The notes under the pieces: model-generated
Database searches by the model: none
What the model was told of the DNA's origin: nothing
The model's input: only the letters and a program-made list of their open reading frames with translations
Source of the DNA: Candidatus Eiseniibacteriota bacterium
Lineage (GTDB): Bacteria > Eisenbacteria > RBG-16-71-46 > CAIMUX01
NCBI GenBank assembly: GCA_020633975.1
Contig: JACKCR010000006.1
Location: 267,873 to 331,872, forward strand
Direction of reading: 5' to 3'
Length of the DNA stretch: 64,000 bases
Program-made: the position numbers and the translations under genes
Part shown: positions 1 to 64,000 of the stretch, piece by piece
Numbering within the stretch: the first letter of the stretch is position 1
How the letters are laid out: each line of letters begins with the position of its first letter

Positions 1-1541
1 TCGTGACGTTGGATCCGGTCGAGCAGTGTGCCGGTGGCGTCGTTGGCGCTTGGATCGCCGCCGATCGAGAACGGTGATGTCGCGTGCTGAGCCGTCGCGC
101 CTGGCCTGGTTCCCGTCGAGTGGGATGGCACGTTGTTGCGGTCTGCTTCCGACGGGACCGGAGACGTCGACCCGATGTTCAGCGTCGGGATGTCGGTGAC
201 TCCGAGTCGGCGAAGCAGCTCGGGAGTCAGGTTCGACGTCCAGAGCAGATGTCGCGTGAGGCCCTCGATCTCTGCGCCGTCGACGAACCGCTTGAGTAGT
301 GCGCCGATCGTGACCTTCTTGTCGCTCTGCGGCCAGCTGTGGACGAGCTTCCGCGTCAGGCTGCGAAGGGGAGAGGGCCAGGCTGCGAACTTCGAGGAGT
401 AGAGTGCCCCGAGGTAGGTGGGATACCCGCCGAAGATCTCGTCGGCTCCCTCGCCGACCAGCACGAGCTTGACGTCCTGGGCGGCCCGGCGTGCGAGCAT
501 GGCGGTCGGCACCCAGGCAGGATCGGCCAACGGCTCCCCGACGAGCGAGATGAGTTCGGCAATTCCCTCCGGGAAGGACTCCGCGGTCACCCAGACGGAC
601 TCGGGTTCGCAGCCGAGGTGACGGGCGACTCGCTCGGCGAACGCGCCTTCGTCGTAGCTGTCCTCTCCGAAGCGCAGAGTGTAAGAGCGCAGCGTCTGGT
701 CGGGGCGTTCGCGACGTGCGATCGCGGCGACGAGGGACGAGTCGATGCCGCCGCTGAGGAAGACGCCCGCGGGTACCTCCACTTCGCTCTGGCTCCGCAC
801 GGCATGGCGGAGGATCTGGTCGAACGCGTCGATCGAGGCCGGCTGCTTCTTGGCCTGAGAAACACTCCAACGCCAGTAGCGTCGCTTGTGCATCCGTCCG
901 TTCTCGAAGCAGAGGATCTCGGCGGGGCCGACCTTGCGGATGTCGGCGTACGGCGAGTAGGGAGCTACGAACGAACCGAAGCGGAGGAAGCTCTGGAGCG
1001 CGGCCCGGTCCGGTGTGAGTCCAACCGATGGGTGCGTGGTGAGCGCGGCGACCTCGGTGGCGAACCGAACGGTCGAACCGTCGTAGGAGTAGAAGAGCGG
1101 ACGTTCGCCGATCCGGTCCCGGGCGAGGAGGAGTCGGTTGTTCCGTGGATCCCAAACAGCGACCGCGAACACGCCTTCCAGCCGTTCGACGAACGACTCT
1201 CCGAGTTCGAGATAGAGCCCCGGGATGACGGCGACATCGGTGCTCTGGTTGACTTGGCGTCCGCGTTCGGCGAGCCATTCCCTCAGGCTCTCGGCGTTGT
1301 CGATCTCGCCATTACAGGCTGCGACCACACCTGACTCCGGATCTTCGAGCGGTTGGTGCCCCCCTCCGAGCCCGCGGATCGCGAGACGCGTTGCTCCGAG
1401 TGCGCCTGCGGAGACGGTGGCGAGTCCTTCATCATCCGGTCCACGATGCGCGAGTGCGAGGTTCATCCGGGCGACGTCTACCTGATCGCGGTCCACTTGA
1501 CCGACGCCATCGAGAGAGAGAACGCCGCAGAGTCCGCACAT
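1..1541 (-). CDS. asnB: Asparagine synthetase (glutamine-hydrolysing), N-terminal about 513 aa; C-terminus lies beyond window start
   Basis: Minus-strand frame open from ATG 1541..1539 to position 1 (absent from ORF track because there is no stop in window). Translation begins MCGLCGV (Ntn Cys2) and contains HRGPDDEG and FLSGGIDSS (PP-loop). Starts 5 nt after the stop of the upstream GT gene. Confidence 0.85.
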   Translation of the reverse strand, partial: MCGLCGVLSLDGVGQVDRDQVDVARMNLALAHRGPDDEGLATVSAGALGATRLAIRGLGGGHQPLEDPESGVVAACNGEIDNAESLREWLAERGRQVNQSTDVAVIPGLYLELGESFVERLEGVFAVAVWDPRNNRLLLARDRIGERPLFYSYDGSTVRFATEVAALTTHPSVGLTPDRAALQSFLRFGSFVAPYSPYADIRKVGPAEILCFENGRMHKRRYWRWSVSQAKKQPASIDAFDQILRHAVRSQSEVEVPAGVFLSGGIDSSLVAAIARRERPDQTLRSYTLRFGEDSYDEGAFAERVARHLGCEPESVWVTAESFPEGIAELISLVGEPLADPAWVPTAMLARRAAQDVKLVLVGEGADEIFGGYPTYLGALYSSKFAAWPSPLRSLTRKLVHSWPQSDKKVTIGALLKRFVDGAEIEGLTRHLLWTSNLTPELLRRLGVTDIPTLNIGSTSPVPSEADRNNVPSHSTGTRPGATAQHATSPFSIGGDPSANDATGTLLDRIQRH

Positions 1542-1546
1542 CTCGG

Positions 1547-3418
1547 TTAGTCCTGCGTGGCCGTAGTTGGAGCTGAGTCAGACGACGCTGGGAGCTCGAC
1601 GCCCCACCAACCTCGTCTGAGTTCGACCACGGTCGATCCGTAGACGGTCGCGAGCGAGTCGAGCCGCGCTTGTCCCTTTCGCTTCGAGATGAGATAGGCC
1701 GGGTGCGGCGAGGACTGGAGCCATGCGCCGACTTCCGACACGTGTACGACGCGGCCCGCTGCGAACGGCTCGTCGTTGCTCTCTGAGACGCGGTCCAGGT
1801 TCGAGATCCCTCCTTGCTCTCTGAGGGCGAACATCACGTAGTTGCTCGTCATCTCGCGGCCGTCACGGGAGAAGAGCGTGACCGGCTCACGCAGATAGAA
1901 CGGGAGTCCGGGAGGGAAGCACTCGAGACAAGCGACGCGTGTGTCGTCGCTGAGCTCCGGCATCTGCCGGACGAGCGAGAAGGTGGAGCCGACGGTCGCG
2001 GCTTCCTTCAGCCCAGGCCATCCGGCGATCACGGCGAGAACAGGGAGGAGCGTGAAGACGCCGAAGAGGATCGCTGGCCGACGAACGCGGAGTGCGAATG
2101 CGGTGACGAGCGTGGCCGTTAGAAAGACGACCGAGACTGGAAGGAAGATCGGCTGAAGCCTGTGGAACTCCGATCCGTGGATCCGGAACGCGCTCCGCAT
2201 CGCTTCGGGCGCGAGTGCGTTCGCGAGGAGGAAACTCCCTCCGATCAGTGTGAGAAAGCTGAGGACCAGGGTGCCGCGGCGCACGAGACGTGCAGCCGCA
2301 CCTGACGGGTTCTGGATCGCGGCCACGAACACCCGTGCCGCCAAGGGAGCGAGCGCGACGACGCCCGGGAGGATGTATCCCGGGAGCTTGGAGCGGGAGG
2401 TCGAGAAGAAGACTACGACGACGAGTGCCCAGATGGCGAAGAGGAGGTCGCTCTCCTTCAGACGACGCCGAAGCTGCCATGCGCGGAACACACCCTCCGG
2501 GAGGAGCGCACTCCACGGGAAGAAGACGCCGAGCAAGACGGGGCCGTAGTACCAGAAGGGCGCCGTCCGGTGGAATGCCGTGGTGGAGTAGCGCCGGAAC
2601 GTCTCCTCGATGAGTCCGTATTGCGGGAAGTCTGGGCGGGCCAGACTGAGTCCGATGAACCAGGGCAGCGTCACCGCGAAGAAGACGAGCACGCCGAGAG
2701 GGGAGAACGCCGAGGGACGTCGGGGTCGCCCGAGCAACTTCGGAGTCAGCCAGCCGTGGACTCCGAGGACGAGGCCGGGCAGCAGGAAACCGACCGGTCC
2801 CTTGATGATCGTCGCGATGCCTGCAGCCGCGGCCCCCAGGACGCTGAAGATACTGCGTGCGCGTCCGTGACTCCGCTCCGCCTCGAAGCCGAGGAGGATC
2901 GCCGTGGCGACGAAGAGTGAGAGCGGGAGGTCGAAGATCACGATCCGGGCAAAGGCGAGGAGGAGCGGAGTCGAAGCGAGGACGAAGACGGCGAGCGCTG
3001 CCACGAGCGCAGAGTAGTGACGCCGGCAGAACTGGTAGATGAGGCCACAGAGAAGCAGAGCGGCGAGTGCGGTGGGAACTCGGGCAGCCGCCTCCGACAC
3101 GCCGAACGCGGAATACGAAAGCGCGACGGCGTGGAAGTAGGCGATCGGCTTGTCGAGATAGGCGAGCCCGTTGAACGTCGGGACCCACCCCAACGGAACC
3201 CCGAGCAGCTCGCGGGCGACTTCGGCGTTCCGGCCTTCGTCCGGGTCGACCAAGGGCCAGGCACCGAGACCGCTCAGGAAGACGAAGGCGGCATAGAGGA
3301 AGGCGGCAATGCCGAGCGGAGCCGCCTTGTCATTCCCACGCTCGGTCTCGCGCAATCCCGTCTCCCCGTTCCCGATCCCCTGCTCGACGGCCGGGGGCTG
3401 GACCCTGCCAGTCGGCAC
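1547..3418 (-). CDS. GT-C family glycosyltransferase, ArnT/PMT-like (GT83/GT39-type), 623 aa
   Basis: ORF-track protein with more than 10 predicted TM helices; first loop has the ArnT-like motif LVDPDEGRNAEVARELL; C-terminal soluble domain. Same strand as and immediately upstream of asnB. Confidence 0.8.
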   Translation of the reverse strand: MPTGRVQPPAVEQGIGNGETGLRETERGNDKAAPLGIAAFLYAAFVFLSGLGAWPLVDPDEGRNAEVARELLGVPLGWVPTFNGLAYLDKPIAYFHAVALSYSAFGVSEAAARVPTALAALLLCGLIYQFCRRHYSALVAALAVFVLASTPLLLAFARIVIFDLPLSLFVATAILLGFEAERSHGRARSIFSVLGAAAAGIATIIKGPVGFLLPGLVLGVHGWLTPKLLGRPRRPSAFSPLGVLVFFAVTLPWFIGLSLARPDFPQYGLIEETFRRYSTTAFHRTAPFWYYGPVLLGVFFPWSALLPEGVFRAWQLRRRLKESDLLFAIWALVVVVFFSTSRSKLPGYILPGVVALAPLAARVFVAAIQNPSGAAARLVRRGTLVLSFLTLIGGSFLLANALAPEAMRSAFRIHGSEFHRLQPIFLPVSVVFLTATLVTAFALRVRRPAILFGVFTLLPVLAVIAGWPGLKEAATVGSTFSLVRQMPELSDDTRVACLECFPPGLPFYLREPVTLFSRDGREMTSNYVMFALREQGGISNLDRVSESNDEPFAAGRVVHVSEVGAWLQSSPHPAYLISKRKGQARLDSLATVYGSTVVELRRGWWGVELPASSDSAPTTATQD

Positions 3419-3502
3419 CGGCCGCTCACGTTAGCAGCGCGCGAGAGGAAAGTCAGCCGCCCAGCGCGGCCGGCTCGGCTGAGGTCCCGGCCGGTCGGAT
3501 TC

Positions 3503-4642
3503 CTACTTGCTGGATGTCGATGGGGCCGAACTCGGGGGACCTGATCCCGGCAGCCAGCCGAGCGCTTCCACCTTGGCTGCGATCGTGTCTGCGACCAGGC
3601 GGTGCCCACGTGGGTTCCAGTGGGAGTCGTAGGTGAAGCCGAGGGCAGAGTCGGGGTGGAGTCGCTCGTACTCCTCGAAGGCTGGGGCGAGATCCAGTTG
3701 GCTCCCGACGCCAGGCGGGGGGACGTTGGCCAGGAACGCCGTGTCGGAGAGGCCAGGTAGGACCACGAGCAGGAACCGAACGCCACGTGCCTCGCACTTG
3801 GACGCCATGGTGTCGATCAGGTCCGCCGTCAGCCGCTCCGATTCGCTCGGGCCGGACTCGCCGGAAGCCGCCGCCGGATCTTCTCCGTGAGACTCGGCCC
3901 GGAGTCCGGCCAGGCGGAAGGCGAGGACATCGTAGAGGACGAACCGTCGCTGGATCTCGCGACGGATCCGCATGGAGAGGGGAACGGACGGCTCGACCGC
4001 GGCCCGGAGTTTCAGCTCGCCATTGGCCTCTCGCGTGAAGTACGGCTTCTGGTAGATCCCCCACGCGGTCGGCTGGCCGTTGTCGAGGATGTCGTTCCGG
4101 TAGAGGCAGAGAAGGACGACGTCCGGTTCGCTCGGGAGGACCACGTCGTCCAGGAGCAGGAGCTCCTGATCGGTCGAGTAGCCGATGACGCCGAAGTTGC
4201 CAACGGCGGCGAACGGCCACTTCTCACGCAGAAGTGCGCTGAAAGTCTCGTTCTCTTCCACACCGTGGCCGAAGACGTAGGAGTCCCCCAGGACCGCGAC
4301 GGAGAAGACGGAGTCGGGCGGTGCGAACACCGGCCCGCGAAAGCCGCGTTCGTTGATCTCGACGTGGGTGTCGAAGTCTCTCCGGCGGAATCTCGTATCC
4401 GCGCCCGGCCGGTTGGCCCAACCGTAGCGGGCGTCGAACTGGACGAAGAGGTCCTCCGGCCGCTGTTGCCGCTCCGCCACGTACGCGAGGTCCGGGAACT
4501 TCTTCCGCGCGTACCATTCGCCTGCGAACACGACGGCGATCAGTACGAGCACCAGTAGGAGCAGCTGTCCCAGGATCAGCTTCAGAATCCGTGCCAAGCG
4601 AGCGATGTCTCCCCGTTCCTTCGTTTCCGCATCTGGTGCCAT
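3503..4642 (-). CDS. SGNH/GDSL-family hydrolase with N-terminal membrane anchor
   Basis: N-terminal TM (LILGQLLLLVLVLIAVVFAG), GDS block LGDSYVFGHG, C-terminal DSHWNPRGH (DxxH block V). Third gene of the minus-strand envelope operon. Confidence 0.7.
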   Translation of the reverse strand: MAPDAETKERGDIARLARILKLILGQLLLLVLVLIAVVFAGEWYARKKFPDLAYVAERQQRPEDLFVQFDARYGWANRPGADTRFRRRDFDTHVEINERGFRGPVFAPPDSVFSVAVLGDSYVFGHGVEENETFSALLREKWPFAAVGNFGVIGYSTDQELLLLDDVVLPSEPDVVLLCLYRNDILDNGQPTAWGIYQKPYFTREANGELKLRAAVEPSVPLSMRIRREIQRRFVLYDVLAFRLAGLRAESHGEDPAAASGESGPSESERLTADLIDTMASKCEARGVRFLLVVLPGLSDTAFLANVPPPGVGSQLDLAPAFEEYERLHPDSALGFTYDSHWNPRGHRLVADTIAAKVEALGWLPGSGPPSSAPSTSSK

Positions 4643-5214
4643 CGACGTTTCGTCGCGACCGGTCGGACGGCACCGTCGGGCGACTGGCCCGCGCCCGCTA
4701 CCGACACGTAGGGATCAGTGTAGCCGATGCGGCGGGTGGCTCTAACCTCTGGGCGGAAGCGACGCGGGCCGGTCCGCTCGTCGCGATCTGGCGGCGCGGG
4801 CCGGTCGCCATTCGCTTGTGAGCTGCAAGGCGTTGACACAGGTGGCGTTGGATCGGCCAACAGACAGACGACCAACACGCAGAAATCTGCAACAAAAGCC
4901 CGAAACCGGGGGGATCCCCCAATTGCCAACTCCTTTGGTTGTGCTACCTTCTTCATCTGAGAGTTCGACGGTTCGGCGTCCTGCAGCCGAGGCAACAGGG
5001 GCAGCGCGGTAGCCCATCCGCATCCCAGATCTTCCGCGCAACGGTTCGAACTCATTCCGACAGACAGAGGTCCGGCACCTTAGCTACCCCCTCGCCCGGA
5101 CCTGAACCCCGAGAGTCCTCGCGTTCGGCCAGGTCGAACTGGCGCGTCGCGTATGTACGGTGGCCGCATGCGCTCCCATGGGGCAGGCACGTCATCCGAG
5201 GAGGTTCCCTTTCC

Positions 5215-8200
5215 ATGAGACATACTTTGGTAGTCGCTTCTGTAGTAGGTGCTATCTGCTGGGGCTCGACTTCCCTCGCAGCCACCTACACCGTGGATCC
5301 CATGGGCACCTATCCGACGATCCAGTCGGCTGTGGATGCCGCCAGCACCGGGGACGACGTAGTCGTTCCGGCGGGCACGTTTGTCGAACAGGTCGTCGTG
5401 GACGGTAAGAACTTGACGATCACGGGAGCTGGAGTCGGTGTGTCGACTCTCCAGTCCCCGGTGTCACTCACCGAGTCCTTCGAGACGCCGGGACCGAACC
5501 CGAACTATCCGATTCTCTACGTCCACGACACGGATGATGTCGTCATCCAGGGTTTCACGATCGACGGAGCCGGAAACGGGAACGGAAACTACCGTTTCGT
5601 TGGTGTTGGTTTCTACCGGGCGGGCGGCGCCGTTCTCGACTGTTACATCACGGGAATCCAAGAGACCCCGTTCACGGGAAACCAGCATGGAAATGGCATA
5701 TATACATGGAATCCAAGTGGCAACACGCTCTCGATCGAAGTCGGTAATGTCGAAGTCGATACGTTCCAGAAGAACGGAATCACGATCAACGGGCCCGACA
5801 TCAACGCGAACGTCCATGACTGCACGGCCAACGGCGTAGGTCCGACCTCGATCACGGCCCAGAACGGCATCCAGATCGGGGAAGGTGTCACGGCTACGGT
5901 CAACGACTGCGCCATCAACGGGATCACCTACACCGGAGGCACCTGGACTGCGACCGGATTCCTCGCGTTTGGTCCGACCGACGCTACGGGCATCGCGCTC
6001 GACGCCTGCCAGACGAGCGTCTACTACATCGATGCGGGCGGGACGTTCGAGAACTCCACGATCACGAATCCGGTTGGTGATGGGTTCTACGCGTACTCGT
6101 CTTCGTCTGCGCTCCTTGCCTCTTCGAACACAAGGCCTCAGGCACAGCCGATGGACGACCAGTCCAGCGACCCCACGCCGGAAACCGCGGTCATGGACGT
6201 CACCGTTCGGGGATGCACCGCGACCGGGACCGGGCTAACCGATAGCTGGGGAATCAGCGCCTATGGCGACGGTGGAACCATCACGTTCAATGTCGAGAAC
6301 TGCTTCATCAACAACTGGGACTACGGAGTCGTCACCTACGACTTCAGCACCACGTCGATCGATGCGCACATCTTCGAGAACGACCTCTCGGGGAACACGT
6401 TCTCGGTTGGTACGAACCTGGCCACGATCCAGGACGCGTCGGGGAACTGGCACGGCTCTGCGGACGCGGGGACCGTAGGTGCCGGGGTCGATCTGAACGT
6501 CGACTACAGCCCGTGGCTCGAGAGTGGAATCGACCAGGATCTGGGGACTGCTGGCTTCCAGGGTGATTTCTCGGTGCTGAGTGTCGATGACGACAGCCCC
6601 GAGTCCGATCCGGCCGGCCGGATTTCCCAGGCCGTCGCGCTCGTCAGCGGCAGCACGGTCAACATCGCGCCCGGGACCTACGAAGAACAGGTCCACATCA
6701 CCACCCCCGACCTGGTGCTTCAAGGCTCGGGTGTGGATGTGAGCGTGATCCAGTCCCCCGTGGCCCTGACGGACTTCTTTAGTTCGGGGGGCGCGGACTT
6801 CAGGCCGATCGTCTTCGTCGACGGTGTCCCTGGTGTTTCGATCTCGGATCTCACAGTCGACGGCCTCGGGCGCGGAAACGCGAACAACCGGTTCTCCGGA
6901 GTCGGCTTCTGGAACTGCGGTGGAGCGCTCGAGGACTGCAGGTTCACGAACGTCCAGGATACTCCGTTCTCGGGCGTCCAGCATGGATACGGTGTCGTGG
7001 CCCGCAACGGCGACGGGGGGCCGCACACGCTTTCCATCACGAACTGCACCGCGGACGGGTTCCAGAAGAATGGTTTCGACCTCCGGGGCGCGGGTCTCGA
7101 CTTCTCGCTCGTCGGCTGCAGCGCCACGGGTGCCGGTCCTACGGCAACGATTGCGCAGAACGGCTATGTCGTCGGCTTCGGGGGCGCGGGCAGCGTCATG
7201 AACTGCGATGCCGCTGCGATCGAGTACACCCCGAGCGGAACCGTCTCGACCGGAGTCCTGCCGTTCGACGCGGGCGGCGACGTCGACATCAACGGCTGGA
7301 CGACGACCGACGTTCAGGCCTCGGTCTATTACTACAATGCTGGCGGTTCGGTGTCGAACTTCGCCATCTCCGGGGGCAGCTACGACGGGATCAACTTCTG
7401 GAACGAGACCACGTCGGCGCCGTTCACTGATCGCGCACGTGCTTCCGTGGATACAGAGGGATACGTCGGTGGAAGCCCGCTAGCGGGACCGCTCGTAGCG
7501 TCGGTCTCGGGCGGATGCCTAACCGGTACGGGAGCGGCCGGATTCTACGGGATCTGGGCCAACTCCACCGGCGGTCAGTCGCTGAACGTCAGTGTCGCCA
7601 ACACGAGCGTGACGAACTTCGACTACGGACTCGTCGCCGAAGGAACGGCCACACTCACAGCGAACGACTGCTCGATCACTGGTAACCTCACCGCGGGCTA
7701 CCTCAACGTGAATGGAGTCGCCCAGGACGCGACCGACAACTGGTGGGGAGACGTCTCCGGACCGAGTGGTGACGGGGCGGGCTCCGGTGACGCGGTCTCG
7801 GGAGGGGGAGTCGACTTCACCCCGTTCCTCGCGACCGGCATCTCCTCGACGTCCTGCACCTTCACTCCGAGCGGCGGCACGAACGAGGTGACGCCGGTCA
7901 ACACATCCGGGGACTGCATCAACGCGTCGTCCCCGTGCCTGACTGTGGACGTGAACATCAACCGGGTCGAGTCGTCGAACATGCGCGGATTCAGCGTCGA
8001 CATCCAACTCATGGATCTCGACCTGTGTTCTACACCCGGTGCCTCGATCCTCCAGGGCACCTACCTCAGCAGTGGTACGACCGGCAGCACGATCTACCAG
8101 GTGCTCGACAATGGCGGCGGTTCCTACACCGTCGACTGCGCGATCCTGGGCACGCCGTGCGGCCAGACCGCGGCCACCGGCACGCTCTTCACGGTTGACG

Positions 8201-9705
8201 TGACGACCTCGGGGACGGATGGAACGGGCACGATCCAGGTGACGGATGTCACCTTCCGTGACTGCTCCAACGTTCCGATCGCGGGAAGCCCGGGCGCTGC
8301 GCTCTCGATCGACATCGATACGAGCGGCCCGGCCCCGGTGGCCGACCTTCTGTCGGCGCAGGTGAAGACAGGAAACGACGGTGACGGCACCACGAAGGTG
8401 GATGTCAGCTTCACGCCGCCGATGGATGCCGTGAACTCGGTCGTGTACCGTGCGCCGTACGTCGATGGCGGCAACATGAATGCGTACCCCGAGTACGACG
8501 ATGCGCCTGGCGGTGCCCCGCCAGCGGCGCCGGGAGTCTACCCTCCGGCGGCGCCGTGGGTAGCGACCATGCTACCGATGGGCGGAGGCATGGATGAGGC
8601 CACCACGCGTGGCTACTGGTACTACGTGGTCTATACGCAGGATGCCTGCGGGAACTGGTCCGCTGCGTCACCGATGACGGATGGAGTCCTCAACTACCAC
8701 CTCGGAGACGTGACGAACCTTGGCGATGGTGACAACCTCGTCGGCACGGACGACGTCAGTCTTCTCGGGTTCCACTACGGCGCATCGGTGCCGACCGGAG
8801 ACCCCTTCAACTACCTCGACGTCGGACCGACCAGCGATTTCAGCGTCGACGGCCTGCCGGCGACGGACGACCTGCTCCAGTTCGAGGACCTGATCATGTT
8901 CGCCATCAACTTCGGGGTGGTGAGCCTGACGGAGCCGCAGGAGAACTCGATTGCGCTCGCGCCGAAGGGTGGTGCGGTGCCGTCACTCGTTCTCCACCCG
9001 GCCGCGGTCCGCGCGGATGGAATCCTCCAGGCGAACCTGGTCTTGTCGCAGTCGGACGTGGTCCAGGGCGTCCATGCCCGGATCGACTACGACCCGGCGG
9101 AGATGGAGCTCGTCTCCGTACAGCCTGGCGACCTCGTCACGGGCCAGGGCGCGTTCTTCGGAACGATCGAGTCGGACGGCAGCGTCGCGATCGACGGAGC
9201 CGCGCTCGGTACCGGGAACACGTTCCACGGCTCCGGGCTCTACGCGACCGTCACCTTCCGTCAGACGAACCGTGGCGCGACTCCGGCTCTTGCCGAGGTG
9301 ATGCTGCGTGACACCGCGAACCGCAACCTGCTCGCGCCCGAGGTGGATACGCGTACGGGTTCCGATGCCGCGCACAACGGCGCTGCGAACGAGCAGCCGT
9401 CGCTCGATGCTCGGACGGAGCCGCTGGCGACGACGTTGCTCGGAGCGACTCCGAACCCGTTCCGGGGCTCGACGGCGATCCGCTTCCAGCTTGCGGAGCA
9501 GACCGACGTACGGGTCGATGTCTACAGCATCAGCGGTCGTCTCGTGCGTTCGCTCTACTCCGGCAGCATGGCGGCCGGATCGCAAGAAGTGACGTGGGAC
9601 GGTCGGACGTCGGTCGGCGCGCGCGCGGAGTCCGGTGTCTATCTCTATCGTCTCCAGACCGGGTCCAAGATCTGGACCGCGAAACTGGTTCTGGACCGTC
9701 GTTAG
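5215..9705 (+). CDS. Secreted multidomain protein: 2x right-handed parallel beta-helix (NosD/pectate-lyase-like) + cohesin-like + Fn3-like + dockerin-like + cohesin-like + Por/T9SS-type C-terminal domain
   Basis: ORF 4939..9705; likely start is ATG 5215 (GAGGAGG at 5198-5204), giving signal peptide MRHTLVVASVVGAICWGSTSLAATYTV. Two copies of an IQSAVD/ISQAVALV...GTFVEQV parallel beta-helix repeat region. Cohesin-like motifs (IDYDPAEMELVSVQPGDL). Ca-loop-like GDVTNLGDGDNLVGTDDVSLLGFHYG and LDVGPTSDFSVDGLPATDDLLQF. C-terminus NPFRGSTAIRFQL...VDVYSISGRLVRSL...SGVYLYRLQTG...KLVLDRR matches the Por_Secre_tail/FlgD-Ig pattern. Confidence 0.75.
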   Translation: MRHTLVVASVVGAICWGSTSLAATYTVDPMGTYPTIQSAVDAASTGDDVVVPAGTFVEQVVVDGKNLTITGAGVGVSTLQSPVSLTESFETPGPNPNYPILYVHDTDDVVIQGFTIDGAGNGNGNYRFVGVGFYRAGGAVLDCYITGIQETPFTGNQHGNGIYTWNPSGNTLSIEVGNVEVDTFQKNGITINGPDINANVHDCTANGVGPTSITAQNGIQIGEGVTATVNDCAINGITYTGGTWTATGFLAFGPTDATGIALDACQTSVYYIDAGGTFENSTITNPVGDGFYAYSSSSALLASSNTRPQAQPMDDQSSDPTPETAVMDVTVRGCTATGTGLTDSWGISAYGDGGTITFNVENCFINNWDYGVVTYDFSTTSIDAHIFENDLSGNTFSVGTNLATIQDASGNWHGSADAGTVGAGVDLNVDYSPWLESGIDQDLGTAGFQGDFSVLSVDDDSPESDPAGRISQAVALVSGSTVNIAPGTYEEQVHITTPDLVLQGSGVDVSVIQSPVALTDFFSSGGADFRPIVFVDGVPGVSISDLTVDGLGRGNANNRFSGVGFWNCGGALEDCRFTNVQDTPFSGVQHGYGVVARNGDGGPHTLSITNCTADGFQKNGFDLRGAGLDFSLVGCSATGAGPTATIAQNGYVVGFGGAGSVMNCDAAAIEYTPSGTVSTGVLPFDAGGDVDINGWTTTDVQASVYYYNAGGSVSNFAISGGSYDGINFWNETTSAPFTDRARASVDTEGYVGGSPLAGPLVASVSGGCLTGTGAAGFYGIWANSTGGQSLNVSVANTSVTNFDYGLVAEGTATLTANDCSITGNLTAGYLNVNGVAQDATDNWWGDVSGPSGDGAGSGDAVSGGGVDFTPFLATGISSTSCTFTPSGGTNEVTPVNTSGDCINASSPCLTVDVNINRVESSNMRGFSVDIQLMDLDLCSTPGASILQGTYLSSGTTGSTIYQVLDNGGGSYTVDCAILGTPCGQTAATGTLFTVDVTTSGTDGTGTIQVTDVTFRDCSNVPIAGSPGAALSIDIDTSGPAPVADLLSAQVKTGNDGDGTTKVDVSFTPPMDAVNSVVYRAPYVDGGNMNAYPEYDDAPGGAPPAAPGVYPPAAPWVATMLPMGGGMDEATTRGYWYYVVYTQDACGNWSAASPMTDGVLNYHLGDVTNLGDGDNLVGTDDVSLLGFHYGASVPTGDPFNYLDVGPTSDFSVDGLPATDDLLQFEDLIMFAINFGVVSLTEPQENSIALAPKGGAVPSLVLHPAAVRADGILQANLVLSQSDVVQGVHARIDYDPAEMELVSVQPGDLVTGQGAFFGTIESDGSVAIDGAALGTGNTFHGSGLYATVTFRQTNRGATPALAEVMLRDTANRNLLAPEVDTRTGSDAAHNGAANEQPSLDARTEPLATTLLGATPNPFRGSTAIRFQLAEQTDVRVDVYSISGRLVRSLYSGSMAAGSQEVTWDGRTSVGARAESGVYLYRLQTGSKIWTAKLVLDRR

Positions 9706-9911
9706 CAAGGTCGTTTGGAGGCGGTGAGGTGATCTCCTTTGAGCTCGCCGGTTCTGGAGCTCATCCTCGCCGTCTCCTGACGAGGGACGCGCGTGCCGAA
9801 TCTGCCTGGGTTCGGGGCGCGCGCTTCCCGGTCTCGTGAGGAAGTGTCCGTCCTCCTATGCGCACGAAGAGCCAAACTGGTCGGATCCCAGCCGCACGGG
9901 ACCTGCGTCGA

Positions 9912-9939
9912 CTTCCGACCGGCGAATGCCGGTCGGAAG
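9912..9939 (+). promoter_or_regulatory. Perfect 12-bp GC-rich stem-loop (CTTCCGACCGGC-GAAT-GCCGGTCGGAAG) in the leader 20 nt upstream of the ATG of the second secreted-protein gene
   Basis: Inverted repeat seen directly in sequence; no downstream U-tract, so it is not a canonical intrinsic terminator. Confidence 0.5.
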
Positions 9940-9959
9940 CTCGGCACCAAGGAGAAACG

Positions 9960-22768: not shown

Positions 22769-22912
22769 GACCGATCCCTCCTCGAGAGTTGAGGACGAGC
22801 ACGCAGTCGGTAGCATCTTCCAACCTAGCACCGCGGTTCGTGTCTGCCTACGACGAGGAGATGCTCAGGTTACGCTCTTCTCGAATGTCCAGCTTCCGCG
22901 AAACTACTCGTT

Positions 22913-23944
22913 GTGGCAGGGGCCCACCTTCGCGAAGATCGACGGCCGGACAAGGGGGAATCCGTGTTGAGCCTCAATCGCACGTATGTGAAGGCGGCAG
23001 CCAAGGCGAGCCTCACTGGGCTCGGGGCGACCCAATGGCTCCGTCCGCGGGTTCGATGGGCGTTCCTGTTCGGGTGGGCCGTCTGGGGCCTCCTGATCGG
23101 CTTGTTCGGCGGGGCGATCGGTCTCGAGCCGAAGACCGCCCTCTTCATGGTGGCGAACCTCCTCGTTCTGTTCGTGCTCTACGACTTCGTCGTCAGCTAT
23201 CTGCTCCTCGAGCGACGGGACCGCGAAGGAGAGCTGGCCGTTGCGTCTCGCATCCAGGAAGGACTCTTCCCGACGTCGGTGCCGAGGGGCGAGAGGTATG
23301 CGTGTGCCGGGCTCACTCGCCCCGCGCGTGTGATCGGAGGCGACTACTGGGACGTCACCCTCGACGGAAGCGGTCGTCCCCTCCTCCTCGTGATCGACGT
23401 TGCGGGGAAGGGAGTGCCCGCCGCGCTCCTCATGGCCGGGCTCCGCTCGCAGTTCCACCTTCTCGCGCGGCAAAGGCTGGAGCCGGCGCAGATCGTCGGT
23501 GAACTCAACCGCGTGCTCGTGGCCGACAGCGGCCCTGGTGACTTCGCGACTTTGCTCCTCGTCTCCGTCGATACGGACGCCCGGAGCCTCGTCGCGGTCA
23601 ATGCGGGCCATCCTGCCGGACTTCTCGTCCGCCCGGACGGTTCCTATGAGGAACTCACGTCCTCGGGCCTCCCGGTAGGAATGCTCGACGGCGCGCCGTA
23701 CGAGGCTCGAGTCGTGCCCTGGAACGCCGGGGATCGACTCGTCCTCTACAGCGATGGCCTGCAGGATGTCGCGATGGACCAGGAGAGCGACGGGCTGTCG
23801 ACCGATGCGATCGCGCGATGCGTACACGACGCACGGAGTTCCGATCCGTCGCTGGTTCTCGAGGAGTTGATGAGTCTCGCGACGGACAACGCGCGTGACA
23901 TGGTCGAGGATGACGTGACCGTGCTGGTGTGTGCGTTCAAGTGA
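22913..23944 (+). CDS. PP2C-family Ser/Thr phosphatase (SpoIIE-like) with N-terminal membrane segments
   Basis: TM helices (WAFLFGWAVWGLLIGLFGGAIG; LFMVANLLVLFVLYDFVVSYLLL). PP2C motifs GDYWDV, DVAGKGVPAALLMAG, LVLYSDGL. Start is GTG 22913 (alternative 22966). Confidence 0.7.
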   Translation: MAGAHLREDRRPDKGESVLSLNRTYVKAAAKASLTGLGATQWLRPRVRWAFLFGWAVWGLLIGLFGGAIGLEPKTALFMVANLLVLFVLYDFVVSYLLLERRDREGELAVASRIQEGLFPTSVPRGERYACAGLTRPARVIGGDYWDVTLDGSGRPLLLVIDVAGKGVPAALLMAGLRSQFHLLARQRLEPAQIVGELNRVLVADSGPGDFATLLLVSVDTDARSLVAVNAGHPAGLLVRPDGSYEELTSSGLPVGMLDGAPYEARVVPWNAGDRLVLYSDGLQDVAMDQESDGLSTDAIARCVHDARSSDPSLVLEELMSLATDNARDMVEDDVTVLVCAFK

Positions 23945-24034
23945 CCTAGGCTCGACTGGCCACAGTAGCGCTCTCGCGACCGTGGCCGGACGATGCGGGC
24001 GTCCCCCAGGCGCGCTCCAGCGCGCTCCAAGAGT

Positions 24035-24058
24035 CCGCGACGGATCGGTCCGTCGCGG
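24035..24058. terminator. Candidate bidirectional terminator hairpin (CCGCGACGG-ATCGGT-CCGTCGCGG) between the convergent PP2C and VOC genes
   Basis: Perfect 9-bp stem followed by CTCTCCCGTTTCT on the + strand; located between stops at 23944 (+) and 24078 (-). Confidence 0.45.
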
Positions 24059-24077
24059 CTCTCCCGTTTCTACTCGA

Positions 24078-24518
24078 TCACTTCTTCTCGGAGCAGTTGA
24101 ACATCCAGTGGACACCGAACTTGTCGGTCAAGGAACCGAAGTAGTCGCCCCAGAACATGTCCGCGAGCGGCATGGTGACCGTTCCGCCCTCGCTGAGAGC
24201 CGAGAAGAGCTGGTCGGTCTCCTTGCGGGTGTCCGGCAGGAGGCTGATGTGGACGTTGTTGCCGAAGGTGGCCACGCGTCCGCCGCAGCTCTCACTGGTG
24301 TCGGTTCCCATCAGCATGTGGCCGCCCAGGATCGGGAGCGCCACGTGCATGACCATGTTCTTGTCGGCCTCGGCCACCGGGGGCATGCCTTCCGTCGGGG
24401 GAATGTCCGACATGCGCATTACGGGGCCGGCGAAGTCCGTCCCGAAGACCGACTTGTAGAATTCGAATGCCTCGGCGGTGTTGCCGTTGAAGTTCAAGTA
24501 CGTGCTGACGCTCGACAC
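24078..24518 (-). CDS. VOC/glyoxalase-fold protein (PhnB-like)
   Basis: TYLNFNGNTAEAFEFYKSVFG and MHVALPILGGHMLMGTD motifs. Probable start is GTG 24518 with GGAGGA 4 nt upstream; the track ORF extends to 24566. Confidence 0.65.
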   Translation of the reverse strand: MSSVSTYLNFNGNTAEAFEFYKSVFGTDFAGPVMRMSDIPPTEGMPPVAEADKNMVMHVALPILGGHMLMGTDTSESCGGRVATFGNNVHISLLPDTRKETDQLFSALSEGGTVTMPLADMFWGDYFGSLTDKFGVHWMFNCSEKK

Positions 24519-24765
24519 AGGTCCTCCTGAGTAGCTGATGGTGGAATGTGGGCCGGGGCCCACCAACTACCCGTTGGACTGTCGCGGCGCAAGGAACTCA
24601 TCGGTGTCCGGCGGACTTGTTCCTGGGCCACTCCGGTAGATTCCTCCGGACGCTCAGGTGATTCAACGGCCCCTAGTGGTGGTACTATCACAGACCCATC
24701 TGGGGCCATCGAGTTCTGGACGAAGAGGGTGCTGCAAGTGAATCGCTCCCAGATGGCAAGTCCCG

Positions 24766-24780
24766 CCCCCCCCCCCCCCC
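24766..24780. repeat. Homopolymeric C15 tract inside the 5' end of a membrane glycosyltransferase gene (candidate slipped-strand phase-variation switch)
   Basis: Exactly 15 consecutive C (24766-24780) after TCCCG. ATG 24753 lies 13 nt upstream and, with C15, is in frame 0 rather than the frame of the downstream membrane protein. Confidence 0.9.
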
Positions 24781-24798
24781 GGATGGGCGATTCTTCTC

Positions 24799-25884
24799 GT
24801 GGTGGCGCTCTCGACATGTGGGTTGTTTCACGGGTTCTACCAAGACGACTTCCGATGGCTCGAGGCAGCAGAGGTATGGAAACAGCACCCTGCCATGCTC
24901 TTCGACGCAAGTCTCCCTGGCTTCAGGAGACCGCTCGGTCAGCTTGTGTTCTTCGTTCAGTACTTGGTCTTCGGGCTGACGCCCTGGCCATACAACATGG
25001 TGAGCGCCGTCGTTCATCTTGTAGTGGCAGATCAAGTCAGGCGACTCGGACGTTCCTGGGCGGCCGGAATTGCCTTCGGCCTCGGGTCGGGCCACTACTC
25101 CAAGCCCGTTGCCTGGGCCTGCAGTCAGCCGATTCTGTGGGGGACGCTCCTGGCCCTACTCAGTTGGCGCAAGATCGCTGGCAAGCAAGCACTGCTTTGG
25201 GCCGGTCTGGCGGCCGCAGTCCCGTGGATCCACGACTTGTTCGGGTTGTTCGGGTTCGCTTTCCTGTTCCGAACCGGAGTGCCCGGGAGGGCGCGAGTGA
25301 TTCCAGCGGTGAGCTCGATTGCTTTCCTCGTGACCACGATGTCCGCGCGTAGTGAGTTGGACGGACAAGCAGGCGTCGGCCTTCACAGTGTCCTGACTCC
25401 GCTTCAAGGCTTGGGGGCGCTGCTGTTTCCGATCACCAGTGTAGGGCAGCTCCGTTCCGTCGGTCTGCCTGGCTCGCTGATTGTTGCCGGGATAGTCGTC
25501 TCCGTTGCGATCGTCGTCGCCTTGATCATCAGATCCGCAATGTCGAGTGTCCGCTCCAGAGATCAACTTCTCGTGGCCGCCTTGGTGCTTGCGCCTACCG
25601 CCGCGGCGAGCTTCTCGGCCGGATGGGTCGAGCCCAGATACTTGTATCCGATGGCTGCCTTTGCGCTGCCTGGGATCGCGCTAGCGGTGCCGCACGTCGC
25701 TGAGTGGCAGCGCTTGTTTGGAGCCGCTCCCGCCCGTCGTGCTGTCGCACTCGTCCTGATCTGCTCATGGGTCATCGGGTCACTCTACATGTACGGTCAA
25801 GCAAGAGAGTTCTCACGCACCACGCAACGGTGGCAGCCACTATTGGAACGAATTCAGGAACTCAGAGAGCCCGAGAAGCCTTGA
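24799..25884 (+). CDS. Polytopic membrane protein, putative GT-C-type glycosyltransferase (ArnT/PMT-like first-loop motif YQDDFRWLEAAE); as assembled it can only start at GTG 24799
   Basis: About 10 TM helices. With one fewer C in the tract, ATG 24753 reads MASPAPPPPGWAILLVVALSTCGLFHGFYQDDF..., which supplies the TM1 that should precede the DD motif. Confidence 0.6.
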   Translation: MVALSTCGLFHGFYQDDFRWLEAAEVWKQHPAMLFDASLPGFRRPLGQLVFFVQYLVFGLTPWPYNMVSAVVHLVVADQVRRLGRSWAAGIAFGLGSGHYSKPVAWACSQPILWGTLLALLSWRKIAGKQALLWAGLAAAVPWIHDLFGLFGFAFLFRTGVPGRARVIPAVSSIAFLVTTMSARSELDGQAGVGLHSVLTPLQGLGALLFPITSVGQLRSVGLPGSLIVAGIVVSVAIVVALIIRSAMSSVRSRDQLLVAALVLAPTAAASFSAGWVEPRYLYPMAAFALPGIALAVPHVAEWQRLFGAAPARRAVALVLICSWVIGSLYMYGQAREFSRTTQRWQPLLERIQELREPEKP

Positions 25885-26083
25885 TCGACGAGGTCTCCTG
25901 GACGCTTCCGCCTTACAATCCAGTGCAGCCGTTACAAGGTTCGAGCGGACTCCGCGTGGCCCCACGAAGCGCCGCTCGACACCATTGGACCTCGGTCCAA
26001 TTCCTGACGGAAACTCCAAGTATCATCTTTCCAGTGGCTTACCAGGCCCGCGTTCGCCCTCGTGATGCCGTCCCGCTGCCTCG

Positions 26084-26099
26084 TGGCACGCGCCTTGCG
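26084..26099 (+). promoter_or_regulatory. Sigma-54 (RpoN) -24/-12 promoter TGGCACG-CGCC-TTGCG
   Basis: Exact consensus TGGCACG-N4-TTGC with GG and GC 12 nt apart; about 50 nt upstream of ATG 26150 (RBS GGAGG 26141-26145). Confidence 0.65.
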
Positions 26100-26149
26100 T
26101 TTCCTCCTTTCGGAACTGAATCGCTCATCACCGCTTTCCAGGAGGAAAC

Positions 26150-26554
26150 ATGTCTCGCACTCGACGTCTCTCTGTCCCTGTGGCCCTCTCGTACTTGACC
26201 TTCGCGTCTGCCATCGCTACCGCGGCTCCGGCCGACATGCCAAACCCGACGCACGTCGTCAATGCAGCGAGCGTTCAGAACGCGATCAACGCCCAGGTCG
26301 CCGCCGAGGACGCGCAGCGGGAGCGGCTCCAGAAGATCCTCGCGGCTCCGCAGGTGGAACGGGTGGCCGAGCGCGCCGGGATCGACATGGAGACCGCGCG
26401 GGAACGTGTCGCGACGCTCTCCGGTGAAGAGCTTCAGCAGGTGACCCACCAGTCGGCGGGGCTCGATGCCGAACTCGCGGGTGGCGACACCATCGTCATC
26501 TCCGCCACCGCCGTCATCATCGTTCTTCTCCTCCTCATCCTTCTGACGGACTGA
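26150..26554 (+). CDS. Small exported protein (134 aa): Sec signal peptide, helical domain, then AELAGG followed by a C-terminal 20-aa hydrophobic anchor (DTIVISATAVIIVLLLLILLTD)
   Basis: ATG 26150 with GGAGG RBS. Signal peptide MSRTRRLSVPVALSYLTFASAIATA. Gly-Gly immediately precedes the C-terminal TM; no basic tail. Confidence 0.6.
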   Translation: MSRTRRLSVPVALSYLTFASAIATAAPADMPNPTHVVNAASVQNAINAQVAAEDAQRERLQKILAAPQVERVAERAGIDMETARERVATLSGEELQQVTHQSAGLDAELAGGDTIVISATAVIIVLLLLILLTD

Positions 26555-26559
26555 TCGGA

Positions 26560-28701
26560 GTGAGGACTCTGACGCCGGTCACCTGGCTCCGCTGCCTGCT
26601 GGTCCTGGCGTTCATCACGACTGCAGTCAGTAGCGCGTCGGCTGAAGACCGCGAGGCGAACATCTCGTCTCGCGGTTTCGTCGTTCCCTACGTCGCGCAG
26701 AGCGCGAGGCTGTGCGGAGGCGCGTGCCTTGCGATGGTGATGCGGTATTGGGGAGAGACTGGCGTCACTGCCGAAACCTTCGATGCCGCATTGGACGCGG
26801 GGGAGAAGGGGATGACGGCGAGGTCTCTCACGTTGGCAGCCCGGGCGCAGGGTTTCGACGCGTGGCCGTGGTACGCGACTTCGGACCAGATCCAGCACCA
26901 CCTCTCGCTCGGTCGCCCCGTGATCCTTCTCATCGATGCGGGCGCGTCCACGCTCCACTACGTCGTCGTGACGAGCTGGAACTCGAGTGCTGTGACCTTT
27001 CACGATCCCGCCGTCGGGCCCGCGCGGGCACGCCCGACCCAAGACTTCGTAGACGCGTGGGAGGCGAGCCAGTGTTGGGCCGTTCTCCTCCTGCCGTCGG
27101 GCTCGCCGGATGAGCCGTCATCGTGTGAGTTCTCCACCGACATCCCGCCTTCGGAGCAACTCTCCACCGATGAACGCTCTACTCGCGGACTCTCCACCGA
27201 CGAACTCTCCACCCAGGCGCATTCATCGGACGACTCCTCCATCGATGCGTCGTGTGCCGACCTCGTACGCCGTGCCGTCAGCCTAGCCGGTGCAGGGCAG
27301 CGCGACGAGGCGCGCGAACTTCTCGAGCTGGCTCACGGACGATGCCCGGACGAAGTGGCTCCTCTAAGGGAACTGGCGGGCCTTGCATTCCTCGAGAACG
27401 ATTGGACGGAAGCAGCGACCTTCGCTCGAGACGCGCTCCATCGCGATCCGGGCGACAGTCTCTGCCTCCGGCTCCTCGGCGGAAGTCGGTATCTCGCTCG
27501 CGACGTGGACGGGGCGCTCGCGGCATGGAACCGACTCGGGGAGCCGCGATTGGACCTCGTGCAGGTCGAAGGAAGTCACGATGTCCGATACCGACCGATT
27601 GCGGATCGGGTCGGACTGGATCATGGACACGTCATGTCGAGTCGCTCCTTCCAGCTTGCTCGTCGTCGCGTAGGAGAGATCCCCGCGCTCGGCCGTTCCC
27701 GTGTCTCACTCCGTCCGTTCGACGGCGGTATGGCGCAGGTCGACGTGGTCGTGGCGGAGAAACCGGTGATTCCTCTGCGCACCGTGGACCTCCTTCGTGT
27801 GGGGACGAGGGCCGCGCTTCGCCACGAAGTGGCCGTGCCGATCGCGAGTCCGACAGGGAACGGCGAACTCTGGACCGCACGTGGCCGGTGGACCGAGGAG
27901 CGACCGCTCGTAGAGCTGACACTTGTGATGCCGTCGCCTCGTTGGACCGGCGTGTGGCGGGTCGAAGGGTTGTGGGAACGCCAAGCCTACGCGTCAGACG
28001 ATCTCCTCGGAGGCTCGGATGCCATCATTCGGGAAACGCGGCGCCGCACCGCACTCTCCTACTCCGACTGGATCTCGCCGAACCTACGCGCGTCGCTCGG
28101 TGCGGCGGTCGAACGATGGGATGGCGGAGAACGTCGCGTCGGAGTCGAGCCAGAGTTCTTGGTTCGCGCCGCCCAGGACCGTCTCGCCGTCACCGCGGGT
28201 GGGGCGCTCTACCTACCACGCACAGGTGGCGACGATGGTGCCGTGCGAGTCGGGAGACTCCTCGTCGAATGGCGAAGCGGGGCCCGCGGAACGTGGTCGT
28301 CTCGCGCTGGGATCGAAGCAGTGTCGGCAAACGCTCCACACGCACTCTGGCCGGGCGCAGGAGTGGGACGATCGAGAGCAGGGCTCCTCCGTGCGCACCC
28401 GCTCCTCCGTGACGACGTCGTCACTGGCCCGGTGTTCGGCACGACGGTATGGAACTCCGGGGTCGAGCGACGCGTGGCTGGTTGGAACGGCGGTCTCCTC
28501 TCGACGGAAGTCGCGCTGTTTCTCGATGCGGCCGGCGCTGTGGGCGAAGAGACCGCCGACGATGCGCGTTGGCAGACCGATGCCGGAGTCGAACTGCGAG
28601 TTGGTGACCTCGGTGGGTCAGAGCCGGTGCGCCTGGACCTCGCACGTGGACTGAGGGACGGGCGCTGGGCCGTGTCGCTGTCGTGGGTGGCCGCCGACTA
28701 G
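26560..28701 (+). CDS. Secreted fusion protein: peptidase C39-like domain + TPR repeats + POTRA-like + putative Omp85/TpsB-like beta-barrel (713 aa)
   Basis: GTG 26560, 5 nt after the upstream stop. Signal peptide MRTLTPVTWLRCLLVLAFITTAVSSASA. C39-like core FVVPYVAQSARLCGGACLAMVMRYWGE...HYVVVTSW. TPR-like helices. POTRA-like VQVEGSHDVRYRPIADRVGLDHG...VDVVVAEKP. About 300-aa C-terminal region of alternating beta-strand character ending VRLDLARGLRDGRWAVSLSWVAAD. Confidence 0.6.
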   Translation: MRTLTPVTWLRCLLVLAFITTAVSSASAEDREANISSRGFVVPYVAQSARLCGGACLAMVMRYWGETGVTAETFDAALDAGEKGMTARSLTLAARAQGFDAWPWYATSDQIQHHLSLGRPVILLIDAGASTLHYVVVTSWNSSAVTFHDPAVGPARARPTQDFVDAWEASQCWAVLLLPSGSPDEPSSCEFSTDIPPSEQLSTDERSTRGLSTDELSTQAHSSDDSSIDASCADLVRRAVSLAGAGQRDEARELLELAHGRCPDEVAPLRELAGLAFLENDWTEAATFARDALHRDPGDSLCLRLLGGSRYLARDVDGALAAWNRLGEPRLDLVQVEGSHDVRYRPIADRVGLDHGHVMSSRSFQLARRRVGEIPALGRSRVSLRPFDGGMAQVDVVVAEKPVIPLRTVDLLRVGTRAALRHEVAVPIASPTGNGELWTARGRWTEERPLVELTLVMPSPRWTGVWRVEGLWERQAYASDDLLGGSDAIIRETRRRTALSYSDWISPNLRASLGAAVERWDGGERRVGVEPEFLVRAAQDRLAVTAGGALYLPRTGGDDGAVRVGRLLVEWRSGARGTWSSRAGIEAVSANAPHALWPGAGVGRSRAGLLRAHPLLRDDVVTGPVFGTTVWNSGVERRVAGWNGGLLSTEVALFLDAAGAVGEETADDARWQTDAGVELRVGDLGGSEPVRLDLARGLRDGRWAVSLSWVAAD

Positions 28702-28794
28702 CCCGCCGATTCTAGGCCCCGATCCGGTTCTCGATCCCAGATCAGATAAGTGGTGGAAACGGGCATCGTCGGATGCCGCGCGTTCATCGTCCCG

Positions 28795-29424
28795 TCAGGG
28801 TGCCCAGGCCCAGCCAGTCTTGGACCGGACGAGTTCGGCCGGTATCCGGTCGTACTCACCCGGTCCGCGGTCCGTGGCGAGCACGCGGGTGAGGCTGAGT
28901 GTCGACGGGCCGGCCCAGCGCAGCGAGTCAGGGCCCCAGTCGAGGGGCTCTTCCCGGAAGACGACGCTGAGCGTGTCGGAATCGATGTCGTAGATGGTGA
29001 GCGAGTTCGGAGACATCATCGCTTCGAGATCGAGGGCACCGACGGCGAGATGACGCCCGTCAGGAGAGACGAGCGGCCTGGCGTCGACGTTCCACGACTG
29101 GCCCGTCTTCCGGTGGAGGAGCAGGTACTCGGAGCTCTCGACGTAGCTCACGTGAACGCCGTGGAAGGGCGTGCCGCGGAGGATCCCCTCGTACTCGTAG
29201 ACATGGTACGTCTCGCTGGTCTCGCGCGCGTCGCTCTCGAGCGTGACGATGCCGGCGTCCGTCGCGATGAAGAAGCTGCCCGCGCCCCCCGCAGGGAGTC
29301 CTCGCGTCTCGATCGGGGTGCGGGGTCTCGCTGCTTCCTGCTGGGGCCGTTGGTCGCCGCCGCACCCGAGTGCCAAGACGACGAGTCCGGTGGCGGCGAG
29401 TGCCGTCGACCACTGTCTCTGCAA
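28795..29424 (-). CDS. Lipoprotein of unknown function (209 aa)
   Basis: TTG 29424..29422 with AGGAG 7 nt upstream. Lipobox LVVLALGCGGD. The rest of track ORF 28795..29652 is upstream noise. Confidence 0.5.
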   Translation of the reverse strand: MQRQWSTALAATGLVVLALGCGGDQRPQQEAARPRTPIETRGLPAGGAGSFFIATDAGIVTLESDARETSETYHVYEYEGILRGTPFHGVHVSYVESSEYLLLHRKTGQSWNVDARPLVSPDGRHLAVGALDLEAMMSPNSLTIYDIDSDTLSVVFREEPLDWGPDSLRWAGPSTLSLTRVLATDRGPGEYDRIPAELVRSKTGWAWAP

Positions 29425-29687
29425 GGACGTGCTCCTTCCGGTCCAGGCGTCTTCCCGCCATTTCGTTCGGCCGCTTCCCACCGGATCCCAACGCGGCCCG
29501 ACGGTCGCCTCGCCATCCCCGCTCGGTTCCCCGACGCACCTGGCCGGCCCGGCTCGAACCGCGAAAGCACCGGCCGCTGGCCCGACCCCGCCTAGAGTAT
29601 CTGAACTCGATGGATTCTCCGAGAGGGGGTAGGCGCGGTAGTCTCCCGCCACTCGCGCTACCGATCCAAGGACCAGGAGTGCTGTCC

Positions 29688-30218
29688 ATGCAGTACGAGA
29701 CCGTGTTCGACCTCGCTGAGTACGGATACCGCGACGGCTATTGGTTCCTCATCGGTGGAATCGTTGTCGCACTCGCGATCGGAGGCATCCTCTGGCAGAA
29801 GCGTCGAGGCCGACGCTCCATTCTCGCCTGGTTCCTGCTCGTCATGGGGCTGGTCGCCGGGCTCGGCGGGGGAGGGGTCCCGCTCTGGGACCATCATCGT
29901 CTCGTCGAGCATCTCCGCGCGGGGCGGTGCCTCGTGGTGGAAGGCGAAGTGGGCAGCCACTCCGTAGAAAGAGTGAAGAGCAAGAACGTCCGCTCGGGTG
30001 GGTACAACACGTCGACTTGGGAAGCGTTCTACGTCGCCGACGTCGCGTTCGGCTTCTACCGGGGACGCACACCCGTGGGGTTCCTCAACGGAGGCAAGAC
30101 CCCGATCGACCTCCACGATGGGATGCGGATCCGTATCCACTACTTCGAGGACGTTCCGGGTCAGTTCGATCATCGGCGGATCGTCCGCCTGGAGATCGCA
30201 AGGGGCGGACAGGCGTGA
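29688..30218 (+). CDS. Small membrane protein (2 TM), unknown function
   Basis: ATG 29688 with AGGAG 8 nt upstream. TMs WFLIGGIVVALAIGGILW and ILAWFLLVMGLVAGLGGGG. Stop overlaps the next start (GTGA). Confidence 0.5.
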   Translation: MQYETVFDLAEYGYRDGYWFLIGGIVVALAIGGILWQKRRGRRSILAWFLLVMGLVAGLGGGGVPLWDHHRLVEHLRAGRCLVVEGEVGSHSVERVKSKNVRSGGYNTSTWEAFYVADVAFGFYRGRTPVGFLNGGKTPIDLHDGMRIRIHYFEDVPGQFDHRRIVRLEIARGGQA

Positions 30219-31042
30219 AGGGAGCGTTCCTCCTCGCGTTCCTGGCGTTTCTGCTGCTGCTCGGATGGGGCGTGGCACCGGGGGGCGCCGAGATTCCTTC
30301 CGAGTGGATCACGGCGATGGTAGAGGGCGATCTGGTCGCATTGGATTCGCTCCTAGTGGAGGCAAACGGGCAGTTCCCGGTGGATGTGCACGGGCAGACG
30401 CTTCTCCACCTCGCTTCCCGTTACGGGTCCGGCGACGGGAATACCGCTCTCCTTGCGCACCTCGTCGACTCCGGAATCCCGGTGTCTGTCCCGGACCTCC
30501 ATGGAATCACACCGCTCCATACGGCGGCCTCCAACGACTGCGTCCCGTGCGTGGCCCGTCTTCTCGAACTGGGAGCCAACGTCGACGCACGCAGACACGA
30601 TGGCCAAACGCCCCTGTTCCACGCGGGACCGGATGCCCAGCTGGCGCTGATTGCGGCGGGTGCGGAGGTCGCGGCCCGGGATCGGTCGGGTGCCATCCCA
30701 CTTCACGTGAACCGTCGCCCGACCGAACCCTTGCTGGAACCGGGCGTCAATGTGACGGATGCGGCCGGGATGACGGCTCTCCACCGTGCGGCGCTCGAAG
30801 GCGACGCCGATCGGATCGAGTGGCTGCTCGCACACGGGGCAGATCCGCGAATCCGAACCTCTGCCCCCTACGACTTCCGGGAAGGCGTCCTCGCACCGGA
30901 GTTCGATCCCGTCCTCCGGATCGACGCAGGCAAGACTGCGTATGACATCGCGAAGTGGCAACACAACCGGAACAAGTGGAGCACGGGGCGGTTCTCACGA
31001 GCCAAGGACCTGCTCGAGGAGAGCCGGCGCAAGCGTAGGTAG
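30215..31042 (+). CDS. Secreted ankyrin-repeat protein
   Basis: GTG 30215 overlapping the upstream stop. Signal peptide VKGAFLLAFLAFLLLLGWGVAPGGA. At least 4 ANK repeats (GQTLLHLASRYG, GITPLHTAASND, GQTPLFHAG, GMTALHRAALEGDADRIEWLLAHGADP). Confidence 0.7.
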   Translation: MKGAFLLAFLAFLLLLGWGVAPGGAEIPSEWITAMVEGDLVALDSLLVEANGQFPVDVHGQTLLHLASRYGSGDGNTALLAHLVDSGIPVSVPDLHGITPLHTAASNDCVPCVARLLELGANVDARRHDGQTPLFHAGPDAQLALIAAGAEVAARDRSGAIPLHVNRRPTEPLLEPGVNVTDAAGMTALHRAALEGDADRIEWLLAHGADPRIRTSAPYDFREGVLAPEFDPVLRIDAGKTAYDIAKWQHNRNKWSTGRFSRAKDLLEESRRKRR

Positions 31043-31271
31043 GTCGTCCTCGTCCGAAGGAGAACGGCCGAGCCCCCAACCCCAATCGCTACCGCGGCGG
31101 CCAAGCTCGTGTACGCATTTTCCGAAGACTGGCCTTCCTCAGCGGCCGCTTCGTTGCCCCTCGGTCGGGAGCGGAGTATCTTCTCCCGGATCCAATCGCT
31201 TGGCCTTTCGAGGATTCTCACGCCTCGGAGCCGGGCGCACTCCCGAACCGGTCGTCTCGAGGGTTCAGGAC

Positions 31272-31754
31272 ATGCCGAAACCAGAGTGCACGGTTCCCGA
31301 TCCCGAACGTCGTCGCTTCCTCAGGATCTCCGCTCTCCTCGGCGGAACGGTGCTGCTTCCTACGTTCGGTTGCGGCACGAAGGAAGACGCGAGGCCGGGA
31401 GTCGACATCGACGTCTCGAATCTCGCGCTCGGCGAGAGGATGGTCGTCGAGCACGAGACGCTCCCGATCGAGATCGTGCGAACCTCCTCTGGATATGTTG
31501 CGCGGTCGCTACTCTGCACTCATCAAGGCTGCGTGGTCGAGTGGCAGGCCGACGAGTCGCACTATCTCTGCCCCTGCCATGAGGCCCGCTTCGATGCGGA
31601 AGGGCGGCCCGTGTTCGGCCCCGCCCAGCGACCGCTCCACGAATACGAAACCGAGGAGCGTGGCGCCGCCCTGCGCGTGTTCACGGACGACCCGGCTACC
31701 GACGCCAACGCCTCGAACGGACACTCTCCTGGTGAAGGCACGAGCCGCGGATGA
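31272..31754 (+). CDS. Tat-exported Rieske [2Fe-2S] domain protein
   Basis: ATG 31272. Twin-arginine RRRFLRISALLGG. Rieske boxes CTHQGC and CPCH. Confidence 0.75.
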   Translation: MPKPECTVPDPERRRFLRISALLGGTVLLPTFGCGTKEDARPGVDIDVSNLALGERMVVEHETLPIEIVRTSSGYVARSLLCTHQGCVVEWQADESHYLCPCHEARFDAEGRPVFGPAQRPLHEYETEERGAALRVFTDDPATDANASNGHSPGEGTSRG

Positions 31755-33280
31755 CCCTTCCCGCTCTCATCGTCACGGGCGCCTCGGGGTTCATTGGTCG
31801 ACACCTCCTCGATCGACTGAAAGAGCGCTACCGGATCTACGGGATTGCGCGGCGCTCGCAGCGCCGAAGCGGCGCCCCCATCCACCCGAACGTCACTTGG
31901 TTCCAGGTCGACATCGCCGACCGGGCGTCCCTCGAGCACGCGTTCCGCAGAATCGGTGAGGAAGGCGGCGCCGATACCGTCGTTCACCTCGCCGCTCACT
32001 ACGACTTCACCGGCATCGAGGTCCCCGAGTACCAGAGAACCAACGTCGATGGACTCCGCAACGTCCTCGAGTGCTCGCGCGAGCTCGGGATCAAACATCT
32101 CATCTTCTCGAGCTCGGTTGCGGCGTGCCAGTTCCCTTCACCGGGGCGGACGGTGGATGAGACGAGCCCGCCCACGGGCGATCACATCTACGCGAAGACG
32201 AAGGCGATCGGCGAGGAGATGGTCAAGGAGTACGAGGCGCACTTCTCCTCGGTGATCGTGAGATTCGCGGCGCTCTTCTCGGACTGGTGCGAGTACCCAC
32301 CGCTCTTCAAGTTCCTCGAGACCTGGCTCTCCTCGAAGTGGAACCAGCGGATTCTCGCGGGGAAGGGGCAGTCGGCCATTCCCTACCTGCACGTGCTCGA
32401 CGGAATCGACTTCCTCCAGAGGCTGCTGAAGCGGCTGGACGAGACGAAGCCGGGGCAGATCGTGGTGTGCAGCGGGGACGGGTCGACGACTCACCTGGAG
32501 CTCTTCGTCGCAGCGACCCACTACCACTTTGGGGAGTACATCAAGGCGATCTTCATGCCCCGTCCGCTCGTCAAGCCCGGTGTTCATGTGCGCTGTCTGA
32601 TCGGACGGATGAGCGGGGAGATGCCGTTCGAGCGGCCCTGGATGGTCGAGTACATCGACGAGCGACTCGACATCGATGCGACCAACACCCGCGAGTGGCT
32701 GGGTTGGGAGCCCAAGGAGCGGCGCGAGATCATCCGGCGCCTTCCGTTCCTCCTCGAGAACCGGAAAGTAGAACCGGTCGAATGGATCCGCCGCAACCAC
32801 GCTGCCATGAAGCAGTATCGGGTGCGTCCCAACCTCCAGATCCACTCGCTACTCGGCGCTCACGCCGAAGAGATCTCCGCCGAGTACACTCGCGCCCTGG
32901 AGGAACGAGCTCACCGTGGGGATTTGCCGAGCTACGGGCACGTCACGCACCGCGAGCACGAGTGGAACCACAAGCTGATCCTGCGCCACCTCATGAACGC
33001 CGTCCTGACTCAGGAGCGCGGAGTTTTCATCTCCTACTGCCGGGACCTGGCGGAGAGGCGGTTCGACCAAGGATACAAAGCACACGAACTCGCGAGCGCG
33101 GTGCAGGAGCTCGGTTGGGTCTGCCTCCGCATCCTGGGCGAAGACGAGGAAGGGAGAGAGCTGGTCGGACTCCTTCACGGCCAGATCATGTCGACCGTGC
33201 TGTTCGGTTGCGACGAAGTCTTCGAGACGTTCGAGACGCTCGAGGCTTCGCGTCCGATCAGTGAGGCGGCTCCGCACTGA
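31751..33280 (+). CDS. NAD-dependent epimerase/dehydratase family (extended SDR) protein with about 170-aa C-terminal helical extension
   Basis: ATGA overlap with the Rieske stop. TGASGFIGRHL Rossmann motif and YAKTK catalytic motif. Confidence 0.8.
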   Translation: MTLPALIVTGASGFIGRHLLDRLKERYRIYGIARRSQRRSGAPIHPNVTWFQVDIADRASLEHAFRRIGEEGGADTVVHLAAHYDFTGIEVPEYQRTNVDGLRNVLECSRELGIKHLIFSSSVAACQFPSPGRTVDETSPPTGDHIYAKTKAIGEEMVKEYEAHFSSVIVRFAALFSDWCEYPPLFKFLETWLSSKWNQRILAGKGQSAIPYLHVLDGIDFLQRLLKRLDETKPGQIVVCSGDGSTTHLELFVAATHYHFGEYIKAIFMPRPLVKPGVHVRCLIGRMSGEMPFERPWMVEYIDERLDIDATNTREWLGWEPKERREIIRRLPFLLENRKVEPVEWIRRNHAAMKQYRVRPNLQIHSLLGAHAEEISAEYTRALEERAHRGDLPSYGHVTHREHEWNHKLILRHLMNAVLTQERGVFISYCRDLAERRFDQGYKAHELASAVQELGWVCLRILGEDEEGRELVGLLHGQIMSTVLFGCDEVFETFETLEASRPISEAAPH

Positions 33281-33294
33281 CCGGGCCAGTCCGC

Positions 33295-33678
33295 TTACCG
33301 GCGTCTCCCCGCCTTTCGATGGAGCATCCAAACCACGGCTCCCATCAGGCCATCTACGACCGCGCATGCCGGCACCAACCACGAGGGGTGGTCCCAGAAG
33401 GGGACGGATGCGAGGAAGATCGTCGCCGCTGTCTTCGCGGAGACGAGGAGGAAGACTCCACCGTAGCGTGAGTGCTCGGCGAGGTACCCGGTGGCGACGA
33501 CGAGGTGGAGAATGCCGGCCTGCCGGGTGAAGAAGAGGGTGCTCGTAGGTTCCCAGCCCGAGAACTCGATGCTCCATGCGGGGAAGAGGAGCAGCACGAG
33601 TCCGATGACGTAGCTGTGGAGTGCGACGAGCACGACAGCGAGGCGTTCGAGTCGTCTCCACTGCTCCCGTCCGGTCAT
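33295..33678 (-). CDS. Small 4-TM membrane protein downstream of the hydrogenase operon
   Basis: ATG 33678..33676. MTGREQWRRLERLAVVLVALHSYVIGLVLLLFPAW...; the upstream part of the track ORF is noise. Confidence 0.45.
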   Translation of the reverse strand: MTGREQWRRLERLAVVLVALHSYVIGLVLLLFPAWSIEFSGWEPTSTLFFTRQAGILHLVVATGYLAEHSRYGGVFLLVSAKTAATIFLASVPFWDHPSWLVPACAVVDGLMGAVVWMLHRKAGRRR

Positions 33679-33733
33679 GTCTCTCTCACTTGGGCACGTG
33701 CATTGCTCGACGTGCTCGGCCCTTCCCGCCCGA

Positions 33734-34261
33734 TCACGCTTCGCGCTCCCACCACGGGCTCGGCTCGCGTGCGTCCGTTCTTCGCGCGATGTGGTATCCA
33801 AGCGTCTCGAGCTCATCCACGACATGCTGGATCATGAGCGGAATGGAAGCGCGCACCGGCCCACTGAGGCCGATCGTGGAGTCGGTTCGTTCCGGGATCA
33901 CTCCCACGAGGAGCACGTCGGCTGGCCCTTTGCCGGCGAACTCGAGCGAAAGGAGCGTCTCCTTGACTCCAGGGTCGTGAGGACCGATGCGCGCGCTCGG
34001 TGCGTGAGCAAGGATCTGGTCCTTGCGATAGAGACGGATCTCTCCGGCCGGTCCGTCCGATCGGACCGTGTCGAGGAGGATGATCCTCTCTCGTCCGGCG
34101 ATGTGCGGCAGGATGTCGAGCCCGGGCGTGCCCAAGTCCTCGATTGCGACAGTGTCGGGAAGGTCGAATTGGGAGCAGAGGTACTCGATCGCGTATGGGC
34201 CCGCGGCATCGTCACCCATGAGGACGTTCCCGAGGCCCAAGATCGCGACGTTTCCTTCCAC
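33734..34261 (-). CDS. hybD: [NiFe] hydrogenase maturation endopeptidase (HybD/HyaD family)
   Basis: ILGLGNVLMGDDAAG motif. GTG 34261 lies 11 nt after the large-subunit stop. Confidence 0.8.
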   Translation of the reverse strand: MEGNVAILGLGNVLMGDDAAGPYAIEYLCSQFDLPDTVAIEDLGTPGLDILPHIAGRERIILLDTVRSDGPAGEIRLYRKDQILAHAPSARIGPHDPGVKETLLSLEFAGKGPADVLLVGVIPERTDSTIGLSGPVRASIPLMIQHVVDELETLGYHIARRTDAREPSPWWEREA

Positions 34262-34272
34262 TCCCGTCCGCC

Positions 34273-35970
34273 TCAGAGCGCCTTGACCCGGGCGATCTCG
34301 TTTCCTTCGACGTCGAGCGTGTGGACCGCACAGGCGATACACGGGTCGAAGGAGTGGATCGTCCGAAGCACTTCGAGTGGCCTCTCCGGATCCGCGATCG
34401 GGTTGCCGACGAGGGAAGCCTCGTACGGGCCCGGGCGGTTCTGCTCGTCGCGCGGTCCGGCGTTCCAGGTCGACGGAACCACCGCCTGGTAGTTCGCAAT
34501 CTTCCCGTCCCGGATCACGACGAAGTGAGAGAGCGTTCCGCGCGGCGCTTCGTGGAACCCGAAGCCGACCTGCTCTCCCTGGAAGACCGGCGGTTCGAAG
34601 ATCGCCGTGTCACCCGACGCGATGTTCTCGACGAGGAGCTGCCAGTGCTTCTGGGCCATCTCGCAGATCACCGCCGTCCGGACCGCACGCGCCAGGTGCC
34701 GGCCGAGGGTCGAGTGGAGCATGGCGGGCGTCAGCTTCGTCTTGGCAACGGCACCGGCCGTGTCGAGTGCGAAGTTGAGCCAGCGCTGCGTGGGCTCGTG
34801 ACCGGTCGCGGCACCGACCAGCACCTGGGCCAGCGGACCGACCTGCATCGGCTTGTCGCCGAAGCGCGGGGCCTTGATCCAGGAGTAGGCGCCGTCGTCC
34901 TCGAAGCCAGTGTACTTCGGAACGGTGTCTTCCTCGTAGGGATGACGTGTCCAGTCGCCGTCGTACCAGGCGTGGGCGATCGACTCGGTCACGTTCTCGC
35001 TGAAGTACGGATCCGTGAACGACGTGATCGGCTTCGCGGTCGCGAGATCGCCGTTCATGATCGTCCCGCCGGGGAGGTCGAACTTCGTACCGGCGCTGTC
35101 GAGCGGAAGATCCGGTACTGCGAGGTAGTTCGTCACACCCGAGCCGTAGCCGAGCCAGTCCGCGTAGAGCGCGCCGATGGCGCATACGTCCGGCAGGTAG
35201 ACCTGCTGGATGAACGCGACCATCTCGTCGAGGAGCGACTTGATCGTGTAGAGCTTCGTCATGTTGAGCGTCGACTCGTTGTCGAGGTTGATCGCATTGG
35301 CGACGCCACCCACGGCGAGGTTCTGGATGTTTGGAGTCTTCGATCCCAGGATCGTCACGACCTGGTTGGCTTTCCTCTGATAGTCGAGTGCCTGGAGATA
35401 GTGCGACACCGCGAGTAGGTTCACCTCGGGTGGCAGCTTCATCGCAGGATGGCCCCAATAGCCGTTCGCGAAGGGACCGAGCTGTCCCGCCTCGACGAAA
35501 CCGGCCAGCCTCGCCTTCACCGCCGTCATCTCCTTGACGCTGTTCATCGGCCAATCCGAGAGCGACTGCGCCAGGTTGGCTGTCGCGGCCGGATCGGCCT
35601 GAAGGGCCGAGACCACGTCCACCCAATCGAGGGCGGAGAGGTGGTAGAAGTGCACGATGTGATCGTGCATCGCGTGTGCGGCGAGGATGATGTTCCGGAT
35701 GTACTGGGCGTTGAGCGGAACTTGGATCCCGACCGCGTTCTCCACCGCGCGGACGGAAGCGATCGCGTGCACCGTGGTGCAGACGCCGCAGAACCGCTGC
35801 GTGAAGAGCCACGCTTCGCGCGGATCCCGGCCTTGGAGGATGACTTCGATTCCGCGCCACATCTGTCCGGACGACCACGCCTTCTTTACGCGGCCACCAT
35901 CGACCTCACAATCGATCCGGAGATGCCCTTCGATCCGGGTGACGGGATCGACCACGATTCTCTGACTCAT
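34273..35970 (-). CDS. hybC: [NiFe] hydrogenase large subunit
   Basis: N-terminal RFCGVCTTVHAIA (L1 RxCGxC) and C-terminal DPCIACAVH (L2 DPCxxCxxH); 565 aa. Confidence 0.95.
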   Translation of the reverse strand: MSQRIVVDPVTRIEGHLRIDCEVDGGRVKKAWSSGQMWRGIEVILQGRDPREAWLFTQRFCGVCTTVHAIASVRAVENAVGIQVPLNAQYIRNIILAAHAMHDHIVHFYHLSALDWVDVVSALQADPAATANLAQSLSDWPMNSVKEMTAVKARLAGFVEAGQLGPFANGYWGHPAMKLPPEVNLLAVSHYLQALDYQRKANQVVTILGSKTPNIQNLAVGGVANAINLDNESTLNMTKLYTIKSLLDEMVAFIQQVYLPDVCAIGALYADWLGYGSGVTNYLAVPDLPLDSAGTKFDLPGGTIMNGDLATAKPITSFTDPYFSENVTESIAHAWYDGDWTRHPYEEDTVPKYTGFEDDGAYSWIKAPRFGDKPMQVGPLAQVLVGAATGHEPTQRWLNFALDTAGAVAKTKLTPAMLHSTLGRHLARAVRTAVICEMAQKHWQLLVENIASGDTAIFEPPVFQGEQVGFGFHEAPRGTLSHFVVIRDGKIANYQAVVPSTWNAGPRDEQNRPGPYEASLVGNPIADPERPLEVLRTIHSFDPCIACAVHTLDVEGNEIARVKAL

Positions 35971-35971
35971 G

Positions 35972-37162
35972 CTACTTCCTCCGCGTTGCGGTCAGAGGCT
36001 TTGGAGCCCCGCCAAGGATCGGGAAACGCCGGACCAGGACGATGTAGAGCAGGATCTCCGCTGCGACCAATCCGATCGTGATGAACATCTCCGGGATGGA
36101 AGGGAAGTAGGACCATCCCTTTCCCGGGTTGAAGGCGACCAGGTAGGCGTCGAAGCGGTAGAGGCTCCCAGCCAGAATGATGGCGAGAGCCGCGCGGAAC
36201 ATTCCGCCGATCCGGGTCTTTCCACGTCCCGCGAGGAGATAGAAAGCGGGGGCGAGGAAGAGCACCATCTCGAGGAGGAACATCCACGAGTAGAGGTCGA
36301 ACTGGAACACCAGCCCGAGCTTTCCGTGGATGACGATGTCGACGATGCGAAGCACGACGTAAGCCAGGAGGACGTACGCGATCACTCCACCGAGGGAGGC
36401 GAGCATCTTGTCTTCCTTGGCCCGGCCGAAGCCGCGGCTCGCGAGCGTCGACTCCATGACTACGACCGCGTACCCCATGGCGATGCAGGAAAGGAGGAAG
36501 AGAAGCGGCAACCACGCCGTGTGCCAGAGCGGATGGAGCCGCGGTCCCGCCAGCATGATCACCGTTCCGAGCGATGACTGGTGCATCGTCGGAAGAAGGA
36601 TCCCAAGAGCGATGATCCAGAGCAGCGCCTTGTCCAGAGCACCCGAGACGTTGCGCGCCGCGTTCCCGAGACTCGTGTCCTGCGTCTTCCACTTCTCGAT
36701 GAAAGCCGGCGACATCTCGATCCAGAGGACGACGACGTACGCCATGACGCAGAGCGCCACCTCGAGGAGTGCCGAAGCATGGTTCCACTTGTCGACCGAG
36801 AGCGGAATCCGCCAGATGAACCAAGGACGACCGACGTCGACGACGATCGCGAGTGCTGCGATCGAGTACCCGAGCGCACTCGTCAGAATGGCGGGACGAA
36901 CGAGCGGGTGGTACTTCCCGCGGTTCATCACGTAGACGAGGAGTGCCATCGCGTACCCACCGCACGCGAGCGCGGTGCCGGTGACGACGTCGAATGCGAT
37001 CCAGATCCCCCAGGGATACCCGTCACTGAGGCCCGTGGAAGGACCGAGTCCGACCGCGAACCGCCAGATCATGAGGACGATGCCGAGAAGAGTGAGGCCA
37101 AAGAGGACCTTGCCGGGTCCGTTGAGAGCCTTTCCTCCGACGGGGACGGCGATTTCACTCAT
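35972..37162 (-). CDS. hybB: Hydrogenase integral membrane subunit, NrfD/PsrC family (HybB-like)
   Basis: About 10 TM helices; position between the FeS subunit and the large subunit is typical of Hyb-type operons. Confidence 0.85.
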   Translation of the reverse strand: MSEIAVPVGGKALNGPGKVLFGLTLLGIVLMIWRFAVGLGPSTGLSDGYPWGIWIAFDVVTGTALACGGYAMALLVYVMNRGKYHPLVRPAILTSALGYSIAALAIVVDVGRPWFIWRIPLSVDKWNHASALLEVALCVMAYVVVLWIEMSPAFIEKWKTQDTSLGNAARNVSGALDKALLWIIALGILLPTMHQSSLGTVIMLAGPRLHPLWHTAWLPLLFLLSCIAMGYAVVVMESTLASRGFGRAKEDKMLASLGGVIAYVLLAYVVLRIVDIVIHGKLGLVFQFDLYSWMFLLEMVLFLAPAFYLLAGRGKTRIGGMFRAALAIILAGSLYRFDAYLVAFNPGKGWSYFPSIPEMFITIGLVAAEILLYIVLVRRFPILGGAPKPLTATRRK

Positions 37163-38039
37163 GGTCCGCCCCCTTCCCGCTCCGACGATTCCGTAGCATC
37201 ACTGCCCCGAGAGCCGCGTAGAGCGCCGCGGGTGCGACGAATCCCTTGTAGATCCCGTGCTGGATCTCGCGGTTGAGAGCGGGCACCGATTCCGCGCCGA
37301 GTTCCGGAAGGCCTAGCTTGTCGAACGGAACATGCGAGATGTAGAGCACCTGGGTTCCGCCGCCGTCTTCTTCGCCGTAGACCTTGTCGACGTAACGACC
37401 CGGATTCTCCGCGATCCGGCGCTTCGCTTCGGCCAGAAGCTCGTCGCGCTTTCCGTAGATCACGGCCTGGCGAGGACAGACCTCGCAGCACGCAGGGATC
37501 TTGCCTTCGGCCAGCCGGTGGTTGCAGAGCTCGCACTTCACGATCTTGGGAGCCGCGCTCGCCCACTGGAACTTCGGTATGTTGTAAGGACAGGCGACCT
37601 GGCAGTAGCGGCAACCGATGCACCGGTTGCTGTCCCAAGTGACGATTCCGTACTCGCGCTTCTGAAGCGCTCCGATCATGCAAGCACCCACACAGGCGGG
37701 ATCGACGCAGTGCATGCACTGCTGCTTCATGTAGGAGACGCGATCGCCTTCCTTGTAGAGCTTGATGATGTTCTTGGTTTGATCGTTGAGCGAGAGGGGG
37801 GCGTCGTGGAGGTCGTCGGTGCGGGTGTCCGGCTCGAGGTCGTTGGCCTTGTGGCAGGCGACGACGCAGGTCTTGCAGCCGATGCAGAGGGTCGTATCGT
37901 AGAGCATTCCCACCGCGTCGGGCGGAGCCTCGCGCCGCTCCCCGGCCTTGGCCTCGCCTGTCACTCCCGCCGCCGCGGCTCCGGCCATTGCGGTGCCGGC
38001 GGCTGCGATCGACTTGAGGAAGGACCGTCTGTCTGCCAT
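37155..38039 (-). CDS. hybA: Tat-exported 4x[4Fe-4S] ferredoxin-type electron-transfer subunit (HybA-like)
   Basis: RRSFLKSIAAAG Tat motif. Four CxxCxxCxxxCP clusters (CIGCKTCVVAC, CMHCVDPACVGAC, CIGCRYCQVACP, CELCNHR...CCEVCP). Confidence 0.9.
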   Translation of the reverse strand: MADRRSFLKSIAAAGTAMAGAAAAGVTGEAKAGERREAPPDAVGMLYDTTLCIGCKTCVVACHKANDLEPDTRTDDLHDAPLSLNDQTKNIIKLYKEGDRVSYMKQQCMHCVDPACVGACMIGALQKREYGIVTWDSNRCIGCRYCQVACPYNIPKFQWASAAPKIVKCELCNHRLAEGKIPACCEVCPRQAVIYGKRDELLAEAKRRIAENPGRYVDKVYGEEDGGGTQVLYISHVPFDKLGLPELGAESVPALNREIQHGIYKGFVAPAALYAALGAVMLRNRRSGKGADHE

Positions 38040-38042
38040 GGC

Positions 38043-39140
38043 CTATGCCTCCTTCTCGGGCGTCGACTCGGCGTCGAGCTTGCGGGAAGCCATGTAGCCG
38101 GCCCCGACGAGCGCGCCGCCGATGAGACCACCTACGCCGGTGACGACCGGACTCACGCCGCCATGGTCGGCTGCGATCGGCGGATAGGTGTCAGGTGGAG
38201 TCGGGCGTTCGATCTGCGCGGTCGAATGGATCGGGGCGCGGAAGGCGAGAGACTGCTCGGTACAGCCGACGCAGGGGTGTCCGATGCCGATCGGCCACGC
38301 GCCGGGCACTTCGCCGAAATGCTGGATCGAGCAGTTCGCGTGTGTCTGCGGTCCCTTGCAACCAAGACGGTAGAGGCAGTAGCCCTGCCGATGCCCCTCG
38401 TCGCCGAACTGGAGCGCGAAGCGTCCTGCATCGAAGTGCGGACGACGCGGGCAGTCCTCGTGGATGACCCGACCGTAGGCGAACTTCGGCCGTCCCTTCT
38501 CGTCGAGCGCGGGAAGCGTTCCCATCGTCACGAACTGGAGGACGGTTCCGAGAAGGTTGTACGGATTCGCAGGGCAGCCTGGAAGCGTCACCACCGTCTT
38601 GCCTTCGAGGATCATCGGGGCGCCGGTCGCGCCGGTCGGGTTCGGGTCCGCGGCGGGAATGCCGCCGAAGCTTGCACACGACCCGATCGCGATGATTGCC
38701 CCTGCGCTCGCCGCGACGTCATTCAGGATGTCGACGGCGGTGCGGCCACCGACCTGACAGTAGATCCCGTTGTCCTTCGTGGGAATCGCACCCTCGACGA
38801 TGCATACGTACTTGCCCTTATTCGCCTCCATCGCCTCATGGAGAGACGCCTCGGCTTGGTGTCCGGCCGCTGCGGATAGGGTCTCGTGGTAGTCGAGCGA
38901 GATGAGGTCGAGGATCAGAGTGGCGATGTCCGGATGTGCCGAGCGCAGGAGCGACTCGGTACATCCGGTGCATTCCTGGAAGTGGAGCCATATCACCGAG
39001 GGTTTCAGCCCCTTGGATGCCGCCTCGGCCATGCGCAGTGCAGCGGACGAAGAAAGGCCAACGGACGCTGCGGCCATGGAAATGATTCGGATGAAGTCAC
39101 GGCGGGATACGGGTGCGCCGAGGTCGGGATCAAGGGCCAT
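38043..39140 (-). CDS. hybO: [NiFe] hydrogenase small subunit, Tat signal and C-terminal membrane anchor
   Basis: SRRDFIRIISMAAAS Tat motif; proximal cluster motif FQECTGCTESLL; C-terminal TM GGLIGGALVGAGYMA. Confidence 0.95.
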   Translation of the reverse strand: MALDPDLGAPVSRRDFIRIISMAAASVGLSSSAALRMAEAASKGLKPSVIWLHFQECTGCTESLLRSAHPDIATLILDLISLDYHETLSAAAGHQAEASLHEAMEANKGKYVCIVEGAIPTKDNGIYCQVGGRTAVDILNDVAASAGAIIAIGSCASFGGIPAADPNPTGATGAPMILEGKTVVTLPGCPANPYNLLGTVLQFVTMGTLPALDEKGRPKFAYGRVIHEDCPRRPHFDAGRFALQFGDEGHRQGYCLYRLGCKGPQTHANCSIQHFGEVPGAWPIGIGHPCVGCTEQSLAFRAPIHSTAQIERPTPPDTYPPIAADHGGVSPVVTGVGGLIGGALVGAGYMASRKLDAESTPEKEA

Positions 39141-39487
39141 GAGAAGCCTCCCGTTCGGGACGATGGGGAATTAGTAGGCTGAACTGCCTACCAGTAGAAG
39201 GTTGAGCCAGTATGTGCCAGTTACAACACGCGATTCAAAGTAGAACTTCTTGGTTCACTCATGGCGCTCGCTAATCGCGATCGTGTGACCGTTCGGCCGA
39301 AGTGCCGCTGCTGCTGTACTCAACGAGCCCCCGCCTCAGAGTCCGTACGCAGAACCACCAATTGCTCGCCGTTCGTCGTCGCTCCAGTATCTGGTACAAT
39401 GCGGAATGATCCGATCGGAGCCGAGACTGCCCTGAGCTGGAGTTCGTGCTTCGGTCGCGCTACCGTGCGCCGAACAGTGGGGACGGC

Positions 39488-39835
39488 ATGCACGAATACT
39501 CACTAGTTTCTAGCCTGATGGACGAGATCGATCGTCAGGCCGGTGCGCACCGGGCCACCTCGGTCCAGAAGGTGCACGTTCGCCTCGGAGAGATGGCTGG
39601 GGTGGACGCTGACCTCTTCCGCACCGCCTTCGAGATGATCCAGCCGCACACGATCTGCGCCGAGGCCGAGCTCGTCCTTCACTCCGAACCCGCCGGTTGG
39701 GCTTGTCCCCTCTGCGGACGTCGCCATCCTCTTGGTGCTACGCTTCGATGCGAGGCATGCGATGTGCCTCTGCGTCCGGATGGAGGACGGGATCTCGTCC
39801 TCGAACGCCTCGAAATGGAGGTCTCTCATGTGTGA
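39488..39835 (+). CDS. hypA: Hydrogenase nickel-incorporation protein HypA
   Basis: MHEYSLVSSLMDEI N-terminus; zinc site CPLCG...CEAC. Confidence 0.85.
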   Translation: MHEYSLVSSLMDEIDRQAGAHRATSVQKVHVRLGEMAGVDADLFRTAFEMIQPHTICAEAELVLHSEPAGWACPLCGRRHPLGATLRCEACDVPLRPDGGRDLVLERLEMEVSHV

Positions 39836-40700
39836 GGACTGCGGCTGTGGCGACTCCGAACTCGTCCCCGTGGAGGTCCAACACCGGATCCTTTCCGAGA
39901 ACGACCGCGTAGCGTCACACAACCGTGAGCATTTTGCGGAGCAAGGCGTTCTCGCGATCAATCTGATGGGATCTCCGGGCTCGGGAAAGACCGCGCTACT
40001 CGAAGCGTCGGTCGGCCTAGGGATCGGGTCCATTTCTGCGGTGAGCGGTGACCTAGCGACCGACCGCGATGCAGACCGGCTCGTGCGGAAGGGCATCGTC
40101 GCCCGTTCGATCACGACCGGCTCGGCATGTCACCTCGATGCGTCTCTGCTTCATCACTCACTGCACGACGAGGAACTCGCGAAGGCAGTGGCCGCGAGTG
40201 AGTTCTTCTTCATCGAGAATGTGGGCAACCTCGTTTGTCCGGCCATCTACGATCTCGGACAGGCCGCGAACGTCGTCGCGCTGTCCGTGACCGAGGGGGA
40301 AGACAAGCCCATCAAGTACCCCGTGATGTTCGACCGGGCCGACCTCGTGGTCGTCACGAAGGTGGACCTCCTTCCGTACCTTCCGGGGTTCTCGCTCGAT
40401 GCGCTCAAGGACGGGCTCGCGCAGGTGATGCCGGATCCGCGCGTCCTCTTCGTCTCGGCGGTGACCGGCGAAGGGATGGAGGGCTGGAAGGCGTGGCTGC
40501 TCCAGCAACGGGCAAGGCTTCTCGAGTCGGTTGCGGATGCGCAGGAGTATGGGCATGGTCACGGTCACGAACATGACCACGAACATGGCCACGCGCACTC
40601 TCATCACGATCACTCGCACGATGACGGGAGCCATGGCCACCACGATCACGACCACGACCATAGCGACCATTCCACACCACACGTCCATCCCACCCGCTGA
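39828..40700 (+). CDS. hypB: Hydrogenase nickel-incorporation GTPase HypB with unusual C-terminal His-rich tail
   Basis: Start MCEDCGCG (CxxCGC metal site); ATG 39828 overlaps the hypA stop by 8 nt. P-loop GSPGSGKT. C-terminal HGHGHEHDHEHGHAHSHHDHSHDDGSHGHHDHDHDHSDHS. Confidence 0.9.
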   Translation: MCEDCGCGDSELVPVEVQHRILSENDRVASHNREHFAEQGVLAINLMGSPGSGKTALLEASVGLGIGSISAVSGDLATDRDADRLVRKGIVARSITTGSACHLDASLLHHSLHDEELAKAVAASEFFFIENVGNLVCPAIYDLGQAANVVALSVTEGEDKPIKYPVMFDRADLVVVTKVDLLPYLPGFSLDALKDGLAQVMPDPRVLFVSAVTGEGMEGWKAWLLQQRARLLESVADAQEYGHGHGHEHDHEHGHAHSHHDHSHDDGSHGHHDHDHDHSDHSTPHVHPTR

Positions 40701-40708
40701 GGTGATCC

Positions 40709-40975
40709 ATGTGTCTCGGTGTTCCGATGCTGGTCCAGTCGATCGAAGGGTTCCAAGCCCACTGTGAGGCGAAAGGGATCGAGCGCGACGTCAGCCTCTT
40801 CATGATCCAGGACGTGGACGTGAAGCCGGGTGACTATGTGCTCGTCCATGTCGGCTACGCGATCCAGAAGCTGGAGCCGGAGGAGGCTGCCGCTACCTGG
40901 CAGGTGCTGGATGAGCTGTTCGAGTCGAACGAGCTCGAAGAAGCAGACCCAGAAGGGGCCGCTCGCCGTGAGTGA
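40709..40975 (+). CDS. hypC: Hydrogenase assembly chaperone HypC
   Basis: MCLGVP N-terminus; 88 aa. Confidence 0.85.
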   Translation: MCLGVPMLVQSIEGFQAHCEAKGIERDVSLFMIQDVDVKPGDYVLVHVGYAIQKLEPEEAAATWQVLDELFESNELEEADPEGAARRE

Positions 40976-42086
40976 TGCGAAGGCGAGGGAGTGGATCGAG
41001 GCGATCCACCAACTCGACCTTCCGAGTCGCGTCCGGGTGATGAACGTGTGCGGAGGCCATGAGCGGACGCTGTCGATGGCCGGCATTCGCTCCGTGTTGC
41101 CGAAGAATGTCGAGATCATCCCCGGCCCCGGCTGTCCCGTCTGCGTGTGTCCGGAGGAAGACCTCTACCTCGCGATTCAGATCGCACTCCACCGGGACGC
41201 CACCGTGATGACCTTCGGCGACATGCTGCGGGTTCCCACGAACGTCCCCAAGCGTGAGGTGCGAACTCTCGAGCAGGCCCGAGCGGCCGGTGCGCGTGTT
41301 GTCCCGATCGCGTCCCCGAGTGAAGTGTGGGACGCAGCGATGGCGAACCCGTCCGAGCGGTTCGTCTTCTTCGCCGCGGGATTCGAGACGACGATGGCGC
41401 CCGTGGCGGCACGGATCGCGGAGGGACTTCCGGAGAACGTCGACCTTCTCATCTCAGGGCGACGTACCTGGCCTGCGGTTGCGACGCTTCTCGCCGGGGA
41501 TCGCGCCGCGTTCGACGGTCTCATCGCACCCGGACACGTTGCTGCGGTGATGGGCCCGGAGGAGTGGCTCTTCGTTCCGGAGACGCATGGCATTCCGTCC
41601 GCGGTGTCCGGCTTCCGTCCCGATCAACTTCTCTCGGCGCTCTACTCGGTACTTCGCCAGCTCGTCGAGAAGACGCCCGTCCTCGAGAACTGCTATGCGC
41701 ACGCCGTTCCGGCGGGCGGGAACGCGCAGGCGCGACGGCTCCTCGATACCGTCTTCGAGATCGTCGACGCACCGTGGCGCGGGATCGGTACGCTTCCGGA
41801 GTCCGGGTACGGGCTTCGTCCGGCCTACGCTGCTCGCGACGCACGCGTGCTCCATGCGGATCTCGCGGACGAAAGTCGGAAGCGGATGGGAGAGATGCCG
41901 GCCGGTTGTGGATGCGCCGACGTCGTCCTGGGGCGGATCTATCCGACCGAGTGTGCGCTCTACGGCACGACCTGCGTTCCGCGGAGCCCGGTCGGACCTT
42001 GCATGGTATCCGACGAGGGAGCGTGCCGGATCTGGTGGGCGGGAGGGATCCGTTCGCCCGAGGATCTCAGAACGCTCCATGCGTGA
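40968..42086 (+). CDS. hypD: Hydrogenase maturation factor HypD
   Basis: GTG 40968 overlaps the hypC stop by 8 nt. CGGHE, GPGCPVCV and CPVC motifs. Confidence 0.9.
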   Translation: MSDAKAREWIEAIHQLDLPSRVRVMNVCGGHERTLSMAGIRSVLPKNVEIIPGPGCPVCVCPEEDLYLAIQIALHRDATVMTFGDMLRVPTNVPKREVRTLEQARAAGARVVPIASPSEVWDAAMANPSERFVFFAAGFETTMAPVAARIAEGLPENVDLLISGRRTWPAVATLLAGDRAAFDGLIAPGHVAAVMGPEEWLFVPETHGIPSAVSGFRPDQLLSALYSVLRQLVEKTPVLENCYAHAVPAGGNAQARRLLDTVFEIVDAPWRGIGTLPESGYGLRPAYAARDARVLHADLADESRKRMGEMPAGCGCADVVLGRIYPTECALYGTTCVPRSPVGPCMVSDEGACRIWWAGGIRSPEDLRTLHA

Positions 42087-44784
42087 CGGTGCGGGAGGTG
42101 CCGGTGCGCGAGGTTCCGGTACGGGCGGTCCCGGAGCGGGGAGTCCCGACTCGCGGAGTTCCGACTCGCCGAGCGCTACGAGCCGAGGCTCGACGCCTGT
42201 CTCTCCTCGGGACTCCGGGATGCCCCAAGGCTCGGCAACAGCTCGCAGAATTCTCCTCCGCGGCCGCGTCCAAGGCGTCGGGTTCCGACCGTTCGTTCAC
42301 CGGCTCGCGAGCCGACTGGGACTCTCCGGTTGGGTGCGGAATCTCTCCGGGCAGGTCATCATCTACATAGAGGGCCGCGGCGATCGGCTCGACGAGTTCC
42401 AAGCCGCCCTTCTCTCCGACGCACCACCGCTGGCCAGGCCCGAGCTGACGGAGGTCTCGTCCGTCGTCGCTACCGGCATCGAGGGCTTCTTCATCGAGGA
42501 GAGTGTTGGGTCCGGGGTTCGGTCGGGTTTCGAAGCGGGAACGAGTTCGGACTCGACTGCGGACTCAGCCCTGGACTCGACCCCCGACTCGAGGTCGAGT
42601 GCGGGCTCTGGAACCTACGTGCCGCCGGATGTCACCGTTCCCCCCGACATGGCGATGTGCGACGACTGCCGGCGCGAACTCTGGGACACGAAAGACCGCC
42701 GCCATCACTACCCGTTCCTCAACTGCACCCAGTGCGGCCCGCGCTACACGATCATCGCGTCGCTTCCGTACGATCGAGCGCGGACGAGCATGGATCGGTT
42801 CCCCCTCTGCCCCGAGTGCGGCCGCGAGTACCGTGACATCACGGATCGTCGATACCACGCGGAGCCGATTGCGTGTCCGACGTGCGGGCCGGGTTTGGAA
42901 CTCGCCGCTGGTTCGCCGCCGGATCAGTCGCACGACTCATCAACGCATCCGTTACACGGCTCGCCAACGCATCCGTCGCCCCCTTTCGTGTCGGTGGGGT
43001 CACCTTTGGAGGACGCCGTCCAGCTCCTCCGGGACGGTGGCATCCTCGCGATGAAAGGTGTCGGCGGATATCACCTGCTGTGCGACGCGTCTTCCGAAAG
43101 TGCGGTGTCGACGCTACGAGCGAGGAAGGCCCGACCGGGGAAGCCGCTCGCCGTGCTCGTCCCCCGAACCGGCGAAGATGGGTTGGACGTTGCGCGGGAG
43201 GTCGCCCACGTGTCGCCCGCTGCGGCGGAAGCGCTCCTCTCTCCGGCACATCCGATCGTGCTCGTCCCGCGGCGTGATGGCGCGCGCGCATCCGCGAGGC
43301 ACTCGGGGGAGACCCACGCAGAACAGAGCCACGCAGAGCCGAGCCACGAAGAGCAGAGCCACGAACGCTCGCCAGAGCCACGGCTCATCTCGGACGCGGT
43401 CGCGCCCGGATTGACGGATCTCGGCCTTCTCCTGCCGTACTCCCCGCTCCACGAACTCGTGGCGCGCATGTTCGGCGGGCCGCTCGTCGCCACGTCCGGC
43501 AACTCGAGCGGCGAGCCTCTCGTCTTCACCCGCGCGGATGCCGTGAGCTATCTCGACGGTCTTGCGGACGCGTACCTCCACAACGATCGTCCGATCCTTC
43601 GTCCGATCGACGACTCCGTCTATCGTGACCTTGGAGACGTCGTCGTGCCGATCCGTCTGGGACGGGGAGTGGCACCGCTCGAACTCCCGCTACCACGTGC
43701 GTCCAAGCGAGCGCGACTTGCGGTGGGCGGTCACATGAAGAACAGCGTCGCGCTCGGCTGGGGAGATCGAGCCATCCTATCCGGACATCTCGGCGATCTG
43801 GAACGGCCACGCGCGATCGACGCATTCGTCCAGACCGCGGAGAGCCTCCAGGTGCTCTACCGGGTTGCGCCGGAAGAGGTCGTTGCCGACACGCATCCGG
43901 ACTATGCGAGCACGCGGTGGGCGCGGGAGTTCGTTCAGGCGCGTCCTGGCCGTTCGCTTCTCACCGTCCCTCACCACCGGGCCCACGCCTCCGCGCTCGC
44001 GGCCGAGCACTCCGACGTGAAGCGCTGGCTCGTCCTCACCTGGGATGGCGTCGGACTCGGCGAGGATGGGACTCTCTGGGGAGGAGAGGCGTTCCATGGT
44101 GCTCCCGGGAAGTGGCGGCGCGTCGGATCGTTCCGCCCCTTCCGGATTCTCGGAGCAGGTCGTGCCGGTCGCGAACCGAAGAGGTCGGCCGATGGGCTGT
44201 TCTGGGAGAGCGGCTGGGAATCCGTCCTGAAGACTGATCCGATCGCGCACGCCGCTTGGAAGCGAAACCTCGGTTGTGCGGAAACCACCGCGGTAGGGCG
44301 GCTGTTCGATGCGGCCGCGGCAGTTCTCACAGGGCGGACACACTACGACTTCGAGGCTCAGGGCCCGATGGAGCTGGAAGCTCTGGCCGACGCCTGCCCC
44401 CAGGAGGCAGTACCGATTGGTTCCTCGCGGGGTCTGCGTCTTCCACTGCACAAAGACGACGAGGGGCTGCTGCGTGTCAACTGGCGGCCGTTCATCTCCC
44501 TCTTCAGGAGTGCATCCACACTCGACCCGAGGATAGCGGCCGCTGGGTTCCACGCCGCGCTGGCCGACGCCGCCGTACGTCTCGCGCTCCGCGTGTACGA
44601 GGAAACGCCGTTCGACGCACTCGGACTCTCCGGCGGTGTCTTCCAGAATCGGAGGTTGACCCGGGAGGTGTGGTCGCGGTGCGCTTCCTCCGGTCTCGAC
44701 GTACGGATCGCGCGACAGGTTCCGATGAACGACGGCGGGCTCGCCTATGGACAGCTCGTCGAGGCCGTAGCGACGGAGGGCTAA
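42079..44784 (+). CDS. hypF: Carbamoyltransferase HypF with repeat-encoded low-complexity N-terminal extension and internal linkers
   Basis: In-frame ATG 42079 overlaps the hypD stop by 8 nt, the same geometry as the hypA/B and hypC/D junctions; an alternative start is ATG 42220. Acylphosphatase motif RVQGVGFRPFV; two Zn fingers (CDDC...CTQC, CPEC...CPTC); YrdC (GGYHLLCDA); Kae1-like (VADTHPDY..HHRAH) domains. Confidence 0.85.
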   Translation: MRDGAGGAGARGSGTGGPGAGSPDSRSSDSPSATSRGSTPVSPRDSGMPQGSATARRILLRGRVQGVGFRPFVHRLASRLGLSGWVRNLSGQVIIYIEGRGDRLDEFQAALLSDAPPLARPELTEVSSVVATGIEGFFIEESVGSGVRSGFEAGTSSDSTADSALDSTPDSRSSAGSGTYVPPDVTVPPDMAMCDDCRRELWDTKDRRHHYPFLNCTQCGPRYTIIASLPYDRARTSMDRFPLCPECGREYRDITDRRYHAEPIACPTCGPGLELAAGSPPDQSHDSSTHPLHGSPTHPSPPFVSVGSPLEDAVQLLRDGGILAMKGVGGYHLLCDASSESAVSTLRARKARPGKPLAVLVPRTGEDGLDVAREVAHVSPAAAEALLSPAHPIVLVPRRDGARASARHSGETHAEQSHAEPSHEEQSHERSPEPRLISDAVAPGLTDLGLLLPYSPLHELVARMFGGPLVATSGNSSGEPLVFTRADAVSYLDGLADAYLHNDRPILRPIDDSVYRDLGDVVVPIRLGRGVAPLELPLPRASKRARLAVGGHMKNSVALGWGDRAILSGHLGDLERPRAIDAFVQTAESLQVLYRVAPEEVVADTHPDYASTRWAREFVQARPGRSLLTVPHHRAHASALAAEHSDVKRWLVLTWDGVGLGEDGTLWGGEAFHGAPGKWRRVGSFRPFRILGAGRAGREPKRSADGLFWESGWESVLKTDPIAHAAWKRNLGCAETTAVGRLFDAAAAVLTGRTHYDFEAQGPMELEALADACPQEAVPIGSSRGLRLPLHKDDEGLLRVNWRPFISLFRSASTLDPRIAAAGFHAALADAAVRLALRVYEETPFDALGLSGGVFQNRRLTREVWSRCASSGLDVRIARQVPMNDGGLAYGQLVEAVATEG
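42088..42177 (+). repeat. Six imperfect 15-bp tandem repeats (GGTGCGGGAGGTGCC-like) encoding Gly/Ser-rich pentapeptides at the 5' end of hypF
   Basis: Units at 42088, 42103, 42118, 42133, 42148, 42163. Related repeat-encoded linkers elsewhere in hypF: 4 x 12 bp at 42550-42597 (DSxx) and 4 x 15 bp at 43315-43374 (HAEQS HAEPS HEEQS HERSP). Confidence 0.8.
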
Positions 44785-44789
44785 AGCGG

Positions 44790-45794
44790 ATGCACGACGC
44801 GGAACGGATCACGCTCGCACACGGCAACGGTGGACGTCGCACTCGGGAACTGATCGACGAGATCTTCGCGACCCGACTCGGTGGACCGGATCTCGACACC
44901 GAGGTCGATGCCGCGCGGCTGCGTCTCCCCGGTGACGACTGGGCCGTCACGGTCGACGGCTTCACGGTCGAGCCGATCGAGTTCCCCGGTGGGGACATCG
45001 GTGCACTCGCCGTCCACGGCACGGTCAACGACCTCTCCGTCTCGGGAGCCGAGCCCGTCCATCTGTCGGTATCGGCGTTCCTCGAGGAAGGGCTCGAGTT
45101 CGAGGTCCTCGTCCGGCTCGTAGACAGCTTCGCGCGAGCCGCGAAGGAAGCTGGGGTGACAGTCGTAGCGGGCGACACGAAGGTCGTCCCGCGAGGACAC
45201 GGAGGAGGGGCGTACTTCACGACCACCGGTCTCGGGCGGATCGTTCGCGGCGATCTCTCTGCGAAGTCAGTGCGACCGGGAGACGTGATCCTCGTCAGCG
45301 GACCGGTGGGAGACCACGGCATTGCCGTGATGCTCGCGCGCGAGAGCTTCGACCTACGAGGTGACGTGCGGTCCGACTGTGCTTCGGTGTTGCCGCTCTG
45401 CAAGACGGTGTGGGATGTCCCCGGACTTCGCTTCCTCCGAGACCCCACGCGTGGGGGAATCGCGACCGTTGCGCACGAGCTGTCGCGCGCGGCGCGGGCC
45501 ACAGTGCGGCTACGCGAGGCGGAGATCCCCGTGCGCGACCCGGTCCGCGGAGTGTGTGAGATGCTCGGATATGATCCGTACTACCTCGCGTGTGAAGGGC
45601 GGGTCGTCGCGGTCGTCGCTCCGGACGAGGCGGACGTCGTGTTGGAACGGTGGAGGAACGCTGACGGCGGAGCAGACGCGAGGCTCATCGGTCGCGTAGA
45701 CGAAGGTCCGGCGCGGGTCGTGCTCGAGACGTCGATCGGCGGGAGTCGGATCCTGGACGAGCTGGAGGATGATCCGTTGCCGCGGATCTGTTGA
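44790..45794 (+). CDS. hypE: Hydrogenase maturation factor HypE
   Basis: ATG 44790, 5 nt after the hypF stop. AIR-synthase-like fold; terminates in the conserved ...PRIC cysteine. Confidence 0.9.
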   Translation: MHDAERITLAHGNGGRRTRELIDEIFATRLGGPDLDTEVDAARLRLPGDDWAVTVDGFTVEPIEFPGGDIGALAVHGTVNDLSVSGAEPVHLSVSAFLEEGLEFEVLVRLVDSFARAAKEAGVTVVAGDTKVVPRGHGGGAYFTTTGLGRIVRGDLSAKSVRPGDVILVSGPVGDHGIAVMLARESFDLRGDVRSDCASVLPLCKTVWDVPGLRFLRDPTRGGIATVAHELSRAARATVRLREAEIPVRDPVRGVCEMLGYDPYYLACEGRVVAVVAPDEADVVLERWRNADGGADARLIGRVDEGPARVVLETSIGGSRILDELEDDPLPRIC

Positions 45795-46930
45795 CGGGGA
45801 CCGGAGAGATCGAACTCTCCGGTACTGGCCGCGACCTTGCGCTCGCAAACGAACATCTCTATCTCGTCGAGGGCTCGACCGTTCGGATCTTCGATGTCGC
45901 CGATCCAGATTCGCCGGCGGAAGTCGGGATGTTCGCGGCGTCGGGATGGGTTGTTGGGGCCGAAGTCTCTGGCTCACTGCTCTTCGTCGCGGTCCAATCC
46001 TCAGGGCTTGTAGTGGTGGATGTCGGAGACCCCACGAATCCTCAGACGCTCGGGGCCGTAGCGACTCCAGGACAGCCAATCGGCTTGGCTGTTGCGAACG
46101 ATCACGCCTTCCTCACCGGAGGGAGCGCGGGAGTGTGGATCGTGGACGTGTCGGATCCCTTCGATCCGGTCCTGCTGGCGACCGCAGATGCACCGGGGTG
46201 GGCCAGTTGCGTGATCGCAACCGCGAGGGTGTCGAGGATGTGGTTGCAGTGGGACAGTTCGCCTACGTTGGGTCCTATGGGAGCTTTCGTGTCGTGGACT
46301 TGGCCGATCCGTACGCCCCTTCAGTCATTGGATCGATCGCGCTGGCGAGTCCCACGGATATCGATGTGGTCGGCGACTACGCCTACGTGGTCGACAGGAA
46401 CACTACCGCAGGGTTCAAAGCCATCGACGTTTCGGATCCCGCCAATCCGGTAGTCGCGGGGAGCGTGGACATCGGTGCGTCGGCCAACGACGTCGTCGCT
46501 TCCGGAGACTTCGCCTACGTCGCTCACCGTACCAACGGATTACGAGTTCTGGATATCTCGACACCTTCCGCTCCATCACTTCTGACGACACTGCCCACGA
46601 ACTCCGCGGAAAGCCTGGCTATCGAAGGGAATCTGCTCTACCTGATCGATGATGGGGACCTGCTGGTGATCGATGTCTCCGTCCCCGAGTTCCTCGACGT
46701 TCCTCTTCACGCTGTCGCCCGACAGTGCCGACCATTCGGAGGCCGCAGTCTTCGACGTACGAGGCCGAGAGGTTCGTTCGCTGGAAGCTCCGCGCGCGCG
46801 GAGTGGTGGGTTCAGCTTCGGGTGGGATGGACGGGACGATGGTGGCCGACGAGTGCCCGCGGGTACCTACTACGTCCGGGTGAAGTCGCCTCGCGGGGAT
46901 GTGGCCGCGCGAGTGGTCCTGGTTCGATGA
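45791..46930 (+). pseudogene. LVIVD-repeat beta-propeller gene with Por/T9SS-type CTD, disrupted by two compensating frameshifts and lacking a signal peptide (gene remnant or homopolymer indel errors)
   Basis: LVIVD repeats read in frame 2 (45791 to about 46213), then frame 1 (about 46238 to 46690), then frame 2 again for the CTD (FLFTLSPDSADHSEAAVFDVRGREVRSL...PAGTYYVRVKSPRGDVAARVVLVR). Junctions lie at G4 and C4 runs. The first codon is TTG abutting the hypE stop, with no signal peptide. Confidence 0.6.
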
Positions 46931-47376
46931 TGCGTTGATCCCCGGGGGGCGGCCACGTGGTCCTTCGGCCGTACGGCCCGGCGGGCTGCGGCCGACCCTC
47001 CTCGCCGTTCCCAACGATTTGAAGCTCTCGATTCCGCCGGTTCTGCGACCCGTTCGCGCATTGCTTGGCGTTCCAACCGCCCTCTCCGGGGCGGGGAGAG
47101 ATGCACCAACTCGGCCAGGAGCGGCTGTCCACGTCGTTGCAGTTGCTCGTCTTCGCGGCCGGTTTGGCGTCTGCGACCGGCCCGACACCGTCGGACCCCT
47201 CGACGACTTCGCCACCTGGCTTCGCGCGCGACGACTGGCGCGCGACCACCAGATCCCGCACATGGTCCCTCCTGTCCAACTCGCTGGACACCCCGCTTTC
47301 ACCCCTCGACCAACGTCAACCATCCTCCGCTTCCGTCCGGGAAACCCCACCACAACCTCGCGTACCGCGCGTCGAC

Positions 47377-47695
47377 GACCGTCAACACCCACAACACCCT
47401 CGCGGAACGCCGTCCGCCGACCGTCGACACCCACAACACCCTCGCGGAACGCTGTCCGCCGACCGTCGACACCCACAACAGCCTCGCGGAATGCCGCGCC
47501 GCCGACCGTCGATACCCACAACAGCCTCGCGGAACGCCGTCCGCCGACCGTCGACACCCGCAACAGCCTCGCGGAATGCTGTCCGCCGACCGTCGACACC
47601 CACAACAGCCTCGCGGAATGCCGTCCGCCGACCGTCGACACCCGCAACAGCCTCGCGGAATGCCGTCCGCCGAGCGGCGACACCCACAACACACA
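47377..47695. repeat. Tandem minisatellite, about 7.5 copies of a 42-bp unit (GACCGTCGACACCCACAACAGCCTCGCGGAATGCCGTCCGCC-like; one copy 43 bp)
   Basis: Copies start at 47377, 47419, 47461, 47504, 47546, 47588, 47630, 47672. No unique spacers, so not CRISPR. Frame broken by the 43-bp copy; no convincing gene in any frame. Confidence 0.8.
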
Positions 47696-47969
47696 TGCTG
47701 CAGTGCCCTTTTACGGCCGGCGAACAGCTCGACGCCATCCGGGAACGCCATTTCCCGCCCGTCCGACCCCGCAACCAACTAGACGCCCCCGCTCCAACCG
47801 CTCCGCGCGCACGAATGTCGTCTCCCCGGGCGTCTGCTTCGCGGTACTCGAGGACTCGGGCGGCGGGAAGTGTGTGCGGAAGATGACGCTCGTTAGGTGA
47901 TGTGTTCAGGCGCGGATGCTTGACGCAATCGTGAGCGCAAGCATCCGTGTGTGGGCCTCAGATAGCGTG

Positions 47970-48527
47970 CTATAGGTCCAGAACGAGTGAGAGTCCGCTG
48001 AAGCTGCCCGTCGAGAAGTAGCGGTTCGTAACGGTGTCGACGACGAGCCCGCGGTCCGGATCGTATCTTTCTTGCGGCGTCTCGTACGAGTTGTAGCTGG
48101 CCGAGATTCCGATCCTTCCTTCTACCGAGAACCTGTCGCTGATGGGATGGGAGACGCCGACGCCGAGCGTCGCGTAGTAGCCGTTTCTGGTATCGGCAAT
48201 GAGATCGTCGTCGGTAGAACCCGTCACAAGCGCGAACGTCTTGCCGATAGTCCCCCGGAAGAAGGTCTTCGTTTCGCCCGACGTTCCGATAGCCGACTGG
48301 ATCCCGACGAAGGGGAAGAGGGTCCACGTGGTCTCCTTGAGCACGTACTGACGGTACGAGACTCCGAAGTCGACACCGTAGATGGCCTGGATGCCTCCCA
48401 CCTGGCTTCGGAGTTCCACCCCTGGCGATGAACCGAATGCGATCGAGGTTGCGTCCACCCGAGCCGGAGCGGCGATGCAGGCCAGAGCGGCCAAGGTGCC
48501 GAGGATGAGAAGATTGCGAGTACCCAT
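47970..48527 (-). CDS. Small outer-membrane beta-barrel-like protein (185 aa)
   Basis: ATG 48527..48525 with GGGAGGAAATC upstream. Signal peptide MGTRNLLILGTLAALACIAAPARVDA. Alternating amphipathic strands; the rest of the track ORF is noise. Confidence 0.55.
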   Translation of the reverse strand: MGTRNLLILGTLAALACIAAPARVDATSIAFGSSPGVELRSQVGGIQAIYGVDFGVSYRQYVLKETTWTLFPFVGIQSAIGTSGETKTFFRGTIGKTFALVTGSTDDDLIADTRNGYYATLGVGVSHPISDRFSVEGRIGISASYNSYETPQERYDPDRGLVVDTVTNRYFSTGSFSGLSLVLDL

Positions 48528-48666
48528 GATTTCCTCCCGGGTGAGGGTTGTCAGTGCTTGAACCTGACAGCCTTTGGCTCGGGAGGGAGCGGTTATCGCG
48601 GGCGTTGATCCCGATGTCTTCGATTTGGTGAGGTGCCTGGAGCGATTCGAACGTGGGTCCCCGGCT

Positions 48667-51600
48667 CTAGCGGGGTAGTGGCTCCGGGCCCGCCCCCAAC
48701 GCGTACGCCACCAACTGCTCGAAGCCGAGTTCCTTTCCGGCTGCCTGGAGCCGGTCCCACTCGCCTCTACTGACCTGGCTCCGCAATCGAGACTCCGCCT
48801 CGGCCAACTGCGCCTCGTCCTCGGGCGTAAGGCGGACACCGCTCTCCGTCCGGTGGGCTTCGTTGGCGACGAGCAATATCGCGGTCCGGCTCCAGTCCTC
48901 CTCGAGCGATGCGAGCAGCGTGAGCCCCACGATCGTGTTCGCGGACCCCGCGCGGTCCGCGAGACCGTGCCGAATCCCGAGACTCTCCCGGTACAGCTCT
49001 CGTGCTCGTTCCGCCTCCGCAAGTTCTCGCGCCACGTCGGCGAGGTTGTTGAGCACCTGCGCCACCGCCGCCTGCTGCCCGAGCTGGCGAAGAATGTCGA
49101 GACTCTCCTCGTAGTGCGATCGTGCTTCGAGGGGCTTCCCGAGCAGCGCGAAGTTCACGCCGAGGTTGTTGAGGACGACCCCCTGTCCGTGTCGGTTGCC
49201 GAGTTCTCTTTGCATGTCGAGGCTCTCGGAATGCCGGCGGACCGCGGTTTCGAGGTCCCCGAGATCACGAGCGAGGTTGCCGAGACCGTTGAGGACGTTC
49301 GCGACCCCGATCTGGTCTCCCGCGTCTCGATGGACGACCAGGCTCTCTTCGTACCACGAGTTTGCGCGCGCCTTGTCACCTTGGCGCAGTGCCACCGACC
49401 CGAGGAGCATGAGGGTCCGTGCTTCGCCGCGCTTGTCTCCGAGCTCCCGGAAGACCGTGAGATTCTCCTCGATCAGCGTCTTCGCGCCCGCCAAGTCGTG
49501 TTGACGAATCGCGAGGTCTCCGAGTCCGACTCCTGCACGCGCCACTCCCGCGCGGTCGCCCGTTGCCTTGTAGATGGCGAGACATGCTTCGAGAAGCTCG
49601 CGTGCTTCCTGGTAGTGCCCCTGCTCTGCGGCGAGGAGGCTGGCGCACTTGAGGGCTTCCGCTCGCGTTGGAGTCGGTGAGTCCTCGCAGAGACGGAGGA
49701 ACTCTTCACAGAGGGATCGGCCCTCGGTCCAGTAGCCCCGGAGGTGCCAGAACACCTGGAGGGAGCCGGCGATCTGGAGTCCGAGTTCGTGGATCGAAGG
49801 TTCGGAGCGGCTCGTGGCGAGCGCCCGGCGGAAGTTCGGGAGCTCGAGTTCGAGCTGGACGAGCCAACTCTCTTGCTCCGGGCCGAGGAGGAAGCTCTGC
49901 GCCTCTTTCGCAAGATCGGCGAAGAACTCGCAGTGTGCGAGCGCGGCGTTCTTCCACTCGCCCGAGTCCATGAGTAGCTGGGAGGCGTAGTCGCGAACAG
50001 TCTCCAGCGTCCCGTACCGAAGCACGCCGGGGTTCTGGTCCGAGGAATGGACTTCGAGGAGCGACTTGTCGGCCAGGCGCGCGAGGTGATCGAGTACGTC
50101 CCACTCGTCGACGCCGCCCGCTGCGCACACCCGCTCCGCCGCTTCGACCGAGAACCCGCCGGAGAAGGCGCCTACGTGGCGAAGCACGGTTCGGTCTTCG
50201 GGGGGGAGCTGCTCGTAGCTCCAGTCGATGAGGGACCGAAGTGTCTGATGGTGGGGGACACCCGCTCTGCTTCCGCCTCCGAGCAGCCGGAATCGCTGGT
50301 CGAGTCGACTCGCGATCCGGGCGACCGTCATGGTTCGCACGCGTACCGCCGCGAGTTCGACGGCGAGAGGAATGCCGTCGAGTCGGCGGCAGATCTCCGC
50401 CACGTCTCCGGCGTTCTGCGCGCTCAGCACGAAGCCAGGGTGCGCGGCCCGCGCGCGGTCCACGAACAGCTCGACGGCTTCTGTCTCCGCCAGCGCCCGC
50501 GGATCGGCCATCCCTTCCGGTGGGAGTCCGAGGTTCGAGAGCGGAAACACGGACTCGCCCGAGATGGAAAGGGCCTCTCGACTGGTCACGAGGATCCTCA
50601 GCTCGGGACTGGCGCCGAGGAGCCGCTCGGAAAGACGAGCGCAAGGCTCGAGCAGCCGGTCCGCGTTGTCGAGGACGAGGAGGCAGGGCCGGCTCGCTAC
50701 GTGCTCGGAGAGGAGGTCTACCCACTCTCGGCCGGGCGCTTCTTTGAGGCCGAGCGTACTCGCCACCGTTTGTGCGACCAGATCGGGATCCGCGATTGCT
50801 GCCAGGTCGACGAGCCAAGCACCGCCCGTGAAGGTACCGAGCGAGTCTCGAGCGACCTCGAGTGCCAGTCGGGTCTTTCCAGTTCCGCCGAAGCCCGTGA
50901 TCGTTACGAAACGGCTTCCTTCGAGAAGCCGCGCGAGTTTCGCTTTCGACTCTGATCGACCGACGAACTTCGTGATCGGCAGCGGAATGTTCGTCCGGGT
51001 GATGTCGGCCCCAGACAAGGTCTCATCGATGGTCGACGTGTCGGCCAGGGTCGGTTCGGTGGTGAACTCGAGCCCGCGGCCCATGAGGGCGTCGAGCAGC
51101 TGTTCGACCCTCGCGAACCTCTCGGTCGGTTCCTTGCGGAGGCACTTCGCGATGACCGCATCCCAGCGTTCTCCGATCGCAGGCGCGAGCGAGCGGGCCG
51201 GCCTCGGATCCTCGGAGACTCTTCGCCAAGCGGCCTCCATCGGTGTCTTCCCGGTGAACGGGAGCCGTCCGGTCACGATTTCGTAGAGAACGATCCCGAA
51301 CGCGTAGATGTCCGCGGCGGGGCCGACGTGCTGTCCCAGCACCTGTTCCGGGGCCATATAGGCCGGGGTGCCGACGATACCGCCGGTCGTTGCCGAGTCT
51401 CCATGCGGCTGCGGCACCTCGCGACCCGTGAACTGGGCGATCCCGAAGTCCGTGATGACGGCCCGTTCTCTTCCGCCCTGAGGGACGAGCATGACGTTCC
51501 CGCACTTGAAGTCCCGATGAACGACTCCGCATCTGTGAGCCGCTCCGAGTCCGGTCGCCATGTCGGCTACGTAGGGGGTGGCTTCCTCGATCCCAAGTGG

Positions 51601-52137
51601 ACCGCGGGTTCGGATCCTGTCGACGAGGGTGTCGCCTTTGAGCAGTTCCATCGTGATGAACCAGGCGTCGGAGCCGTTCAGTTCGTGTCGACCGACATCG
51701 TAGACCCGGCAGACGCAGGGGCTGGTGACCGTTCTGGCAAGCAGCACCTCTTGCTTCAGGCGACCGACCAGCTTGCGTTGATCGGCTCCTGTCGGACGGA
51801 TGGTCTTGAGGGCGACGCGGATCGAGAGGTCCAAGTCCTCGGCCTCGTAGACCCGGCCCATCCCCCCGACCCCGAGAATCCGCTCCACTCGGTACCTTCC
51901 GGCGATGACGTCACCGGGAAGGAACTCGGCTCCACCCTCGCGATGTGGGGGATCGTCTGCAGATGTCTCCTCGAAACTCGTCACGATCCGGAGGTGGTCG
52001 AGCTGGCTCTCAACGACGCGTCGCAGTTCCTCGTTGCCGGCACAGGACGCCTCGAGGAACTCTGCCTGTTCCGCATCGGAGAGTCGGACGAGTTCGTCCA
52101 GGATGTCCAGCGATTGCCTCGTGAGTTCCGTCGACAT
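48667..52137 (-). CDS. STAND-type Ser/Thr protein kinase: kinase domain + NB-ARC/AAA NTPase + TPR array (1156 aa)
   Basis: Kinase motifs GVGGMGRVYEA, VALK, HRDFKCGNVML, DFGIA, GTPAYMAPE. P-loop GFGGTGKTRLA. At least 8 TPRs (LNNLGNLARDLGDLETAVRRH etc). Confidence 0.8.
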   Translation of the reverse strand: MSTELTRQSLDILDELVRLSDAEQAEFLEASCAGNEELRRVVESQLDHLRIVTSFEETSADDPPHREGGAEFLPGDVIAGRYRVERILGVGGMGRVYEAEDLDLSIRVALKTIRPTGADQRKLVGRLKQEVLLARTVTSPCVCRVYDVGRHELNGSDAWFITMELLKGDTLVDRIRTRGPLGIEEATPYVADMATGLGAAHRCGVVHRDFKCGNVMLVPQGGRERAVITDFGIAQFTGREVPQPHGDSATTGGIVGTPAYMAPEQVLGQHVGPAADIYAFGIVLYEIVTGRLPFTGKTPMEAAWRRVSEDPRPARSLAPAIGERWDAVIAKCLRKEPTERFARVEQLLDALMGRGLEFTTEPTLADTSTIDETLSGADITRTNIPLPITKFVGRSESKAKLARLLEGSRFVTITGFGGTGKTRLALEVARDSLGTFTGGAWLVDLAAIADPDLVAQTVASTLGLKEAPGREWVDLLSEHVASRPCLLVLDNADRLLEPCARLSERLLGASPELRILVTSREALSISGESVFPLSNLGLPPEGMADPRALAETEAVELFVDRARAAHPGFVLSAQNAGDVAEICRRLDGIPLAVELAAVRVRTMTVARIASRLDQRFRLLGGGSRAGVPHHQTLRSLIDWSYEQLPPEDRTVLRHVGAFSGGFSVEAAERVCAAGGVDEWDVLDHLARLADKSLLEVHSSDQNPGVLRYGTLETVRDYASQLLMDSGEWKNAALAHCEFFADLAKEAQSFLLGPEQESWLVQLELELPNFRRALATSRSEPSIHELGLQIAGSLQVFWHLRGYWTEGRSLCEEFLRLCEDSPTPTRAEALKCASLLAAEQGHYQEARELLEACLAIYKATGDRAGVARAGVGLGDLAIRQHDLAGAKTLIEENLTVFRELGDKRGEARTLMLLGSVALRQGDKARANSWYEESLVVHRDAGDQIGVANVLNGLGNLARDLGDLETAVRRHSESLDMQRELGNRHGQGVVLNNLGVNFALLGKPLEARSHYEESLDILRQLGQQAAVAQVLNNLADVARELAEAERARELYRESLGIRHGLADRAGSANTIVGLTLLASLEEDWSRTAILLVANEAHRTESGVRLTPEDEAQLAEAESRLRSQVSRGEWDRLQAAGKELGFEQLVAYALGAGPEPLPR

Positions 52138-52217
52138 AGGGCGAGTCTAGCACTGGAGCTGGACCAGCTGACCCCGGAGTCTATCGAGGCACATGGAAGA
52201 CGGGTCGTGAAGGCCGG

Positions 52218-55200
52218 CTACTTGAGTAGCACGAACCGTCTCGTTCCGGAGAACTGCGGCGTTTCGAGAGCGTAGAAGTATACGCCGGAAGGCATCGCAA
52301 ATCCGGTGTCGCTCAGGCCATCCCAGTCCGCCGTGTACCGACCGGCCGCCTGGTTCGTCCCGTCCAAGAGCGTTCTCACGGCTCGGCCACTCACGTCGTA
52401 GACGACGAGGTTCACGTCGGTGGATTGAGCCAGGTCGTACCGGATCGCCGTCCCGACCGGGGAGGGGTTGGGACGCACAGGGTGCAGTGCGAACAGGAGC
52501 GGAATGTCCGAGGGGTCGCCGACATCGCTCGATTCGACCTGCTCCAGGACGACGTCCGTCGCGCTGTAGAGGGCGGTCGCGCCCTCGACCAGATCGAACT
52601 CCCCGGAACGGTTCGCAAACGTCATCACCTGGAACTGATCCGTCGGTTGGGGAACGAATCCACCCACGAGGGACGATACGAGCGATCCACCCAGCGAAGC
52701 GCCTCCGGTGACGACAACCCGGTCATACTGTTCGGGCGACGTTCCCCCCATCTCGACCTCGAGAGAGCCCATGGCGTTCTGGACGAAGTCTCCGTCGATC
52801 GTCAAGGTCCCGGGCTGACCCGCGTCGCCCGGTCGGATCGAGCCGCCATTCTCGACCGTTCCAGCTGTGACCATCCCGCTTCCCACGAGGTGGGAGCCTG
52901 AGCCGACGCTGAGGTAGGAGTTCGGAGAGTTGGCGTAGAGGAAGTGCCCCGAGGGCCCCAACAGCTCGATCGTACCGCTGCCCCAGAAGAAGGTTGCGCC
53001 CGAGAGAACCTCGAGGGTTTCCGTTCGAAGGGCGGCGCTCGCGCCTTGCAGAAAGAGGTCGCCGCTCTCGGTCCGGAGTGACCGTGCGGTGAGGGAGCCT
53101 CCGGTGATCGCCAGCACGGCAGAGCCGGCGTTGGGGGCGCGCACCACGATCTCGTCGGCTTCTGCGCCCGCTTGGTCGATCGTTACGAGGCCGCTGAGTA
53201 GGATGTCACTATCCTGATCAGGGATACCGGGTGGGTCCCAGCTCTCCGGAGTGAACCAGCTCGTCGAGCCGCCTCCGACGAACCGCTTGAGGTGGACGTC
53301 CTCCACGATGAGGTTGCAGGAGTCGCCGATCGTCTCCTGGCGAAGCTGTAGCCCAAAGGAGTCGACGACGTCGAACGCACCCGTGATCGTCGCGGCCTTG
53401 AGCACGGTAAACGTGTCGCCCACCGCCGGAATGAACCCGGACGGGTCGATGAGCCGGAAGTCGAGACGGCCTCCGAGTTCTGCGCCCTCGCTCACGTTCA
53501 CGAAATCGTAGCCGGTGCCCCTGCCGTACCCGCCGACTTCGCAGACGTAGGAAGCGCTCTCGTCGTTCTGGATGTAGATCCCGAGAATGTCGAGCGTCCC
53601 GGGTGACGATCCGGGACGCAGCTCTCCAGCGTTCGTGAGCGTCGATCCGAAGCCCCCTCCGGCCGCGCCGTTTCCGTTGAGGTCTCCACCGTCGATGTCG
53701 ATGGTCACGGCGTTCAGGAGTCCGCCGCCTTCGATTCGGGTCGTGCCTCCGAACTGCCGGAAGAGGTCGGTAGCGCCGTCGACCGTCCAGGTCGTTCCGG
53801 ATCCAACGGAGATGGTGCCGTAGTTGTCGAAGTCGGGAGTGACGAGTTCGACATCGTTCGCGACGAACGAGCCGGTGTTCTCCTCGAAGCTGGTGAGGGC
53901 GGTGCCGCCGCCCGGGGCCACGATGGCAGCCGTGGATCCGTCCAGCGTCACGTCCGCGAAGTTCTTCTGGATATCCGCGCCCGAGAACTCCAGCGTGTCG
54001 GCGATGATGAAGGTACCAAAGTCGAGGCTGTGGGCACCGGGCGTGAAGTTGTTGAGGTCGCCCGCTATGTTCAGCCTCCCTCCCAGGACTTCCAGAGTTC
54101 CGTGCGACCCGAAATCGACCTCGATCGTCGTCGATGCGGCAGACGTCTTGGACAGAATCCCGTCGTTGTCGAGCAGCGGCGCGCCACCGACGCCGCCGGT
54201 GACCCACTCGATGTCCCCACTACCGATGATGTCCAAAAGCCCGCCATTGTCGTTGGAGAGCCTCGTTCCCGCCTCCATGCGGATCGGTCCGTCGCCATCC
54301 CATGTCGCGGGTCCGGCGTTCTCGAGAGCGTGCCCGATCCGCAGCTCCTTGGGGTCGCTGCCGTCGATACTGAGGCCGCCCCCCGCCGTGGTCGTTCCCG
54401 GGCCCTGCAAGGTGCCGCCCGTCCAGAGCATCGGCCCCGAGACCTGCAGCGCTCCCGCGCAGGTGAGCTCGGCGCCCGCTTCGAGGATGAGAGAGTCGGA
54501 GAGCGAGCTATCCATGTCGATCTCGAGCGTGCCGCCGGTCAGCCGGAGATTCTCGAACCCGTTGAGGCTGTAGATCGACGTGGTTCCGGAGCTGAAGACG
54601 ACCTCCGAGGTCTCCTCTACGTCGGCAATGAGCACCGTGTCACCGAGGACGGGGGTCCGTGCCAGGTTCCAATTGTCCGGGTCGTGCCACGACACGGCGT
54701 CACCTAGTCCGTTCCACATGATGCTCGAGGAGAGGTCCGGGTCGACGCTCGAGAAGTAGTACGCTTTGCCTTCCTGGTAGTTGGGGTTCGAGAACCCGTG
54801 CGAGCCGAGAAGGATTCCGGAGGCGCCGAGGCCTAGGACGTCGCCTGACGGACCCACGGACGCACCGAATCTTGCGTCTACTTGCTCGCCCTCTGCCGTT
54901 GCAAACGGAGTACCTGAGACGCCATCGGGTCCGCCCTCGTAGACGAAGACCTTCCCGCCGTCGACATAGGTGCCGTCATAGCTCATTGCGTCGACGGCGA
55001 TGTCGTCGTATCCGTTCCCCGTTACGTCTCCGACTCCGGCGACAAAGCGGCCATATGCGGCGCCTTCCTGGTACCCCTGTCCAACCCAGGAGAACACCTG
55101 GTATGGCAGTCCAGTGCTTGATCCCGAGACGACGATGGCGATTCCCTCGCCTACAGTCGGAAGGCCGACCCCCGGCATTCCGATGATGATGTCGTCGTAC

Positions 55201-56267
55201 CCGTCCCCGTCGACATCACCCGCGGGCGCGACTGAGTAGCCGCAGTTTCCGCCCCCGTTGTTGATCCACCAGTACCAGTCCCAGCTCGTCGACACACCGG
55301 AGGGACCTCCGTAGTAGCAGAAGACACGACCGCTGTCCGCGCTCGTGTCATCGAACAGGGGCGCGCCGACGAGAACGTCGTCGTAGCCGTCGCCGTTCAC
55401 GTCTCCCGCAGACGAAACGGCGAAGCCCATCTGGGCTCCTGCCTGGTCCGCCTGGAGGACCGTCGGGCTGCCGGTGACGCCGCTGGCGCTTCCGTACCAG
55501 ACGAGGGCCCGTCCCTCGTTGAGCTCCGGGTAGTCAACGAAACGGGAGCCGACGATGATGTCGTCGAATCCGTCTCCGTTGAGGTCCCCCGCGCCGTCTA
55601 CGGCCCAGCCGAACCACTCTCCCGTCTGGGACGCTTCCAAAACCCAGTCGGGGGTCGAGGAGAGACCGGCCGGAGACCCATGGAACACCTGCACTCGCCC
55701 CGCATCGACGCCGACGGTGTCGAGTTGCGGCGTTCCGATGATGACGTCGTCGTAGCCGTCGTTGTTGACATCGCCCGCGGCCGCGACGATTCCGGCCCGC
55801 GCGCCGGCTTGTCCTCCCAGAAGGGTCCAGTCGGGGGTGGCTCCGAGTCCCCCGGCCGTCCCGAGATAGAGGAATGCGGCCCCCTCAGACGTCTCGTTGA
55901 AGCTGTACCCGTTGGCGCCGATCAGGACATCGTCGAAGCCATCACCGTTTACGTCCCCAACCGAGGCGACGCTGATGCCGAGGTAGGCGTTCGCTGTGCC
56001 CCCCTCGACGGTCCACTCCGGCGAATCGAAGAGTCCGGCTCCGCCGATACCGGCGCCTGCGCCGAGCGAGCCAACCTGAGTAGCGCCGGAAAGCGTGGCT
56101 GCGGTTCCGATGGTTACACCTGGAGTCCCTGGGTTGGCGGAGGCGGGGGCGCAACGGATGAACAGCACCGTTCCGATAGCGGCTGCCGTGGTGAGTAGGC
56201 GGATCGCGGGGGGCTGAGCTCCATGCGTGGAACGACGACCCAGCGAAGCCGAAACGTGAGATGTCAT
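52218..56267 (-). CDS. Giant secreted protein: 7x FG-GAP/integrin-alpha beta-propeller repeats + long beta-rich passenger region + Por/T9SS-type CTD (1349 aa)
   Basis: Repeated GDVNGDGFDDVLIG-type Ca-binding loops. C-terminus RPNPSPVGTAIRYDLAQSTDVNLVVYDVSGRAVRTL...SGVYFYALETPQFSGTRRFVLLK. Confidence 0.8.
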   Translation of the reverse strand: MTSHVSASLGRRSTHGAQPPAIRLLTTAAAIGTVLFIRCAPASANPGTPGVTIGTAATLSGATQVGSLGAGAGIGGAGLFDSPEWTVEGGTANAYLGISVASVGDVNGDGFDDVLIGANGYSFNETSEGAAFLYLGTAGGLGATPDWTLLGGQAGARAGIVAAAGDVNNDGYDDVIIGTPQLDTVGVDAGRVQVFHGSPAGLSSTPDWVLEASQTGEWFGWAVDGAGDLNGDGFDDIIVGSRFVDYPELNEGRALVWYGSASGVTGSPTVLQADQAGAQMGFAVSSAGDVNGDGYDDVLVGAPLFDDTSADSGRVFCYYGGPSGVSTSWDWYWWINNGGGNCGYSVAPAGDVDGDGYDDIIIGMPGVGLPTVGEGIAIVVSGSSTGLPYQVFSWVGQGYQEGAAYGRFVAGVGDVTGNGYDDIAVDAMSYDGTYVDGGKVFVYEGGPDGVSGTPFATAEGEQVDARFGASVGPSGDVLGLGASGILLGSHGFSNPNYQEGKAYYFSSVDPDLSSSIMWNGLGDAVSWHDPDNWNLARTPVLGDTVLIADVEETSEVVFSSGTTSIYSLNGFENLRLTGGTLEIDMDSSLSDSLILEAGAELTCAGALQVSGPMLWTGGTLQGPGTTTAGGGLSIDGSDPKELRIGHALENAGPATWDGDGPIRMEAGTRLSNDNGGLLDIIGSGDIEWVTGGVGGAPLLDNDGILSKTSAASTTIEVDFGSHGTLEVLGGRLNIAGDLNNFTPGAHSLDFGTFIIADTLEFSGADIQKNFADVTLDGSTAAIVAPGGGTALTSFEENTGSFVANDVELVTPDFDNYGTISVGSGTTWTVDGATDLFRQFGGTTRIEGGGLLNAVTIDIDGGDLNGNGAAGGGFGSTLTNAGELRPGSSPGTLDILGIYIQNDESASYVCEVGGYGRGTGYDFVNVSEGAELGGRLDFRLIDPSGFIPAVGDTFTVLKAATITGAFDVVDSFGLQLRQETIGDSCNLIVEDVHLKRFVGGGSTSWFTPESWDPPGIPDQDSDILLSGLVTIDQAGAEADEIVVRAPNAGSAVLAITGGSLTARSLRTESGDLFLQGASAALRTETLEVLSGATFFWGSGTIELLGPSGHFLYANSPNSYLSVGSGSHLVGSGMVTAGTVENGGSIRPGDAGQPGTLTIDGDFVQNAMGSLEVEMGGTSPEQYDRVVVTGGASLGGSLVSSLVGGFVPQPTDQFQVMTFANRSGEFDLVEGATALYSATDVVLEQVESSDVGDPSDIPLLFALHPVRPNPSPVGTAIRYDLAQSTDVNLVVYDVSGRAVRTLLDGTNQAAGRYTADWDGLSDTGFAMPSGVYFYALETPQFSGTRRFVLLK

Positions 56268-56700
56268 TATCAGGGCCCCTTGAAAGCGCGGCCGGTTCGT
56301 TGCGAACCGGACTTCCGGCGATTGGCGGTTGATTCGAGTTTACCGTGTAGCGCCGAACCCTCACACATCGGATCCGCCGTGCCCGGGAATGAGAAACGGG
56401 TCGAAGCCGGGACGACCGAGACCCAATGCCCCTTTGGAAGCCGCTCCCCTCATGGAGAATGCGTATGAGATGAGTGAATCCGGCAACACGGGAACCCCAA
56501 TGTTTGGAGCTCGGGCGCAATGGTACATATTGCAATAGCTTGCCGTAGTAGGTTCGCGGGCGAATCTTCTGTCCTCCTCGTGTTTCCGCTAGACTGTGAA
56601 GGCAAAATTCGAGTACGACTGCGAACCGCTGTGGTGGTGGCAGAAGATCCGAGGACTCCGAAGGAGAAGCCCAGCCAGCGGTTACGGCGGCGCCAACCTC

Positions 56701-57231
56701 ATGAGCGAAGAGCAGACGCAACAGCCCGGTCCGAAGGAGTCGTTCAGCGACCACTACGAGACGCTTCGCCGGATCGCGACCGAGTACATGCGGCGAGAAG
56801 GCGATCCGCAGACGCTCCAGGCCACGGAACTCCTTCATGAGGCATTTCTCCGCTTGTCCAGGTCGGGGGGCACGCCGTGGTCGGATGAGACCCACTTCCG
56901 TGCGATTGTCGCGCGCGTCATGCGACAGGTTCTCGTCGACCGCGCTCGGGCCCGAAAGACGGCGAAGCGTGGGCACTTGAAGCTGACCCTCGGTGTGGTG
57001 GACGGGGCCGTAGAGCCGGAGCTGACCCTCGACCTCATCGCCCTGGACACAGCCATCGAGAAGGTCGCGGCGATCGATTCTCGGGTCGCTCGGATGATCG
57101 AACTCCGATTCTTCGGCGGATTCCGTGTCGTCGAGTTGGCGCGGGAGTTCGGGATCTCCGAACGGGACGCCCGACGGGAGTGGGAGTGGGCACGAGCGGT
57201 GCTACGCGAGCAGCTCCAGAATCCGGAGTGA
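56701..57231 (+). CDS. ECF-type sigma factor of the kinase-associated (Sig-70_X6-like) group
   Basis: Region 2 (LLHEAFLRL) and region 4 (RMIELRFFGGFRVVELAREFGISERDARREW). Immediately upstream of a Ser/Thr kinase. The track ORF starts at 56596 but the conserved N-terminus aligns with ATG 56701. Confidence 0.7.
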   Translation: MSEEQTQQPGPKESFSDHYETLRRIATEYMRREGDPQTLQATELLHEAFLRLSRSGGTPWSDETHFRAIVARVMRQVLVDRARARKTAKRGHLKLTLGVVDGAVEPELTLDLIALDTAIEKVAAIDSRVARMIELRFFGGFRVVELAREFGISERDARREWEWARAVLREQLQNPE

Positions 57232-57235
57232 TGGT

Positions 57236-59734
57236 TTGGATCCCGGTCTCTACCACCGCGCGCGCGAGCTGTTCCTGGAAGTCCTCGATCTAGTGCCCGA
57301 CGATCGAGTCGAGCGGATCCGCGTCCAGTGCGCGGGCGAGCCGGCTCTCCAAGCCCTCGTACTTTCGCTGCTCGCGGGCCATGAGGCTGGTGGCGACAGT
57401 ATCGAGGGTGGGCTTCTCGCCCGCGCCCTCGAGCCCGAGTTCCGGTCCTTTCCGCTCCCCAAACGCGTGGGCCGATTCGAACTCGGCGCGGAGATCGGGC
57501 GCGGCGGTATGGGCGTCGTGTTCCGAGCCGAGGATCCTGCACGTGGCGAGGAGGTAGCGGTCAAACTTCTCCGTCCGGAGCTCGTGTCCGACACGACGCT
57601 CCGCCGGTTCGAGCGGGAAGCTGCGGCACTCTCCCAGCTCGAGCATTCCGGAATCGTACGGCACATAGAGGTCGGCACCTACGCGTCGGGAGACATGGAC
57701 GTTCCGTACCTCGCGATGGAGTGGGTCGATGGCATGTCGATTCTCGCGCATGCCGCCAGCACGAGGCTCACGGCAGCACTGCGGCTCACCCTCCTCGTCG
57801 AAGTGGCCGAAGCGATGACGTTCGCCCATTCACGCGGCTTCGTTCACCGAGACCTCAAACCCGCGAACATCCTGATCGACTCCTCCGGACAGCCACGTGT
57901 GCTCGACTTCGGGATCGCGTCCGATCTCGGGGTCGATACGACCAGGCTCACGTCCACGGGCCAAGTCATGGGGACCGTCTCCTACATGAGCCCGGAACAG
58001 GCCGCGGGAAAGGCGTCGGCCGTCGATGGGCGGACCGACGTCTGGGCCCTCGCAAAGATAGGGTTCGAACTCCTGGCGGAAGCGCCGCCCTTCGATGTGC
58101 CGGCGACATCGATGGGGGATGCATTCGCCGCCGTCTTGTCTGCGCGCCCGTCTCTTCTGGGAGACGTGGCGGCTCAGTATCGAGGGACGCCGATCGAGCG
58201 AGTCTTGCGCCGTGCGCTGGAGCCGGCCCGGGAGGATCGCTATGCCTCCATGTCCGACTTCCTCTACGACCTGAAGCTCGCGCAGGTCGGGATGGCACCG
58301 GAGATCGCAGGCCGAGGGAGGGCCTCGCGTGCGCTACGAAGGCTGCGGCGGTCCCGCACCCGCCTCGCTCTCGTCGGCGTGGCTCTCGCTCTCATCGTGG
58401 TGGCCGTCGTCCAGGGCGTGGGGATGCTGCAACGGTCCAGAGCCGAAGTACGGGACATCGATGCTCGCTACGAGGCGCTCTACCAAGTGGTCGATGAAGC
58501 TGAACAGCTCTTCGCAGAGGGGGGCCGGTCAGAGGACCGTGTCACGGCGGCGATCGCGAAGTTCGAGGAAGCGAAGGACCTGCTCCGATTCCTGCCGGAA
58601 CGCCCGGAGCGTCAGGTGCTCTTCCGTCTCGTGTTCTTCCGTCTCGGTACCACCCACATGGTGCGCGCCGGTCGGAACCACTCCTATGACGATCTGCTCG
58701 CCGCGTCGCAAGCACTCGAGTGGTGCCTGGCCGTAGCTCCGTCTCCCGAGGGATTCGCGGCCGTTGCGGCGCTGGACTCGACGCACACCTGGCGCCAAGC
58801 TGCGATCGATGAGTCTCCCATTCCTCTCTTCGCGACGGCATCGGGCGTGTACCGAGATCTGGCCCGGTACCGGACCCCGCGAGCGTACCTGTCACGCGCA
58901 AAGGAACTCGATCTGCTCGGCTTCCATGCCTTGGCGGAGTTCAACGGATGGACCTTTCGTGACCCGCTCTCACTGCCGGGACGGGGACTCCAGTTCCTGC
59001 TCCTGCACAGCCAGGCGCGGAATCTGCTCATGGAGGCGGACCTGACGGGGGATGCGTCCTTCGTAGACGAAGCTCTGCTCTACCTTCGCAAGGCCGCGAT
59101 CACGGTTGGCGACGCCCCGTCTCCTCGGGGCTCGATTCTCGCATCGATCGGAGATGCGTATGCGCTCCGTGGTCGGCTGACCCAGAGTGCAGCCGACTTC
59201 GACTCCGCAGAGGTTCGCCGGATCGAAGTACTGGGCCTGGCTCCGGAGAGTCGAAGTCGAGTCTTGCACGGTTGGCGGTGTCTCGCCGCAGCGGAAGGTC
59301 GTCTCGACCGAGCAGAGACGTTGAACGCCGCACTGGTGGAACCGGTCGAAGTGGGCCGGTGGGTCGAGAAGGCCGGCCAGATCGTCGCCGCCGATGCCGA
59401 CAGTGTCGGCCTCTCGGAAGTGGCTGTCGTTCGCGCCAAGCTCGTACGAGTGACATGGAGTTCGTGTTCAGAGTTGGAGCTCGCGGCCGATCTGCTTAGC
59501 GGGGCGCAGACTCCACTTCGGTCGGCTGGGCTCTCTCTCGCGTCTGCGCGGGTCGCATTCGAAGAGGCTAAGACACTTGCAATGCTCGCCAGCTGCCCCA
59601 CGGATCCCACGTCGCGCGCTGCGGCCGGCGTTGAAGCCCGGATCCGGATTAGGGAAGTGCTCGAGTCGGTGCATCCCGATGACTGGCCCCGATTGCATCG
59701 GGAGGCATACAGCGTACTCGCTGAGCTCGAGTGA
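57236..59734 (+). CDS. Membrane Ser/Thr protein kinase with large C-terminal extracytoplasmic domain
   Basis: Kinase motifs GRGGMGVVFRA, VAVK, HRDLKPANILI, DFGIA, SYMSPEQ. TM LALVGVALALIVVAVVQGV. Start uncertain (TTG 57236, 5 nt after the sigma stop). Confidence 0.7.
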   Translation: MDPGLYHRARELFLEVLDLVPDDRVERIRVQCAGEPALQALVLSLLAGHEAGGDSIEGGLLARALEPEFRSFPLPKRVGRFELGAEIGRGGMGVVFRAEDPARGEEVAVKLLRPELVSDTTLRRFEREAAALSQLEHSGIVRHIEVGTYASGDMDVPYLAMEWVDGMSILAHAASTRLTAALRLTLLVEVAEAMTFAHSRGFVHRDLKPANILIDSSGQPRVLDFGIASDLGVDTTRLTSTGQVMGTVSYMSPEQAAGKASAVDGRTDVWALAKIGFELLAEAPPFDVPATSMGDAFAAVLSARPSLLGDVAAQYRGTPIERVLRRALEPAREDRYASMSDFLYDLKLAQVGMAPEIAGRGRASRALRRLRRSRTRLALVGVALALIVVAVVQGVGMLQRSRAEVRDIDARYEALYQVVDEAEQLFAEGGRSEDRVTAAIAKFEEAKDLLRFLPERPERQVLFRLVFFRLGTTHMVRAGRNHSYDDLLAASQALEWCLAVAPSPEGFAAVAALDSTHTWRQAAIDESPIPLFATASGVYRDLARYRTPRAYLSRAKELDLLGFHALAEFNGWTFRDPLSLPGRGLQFLLLHSQARNLLMEADLTGDASFVDEALLYLRKAAITVGDAPSPRGSILASIGDAYALRGRLTQSAADFDSAEVRRIEVLGLAPESRSRVLHGWRCLAAAEGRLDRAETLNAALVEPVEVGRWVEKAGQIVAADADSVGLSEVAVVRAKLVRVTWSSCSELELAADLLSGAQTPLRSAGLSLASARVAFEEAKTLAMLASCPTDPTSRAAAGVEARIRIREVLESVHPDDWPRLHREAYSVLAELE

Positions 59735-59806
59735 CCCCGGTCTGGCGATCGCAAGTCCCGGTAGTGCGGGGGGCGATCGTCTGACCAGCCCATATGCTAT
59801 GCTCGG

Positions 59807-60808
59807 TTGCGCCGACCGGGAGGTGTGTACAGGATCCGACAGATGGGAGTGGGGACCATGGAATCCAAGATTCGGGACCGTTCCTTTCGTTCTCAGTCGT
59901 TCTCCCTCGGTTCGCTTCCTTTCGTCGCCGACCGTTCCTCGCGACCAGTGGAGCCATCGATCCTGGTGCACACCTCGCTTCTGATGCTCACCGGTGTCTT
60001 GCTGGTTCTCATCGCCTCTGCACCCGCTCGGTCTGCCTCCCCACCTGCGACCGGCGCTTGCTGCCTTCCAGGCGACACCTGCCTCCTCTTGGGAGACTTC
60101 GAGTGCGACGCTCAGGGAGGTGAGTTTGCCGGAGAGGGGACGACCTGCGATCCGACACCCTGCTTCGGAGCGTGCTGTGTCCCCACCGGCGGATGTGAGA
60201 TGTACTCCGAGTTGGAGTGCTTCTCTCAGGAAGGCGAGTTCTCCGGGTACTTGGAGGATTGCGTTCCGGAGCTTTGCCCCGAGGGTGGCCTGTGCTGCGT
60301 CCCAGAGGGGTGCTGGTGGCTCACCTACGATGCGTGCCGAGACGTGGACGGCGAGCCCTTGGGAGTAGAGGGTGCTTGTCAGTGGTGCCGGGGCGCCTGT
60401 TGTCTCGCTGACGGCACGTGTCTCGAGCTCTTCGAGGCGGATTGTGACGCGGCTGGCGGTGCGTTCGAGGGCATCCTCACCGACTGCGGACCGGAGTCTT
60501 GTGCGTCGGCAGACGTGCATGAACCCTCCGCGCGCGTCGCCCCGACACTCTCTATCTTCCCCAACCCGGCCAGCTCGGAAGTGACCTTCATGATCTCGTC
60601 TCAGAGTTCGCGGCGGGGACGGTTGCGGCTCGTCGACACCTCTGGGCGGATCGCCTGGTCGTGCACGGTTGACGCTGGACCGGGGGTACAGGAGATCACG
60701 ACTCCCGTCGGGAACGATTCGGGTTCGCCTGTGCCGGCCGGTGTCTACTACGTGCTCGTCTCGCTCGGGGATGCCCAGGTCGCCGGGCGATTCGTCGTCA
60801 GCCGCTGA
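59807..60808 (+). CDS. Secreted Cys-rich repeat protein (same GACC...C...GG..G....C repeat family as 19583..22768) with Por/T9SS-type CTD
   Basis: Five Cys-rich repeats (GACCLPGDTCLLLGDFECDAQGGEFAGEGTTCDPTPC...). C-terminus TLSIFPNPASSEVTFMI...LVDTSGRIAWSCTV...AGVYYVLVSLGDAQVAGRFVVSR. Start likely ATG 59858 or a later codon. Confidence 0.65.
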   Translation: MRRPGGVYRIRQMGVGTMESKIRDRSFRSQSFSLGSLPFVADRSSRPVEPSILVHTSLLMLTGVLLVLIASAPARSASPPATGACCLPGDTCLLLGDFECDAQGGEFAGEGTTCDPTPCFGACCVPTGGCEMYSELECFSQEGEFSGYLEDCVPELCPEGGLCCVPEGCWWLTYDACRDVDGEPLGVEGACQWCRGACCLADGTCLELFEADCDAAGGAFEGILTDCGPESCASADVHEPSARVAPTLSIFPNPASSEVTFMISSQSSRRGRLRLVDTSGRIAWSCTVDAGPGVQEITTPVGNDSGSPVPAGVYYVLVSLGDAQVAGRFVVSR

Positions 60809-60862
60809 TCGCCCCCCTCGGACGGCGCCGGATAGCGCTCGTCCGGATTCCACCCCGCGCCT

Positions 60863-61504
60863 CTACCGAACGACGACCCGTGGAATGGCCGGGGGAAGTC
60901 GGCTCACGAACTCGTTGTTGAGTACGTTCGTGAACTCCGAGAACGATCGGATGCTGATCGTGTTGTTCTTCTGCTTGCCGACCAGGACGAGTTCGTCGCC
61001 GGGGACGGGGTCGTCTCCTTCGATCCGAAGTTCCGCATCGTTGACGCGTTGAAAGAATCGCTGCACGGCTTCTCTCGAGTCGACTTCCTCGAACACGCCG
61101 ACGCGGATGCCGCTCAGCTGGGCCTTGCGCTTCATCATCGCCTTGTCTCGGAAGAGAAGCGAGCGGTTGAAGGCGCGGGGGTCGCCCGAGAAGCGGGAGT
61201 TGAGTGCCCCTGCCCACTCGACGCACTCCTCGTAGAGAGGAATGGCTAGACGAGCGCCCATTCCTTGGAGCTGTGTGAAGAGGTCCGTGGAGTTCTCATT
61301 CCTCTTGTCGAAGCGCCAGGTGACGGTGCGGATCCCGTCGGCTTCTAGCCCTGTTTCGAATCCAGGAGGGACGACGGCGATGGAGTCGAGGCCTAGAGCC
61401 TCCGCTGCTTCGAATGCCTGGACGCTGTATCCGAGGAGTGCGACCGGACCCGACCGCGAGGAGACGCGGACTTGGGGCCGGGGTTCGTGGTCGTTTTGGG
61501 TCAT
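60863..61504 (-). CDS. Hypothetical cytoplasmic protein (213 aa) resembling the N-terminal pre-ATP-grasp region of ATP-grasp enzymes
   Basis: ATG 61504..61502 with AGGAG 8 nt upstream. No signal peptide. VALLGYSVQAFEAAEALGLDSIAVVPPGF. Confidence 0.4.
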   Translation of the reverse strand: MTQNDHEPRPQVRVSSRSGPVALLGYSVQAFEAAEALGLDSIAVVPPGFETGLEADGIRTVTWRFDKRNENSTDLFTQLQGMGARLAIPLYEECVEWAGALNSRFSGDPRAFNRSLLFRDKAMMKRKAQLSGIRVGVFEEVDSREAVQRFFQRVNDAELRIEGDDPVPGDELVLVGKQKNNTISIRSFSEFTNVLNNEFVSRLPPAIPRVVVR

Positions 61505-61730
61505 GGGGATCTCCTTTCCTCGAGGTTGATGGAGCAATTCGCGTGCCGGCTCCAGGAGGGGAGAGTGAGACATGGATGACCCAAGGCGCCGGATCCTCTG
61601 GCGAAGAGGCGCCTAACGATGGGTCAGTGTTGTCCCATCGTTAGGCGCTAGGTGCGTTTCTGGAGCGCGGTCGTGTGGTCAATGAAGAGCCAATGCGGAT
61701 GGCGACTCGGTCCAGGACTCGGTCTACGAG

Positions 61731-64000
61731 TCACTCTCTCCAGTCGACCTCCTGCGCTTCACAGAGGACGGAGTCCAGATCGTTGAATCGGACTCCCGTC
61801 GGTTCGAGGGGGAGCGCGAGATCGAAGCTCGAGTCGGCGCCTTGGACGTGGAGTCTCACCCGCGCATAGCGACCCTCGTCGAACTCGATTCGGATCGGAA
61901 CGTACATCCGGAACTGTTCCGGCACGTTCTTCTGATGGACCTGGACACCGAGGCGCGGCCCGTCTTCCGACTCGGTGATCCGGAATGCGTACTCGTACTT
62001 CGGAATCGCACTGCCTCGAACCCACTGATCGAAGAACCAACCCATCTCCATCCCCGTATGGGCTTCTACGATGCGCTGGAAGTCCGCTGTGCTCGCCTGT
62101 CGGCCACGGTAGGTCGAGTAGAAATCCTGCATCATCGCGACGAACGCGTCCTCGCTCATCGTGTCCAGGTCGACCAGCAAGTTTCTCAGCATGTGGAGGA
62201 CCCAGCCCCCCTTGCGGTAGATGATGAGATCGTAGTCGCCTCGGGTGGTGCTGCTGGTCGTACGGTAACCGAGTACGATGGGACCAGCTTCTTGACCTTT
62301 GCCGAAGACAGACTTCCGATTGTCGAGGATACGCTTGCGCCAGTCGCTGAGGATCTCGAAGAAGGTGTCGTTGTCCTCCAGGATCACTTGGGTGAACCAC
62401 AATCCGGAGTAGTCTGCGAATCCTTCGGAGAGCCACTGATCGTGGTAGGTCTCGAAGTCGACACCGATACCCCACCATTGATGGGCGACCTCGTGCGCGC
62501 GGAACTGCTCGGGGGTTCCGACTTGATCGAAGTCGTGGAACGTCAGGGCGGACAGGTGGACCAGGCCCGGGAAGGCCTCCCCGTGGCGCCCGAGTATCTC
62601 CGTGACGTAGAGGTGCTGCACCGGGCAGGGACCGTAGACGTGCTGGTAGAAGCGGAGCGCTTCCAGGACGTCGCGCCCGACGATCTCGTCCATGTTCGTT
62701 GCCCCTGCATAGGGTCTCCAGCTCTGGACGGTGTTGGCGATGCTTCGACGGTGGCCGCTCATGTTCATGTGGACCGTTACGATCGGGGCGTCGTCCTCCG
62801 CGAGATCGAGTTCCTCGAAGATACCGATGTTGAACGACGCGTTTCGGATCGGCTCCTCGACGCGCCAGACCGAGGTGTGCGTGCGATCTCGAACCTCTTC
62901 CGACGCGAGGCGCCCCACGGACGAGAGAGTGAGGTGCTCAGGGACCCTGTAGGTGAGGTCGTACGTGGAGTACTCGCGACCCTCGATCCGTGGGTACCAA
63001 CGGTTCGACGAACGAAGTGCGTACCATCCTTCCCGCTTCTCGACCAAGGGACCTTGGTACTCGACGACGACTGTTCGGGATTCGCCCGCCGACAAGGTCG
63101 GATCGGCTCGGAGCCAGAGATGGGAGCTGTCCTCGGCCCGGAAGAACCACTCCGCTTCGTCCTCGTCGCGCGTACCGGGCGAGTCTGACGACGGCTCGAT
63201 CCAGCGCACCGAGGTGACCTCCAGCATCGAGGCCAACCGGAGCGGGAGCCAGCTCAGAGAGTCCACCGTCGACTCGACCGTCATCTCGACCGCCGCCTGG
63301 GCGTTCATGCCGCCCTCCAGCGTCAGGTCTATCCCGTAGTGAGGGACACGAATGCGCGGAGGATCCTCGGATCCGCCCTGTGCCTTGCGCGCCAGGTCGG
63401 ACATGTAGTCGAACTGGGTGACGACCTCCGTGAGCTTGTCGTAGTAGACCTTGGCCTTGCGGAGGAAGCGAACCTCCTCCTCTTCGTACGGATCGATCTC
63501 GAAGAAGACTGGGTCCTCGTACTGGCGCTCCATGACGGAGAAAAAGTAGGGGTGGACCACCCCATCGAGGAGCGAGCGTGCGAACCCGGCACGGATCTCC
63601 TTCGTTTCCTTCCGGAGCAGATACTCCTTGGCCCCCTCGAGAGTCCGCTTGGTCGCGTTGTCGACCTTCCCCGGACCGAATTGGAGACGCGACTCGAGTT
63701 CCCGTTCCGTGCCGTCCGCGAAGAAGAACACAATCGATTCGAGATCGACCTCGAAGGGAGACTCCTTCATCACGCGGGCGAGATGCTCGGACTCGATACG
63801 GGTGGGCGGCGTCAGGGAAAGGTGGGCCTCACCGACGAACACGGCCCCTGCCACGCGTCCTTCGACCGGTGCGAGCAGTGCGAGCGTCCCCGGGCCCAAG
63901 GTGAGGATCGCCGCTTCTCGCTGCAACGAGAGGTACTCGACGTCGGCGACACGTTCTGAGTCGATCTCGACGCGATCGAGTGCGTCGTAGAGATCTTCAT
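61731..64000 (-). CDS. M1-family zinc aminopeptidase (aminopeptidase N-like), N-terminus beyond window end
   Basis: HEVAHQWWG...WLSEGFADY (HExxH-18-E gluzincin signature). The frame stays open to position 64000; the M at 63926 in the track is an internal TTG. Confidence 0.8.
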   Translation of the reverse strand, partial: EDLYDALDRVEIDSERVADVEYLSLQREAAILTLGPGTLALLAPVEGRVAGAVFVGEAHLSLTPPTRIESEHLARVMKESPFEVDLESIVFFFADGTERELESRLQFGPGKVDNATKRTLEGAKEYLLRKETKEIRAGFARSLLDGVVHPYFFSVMERQYEDPVFFEIDPYEEEEVRFLRKAKVYYDKLTEVVTQFDYMSDLARKAQGGSEDPPRIRVPHYGIDLTLEGGMNAQAAVEMTVESTVDSLSWLPLRLASMLEVTSVRWIEPSSDSPGTRDEDEAEWFFRAEDSSHLWLRADPTLSAGESRTVVVEYQGPLVEKREGWYALRSSNRWYPRIEGREYSTYDLTYRVPEHLTLSSVGRLASEEVRDRTHTSVWRVEEPIRNASFNIGIFEELDLAEDDAPIVTVHMNMSGHRRSIANTVQSWRPYAGATNMDEIVGRDVLEALRFYQHVYGPCPVQHLYVTEILGRHGEAFPGLVHLSALTFHDFDQVGTPEQFRAHEVAHQWWGIGVDFETYHDQWLSEGFADYSGLWFTQVILEDNDTFFEILSDWRKRILDNRKSVFGKGQEAGPIVLGYRTTSSTTRGDYDLIIYRKGGWVLHMLRNLLVDLDTMSEDAFVAMMQDFYSTYRGRQASTADFQRIVEAHTGMEMGWFFDQWVRGSAIPKYEYAFRITESEDGPRLGVQVHQKNVPEQFRMYVPIRIEFDEGRYARVRLHVQGADSSFDLALPLEPTGVRFNDLDSVLCEAQEVDWRE

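Follow-up and report, generated by a model that had tools for sequence, protein, structure and literature searches.

The present analysis concerns a window, meaning here the whole 64,000-nucleotide stretch of DNA analysed, in which a run of 15 cytosines separates an ATG from the body of a membrane glycosyltransferase gene of predicted GT-C fold. The frame arithmetic, the requirement for a first transmembrane helix (TM1), the preservation of the conserved residues and the way in which long G/C homopolymers are known to behave together make a candidate phase-variable locus the best explanation: a GT-C gene acquired recently would be under a slippage ON/OFF switch and would have been captured in its OFF state. 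The probability of this reading is put at roughly 0.5. The features on which the argument is built are the following.

24078-24518, minus strand: VOC/glyoxalase-family gene (146 aa, MCB9465300.1), the divergent neighbour, with a GTG start and an AGGAGG Shine-Dalgarno, present in all strains
24614-25900: replacement cassette of 1,287 bp, in which the ATG, the C15 tract and the GT-C gene are preceded by 139 bp that also belong to the cassette
24739-24741, plus strand: TGA stop closing the ORF frame upstream, with no canonical start in frame before 24799
24753-24755, plus strand: ATG, the sole canonical start codon 5' of the tract, in the -1 frame relative to the ORF as assembled
24766-24780, plus strand: C15 homopolymer tract (G15 on the template strand), encoding Pro in all frames
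24781-25884, plus strand: body of the membrane glycosyltransferase gene of predicted GT-C fold, 367 codons and a stop, beginning GWAILLVVALSTCGLFHGFYQDDFRWLE, with an invariant DD at residues 22-23
24799-24801, plus strand: GTG, the first canonical in-frame start as assembled
26150-26554, plus strand: PA2779-family protein (134 aa, MCB9465301.1), co-directional downstream, present in all strains
26560-28701, plus strand: C39 peptidase-TPR protein (713 aa, MCB9465302.1), co-directional downstream, present in all strains

The tract was found at 24766-24780, between the ATG and the membrane-protein body, as the sequence-only reading had proposed. Positions 24753-24789 read ATG GCA AGT CCC G, then C15, then GGATGGGCG, so the order is a G followed by 15 C and not, as had been worded, GCC followed by 15 C. 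A run-length census of the 64-kb window gave C6 11 times, G6 13 times and, as the next-longest homopolymer after C15, a single G7, the only longer run being C15 itself. Under a base-frequency model (p(C)=0.319), about 0.005 C or G runs of 15 are expected in 64 kb and, by our own arithmetic, about 4e-5 if the observed decay of ~0.25 per added base is extrapolated from C6. In other assemblies of the species, 57.9 kb of DNA held no homopolymer of 8 or more. C15 is a strong outlier against this background, as had been claimed, with the correction that the GC content of the window was measured at 64.9% instead of 68%. Its length is also above the hypermutability threshold of ~8-9 bases for G/C homopolymers.

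As assembled, the frame of ATG 24753 gives the product MASPAPPPPRMGDSS... and reaches a stop after 199 codons without ever encoding the membrane protein, in agreement with the earlier claim. The ORF stands in the +1 frame relative to this ATG, i.e. one base out, and its own frame is open from 24742 through the tract. When the tract was rebuilt at other lengths, ATG 24753 was fused to the ORF at C14 (376 aa) and at C17 (377 aa), while C13 and C16 led to a stop at codon 74-75; full-length fusion hence needs a tract length of 3n+2 (14, 17, ...). The proposal that one C fewer joins the ATG to TM1 and the acidic motif was therefore confirmed by the 376-aa fusion. In terms of a toggle, C14 and C17 would be in frame and C13, C15 and C16 out of frame if ATG 24753 is the start used. 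The sole tract length seen in the assembly, which represents one strain, is C15, the out-of-frame state.

The identity of the ORF was addressed with sequence searches and fold modelling. The reconstructed protein had no Pfam or NCBIfam match at E up to 1, and a word-indexed homologue search of 5.8 billion clusters returned nothing. An exhaustive phmmer search of 1.84 billion representatives, on the other hand, recovered 63 relatives, of which 16 scored below 1e-10; the top matches were 34-39% identical over their full length (395-446 aa). In a 19-sequence alignment (A1, residue numbering starting with the G at 24781), 15 residues were invariant (F19, D22, D23, R50, F64, H79, F99, G102, H105, K108, W112, H151, W282, R286 and Y289), and all of them, DD included, are intact in the window ORF. 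The D22-D23 pair (HGFYQDDF) is invariant in 19/19 sequences and is placed directly after the TM1 helix, residues 2-16, where the first extracytoplasmic loop of GT-C enzymes begins and carries its conserved acidic residues. There is no second lesion in the 367 codons. The codon-position GC content (GC3 ~0.70, second position ~0.50) fits the ORF frame, with a GC3 below that of the neighbouring genes (0.8-0.9). Judged from these sequence comparisons, the ORF is a conserved gene.

A single-sequence AF2 prediction was unusable (pLDDT 45.6), and an alignment-based AF2 model was used instead. This model was confident throughout and all-helical, with about 11 long helices (those listed being 2-16, 51-64, 68-90, 113-131, 137-149, 169-197, 231-255, 257-275, 285-305 and 316-346), so that at least 8 TM helices, as in a polytopic protein, are predicted. 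It showed 3D similarity to solved GT-C enzymes (PDB 5f15, 9e61, 3waj and 5ogl) at an identity of only 8-14%, and a search of PDB sequences with the family profile gave noise only. Of the curated GT-C sequence families (PMT_2, ArnT/GT83, GT39 and similar), none includes the window protein, and PMT_2 was touched only by the distant relatives P0029, P0030 and P0034, at or below threshold. Because the ORF is conserved, its invariant residues are intact and the fold model is confident, the product is assigned, on the strength of that model, as a GT-C-fold glycosyltransferase of a small family outside all curated profiles. The claim of a GT-C-type membrane glycosyltransferase thus agrees with the fold model and with the invariant DD after TM1; its ArnT/PMT-like character is retained for the fold and the acidic motif but not as a sequence-family match in Pfam or NCBIfam. 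These relatives define a small, unannotated GT-C family of ~400 aa with invariant HGFYxDDF, GH..KP..W, H151 and W..R..Y.

In the DNA of the relatives, the family gene repeatedly precedes a gene for a large secreted protein on the same strand, with a gap of 60-290 bp (L001 7227-9965; L007 1449-2831; L002 1940-5038; L030 3815-6655). These secreted neighbours include an M14 carboxypeptidase with FlgD_ig, a FlgD_ig/Por_Secre_tail protein and a heparinase-like protein. Since secreted-protein genes recur 3' of family members, there is a hint in this gene order that the GT-C family may glycosylate secreted or surface proteins.

The position of the translation start is central to the switch reading. 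A scan for ATG, GTG and TTG codons agreed with the sequence-only reading in that GTG 24799 is the first possible canonical start of the membrane protein as assembled. TM1 hydrophobic coding (GWAILLVVALSTCGLF) begins at the first codon after the tract, upstream of this GTG, and in the AF2 model W2-F16 forms a helix with a pLDDT of 93 for residues 1-10. Initiation at GTG 24799 would cost TM1 6 of its 15 modelled residues, and the 10 residues then remaining ahead of HGFY are too few for a membrane span; the earlier statement that TM1 is lost at this start is accordingly right for these six residues, the remainder of the helix being kept. It had also been considered that orthologues could start at the equivalent of GTG 24799 and lack TM1, which is not what was found: 14 of 18 relatives have at least 28 residues before DD, made of a short K/R segment followed by a hydrophobic helix of ~17-20 residues, with K or R before TM1 in 16/18. 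Two family representatives have predicted N-termini of just 15 residues before HGFY. For one short relative, P0008 (L024 177-340), the database start is an internal ATG; when the frame is extended to an ATG farther 5' (MISNSALWRVMAFGLGLL...), TM1 is complete, so its short N-terminus is a start-calling error, as short N-termini in this family may be in general. With C14, ATG 24753 gives 30 residues before DD, inside the family range, and initiation would probably take place at this codon. A Shine-Dalgarno is absent within 20 nt of ATG 24753 and also at GTG 24799/24802, in an organism with AGGAGG or GGAGG at ~6/10 called starts, and the MASPAPPPP N-terminus has zero positive charge.

Initiation elsewhere, at GTG 24799/24802 or at the non-canonical ATT 24790 or ATC 24742, would make the tract part of a leader or promoter, and its length could then modulate transcription and not the frame. 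In its favor, the frame open through the tract would encode (M)APRWQVPPPPPPGW, with Arg and Trp as in the pre-TM1 segments of the relatives, whose N-termini it resembles, and a GAAGAGGG element ends 11 nt before ATC 24742; the two 15-residue N-termini mentioned above also point this way. For APRWQVPPPPPPGW, however, the only start available is ATC 24742, and ATC and ATT start codons are very rare. The GTG start is too short and without Shine-Dalgarno, one of the short relatives is mis-called, and neither a sigma-70-like promoter nor a terminator signal was found in 24400-26100. Consequently, an alternative start is regarded as improbable. An upstream motif shared by ATG 24753, the PA2779 gene and the gene found in other strains at this site (TGAATCGCTC / ATCGCTCCCAG) was also considered and discarded, its occurrence in the window being at chance level. 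No Rfam family or tRNA was detected in the window.

The C15 allele might also not be OFF if tRNA-Pro slipped by +1, or RNA polymerase slipped on the run of C, and the full-length protein were made in this way, possibly tuned by EF-P or m1G37 status. The ORF indeed lies in the +1 frame of ATG 24753, and the ATG frame offers four consecutive CCC-C opportunities near the start codon, six codons past the ATG (CCC CCC CCC CCC C), i.e. a slippery string with the downstream ORF in +1. Basal +1 slippage is low with modified tRNA-Pro. CCC-C/U is the canonical +1-prone proline context, and poly-Pro frameshifts are suppressed by EF-P (PMC7577736). Against recoding, no stimulatory RNA structure was found around the tract, where folding was weaker than in shuffled sequences (z = +2.64), and an internal SD-like element is absent, as is a hungry or stop codon 3' of the tract, where the 0 frame goes on with CGG. 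The arrangement is moreover conserved in no relative examined and the low basal slippage also counts against it, which leaves recoding as the least credible of the explanations considered. If it were true, tRNA-Pro modification and EF-P would set the GT-C output instead of or besides DNA tract length, giving a physiological rheostat atop a genetic switch in an uncultivated phylum.

To place the tract in its family context, the DNA of ten distinct relatives (L001-L008, L024-L027, L029-L031) was compared, and none had a run of 7 or more at the gene start. For this reason, the tract is not a family trait. The sole run of at least 7 near any family start is a C8 at L031 263-270, 52 nt upstream of the annotated GTG start of P0004. 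The N-termini of the relatives are nevertheless Pro-rich (APPA, PDPG, PPHR, RPPAR), so that of the orthologous ATG-poly(C/Pro) N-terminus that had been looked for, the Pro-rich part was found and the poly-C run was not (0/10). This composition suggests that C15 may have arisen from a run of CCN codons turned pure C.

Homopolymers of 10 or more are classic sites of plus or minus 1 errors on all platforms, and one rival explanation is a miscounted consensus. The true or modal tract would then be C14 (or C17) and the gene intact, the extra C resulting from a sequencing or assembly error or from PCR stutter; the tract would still be mutable and the OFF state an artefact. Errors of this type at long homopolymers are discussed in PMC8808543. 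The explanation gains from the family-typical N-terminus obtained with one C fewer and from the 15/15 intact invariant residues. Compared with independent assemblies, on the other hand, the window DNA showed zero gap openings over 4,449, 3,682 and 3,592 bp, bar one shared 18-nt indel polymorphism, and the assembly is for this reason free of general indel noise. With no indels against independent assemblies across more than 15 kb compared, an error would be needed at exactly the tract. A miscount is therefore held to be unlikely, even if it weighs more than the other alternatives. The 18-nt indel separates strain groups in DNA otherwise 98-99% identical (window 22001-24613 versus L014, L017, L018 and L019), and in L016 an overlap or duplication of ~55 bp was noted near window 23052-23106, inside the SpoIIE-phosphatase gene.

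Comparison with other strains revealed that the gene and the tract belong to a strain-specific cassette. The species, Candidatus Eisenbacteria (Eiseniibacteriota, taxid 2212470), is represented by many assemblies, which were reached through exact look-ups of the neighbouring proteins. Ten same-species contigs with the VOC/glyoxalase gene were 98-99.9% identical to the window until 24613 and then diverged; in one of them (L014, GCA_020431765.1) the match resumed at 25901. A different segment of 2,631 bp (L014 1275-3905) is common to the 7 contigs running past the breakpoint and has, on the opposite strand, the gene for a 784-aa protein (MCA9757905.1) with a signal peptide, six or more GACC...C.PNPCP cysteine repeats and no Pfam match. 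As the flanks match at both sides while the interior differs, 24614-25900 constitutes a replacement cassette. At least 7 other assemblies carry the 784-aa allele, the rest end at or before the junction and 0 carry the cassette, which is specific to the source strain among the assemblies compared. Its junctions are clean, the right one lying 16 nt past the GT-C stop codon, and no meaningful direct or inverted repeats, as a mobile-element signature, were present at its ends. The PA2779-family and C39 peptidase-TPR pair lies directly 3' of the cassette and is divergent from the 784-aa gene in other strains.

A second copy of the cassette was searched for by exact-protein look-ups with five N-terminal variants, by a JGI metagenome scan with the window protein and by a GTDB genome scan, and none was found in ~15 billion predicted proteins, the JGI metagenomes or the GTDB genomes. 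The GTDB scan returned a single relative of 32% identity (BLASTP 2e-24) from a Candidatus Eisenbacteria MAG (L001 = P0013), and a second JGI scan (alignment A2) four distant relatives of 31-42% identity only. In two samples, the contigs L019 (SRR17907852) and L023 (SRR15882951) terminate precisely at the left boundary of the cassette (locus position 1 = window 24613). Such ends fit an assembly-graph branch with two coexisting alleles, and these samples may hold more copies of the cassette.

A poly-G/C sequencing artefact could also have produced a chimeric join. Both ends of the cassette are clear of the tract, however, the left one by 152 bp and the right one by 1,120 bp, and the 152 bp on the left find no match in either allele of the other strains. 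Such a join is unlikely. The MAG GCA_041390305.1 (L028) was set aside as a different species (75-90% nucleotide identity) in which the whole VOC/GT-C segment is absent.

Two further observations were made in the window. Positions 19579-19920, at the 3' end of the minus-strand ORF 19583-22831, are 77% identical in DNA to L014 3448-3785, a match that corresponds to the C-terminal ~110 codons of the 1082-aa ORF and the C-terminus of the 784-aa alternative-allele protein; this similarity points to a paralogous C-terminal domain in a putative family of large secreted proteins without Pfam match. A [NiFe] hydrogenase cluster occupies window 33290-40000, with the large subunit at 34273-35970 (minus strand) and with NrfD-like, 4Fe-4S, small-subunit, HycI protease and Hyp maturation genes, and its DNA is 90% identical to that of the second Eisenbacteria species (L028).

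In the NCBI numbering of the source MAG, MCB9465300.1 (VOC) is followed immediately by MCB9465301.1 (PA2779 family), which leaves the GT-C gene without a protein record, consistent with a disrupted frame. This missing record could also indicate a dead gene, in which a recently acquired GT-C gene was killed by a slippage frameshift and is decaying, with an accidental tract and no adaptive switching. The out-of-frame state as the only one observed, the absent Shine-Dalgarno, a C14 product of 376 aa versus ~400-420 aa in relatives with several loop deletions in the alignment, and a cassette seen in no other assembly while at least 7 carry the other allele, all go in this direction. A decaying gene is nonetheless hard to reconcile with 367 codons free of a second lesion, with the retention of all invariant residues, with the persisting coding GC-position signature and with an AF2 model predicted confidently throughout, and a C15 run is difficult to explain without expansion or maintenance. 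Gene death is thus considered doubtful, slightly more so than the miscount.

Taken together, these results are better accommodated by a slipped-strand ON/OFF switch, for which the following course can be proposed. The cassette would have been acquired horizontally, bringing a GT-C gene with C15 in its N-terminal codons. Translation would start at ATG 24753, cross the tract as a series of Pro codons and continue with TM1 and the catalytic HGFYQDDF loop; at C15 this ATG would be out of frame (OFF) and would give the 199-aa nonsense product. Slipped-strand mispairing at the 15-base G/C homopolymer during replication would change the tract length and, as a G/C 15-mer is intrinsically slippage-prone, both ON and OFF cells are to be expected in the population. 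Such a mixture would provide heritable, reversible and stochastic control of surface or envelope glycosylation. Homopolymer tracts at 5' ends are established reversible inactivators (PMC2831843), and a poly-G tract is known in the glycosyltransferase gene pgtA (PMC2193922). The phase-variation reading as first put forward is therefore upheld for the tract, the frames, the fold and the need for TM1, while the absence of a Shine-Dalgarno at the ATG, the uncharged N-terminus, the tract-free relatives, the occurrence of one such tract in 64 kb, OFF as the sole state seen and the lack of a second cassette copy in the collections searched count against it; that ATG 24753 is used and that the tract switches in length and has adaptive value is what we infer.

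If the tract does switch, homopolymer contingency loci would extend to an uncultivated environmental phylum, Eiseniibacteriota, and to an integral-membrane GT-C enzyme. To our knowledge, such loci are known almost entirely from pathogens, e.g. Neisseria, Helicobacter and Campylobacter. That the gene forms a strain-specific replacement cassette further suggests that the cell surface is under diversifying selection. Selection of this kind is usually imposed by phages or predators, which may be its source at the cassette site too. The case also shows how homopolymer-broken frames make genes vanish from protein databases. What is new here is the cassette nature of the gene together with its tract and 139 bp of upstream DNA, the kind of switch itself being well known.

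In comparison with known systems, the enzyme differs from ArnT, PMT and oligosaccharyltransferase-type GT-C proteins (PDB 5f15, 9e61, 3waj, 5ogl) by its 8-14% identity and lack of Pfam/NCBIfam membership, and by its size of ~376 aa without the large periplasmic C-terminal domain. The tract resembles CCC-C +1 frameshift-prone proline sites (PMC7577736) in having the same quadruplet near an initiation codon with the downstream ORF in +1, whereas the known cases are translational errors or suppressor contexts and not programmed expression, and the window tract has no stimulator. It is similar to the 5' poly(A) of Listeria monocytogenes inlA (Orsi et al. 2010, PMC2831843) in its position few codons after the start and in the reversible frameshift inactivation that it would cause. 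The inlA tract and 5'-end tracts in general, in contrast, consist of A/T and are ~7 bases long, against C15 in a 65% GC genome.

The Helicobacter fucosyltransferase poly-C and Campylobacter poly-G tracts are homopolymer contingency loci. Unlike the window gene, which would encode an integral-membrane GT-C enzyme, lacks a Shine-Dalgarno and is set in a strain-specific replacement cassette, the pathogen loci encode soluble or peripheral GT-A/GT-B enzymes. They also come from cultured, host-adapted pathogens with measured switching, as opposed to an uncultivated environmental phylum. With these loci and with Neisseria gonorrhoeae pgtA (poly-G, PMC2193922), the window gene nonetheless shares a long G/C run at the probable 5' end of the coding sequence for an enzyme that modifies glycans, a reading frame that would be kept by only one in every three tract lengths, and a strain-variable presence of the gene.

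Follow-up and report, generated by a model that had tools for sequence, protein, structure and literature searches.

A predicted sigma-54-dependent gene pair encoding a PA2779-family protein and a C39-TPR-POTRA-Omp85 protein, probably a periplasmic substrate and its protease

In the current study we analysed a 64-kb stretch of DNA, referred to here as the window, in which a promoter-like element is followed on the forward strand by two closely spaced genes. When the coordinates were re-read, the layout originally put forward, namely a 134-aa ORF, a 5-nt gap and a 713-aa ORF, was recovered in full: the stop codon of the small gene (26552-26554) is followed by five bases and then by the GTG at 26560 of the large ORF, which ends at 28701. 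The features of the locus, together with a sigma-54 activator gene elsewhere in the window, are as follows.

14966..17881, reverse strand: sigma-54 activator with TPR, AAA+ and HTH_8 domains, a possible regulator (Sigma54_activat, 231 bits)
26084..26099, forward strand: sigma-54 type promoter as read from the sequence, TGGCACGcgccTTGCg, with -24 TGGCACG, 4 nt and -12 TTGCG
26140..26146, forward strand: Shine-Dalgarno sequence AGGAGGA, 3 nt before the ATG at 26150, conserved in the closest relative, L001
26150..26554, forward strand: small gene, 134 aa, PA2779-family protein (NF033919 match)
26150..26224, forward strand: predicted Sec-type signal peptide of the small protein, about aa 1-25
26264..26476, forward strand: four-helix domain of the small protein, aa 39-109 (AlphaFold2), presumed periplasmic
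26480..26485, forward strand: Gly111-Gly112 (ggt ggc), proposed C39 cleavage site on the basis of motif conservation
26486..26551, forward strand: C-terminal tail DTIVISATAVIIVLLLLILLTD, a short polar/beta-branched stretch and then a predicted transmembrane helix, with no basic tail
26560..28701, forward strand: large gene, 713 aa, GTG start, in which the originally quoted string FVVPYVAQSARLCGGACLAMVMRYWGE is present
26560..26643, forward strand: signal peptide of the large protein, aa 1-28 (...AVSSASA, then EDRE), predicted from the sequence and aligned N-termini
26674..27102, forward strand: C39 cysteine-peptidase domain, aa 39-181, with Gln47, Cys52 (26713-26715), His133 (26956-26958) and Asp149 (27004-27006)
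27103..27243, forward strand: disordered Ser/Thr/Asp-rich linker, aa 182-228 (pLDDT below 50), of variable length and sequence among homologues
27244..27537, forward strand: TPR domain, aa 229-326 (Pfam TPR families), with conserved Cys232 and Cys262
27547..27759, forward strand: single POTRA-like domain, aa 330-400, with beta-alpha-alpha-beta-beta order in the model
27760..28698, forward strand: Omp85-type barrel, aa 401-713, of about 16 strands in the AlphaFold2 model (strands at aa 423-709)

The two ORFs are a genuine gene pair and not chance ORFs, since the large protein has more than 436 full-length homologues (37-69% identity) and the family of the small protein comprises 2468 representative clusters at 50% identity. 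The pair has a wide distribution among soil bacteria, and 250 relatives of the large protein were found in GTDB species genomes. Upstream of the small gene, GG at -24 and GC at -12 are correctly spaced, and TGGCAC-N5-TTGC has this single exact match within the 64 kb (chance expectation 0.05), while alignment with L001 revealed the promoter core as a conserved island. Of 68 related loci, 28 have GGCAY-N5-[AT]TGC upstream and on the coding strand, compared to 3 for the opposite-strand control, and the claim of a sigma-54 promoter is supported by both its uniqueness in the window and its conservation. A scan of positions 25800-29000 for sigma-70 promoters and intrinsic terminators found none. Control of the operon by sigma-54 is supported by a -24/-12 element that is kept across phyla.

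The activator gene to which the original prediction drew attention is real; however, nothing ties it to this promoter and it is not conserved beside the pair elsewhere. Activators are located within 6 kb of the pair in 12-16 related loci and are of the XylR_N + V4R type, and a role of the window activator as the cognate regulator is not supported: only its AAA+ core matches the activators near other pairs, which possess XylR_N/V4R sensors. Clustering of the flanks of 80 loci yielded the small gene and, at 12 loci, an activator as the sole conserved neighbours, with no alternative C39 substrate conserved nearby; neither an ABC exporter nor an immunity gene was found near the pair.

The small protein begins with MSRTRRLSVPVALSYLTFASAIATAAP and ends in ...AGLDAELAGG followed by the hydrophobic tail. 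Its signal peptide (MSRTRRLSVPVALSYLTFASAIATA) displays a basic n-region, a hydrophobic core and Ala-x-Ala sites, a layout shared by its homologues, and the AlphaFold2 model (pLDDT about 88-91 over aa 40-100) places Gly-Gly directly past the last helix of the domain (aa 92-109), which runs into it, and ahead of a transmembrane helix at aa 119-133. The fold has no match in the PDB (best E 3.6). The build previously ascribed to this protein, with signal peptide, helices, Gly-Gly and a hydrophobic end free of basic residues, therefore stands, but the notion that it belongs to an uncatalogued system does not: the protein scores 47.1 bits against NCBIfam NF033919 (cut-off 40; aa 18-131 on profile positions 12-108 of 123), a 99% identical protein (P0121) is already named 'PA2779 family protein' by NCBI, and the peptidase domain of its partner is related to NF033920. 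The match to Pfam DUF6627 is weak. The protein has the signal peptide, A-G-G-D-T-I-type motif and C-terminal hydrophobic helix of the PA2779 family, and it agrees with the family description both in length (about 125 aa) and in being encoded adjoining a C39/TPR peptidase.

All 71 partners at genome loci and all 78 metagenome loci have Gly-Gly, as do 118 of the 121 profile hits, and it is located 20-26 residues from the C-terminus (33 in nine longer-tailed proteins of the Pfam DUF6627 type). Leu occupies position -4 in 80% of 312 distinct small-protein sequences, with Ala or Val at -3, and hydrophobic positions at -4, -8, -11, -15 and -18, a 4-3-4-3 repeat, mark an amphipathic helix upstream of Gly-Gly. 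The tail, which is the best-conserved segment of the family, consists of a nearly pure Ile/Leu/Val transmembrane helix with acidic ends, the last residues being T-D. Membership of GlyGly-CTERM or PEP-CTERM was rejected on the basis of this T-D ending, of the lack of any such NCBIfam match at E up to 0.1, and of the presence of a single tail of this kind in the 64 kb and of one small gene per peptidase gene.

The large protein is, as had been proposed, a fusion of C39, TPR, POTRA and barrel modules, the former two being recognised by Pfam and the latter two in the model. Pfam Peptidase_C39 (PF03412) matches aa 48-167 with 50.3 bits (gathering score 22) and also matches 36 of 36 homologues. A missing catalytic Cys or His would have spoken against the proposal; the catalytic set is intact, with Gln47 (oxyanion), Cys52, His133 and Asp149 invariant in the homologue alignment and the Cys, His and Asp aligning with the catalytic residues of PCAT1. 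The nearest solved relatives in the PDB (ComA, PCAT1 and LahT150) are all double-glycine peptidases, and no ABC exporter domains were revealed in the large protein by Pfam search or in the model. Pfam TPR matches cover aa 235-306, where the model has six helices (pLDDT above 90) with consensus-TPR matches in the PDB, and the TPR domain packs straight onto the POTRA domain without a spacer. Pfam POTRA yields a weak match in one of 36 homologues, while the POTRA-like region and barrel together align to TamA and BamA.

The question of whether the C-terminal region is a beta-barrel was answered by the AlphaFold2 model (pLDDT 79.8), which has the Omp85 arrangement of a C-terminal barrel of about 16 strands with one POTRA ahead of it. 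Pfam PF01103 does not match the window protein but does match five of 36 homologues (best E 2.3e-5). Two short signatures typify Omp85 proteins, (V/I)RG(Y/F) at the loop-6 tip and, on the wall of the barrel, (F/G)xDxG. The invariant barrel residues of the present family, L-R-A-H-P-L-L (aa 610-616, in a long loop) and F654-x-D656 (on a late strand), resemble, but are not identical to, these sequences. That Omp85 proteins possess signature motifs is stated in PMC4490367.

Co-occurrence of the two genes in other genomes was proposed as a check and was upheld. In each of the 77 C39-bearing genome loci that could be evaluated, the large gene adjoins a small gene whose product has a G-[GAS] dipeptide and a hydrophobic tail, while in a metagenome sample, for which small genes were picked through the small-protein tail regardless of partner, a C39 domain is located within 400 nt downstream of 62 of 63. 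Locus L103, where a small gene with Gly-Gly has no peptidase gene within 400 nt, counts against linkage. An apparent natural fusion of the pair at L073 was rejected as an assembly frameshift. At L085 the partner is of the classic PA2778 type, a C39-TPR lipoprotein and so presumably also membrane-tethered and periplasmic, and one of the two substrate copies has G-A in place of Gly-Gly. C39 enzymes accept G-A, and likewise Gly-Ser, besides Gly-Gly.

Six partners (L086-L090 and L172) are devoid of the C39 domain and proceed from the signal peptide to the TPR domain. The tailed small gene is still directly upstream in these TPR-POTRA-Omp85 variants and the tail is retained, while Gly-Gly is gone in five of the six small proteins, the sixth having S-G-G with Gln at -4. 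Nearest-neighbour comparison suggests that C39 was lost at least three separate times, the co-variation of Gly-Gly with C39 resting on six loci that represent perhaps three lineages.

Based on these findings, we propose that the operon probably encodes a dedicated periplasmic protease-substrate pair, in which the C39 domain frees the small protein at Gly-Gly. The PA2779-family protein would be exported by Sec and held in the inner membrane by its C-terminal hydrophobic helix, with the four-helix domain of about 70 aa facing the periplasm, while the second gene would specify an outer-membrane protein with a 16-strand Omp85 barrel whose periplasmic N-terminal part comprises POTRA, TPR and, on a 47-residue flexible linker, C39. 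The partner would be bound by the TPR domain and/or the C39 groove, and C39 would cut after Gly111-Gly112, the amphipathic helix with Leu at -4 serving as a double-glycine leader, thereby separating the helical domain from its 22-residue anchor. Both proteins are expected in the same compartment, because both carry Sec signal peptides and the POTRA domains of Omp85 proteins such as BamA and TamA are periplasmic; membrane topology, TPR binding and the reach of C39 through the 47-aa linker are likewise inferred. Cleavage by C39 at Gly-Gly before the C-terminal anchor is the most likely reading of the sequences, being backed by near-strict synteny, by conservation of Gly-Gly, Leu at -4 and the helix, by the two Sec signal peptides and by the co-loss of Gly-Gly and C39.

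Several observations count against this reading. Canonical double-glycine leaders have the hydrophobic register -4, -7, -12, -15, and the register deduced here from the alignment (-4, -8, -11, -15) is unlike it. The tail after Gly-Gly also appears more conserved than a disposable anchor would require, and the proposed cut would fall only 2-4 residues from the predicted membrane surface, with the protease tethered to the other membrane. As the small partner persists in the variants that lack C39, it must be more than a substrate, and cleavage cannot account for the whole function. An extension of the proposal, which we put forward as no more than a tentative and rather doubtful one, is protease-gated Omp85 export, whereby the anchored precursor is clipped at Gly-Gly and TPR and POTRA pass the helical domain to the barrel for surface exposure or release. 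If true, the two genes, with Sec as the sole further requirement, would make up a self-contained secretion system that differs from type V and two-partner secretion, and the forms lacking C39 would be its uncleaved, trans-envelope versions.

The retention of the tailed small gene directly upstream of TPR-POTRA-Omp85 genes without C39 is also what would be expected if the anchored small protein stably bound TPR/POTRA as a bridge across the envelope or as a regulator, with Gly-Gly as a hinge and C39 acting on another target. The strong conservation of the tail is consistent with such a role, as is the fact that TPR is the sole partner domain common to all three architectures of the family. A hinge, however, would not be expected to vanish precisely with the loss of C39 and has no need of Leu at -4 behind an amphipathic helix, the classic form lacks a barrel with which a bridge could connect, and no other conserved candidate substrate for C39 was found nearby; we consider a bridge unlikely. 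The co-variation of Gly-Gly with C39 also argues against the idea that C39, with or without TPR, is threaded through its own barrel, like the patatin domain of PlpD, to be displayed on the surface or set free, and acts outside the cell with the small protein as an accessory. The order of enzyme domain, one POTRA and 16-strand Omp85 barrel is indeed that of the type Vd protein PlpD, and the 47-aa disordered linker could span the barrel lumen, but the predictions place the small protein in the periplasm with an inner-membrane anchor, TPR and POTRA have no spacer between them and the classic PA2778 homologue is a lipoprotein without a barrel, making self-export of the enzyme a quite improbable explanation.

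To our knowledge, the functional product of every characterised C39 system is C-terminal to Gly-Gly. By this precedent, which includes all of the PDB relatives of the window domain, the product could be the 22-residue hydrophobic peptide, matured in a bacteriocin-like manner, and the helical domain an oversized leader or chaperone; that the tail is the most conserved segment of the small protein would fit. The same tail is, however, kept uncleaved by the variants without C39, and its transmembrane helix consists almost purely of Ile, Leu and Val and has acidic ends. Taken with the small protein's own Sec signal peptide and confidently modelled 70-aa domain, and with the failure to find an ABC exporter or immunity gene nearby, these features render bacteriocin-like maturation very improbable indeed.

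Release of the small protein by C39, our preferred reading, would provide a testable function for PA2779/PA2778 (DUF6627), a family present in Pseudomonas aeruginosa and, at 2468 representative clusters, without a published role. Literature on PA2779, PA2778, DUF6627 and NF033919/NF033920 reports no function, and nothing functional was found on C39 with Omp85/POTRA or on periplasmic C39 with Gly-Gly. The published mentions found are limited to those of PA2779 as a hypothetical protein and of the promoter of a P. stutzeri homologue among candidate strong constitutive promoters that were screened. If the reading is correct, double-glycine processing by C39 would extend to the periplasm instead of the cytoplasm, to removal of a C-terminal anchor instead of an N-terminal leader, and to an outer-membrane barrel chassis instead of an ABC exporter. 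The known Omp85 architectures gain a C39-TPR class and a TPR-only class; the words peptidase, C39 and TPR do not occur in the text of a survey published on the superfamily in 2014. The three natural architectures, i.e. the C39-TPR lipoprotein, C39-TPR-POTRA-barrel and TPR-POTRA-barrel with a small protein mostly (five of six) lacking Gly-Gly, represent a built-in deletion series for the roles of barrel, TPR and protease.

Concerning known systems, sortase/LPXTG, exosortase/PEP-CTERM and rhombosortase/GlyGly-CTERM likewise combine a short motif and C-terminal transmembrane helix with a dedicated enzyme that removes them. In those systems one enzyme, of a family other than C39, serves many substrates genome-wide and a basic cluster follows the helix, whereas here there is one adjacent substrate and no basic tail. 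The originally suggested likeness to exosortase-type logic does not extend this far, as the pair is dedicated, with one substrate per protease and not a genome-wide set. For the same reason the absence of other Gly-Gly tails from the genome is no valid test of the proposal. Within the window, Gly-Gly plus a hydrophobic tail occurs at just one ORF end, that of the small gene.

The C39 domains of ComA, PCAT1 and LahT share the homologous fold and catalytic Gln/Cys/His/Asp, and their substrates also present an amphipathic helix and a hydrophobic residue at -4 before Gly-Gly. In contrast, they are cytoplasmic, fused to ABC exporters and remove an N-terminal leader, whereas the window domain is predicted to be Sec-exported, is fused to TPR-POTRA-Omp85 and has its putative site before a C-terminal anchor in another hydrophobic register. 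TpsB proteins (FhaC, CdiB) have two POTRA domains, an N-terminal plug helix and large TPS-domain clients; the window protein differs in its single POTRA, and its barrel is equally close to TamA and BamA. In Pseudomonas fluorescens, the LapG/LapD/LapA system employs a periplasmic cysteine protease whose single specific cut detaches a protein from the module that retains it in the envelope. LapG belongs to another peptidase family, is under c-di-GMP control and targets a di-alanine site close to the N-terminal end of a giant adhesin. Release by one specific cut of a periplasmic cysteine protease is what is proposed here also, although LapG bears no sequence relationship to the window peptidase. 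Like the window protein, the type Vd protein PlpD (PMC4104836) is one polypeptide with an N-terminal enzyme, one POTRA and an Omp85 barrel of 16 strands, but its passenger is a patatin lipase instead of C39 and TPR; moreover, the window pair includes a dedicated partner gene whose product carries a matching cleavage motif, and export of the enzyme is not indicated.

The closest counterpart is PA2779/PA2778 of P. aeruginosa, adjacent genes in which the small protein has the same signal peptide, helical domain, A-G-G-D-T-I and hydrophobic helix, and the partner a homologous C39 domain followed by TPR. In the classic small protein the helix is followed by a longer tail, and tandem copies can occur; its partner, a lipoprotein of about 300 aa, has neither POTRA nor barrel, whereas the window protein has both in 713 aa. 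Against NF033920 the window protein scores 58.8 bits in full and 62.3 for its N-terminal half, below the cut-off of 150 and hence outside the equivalog, the match covering only positions 5-151 of 255, the peptidase part; a true member (L085, 2861-3772) reaches 350.6 bits. Judged by these sequence relationships, the pair at this locus is a barrel-fused variant of the named PA2779/PA2778 pair.

The two genes lie on the forward strand behind a promoter element for sigma-54, and the features of the operon are as follows.

26084-26099, + strand: sigma-54 -24/-12 element TGGCACGcgccTTGCg, 51 nt 5' of the ATG at 26150
5' of the ATG at 26150, + strand: ribosome-binding site AGGAGGA, read in the sequence
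26150-26554, + strand: small gene, an ORF of 134 aa
26560 (GTG) to 28701, + strand: big gene, a 713-aa ORF starting 5 nt past the stop of the small gene

The sigma-54 element, the two-gene layout, the 134-aa and 713-aa ORFs and the Gly-Gly tail of the original prediction are all present in the sequence. An exact TGGCAC-N5-TTGC match occurs only once in the whole window (chance expectation 0.05), and the promoter core forms a conserved island in comparison with the closest relative, L001. Upstream of the genes, 28 of 68 loci have GGCAY-N5-[AT]TGC on the coding strand, against 3 of 68 in the opposite-strand control and a background density of 0.019 per 420 nt, while a scan of 25800-29000 detected neither a sigma-70-like promoter nor an intrinsic terminator. 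Sites with one mismatch were also observed at 61534-61548 (-), 33692-33706 (+) and 32793-32807 (-), the first of these at the 5' end of an ORF (60863-61573, -) without an NCBIfam match; with the exact site of the operon included, four sigma-54-like sites were seen versus 2.15 expected, and the set is not significant.

The small protein scores 47.1 bits on the NCBIfam PA2779 model, above the cut-off of 40, is matched weakly by DUF6627, and has a 99%-identical counterpart in a Candidatus Eisenbacteria genome that already bears the PA2779 name. Its C-terminus reads ...AGLDAELAGG-DTIVISATAVIIVLLLLILLTD. In the AlphaFold2 model, a signal-peptide helix is followed by helices at 39-64, 67-76, 80-89 and 92-109, a loop (110-118) containing Gly111-Gly112, and a terminal helix (119-133); a fold search of the PDB with the helical domain returned no match. 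The signal peptides of the pair were called by eye, and structural statements on both proteins are predictions throughout.

In the big protein, Pfam identified Peptidase_C39 (aa 48-167) and TPR families (aa 235-306), while the predicted structure (pLDDT 79.8) supplied the POTRA and barrel that had also been proposed: C39 (42-180) is joined by a disordered linker (182-228) to the TPR (232-324), after which come a POTRA of beta-alpha-alpha-beta-beta order (330-400) and the barrel (423-709). Gln47, Cys52, His133 and Asp149 are unchanged across 36 homologues, and the catalytic Cys, His and Asp of PCAT1 align with those of the big protein, its solved relatives being the double-glycine peptidase domains of the ABC transporters ComA, PCAT1 and LahT. 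Pfam Omp85 matches five of the 36 homologues and not the window protein. Two motifs are invariant in the family, L-R-A-H-P-L-L in a long loop and F-x-D in a late strand, which resemble, without being identical to, the two Omp85 signature motifs. That the Omp85 superfamily has two such motifs is described in PMC4490367.

Full-length homologues of the big protein form more than 436 clusters in a protein search, and 250 relatives were found among GTDB species genomes, most of them in Eisenbacteria, Krumholzibacteriota, Latescibacterota, Acidobacteriota (Vicinamibacteria) and Gemmatimonadales; for the small-protein family, an E-value limit of 0.001 gave 2468 representative clusters. The pair co-occurs in other genomes. 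Among 80 genome loci selected via the big protein, 77 carry, no more than 400 nt from the big gene, a same-strand ORF with G-[GAS] (Gly followed by Gly, Ala or Ser) and a hydrophobic tail; in two of the remaining three the big gene lies at a contig edge, and the third (L073) shows a probable assembly frameshift. The typical arrangement is a single small gene upstream of the big gene, with a downstream position in a few loci. A partner-independent sample was obtained by scanning metagenome contigs with the small-protein tail pattern: Gly-Gly is present in all 78 complete small ORFs, and a C39 domain comes next in 62 of the 63 whose contigs extend 350 nt or more beyond them. The sole orphan of the 63 (L103, 480-986) is a Gly-Gly small gene whose flanks, over about 400 nt each, contain no peptidase gene.

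Frameshifts were seen at two loci and are probably assembly errors: in L001 (5616-5988) the small gene is split, NCBI annotating a 73-aa hypothetical protein, and in L073 (5503-8055) a shift puts it in frame with the big gene, giving a fusion-like appearance. In one Krumholzibacteriota genome (MFD05684.bin.3.341) the big gene occurs as three separate copies, L009, L045 and L064, of which the first and last adjoin small partner genes and L045 is cut at a contig edge, suggesting that each protease has its own substrate.

The family comprises three architectures, in all of which a tailed small protein and a TPR recur as the constant parts; this follows from the C39-bearing barrel form, a C39-less form and the classic PA2778-type form of L085. 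The C39-less class (L086-L090 and L172, metagenome contigs) consists of TPR-POTRA-Omp85 proteins of 479-569 aa where complete, the one in L087 carrying a lipobox, and each has a PA2779-like small protein upstream in which Gly-Gly is lost or degraded. The classic locus is laid out as follows.

L085, 1745-3772: two tandem DUF6627 genes, then a 303-aa C39-TPR protein

The tandem genes encode A-G-G-D in one case and A-G-A-D in the other, and the C39-TPR protein scores 350.6 bits on NF033920, with a lipobox (LLTSC) lying 5' of its called start.

In an alignment of 312 distinct sequences at Gly-Gly, 80% have Leu at -4; position -3 is Ala or Val, and hydrophobic or Ala positions repeat at -8, -11, -15 and -18. 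Past Gly-Gly, the tail opens with D/A, S/T, T, V/I, V/I, I, S, T, T, after which it runs on as an Ile/Leu-rich helix. The motif follows the logic of double-glycine leaders (amphipathic helix, hydrophobic -4, Gly-Gly), although the canonical leader register of -4, -7, -12 and -15 differs from that of the small protein. Co-variation of Gly-Gly with C39 is based on six loci. Five small proteins without Gly-Gly (P0223, P0239, P0365, P0266 and P0337) all have partners that run from the signal peptide straight into TPR, POTRA and barrel, without C39; beside the sixth C39-less partner, in L172, the small protein reads S-G-G, with Gln at -4. In neither sample, of 77 and 62 loci, does a C39-bearing partner adjoin a small protein without G-[GAS]. 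Since P0266 and P0337 sit nearer to Gly-Gly-bearing proteins than to other Gly-Gly-less ones, the nearest-neighbour comparison suggests about three separate losses of Gly-Gly.

Synteny, motif and co-variation together back the original prediction that the C39 domain cuts at Gly-Gly before the anchor, and it is probable that the small protein is cleaved there by the adjacent enzyme. Sec would export both proteins, the C-terminal helix would hold the small protein in the inner membrane, and the outer membrane would be the site of the big protein, whose POTRA, TPR and C39 domains would face the periplasm; there the C39 domain, on its 47-residue flexible linker, would cut after Gly-Gly and free the helical domain. 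The small protein is nevertheless more than a substrate: the C39-less variants show that it presumably also works uncut with the TPR-POTRA-barrel, and because these variants keep it, cleavage would be a step added onto a more basic partnership.

That the small protein instead forms a stable bridge without any cleavage is unlikely. Still less likely is the export of a passenger in the manner of PlpD, a type Vd protein in which an enzyme, one POTRA and an Omp85 barrel follow each other in an order echoed by the big protein (PMC4104836). That the tail peptide is the actual product is the least probable of these alternatives.

The sigma-54 activator of the original prediction is present at 14966-17881, with a TPR sensor region in place of XylR_N/V4R, but it lies 8 kb from the operon promoter and nothing ties it to that promoter. 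Activators of the XylR_N/V4R type occur no further than 6 kb from the pair in 12-16 loci, belonging to Eisenbacteria and Krumholzibacteria (for example L081, 4679-6349) and often convergent, directly after the big gene. Besides the small gene and, at 12 loci, an activator, clustering of the flanks of the 80 genome loci revealed no conserved neighbour. SpoIIE/PP2C phosphatase genes lie 2-5 kb from the pair in the window (22913-23944, +) and in nine Acidobacteriota loci (L024, L028, L031, L038, L043, L060, L066, L071 and L072), and a further Acidobacteriota locus, L082, has the phosphatase in a fusion with a response-regulator receiver; chance or a regulatory connection could account for the recurrence. 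Elsewhere in the window, 33734-35970 (-) encodes the large subunit of a [NiFe] hydrogenase (827 bits on NF007778, under the equivalog cut-off) and a maturation protease of HyaD/HybD type (118 bits on TIGR00072). The 333-aa protein encoded at 59807-60808 (+) is Cys-rich and has a C-terminal type IX secretion (T9SS) sorting domain (TIGR04183, 22.6 bits versus a cut-off of 23), and 18462-22831 (-) contains two overlapping candidate gene calls, a 1082-aa ORF without a Pfam match and a 640-aa ORF with PD40 and DPPIV_N repeats.

The words peptidase, C39 and TPR are absent from the text of a 2014 survey of Omp85 architectures, and sorting-domain models do not match the small protein. The pair cannot be called undescribed, as it is already named, though uncharacterised. 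Nearest to it stands the PA2779/PA2778 pair: the small protein belongs to the PA2779 family, whereas the big protein falls below the cut-off of the PA2778 equivalog model and differs from PA2778 in architecture. With the peptidases of ABC transporters it has in common a C39 domain of the double-glycine type, but compartment and chassis are different here, and the enzyme would act at the opposite end of the substrate. Nor is this a general sorting system, but a dedicated pair: the logic is similar to that of LapG and sortase-type systems, from which it differs in the small protein's lack of a basic tail and in having one enzyme for one adjacent substrate.
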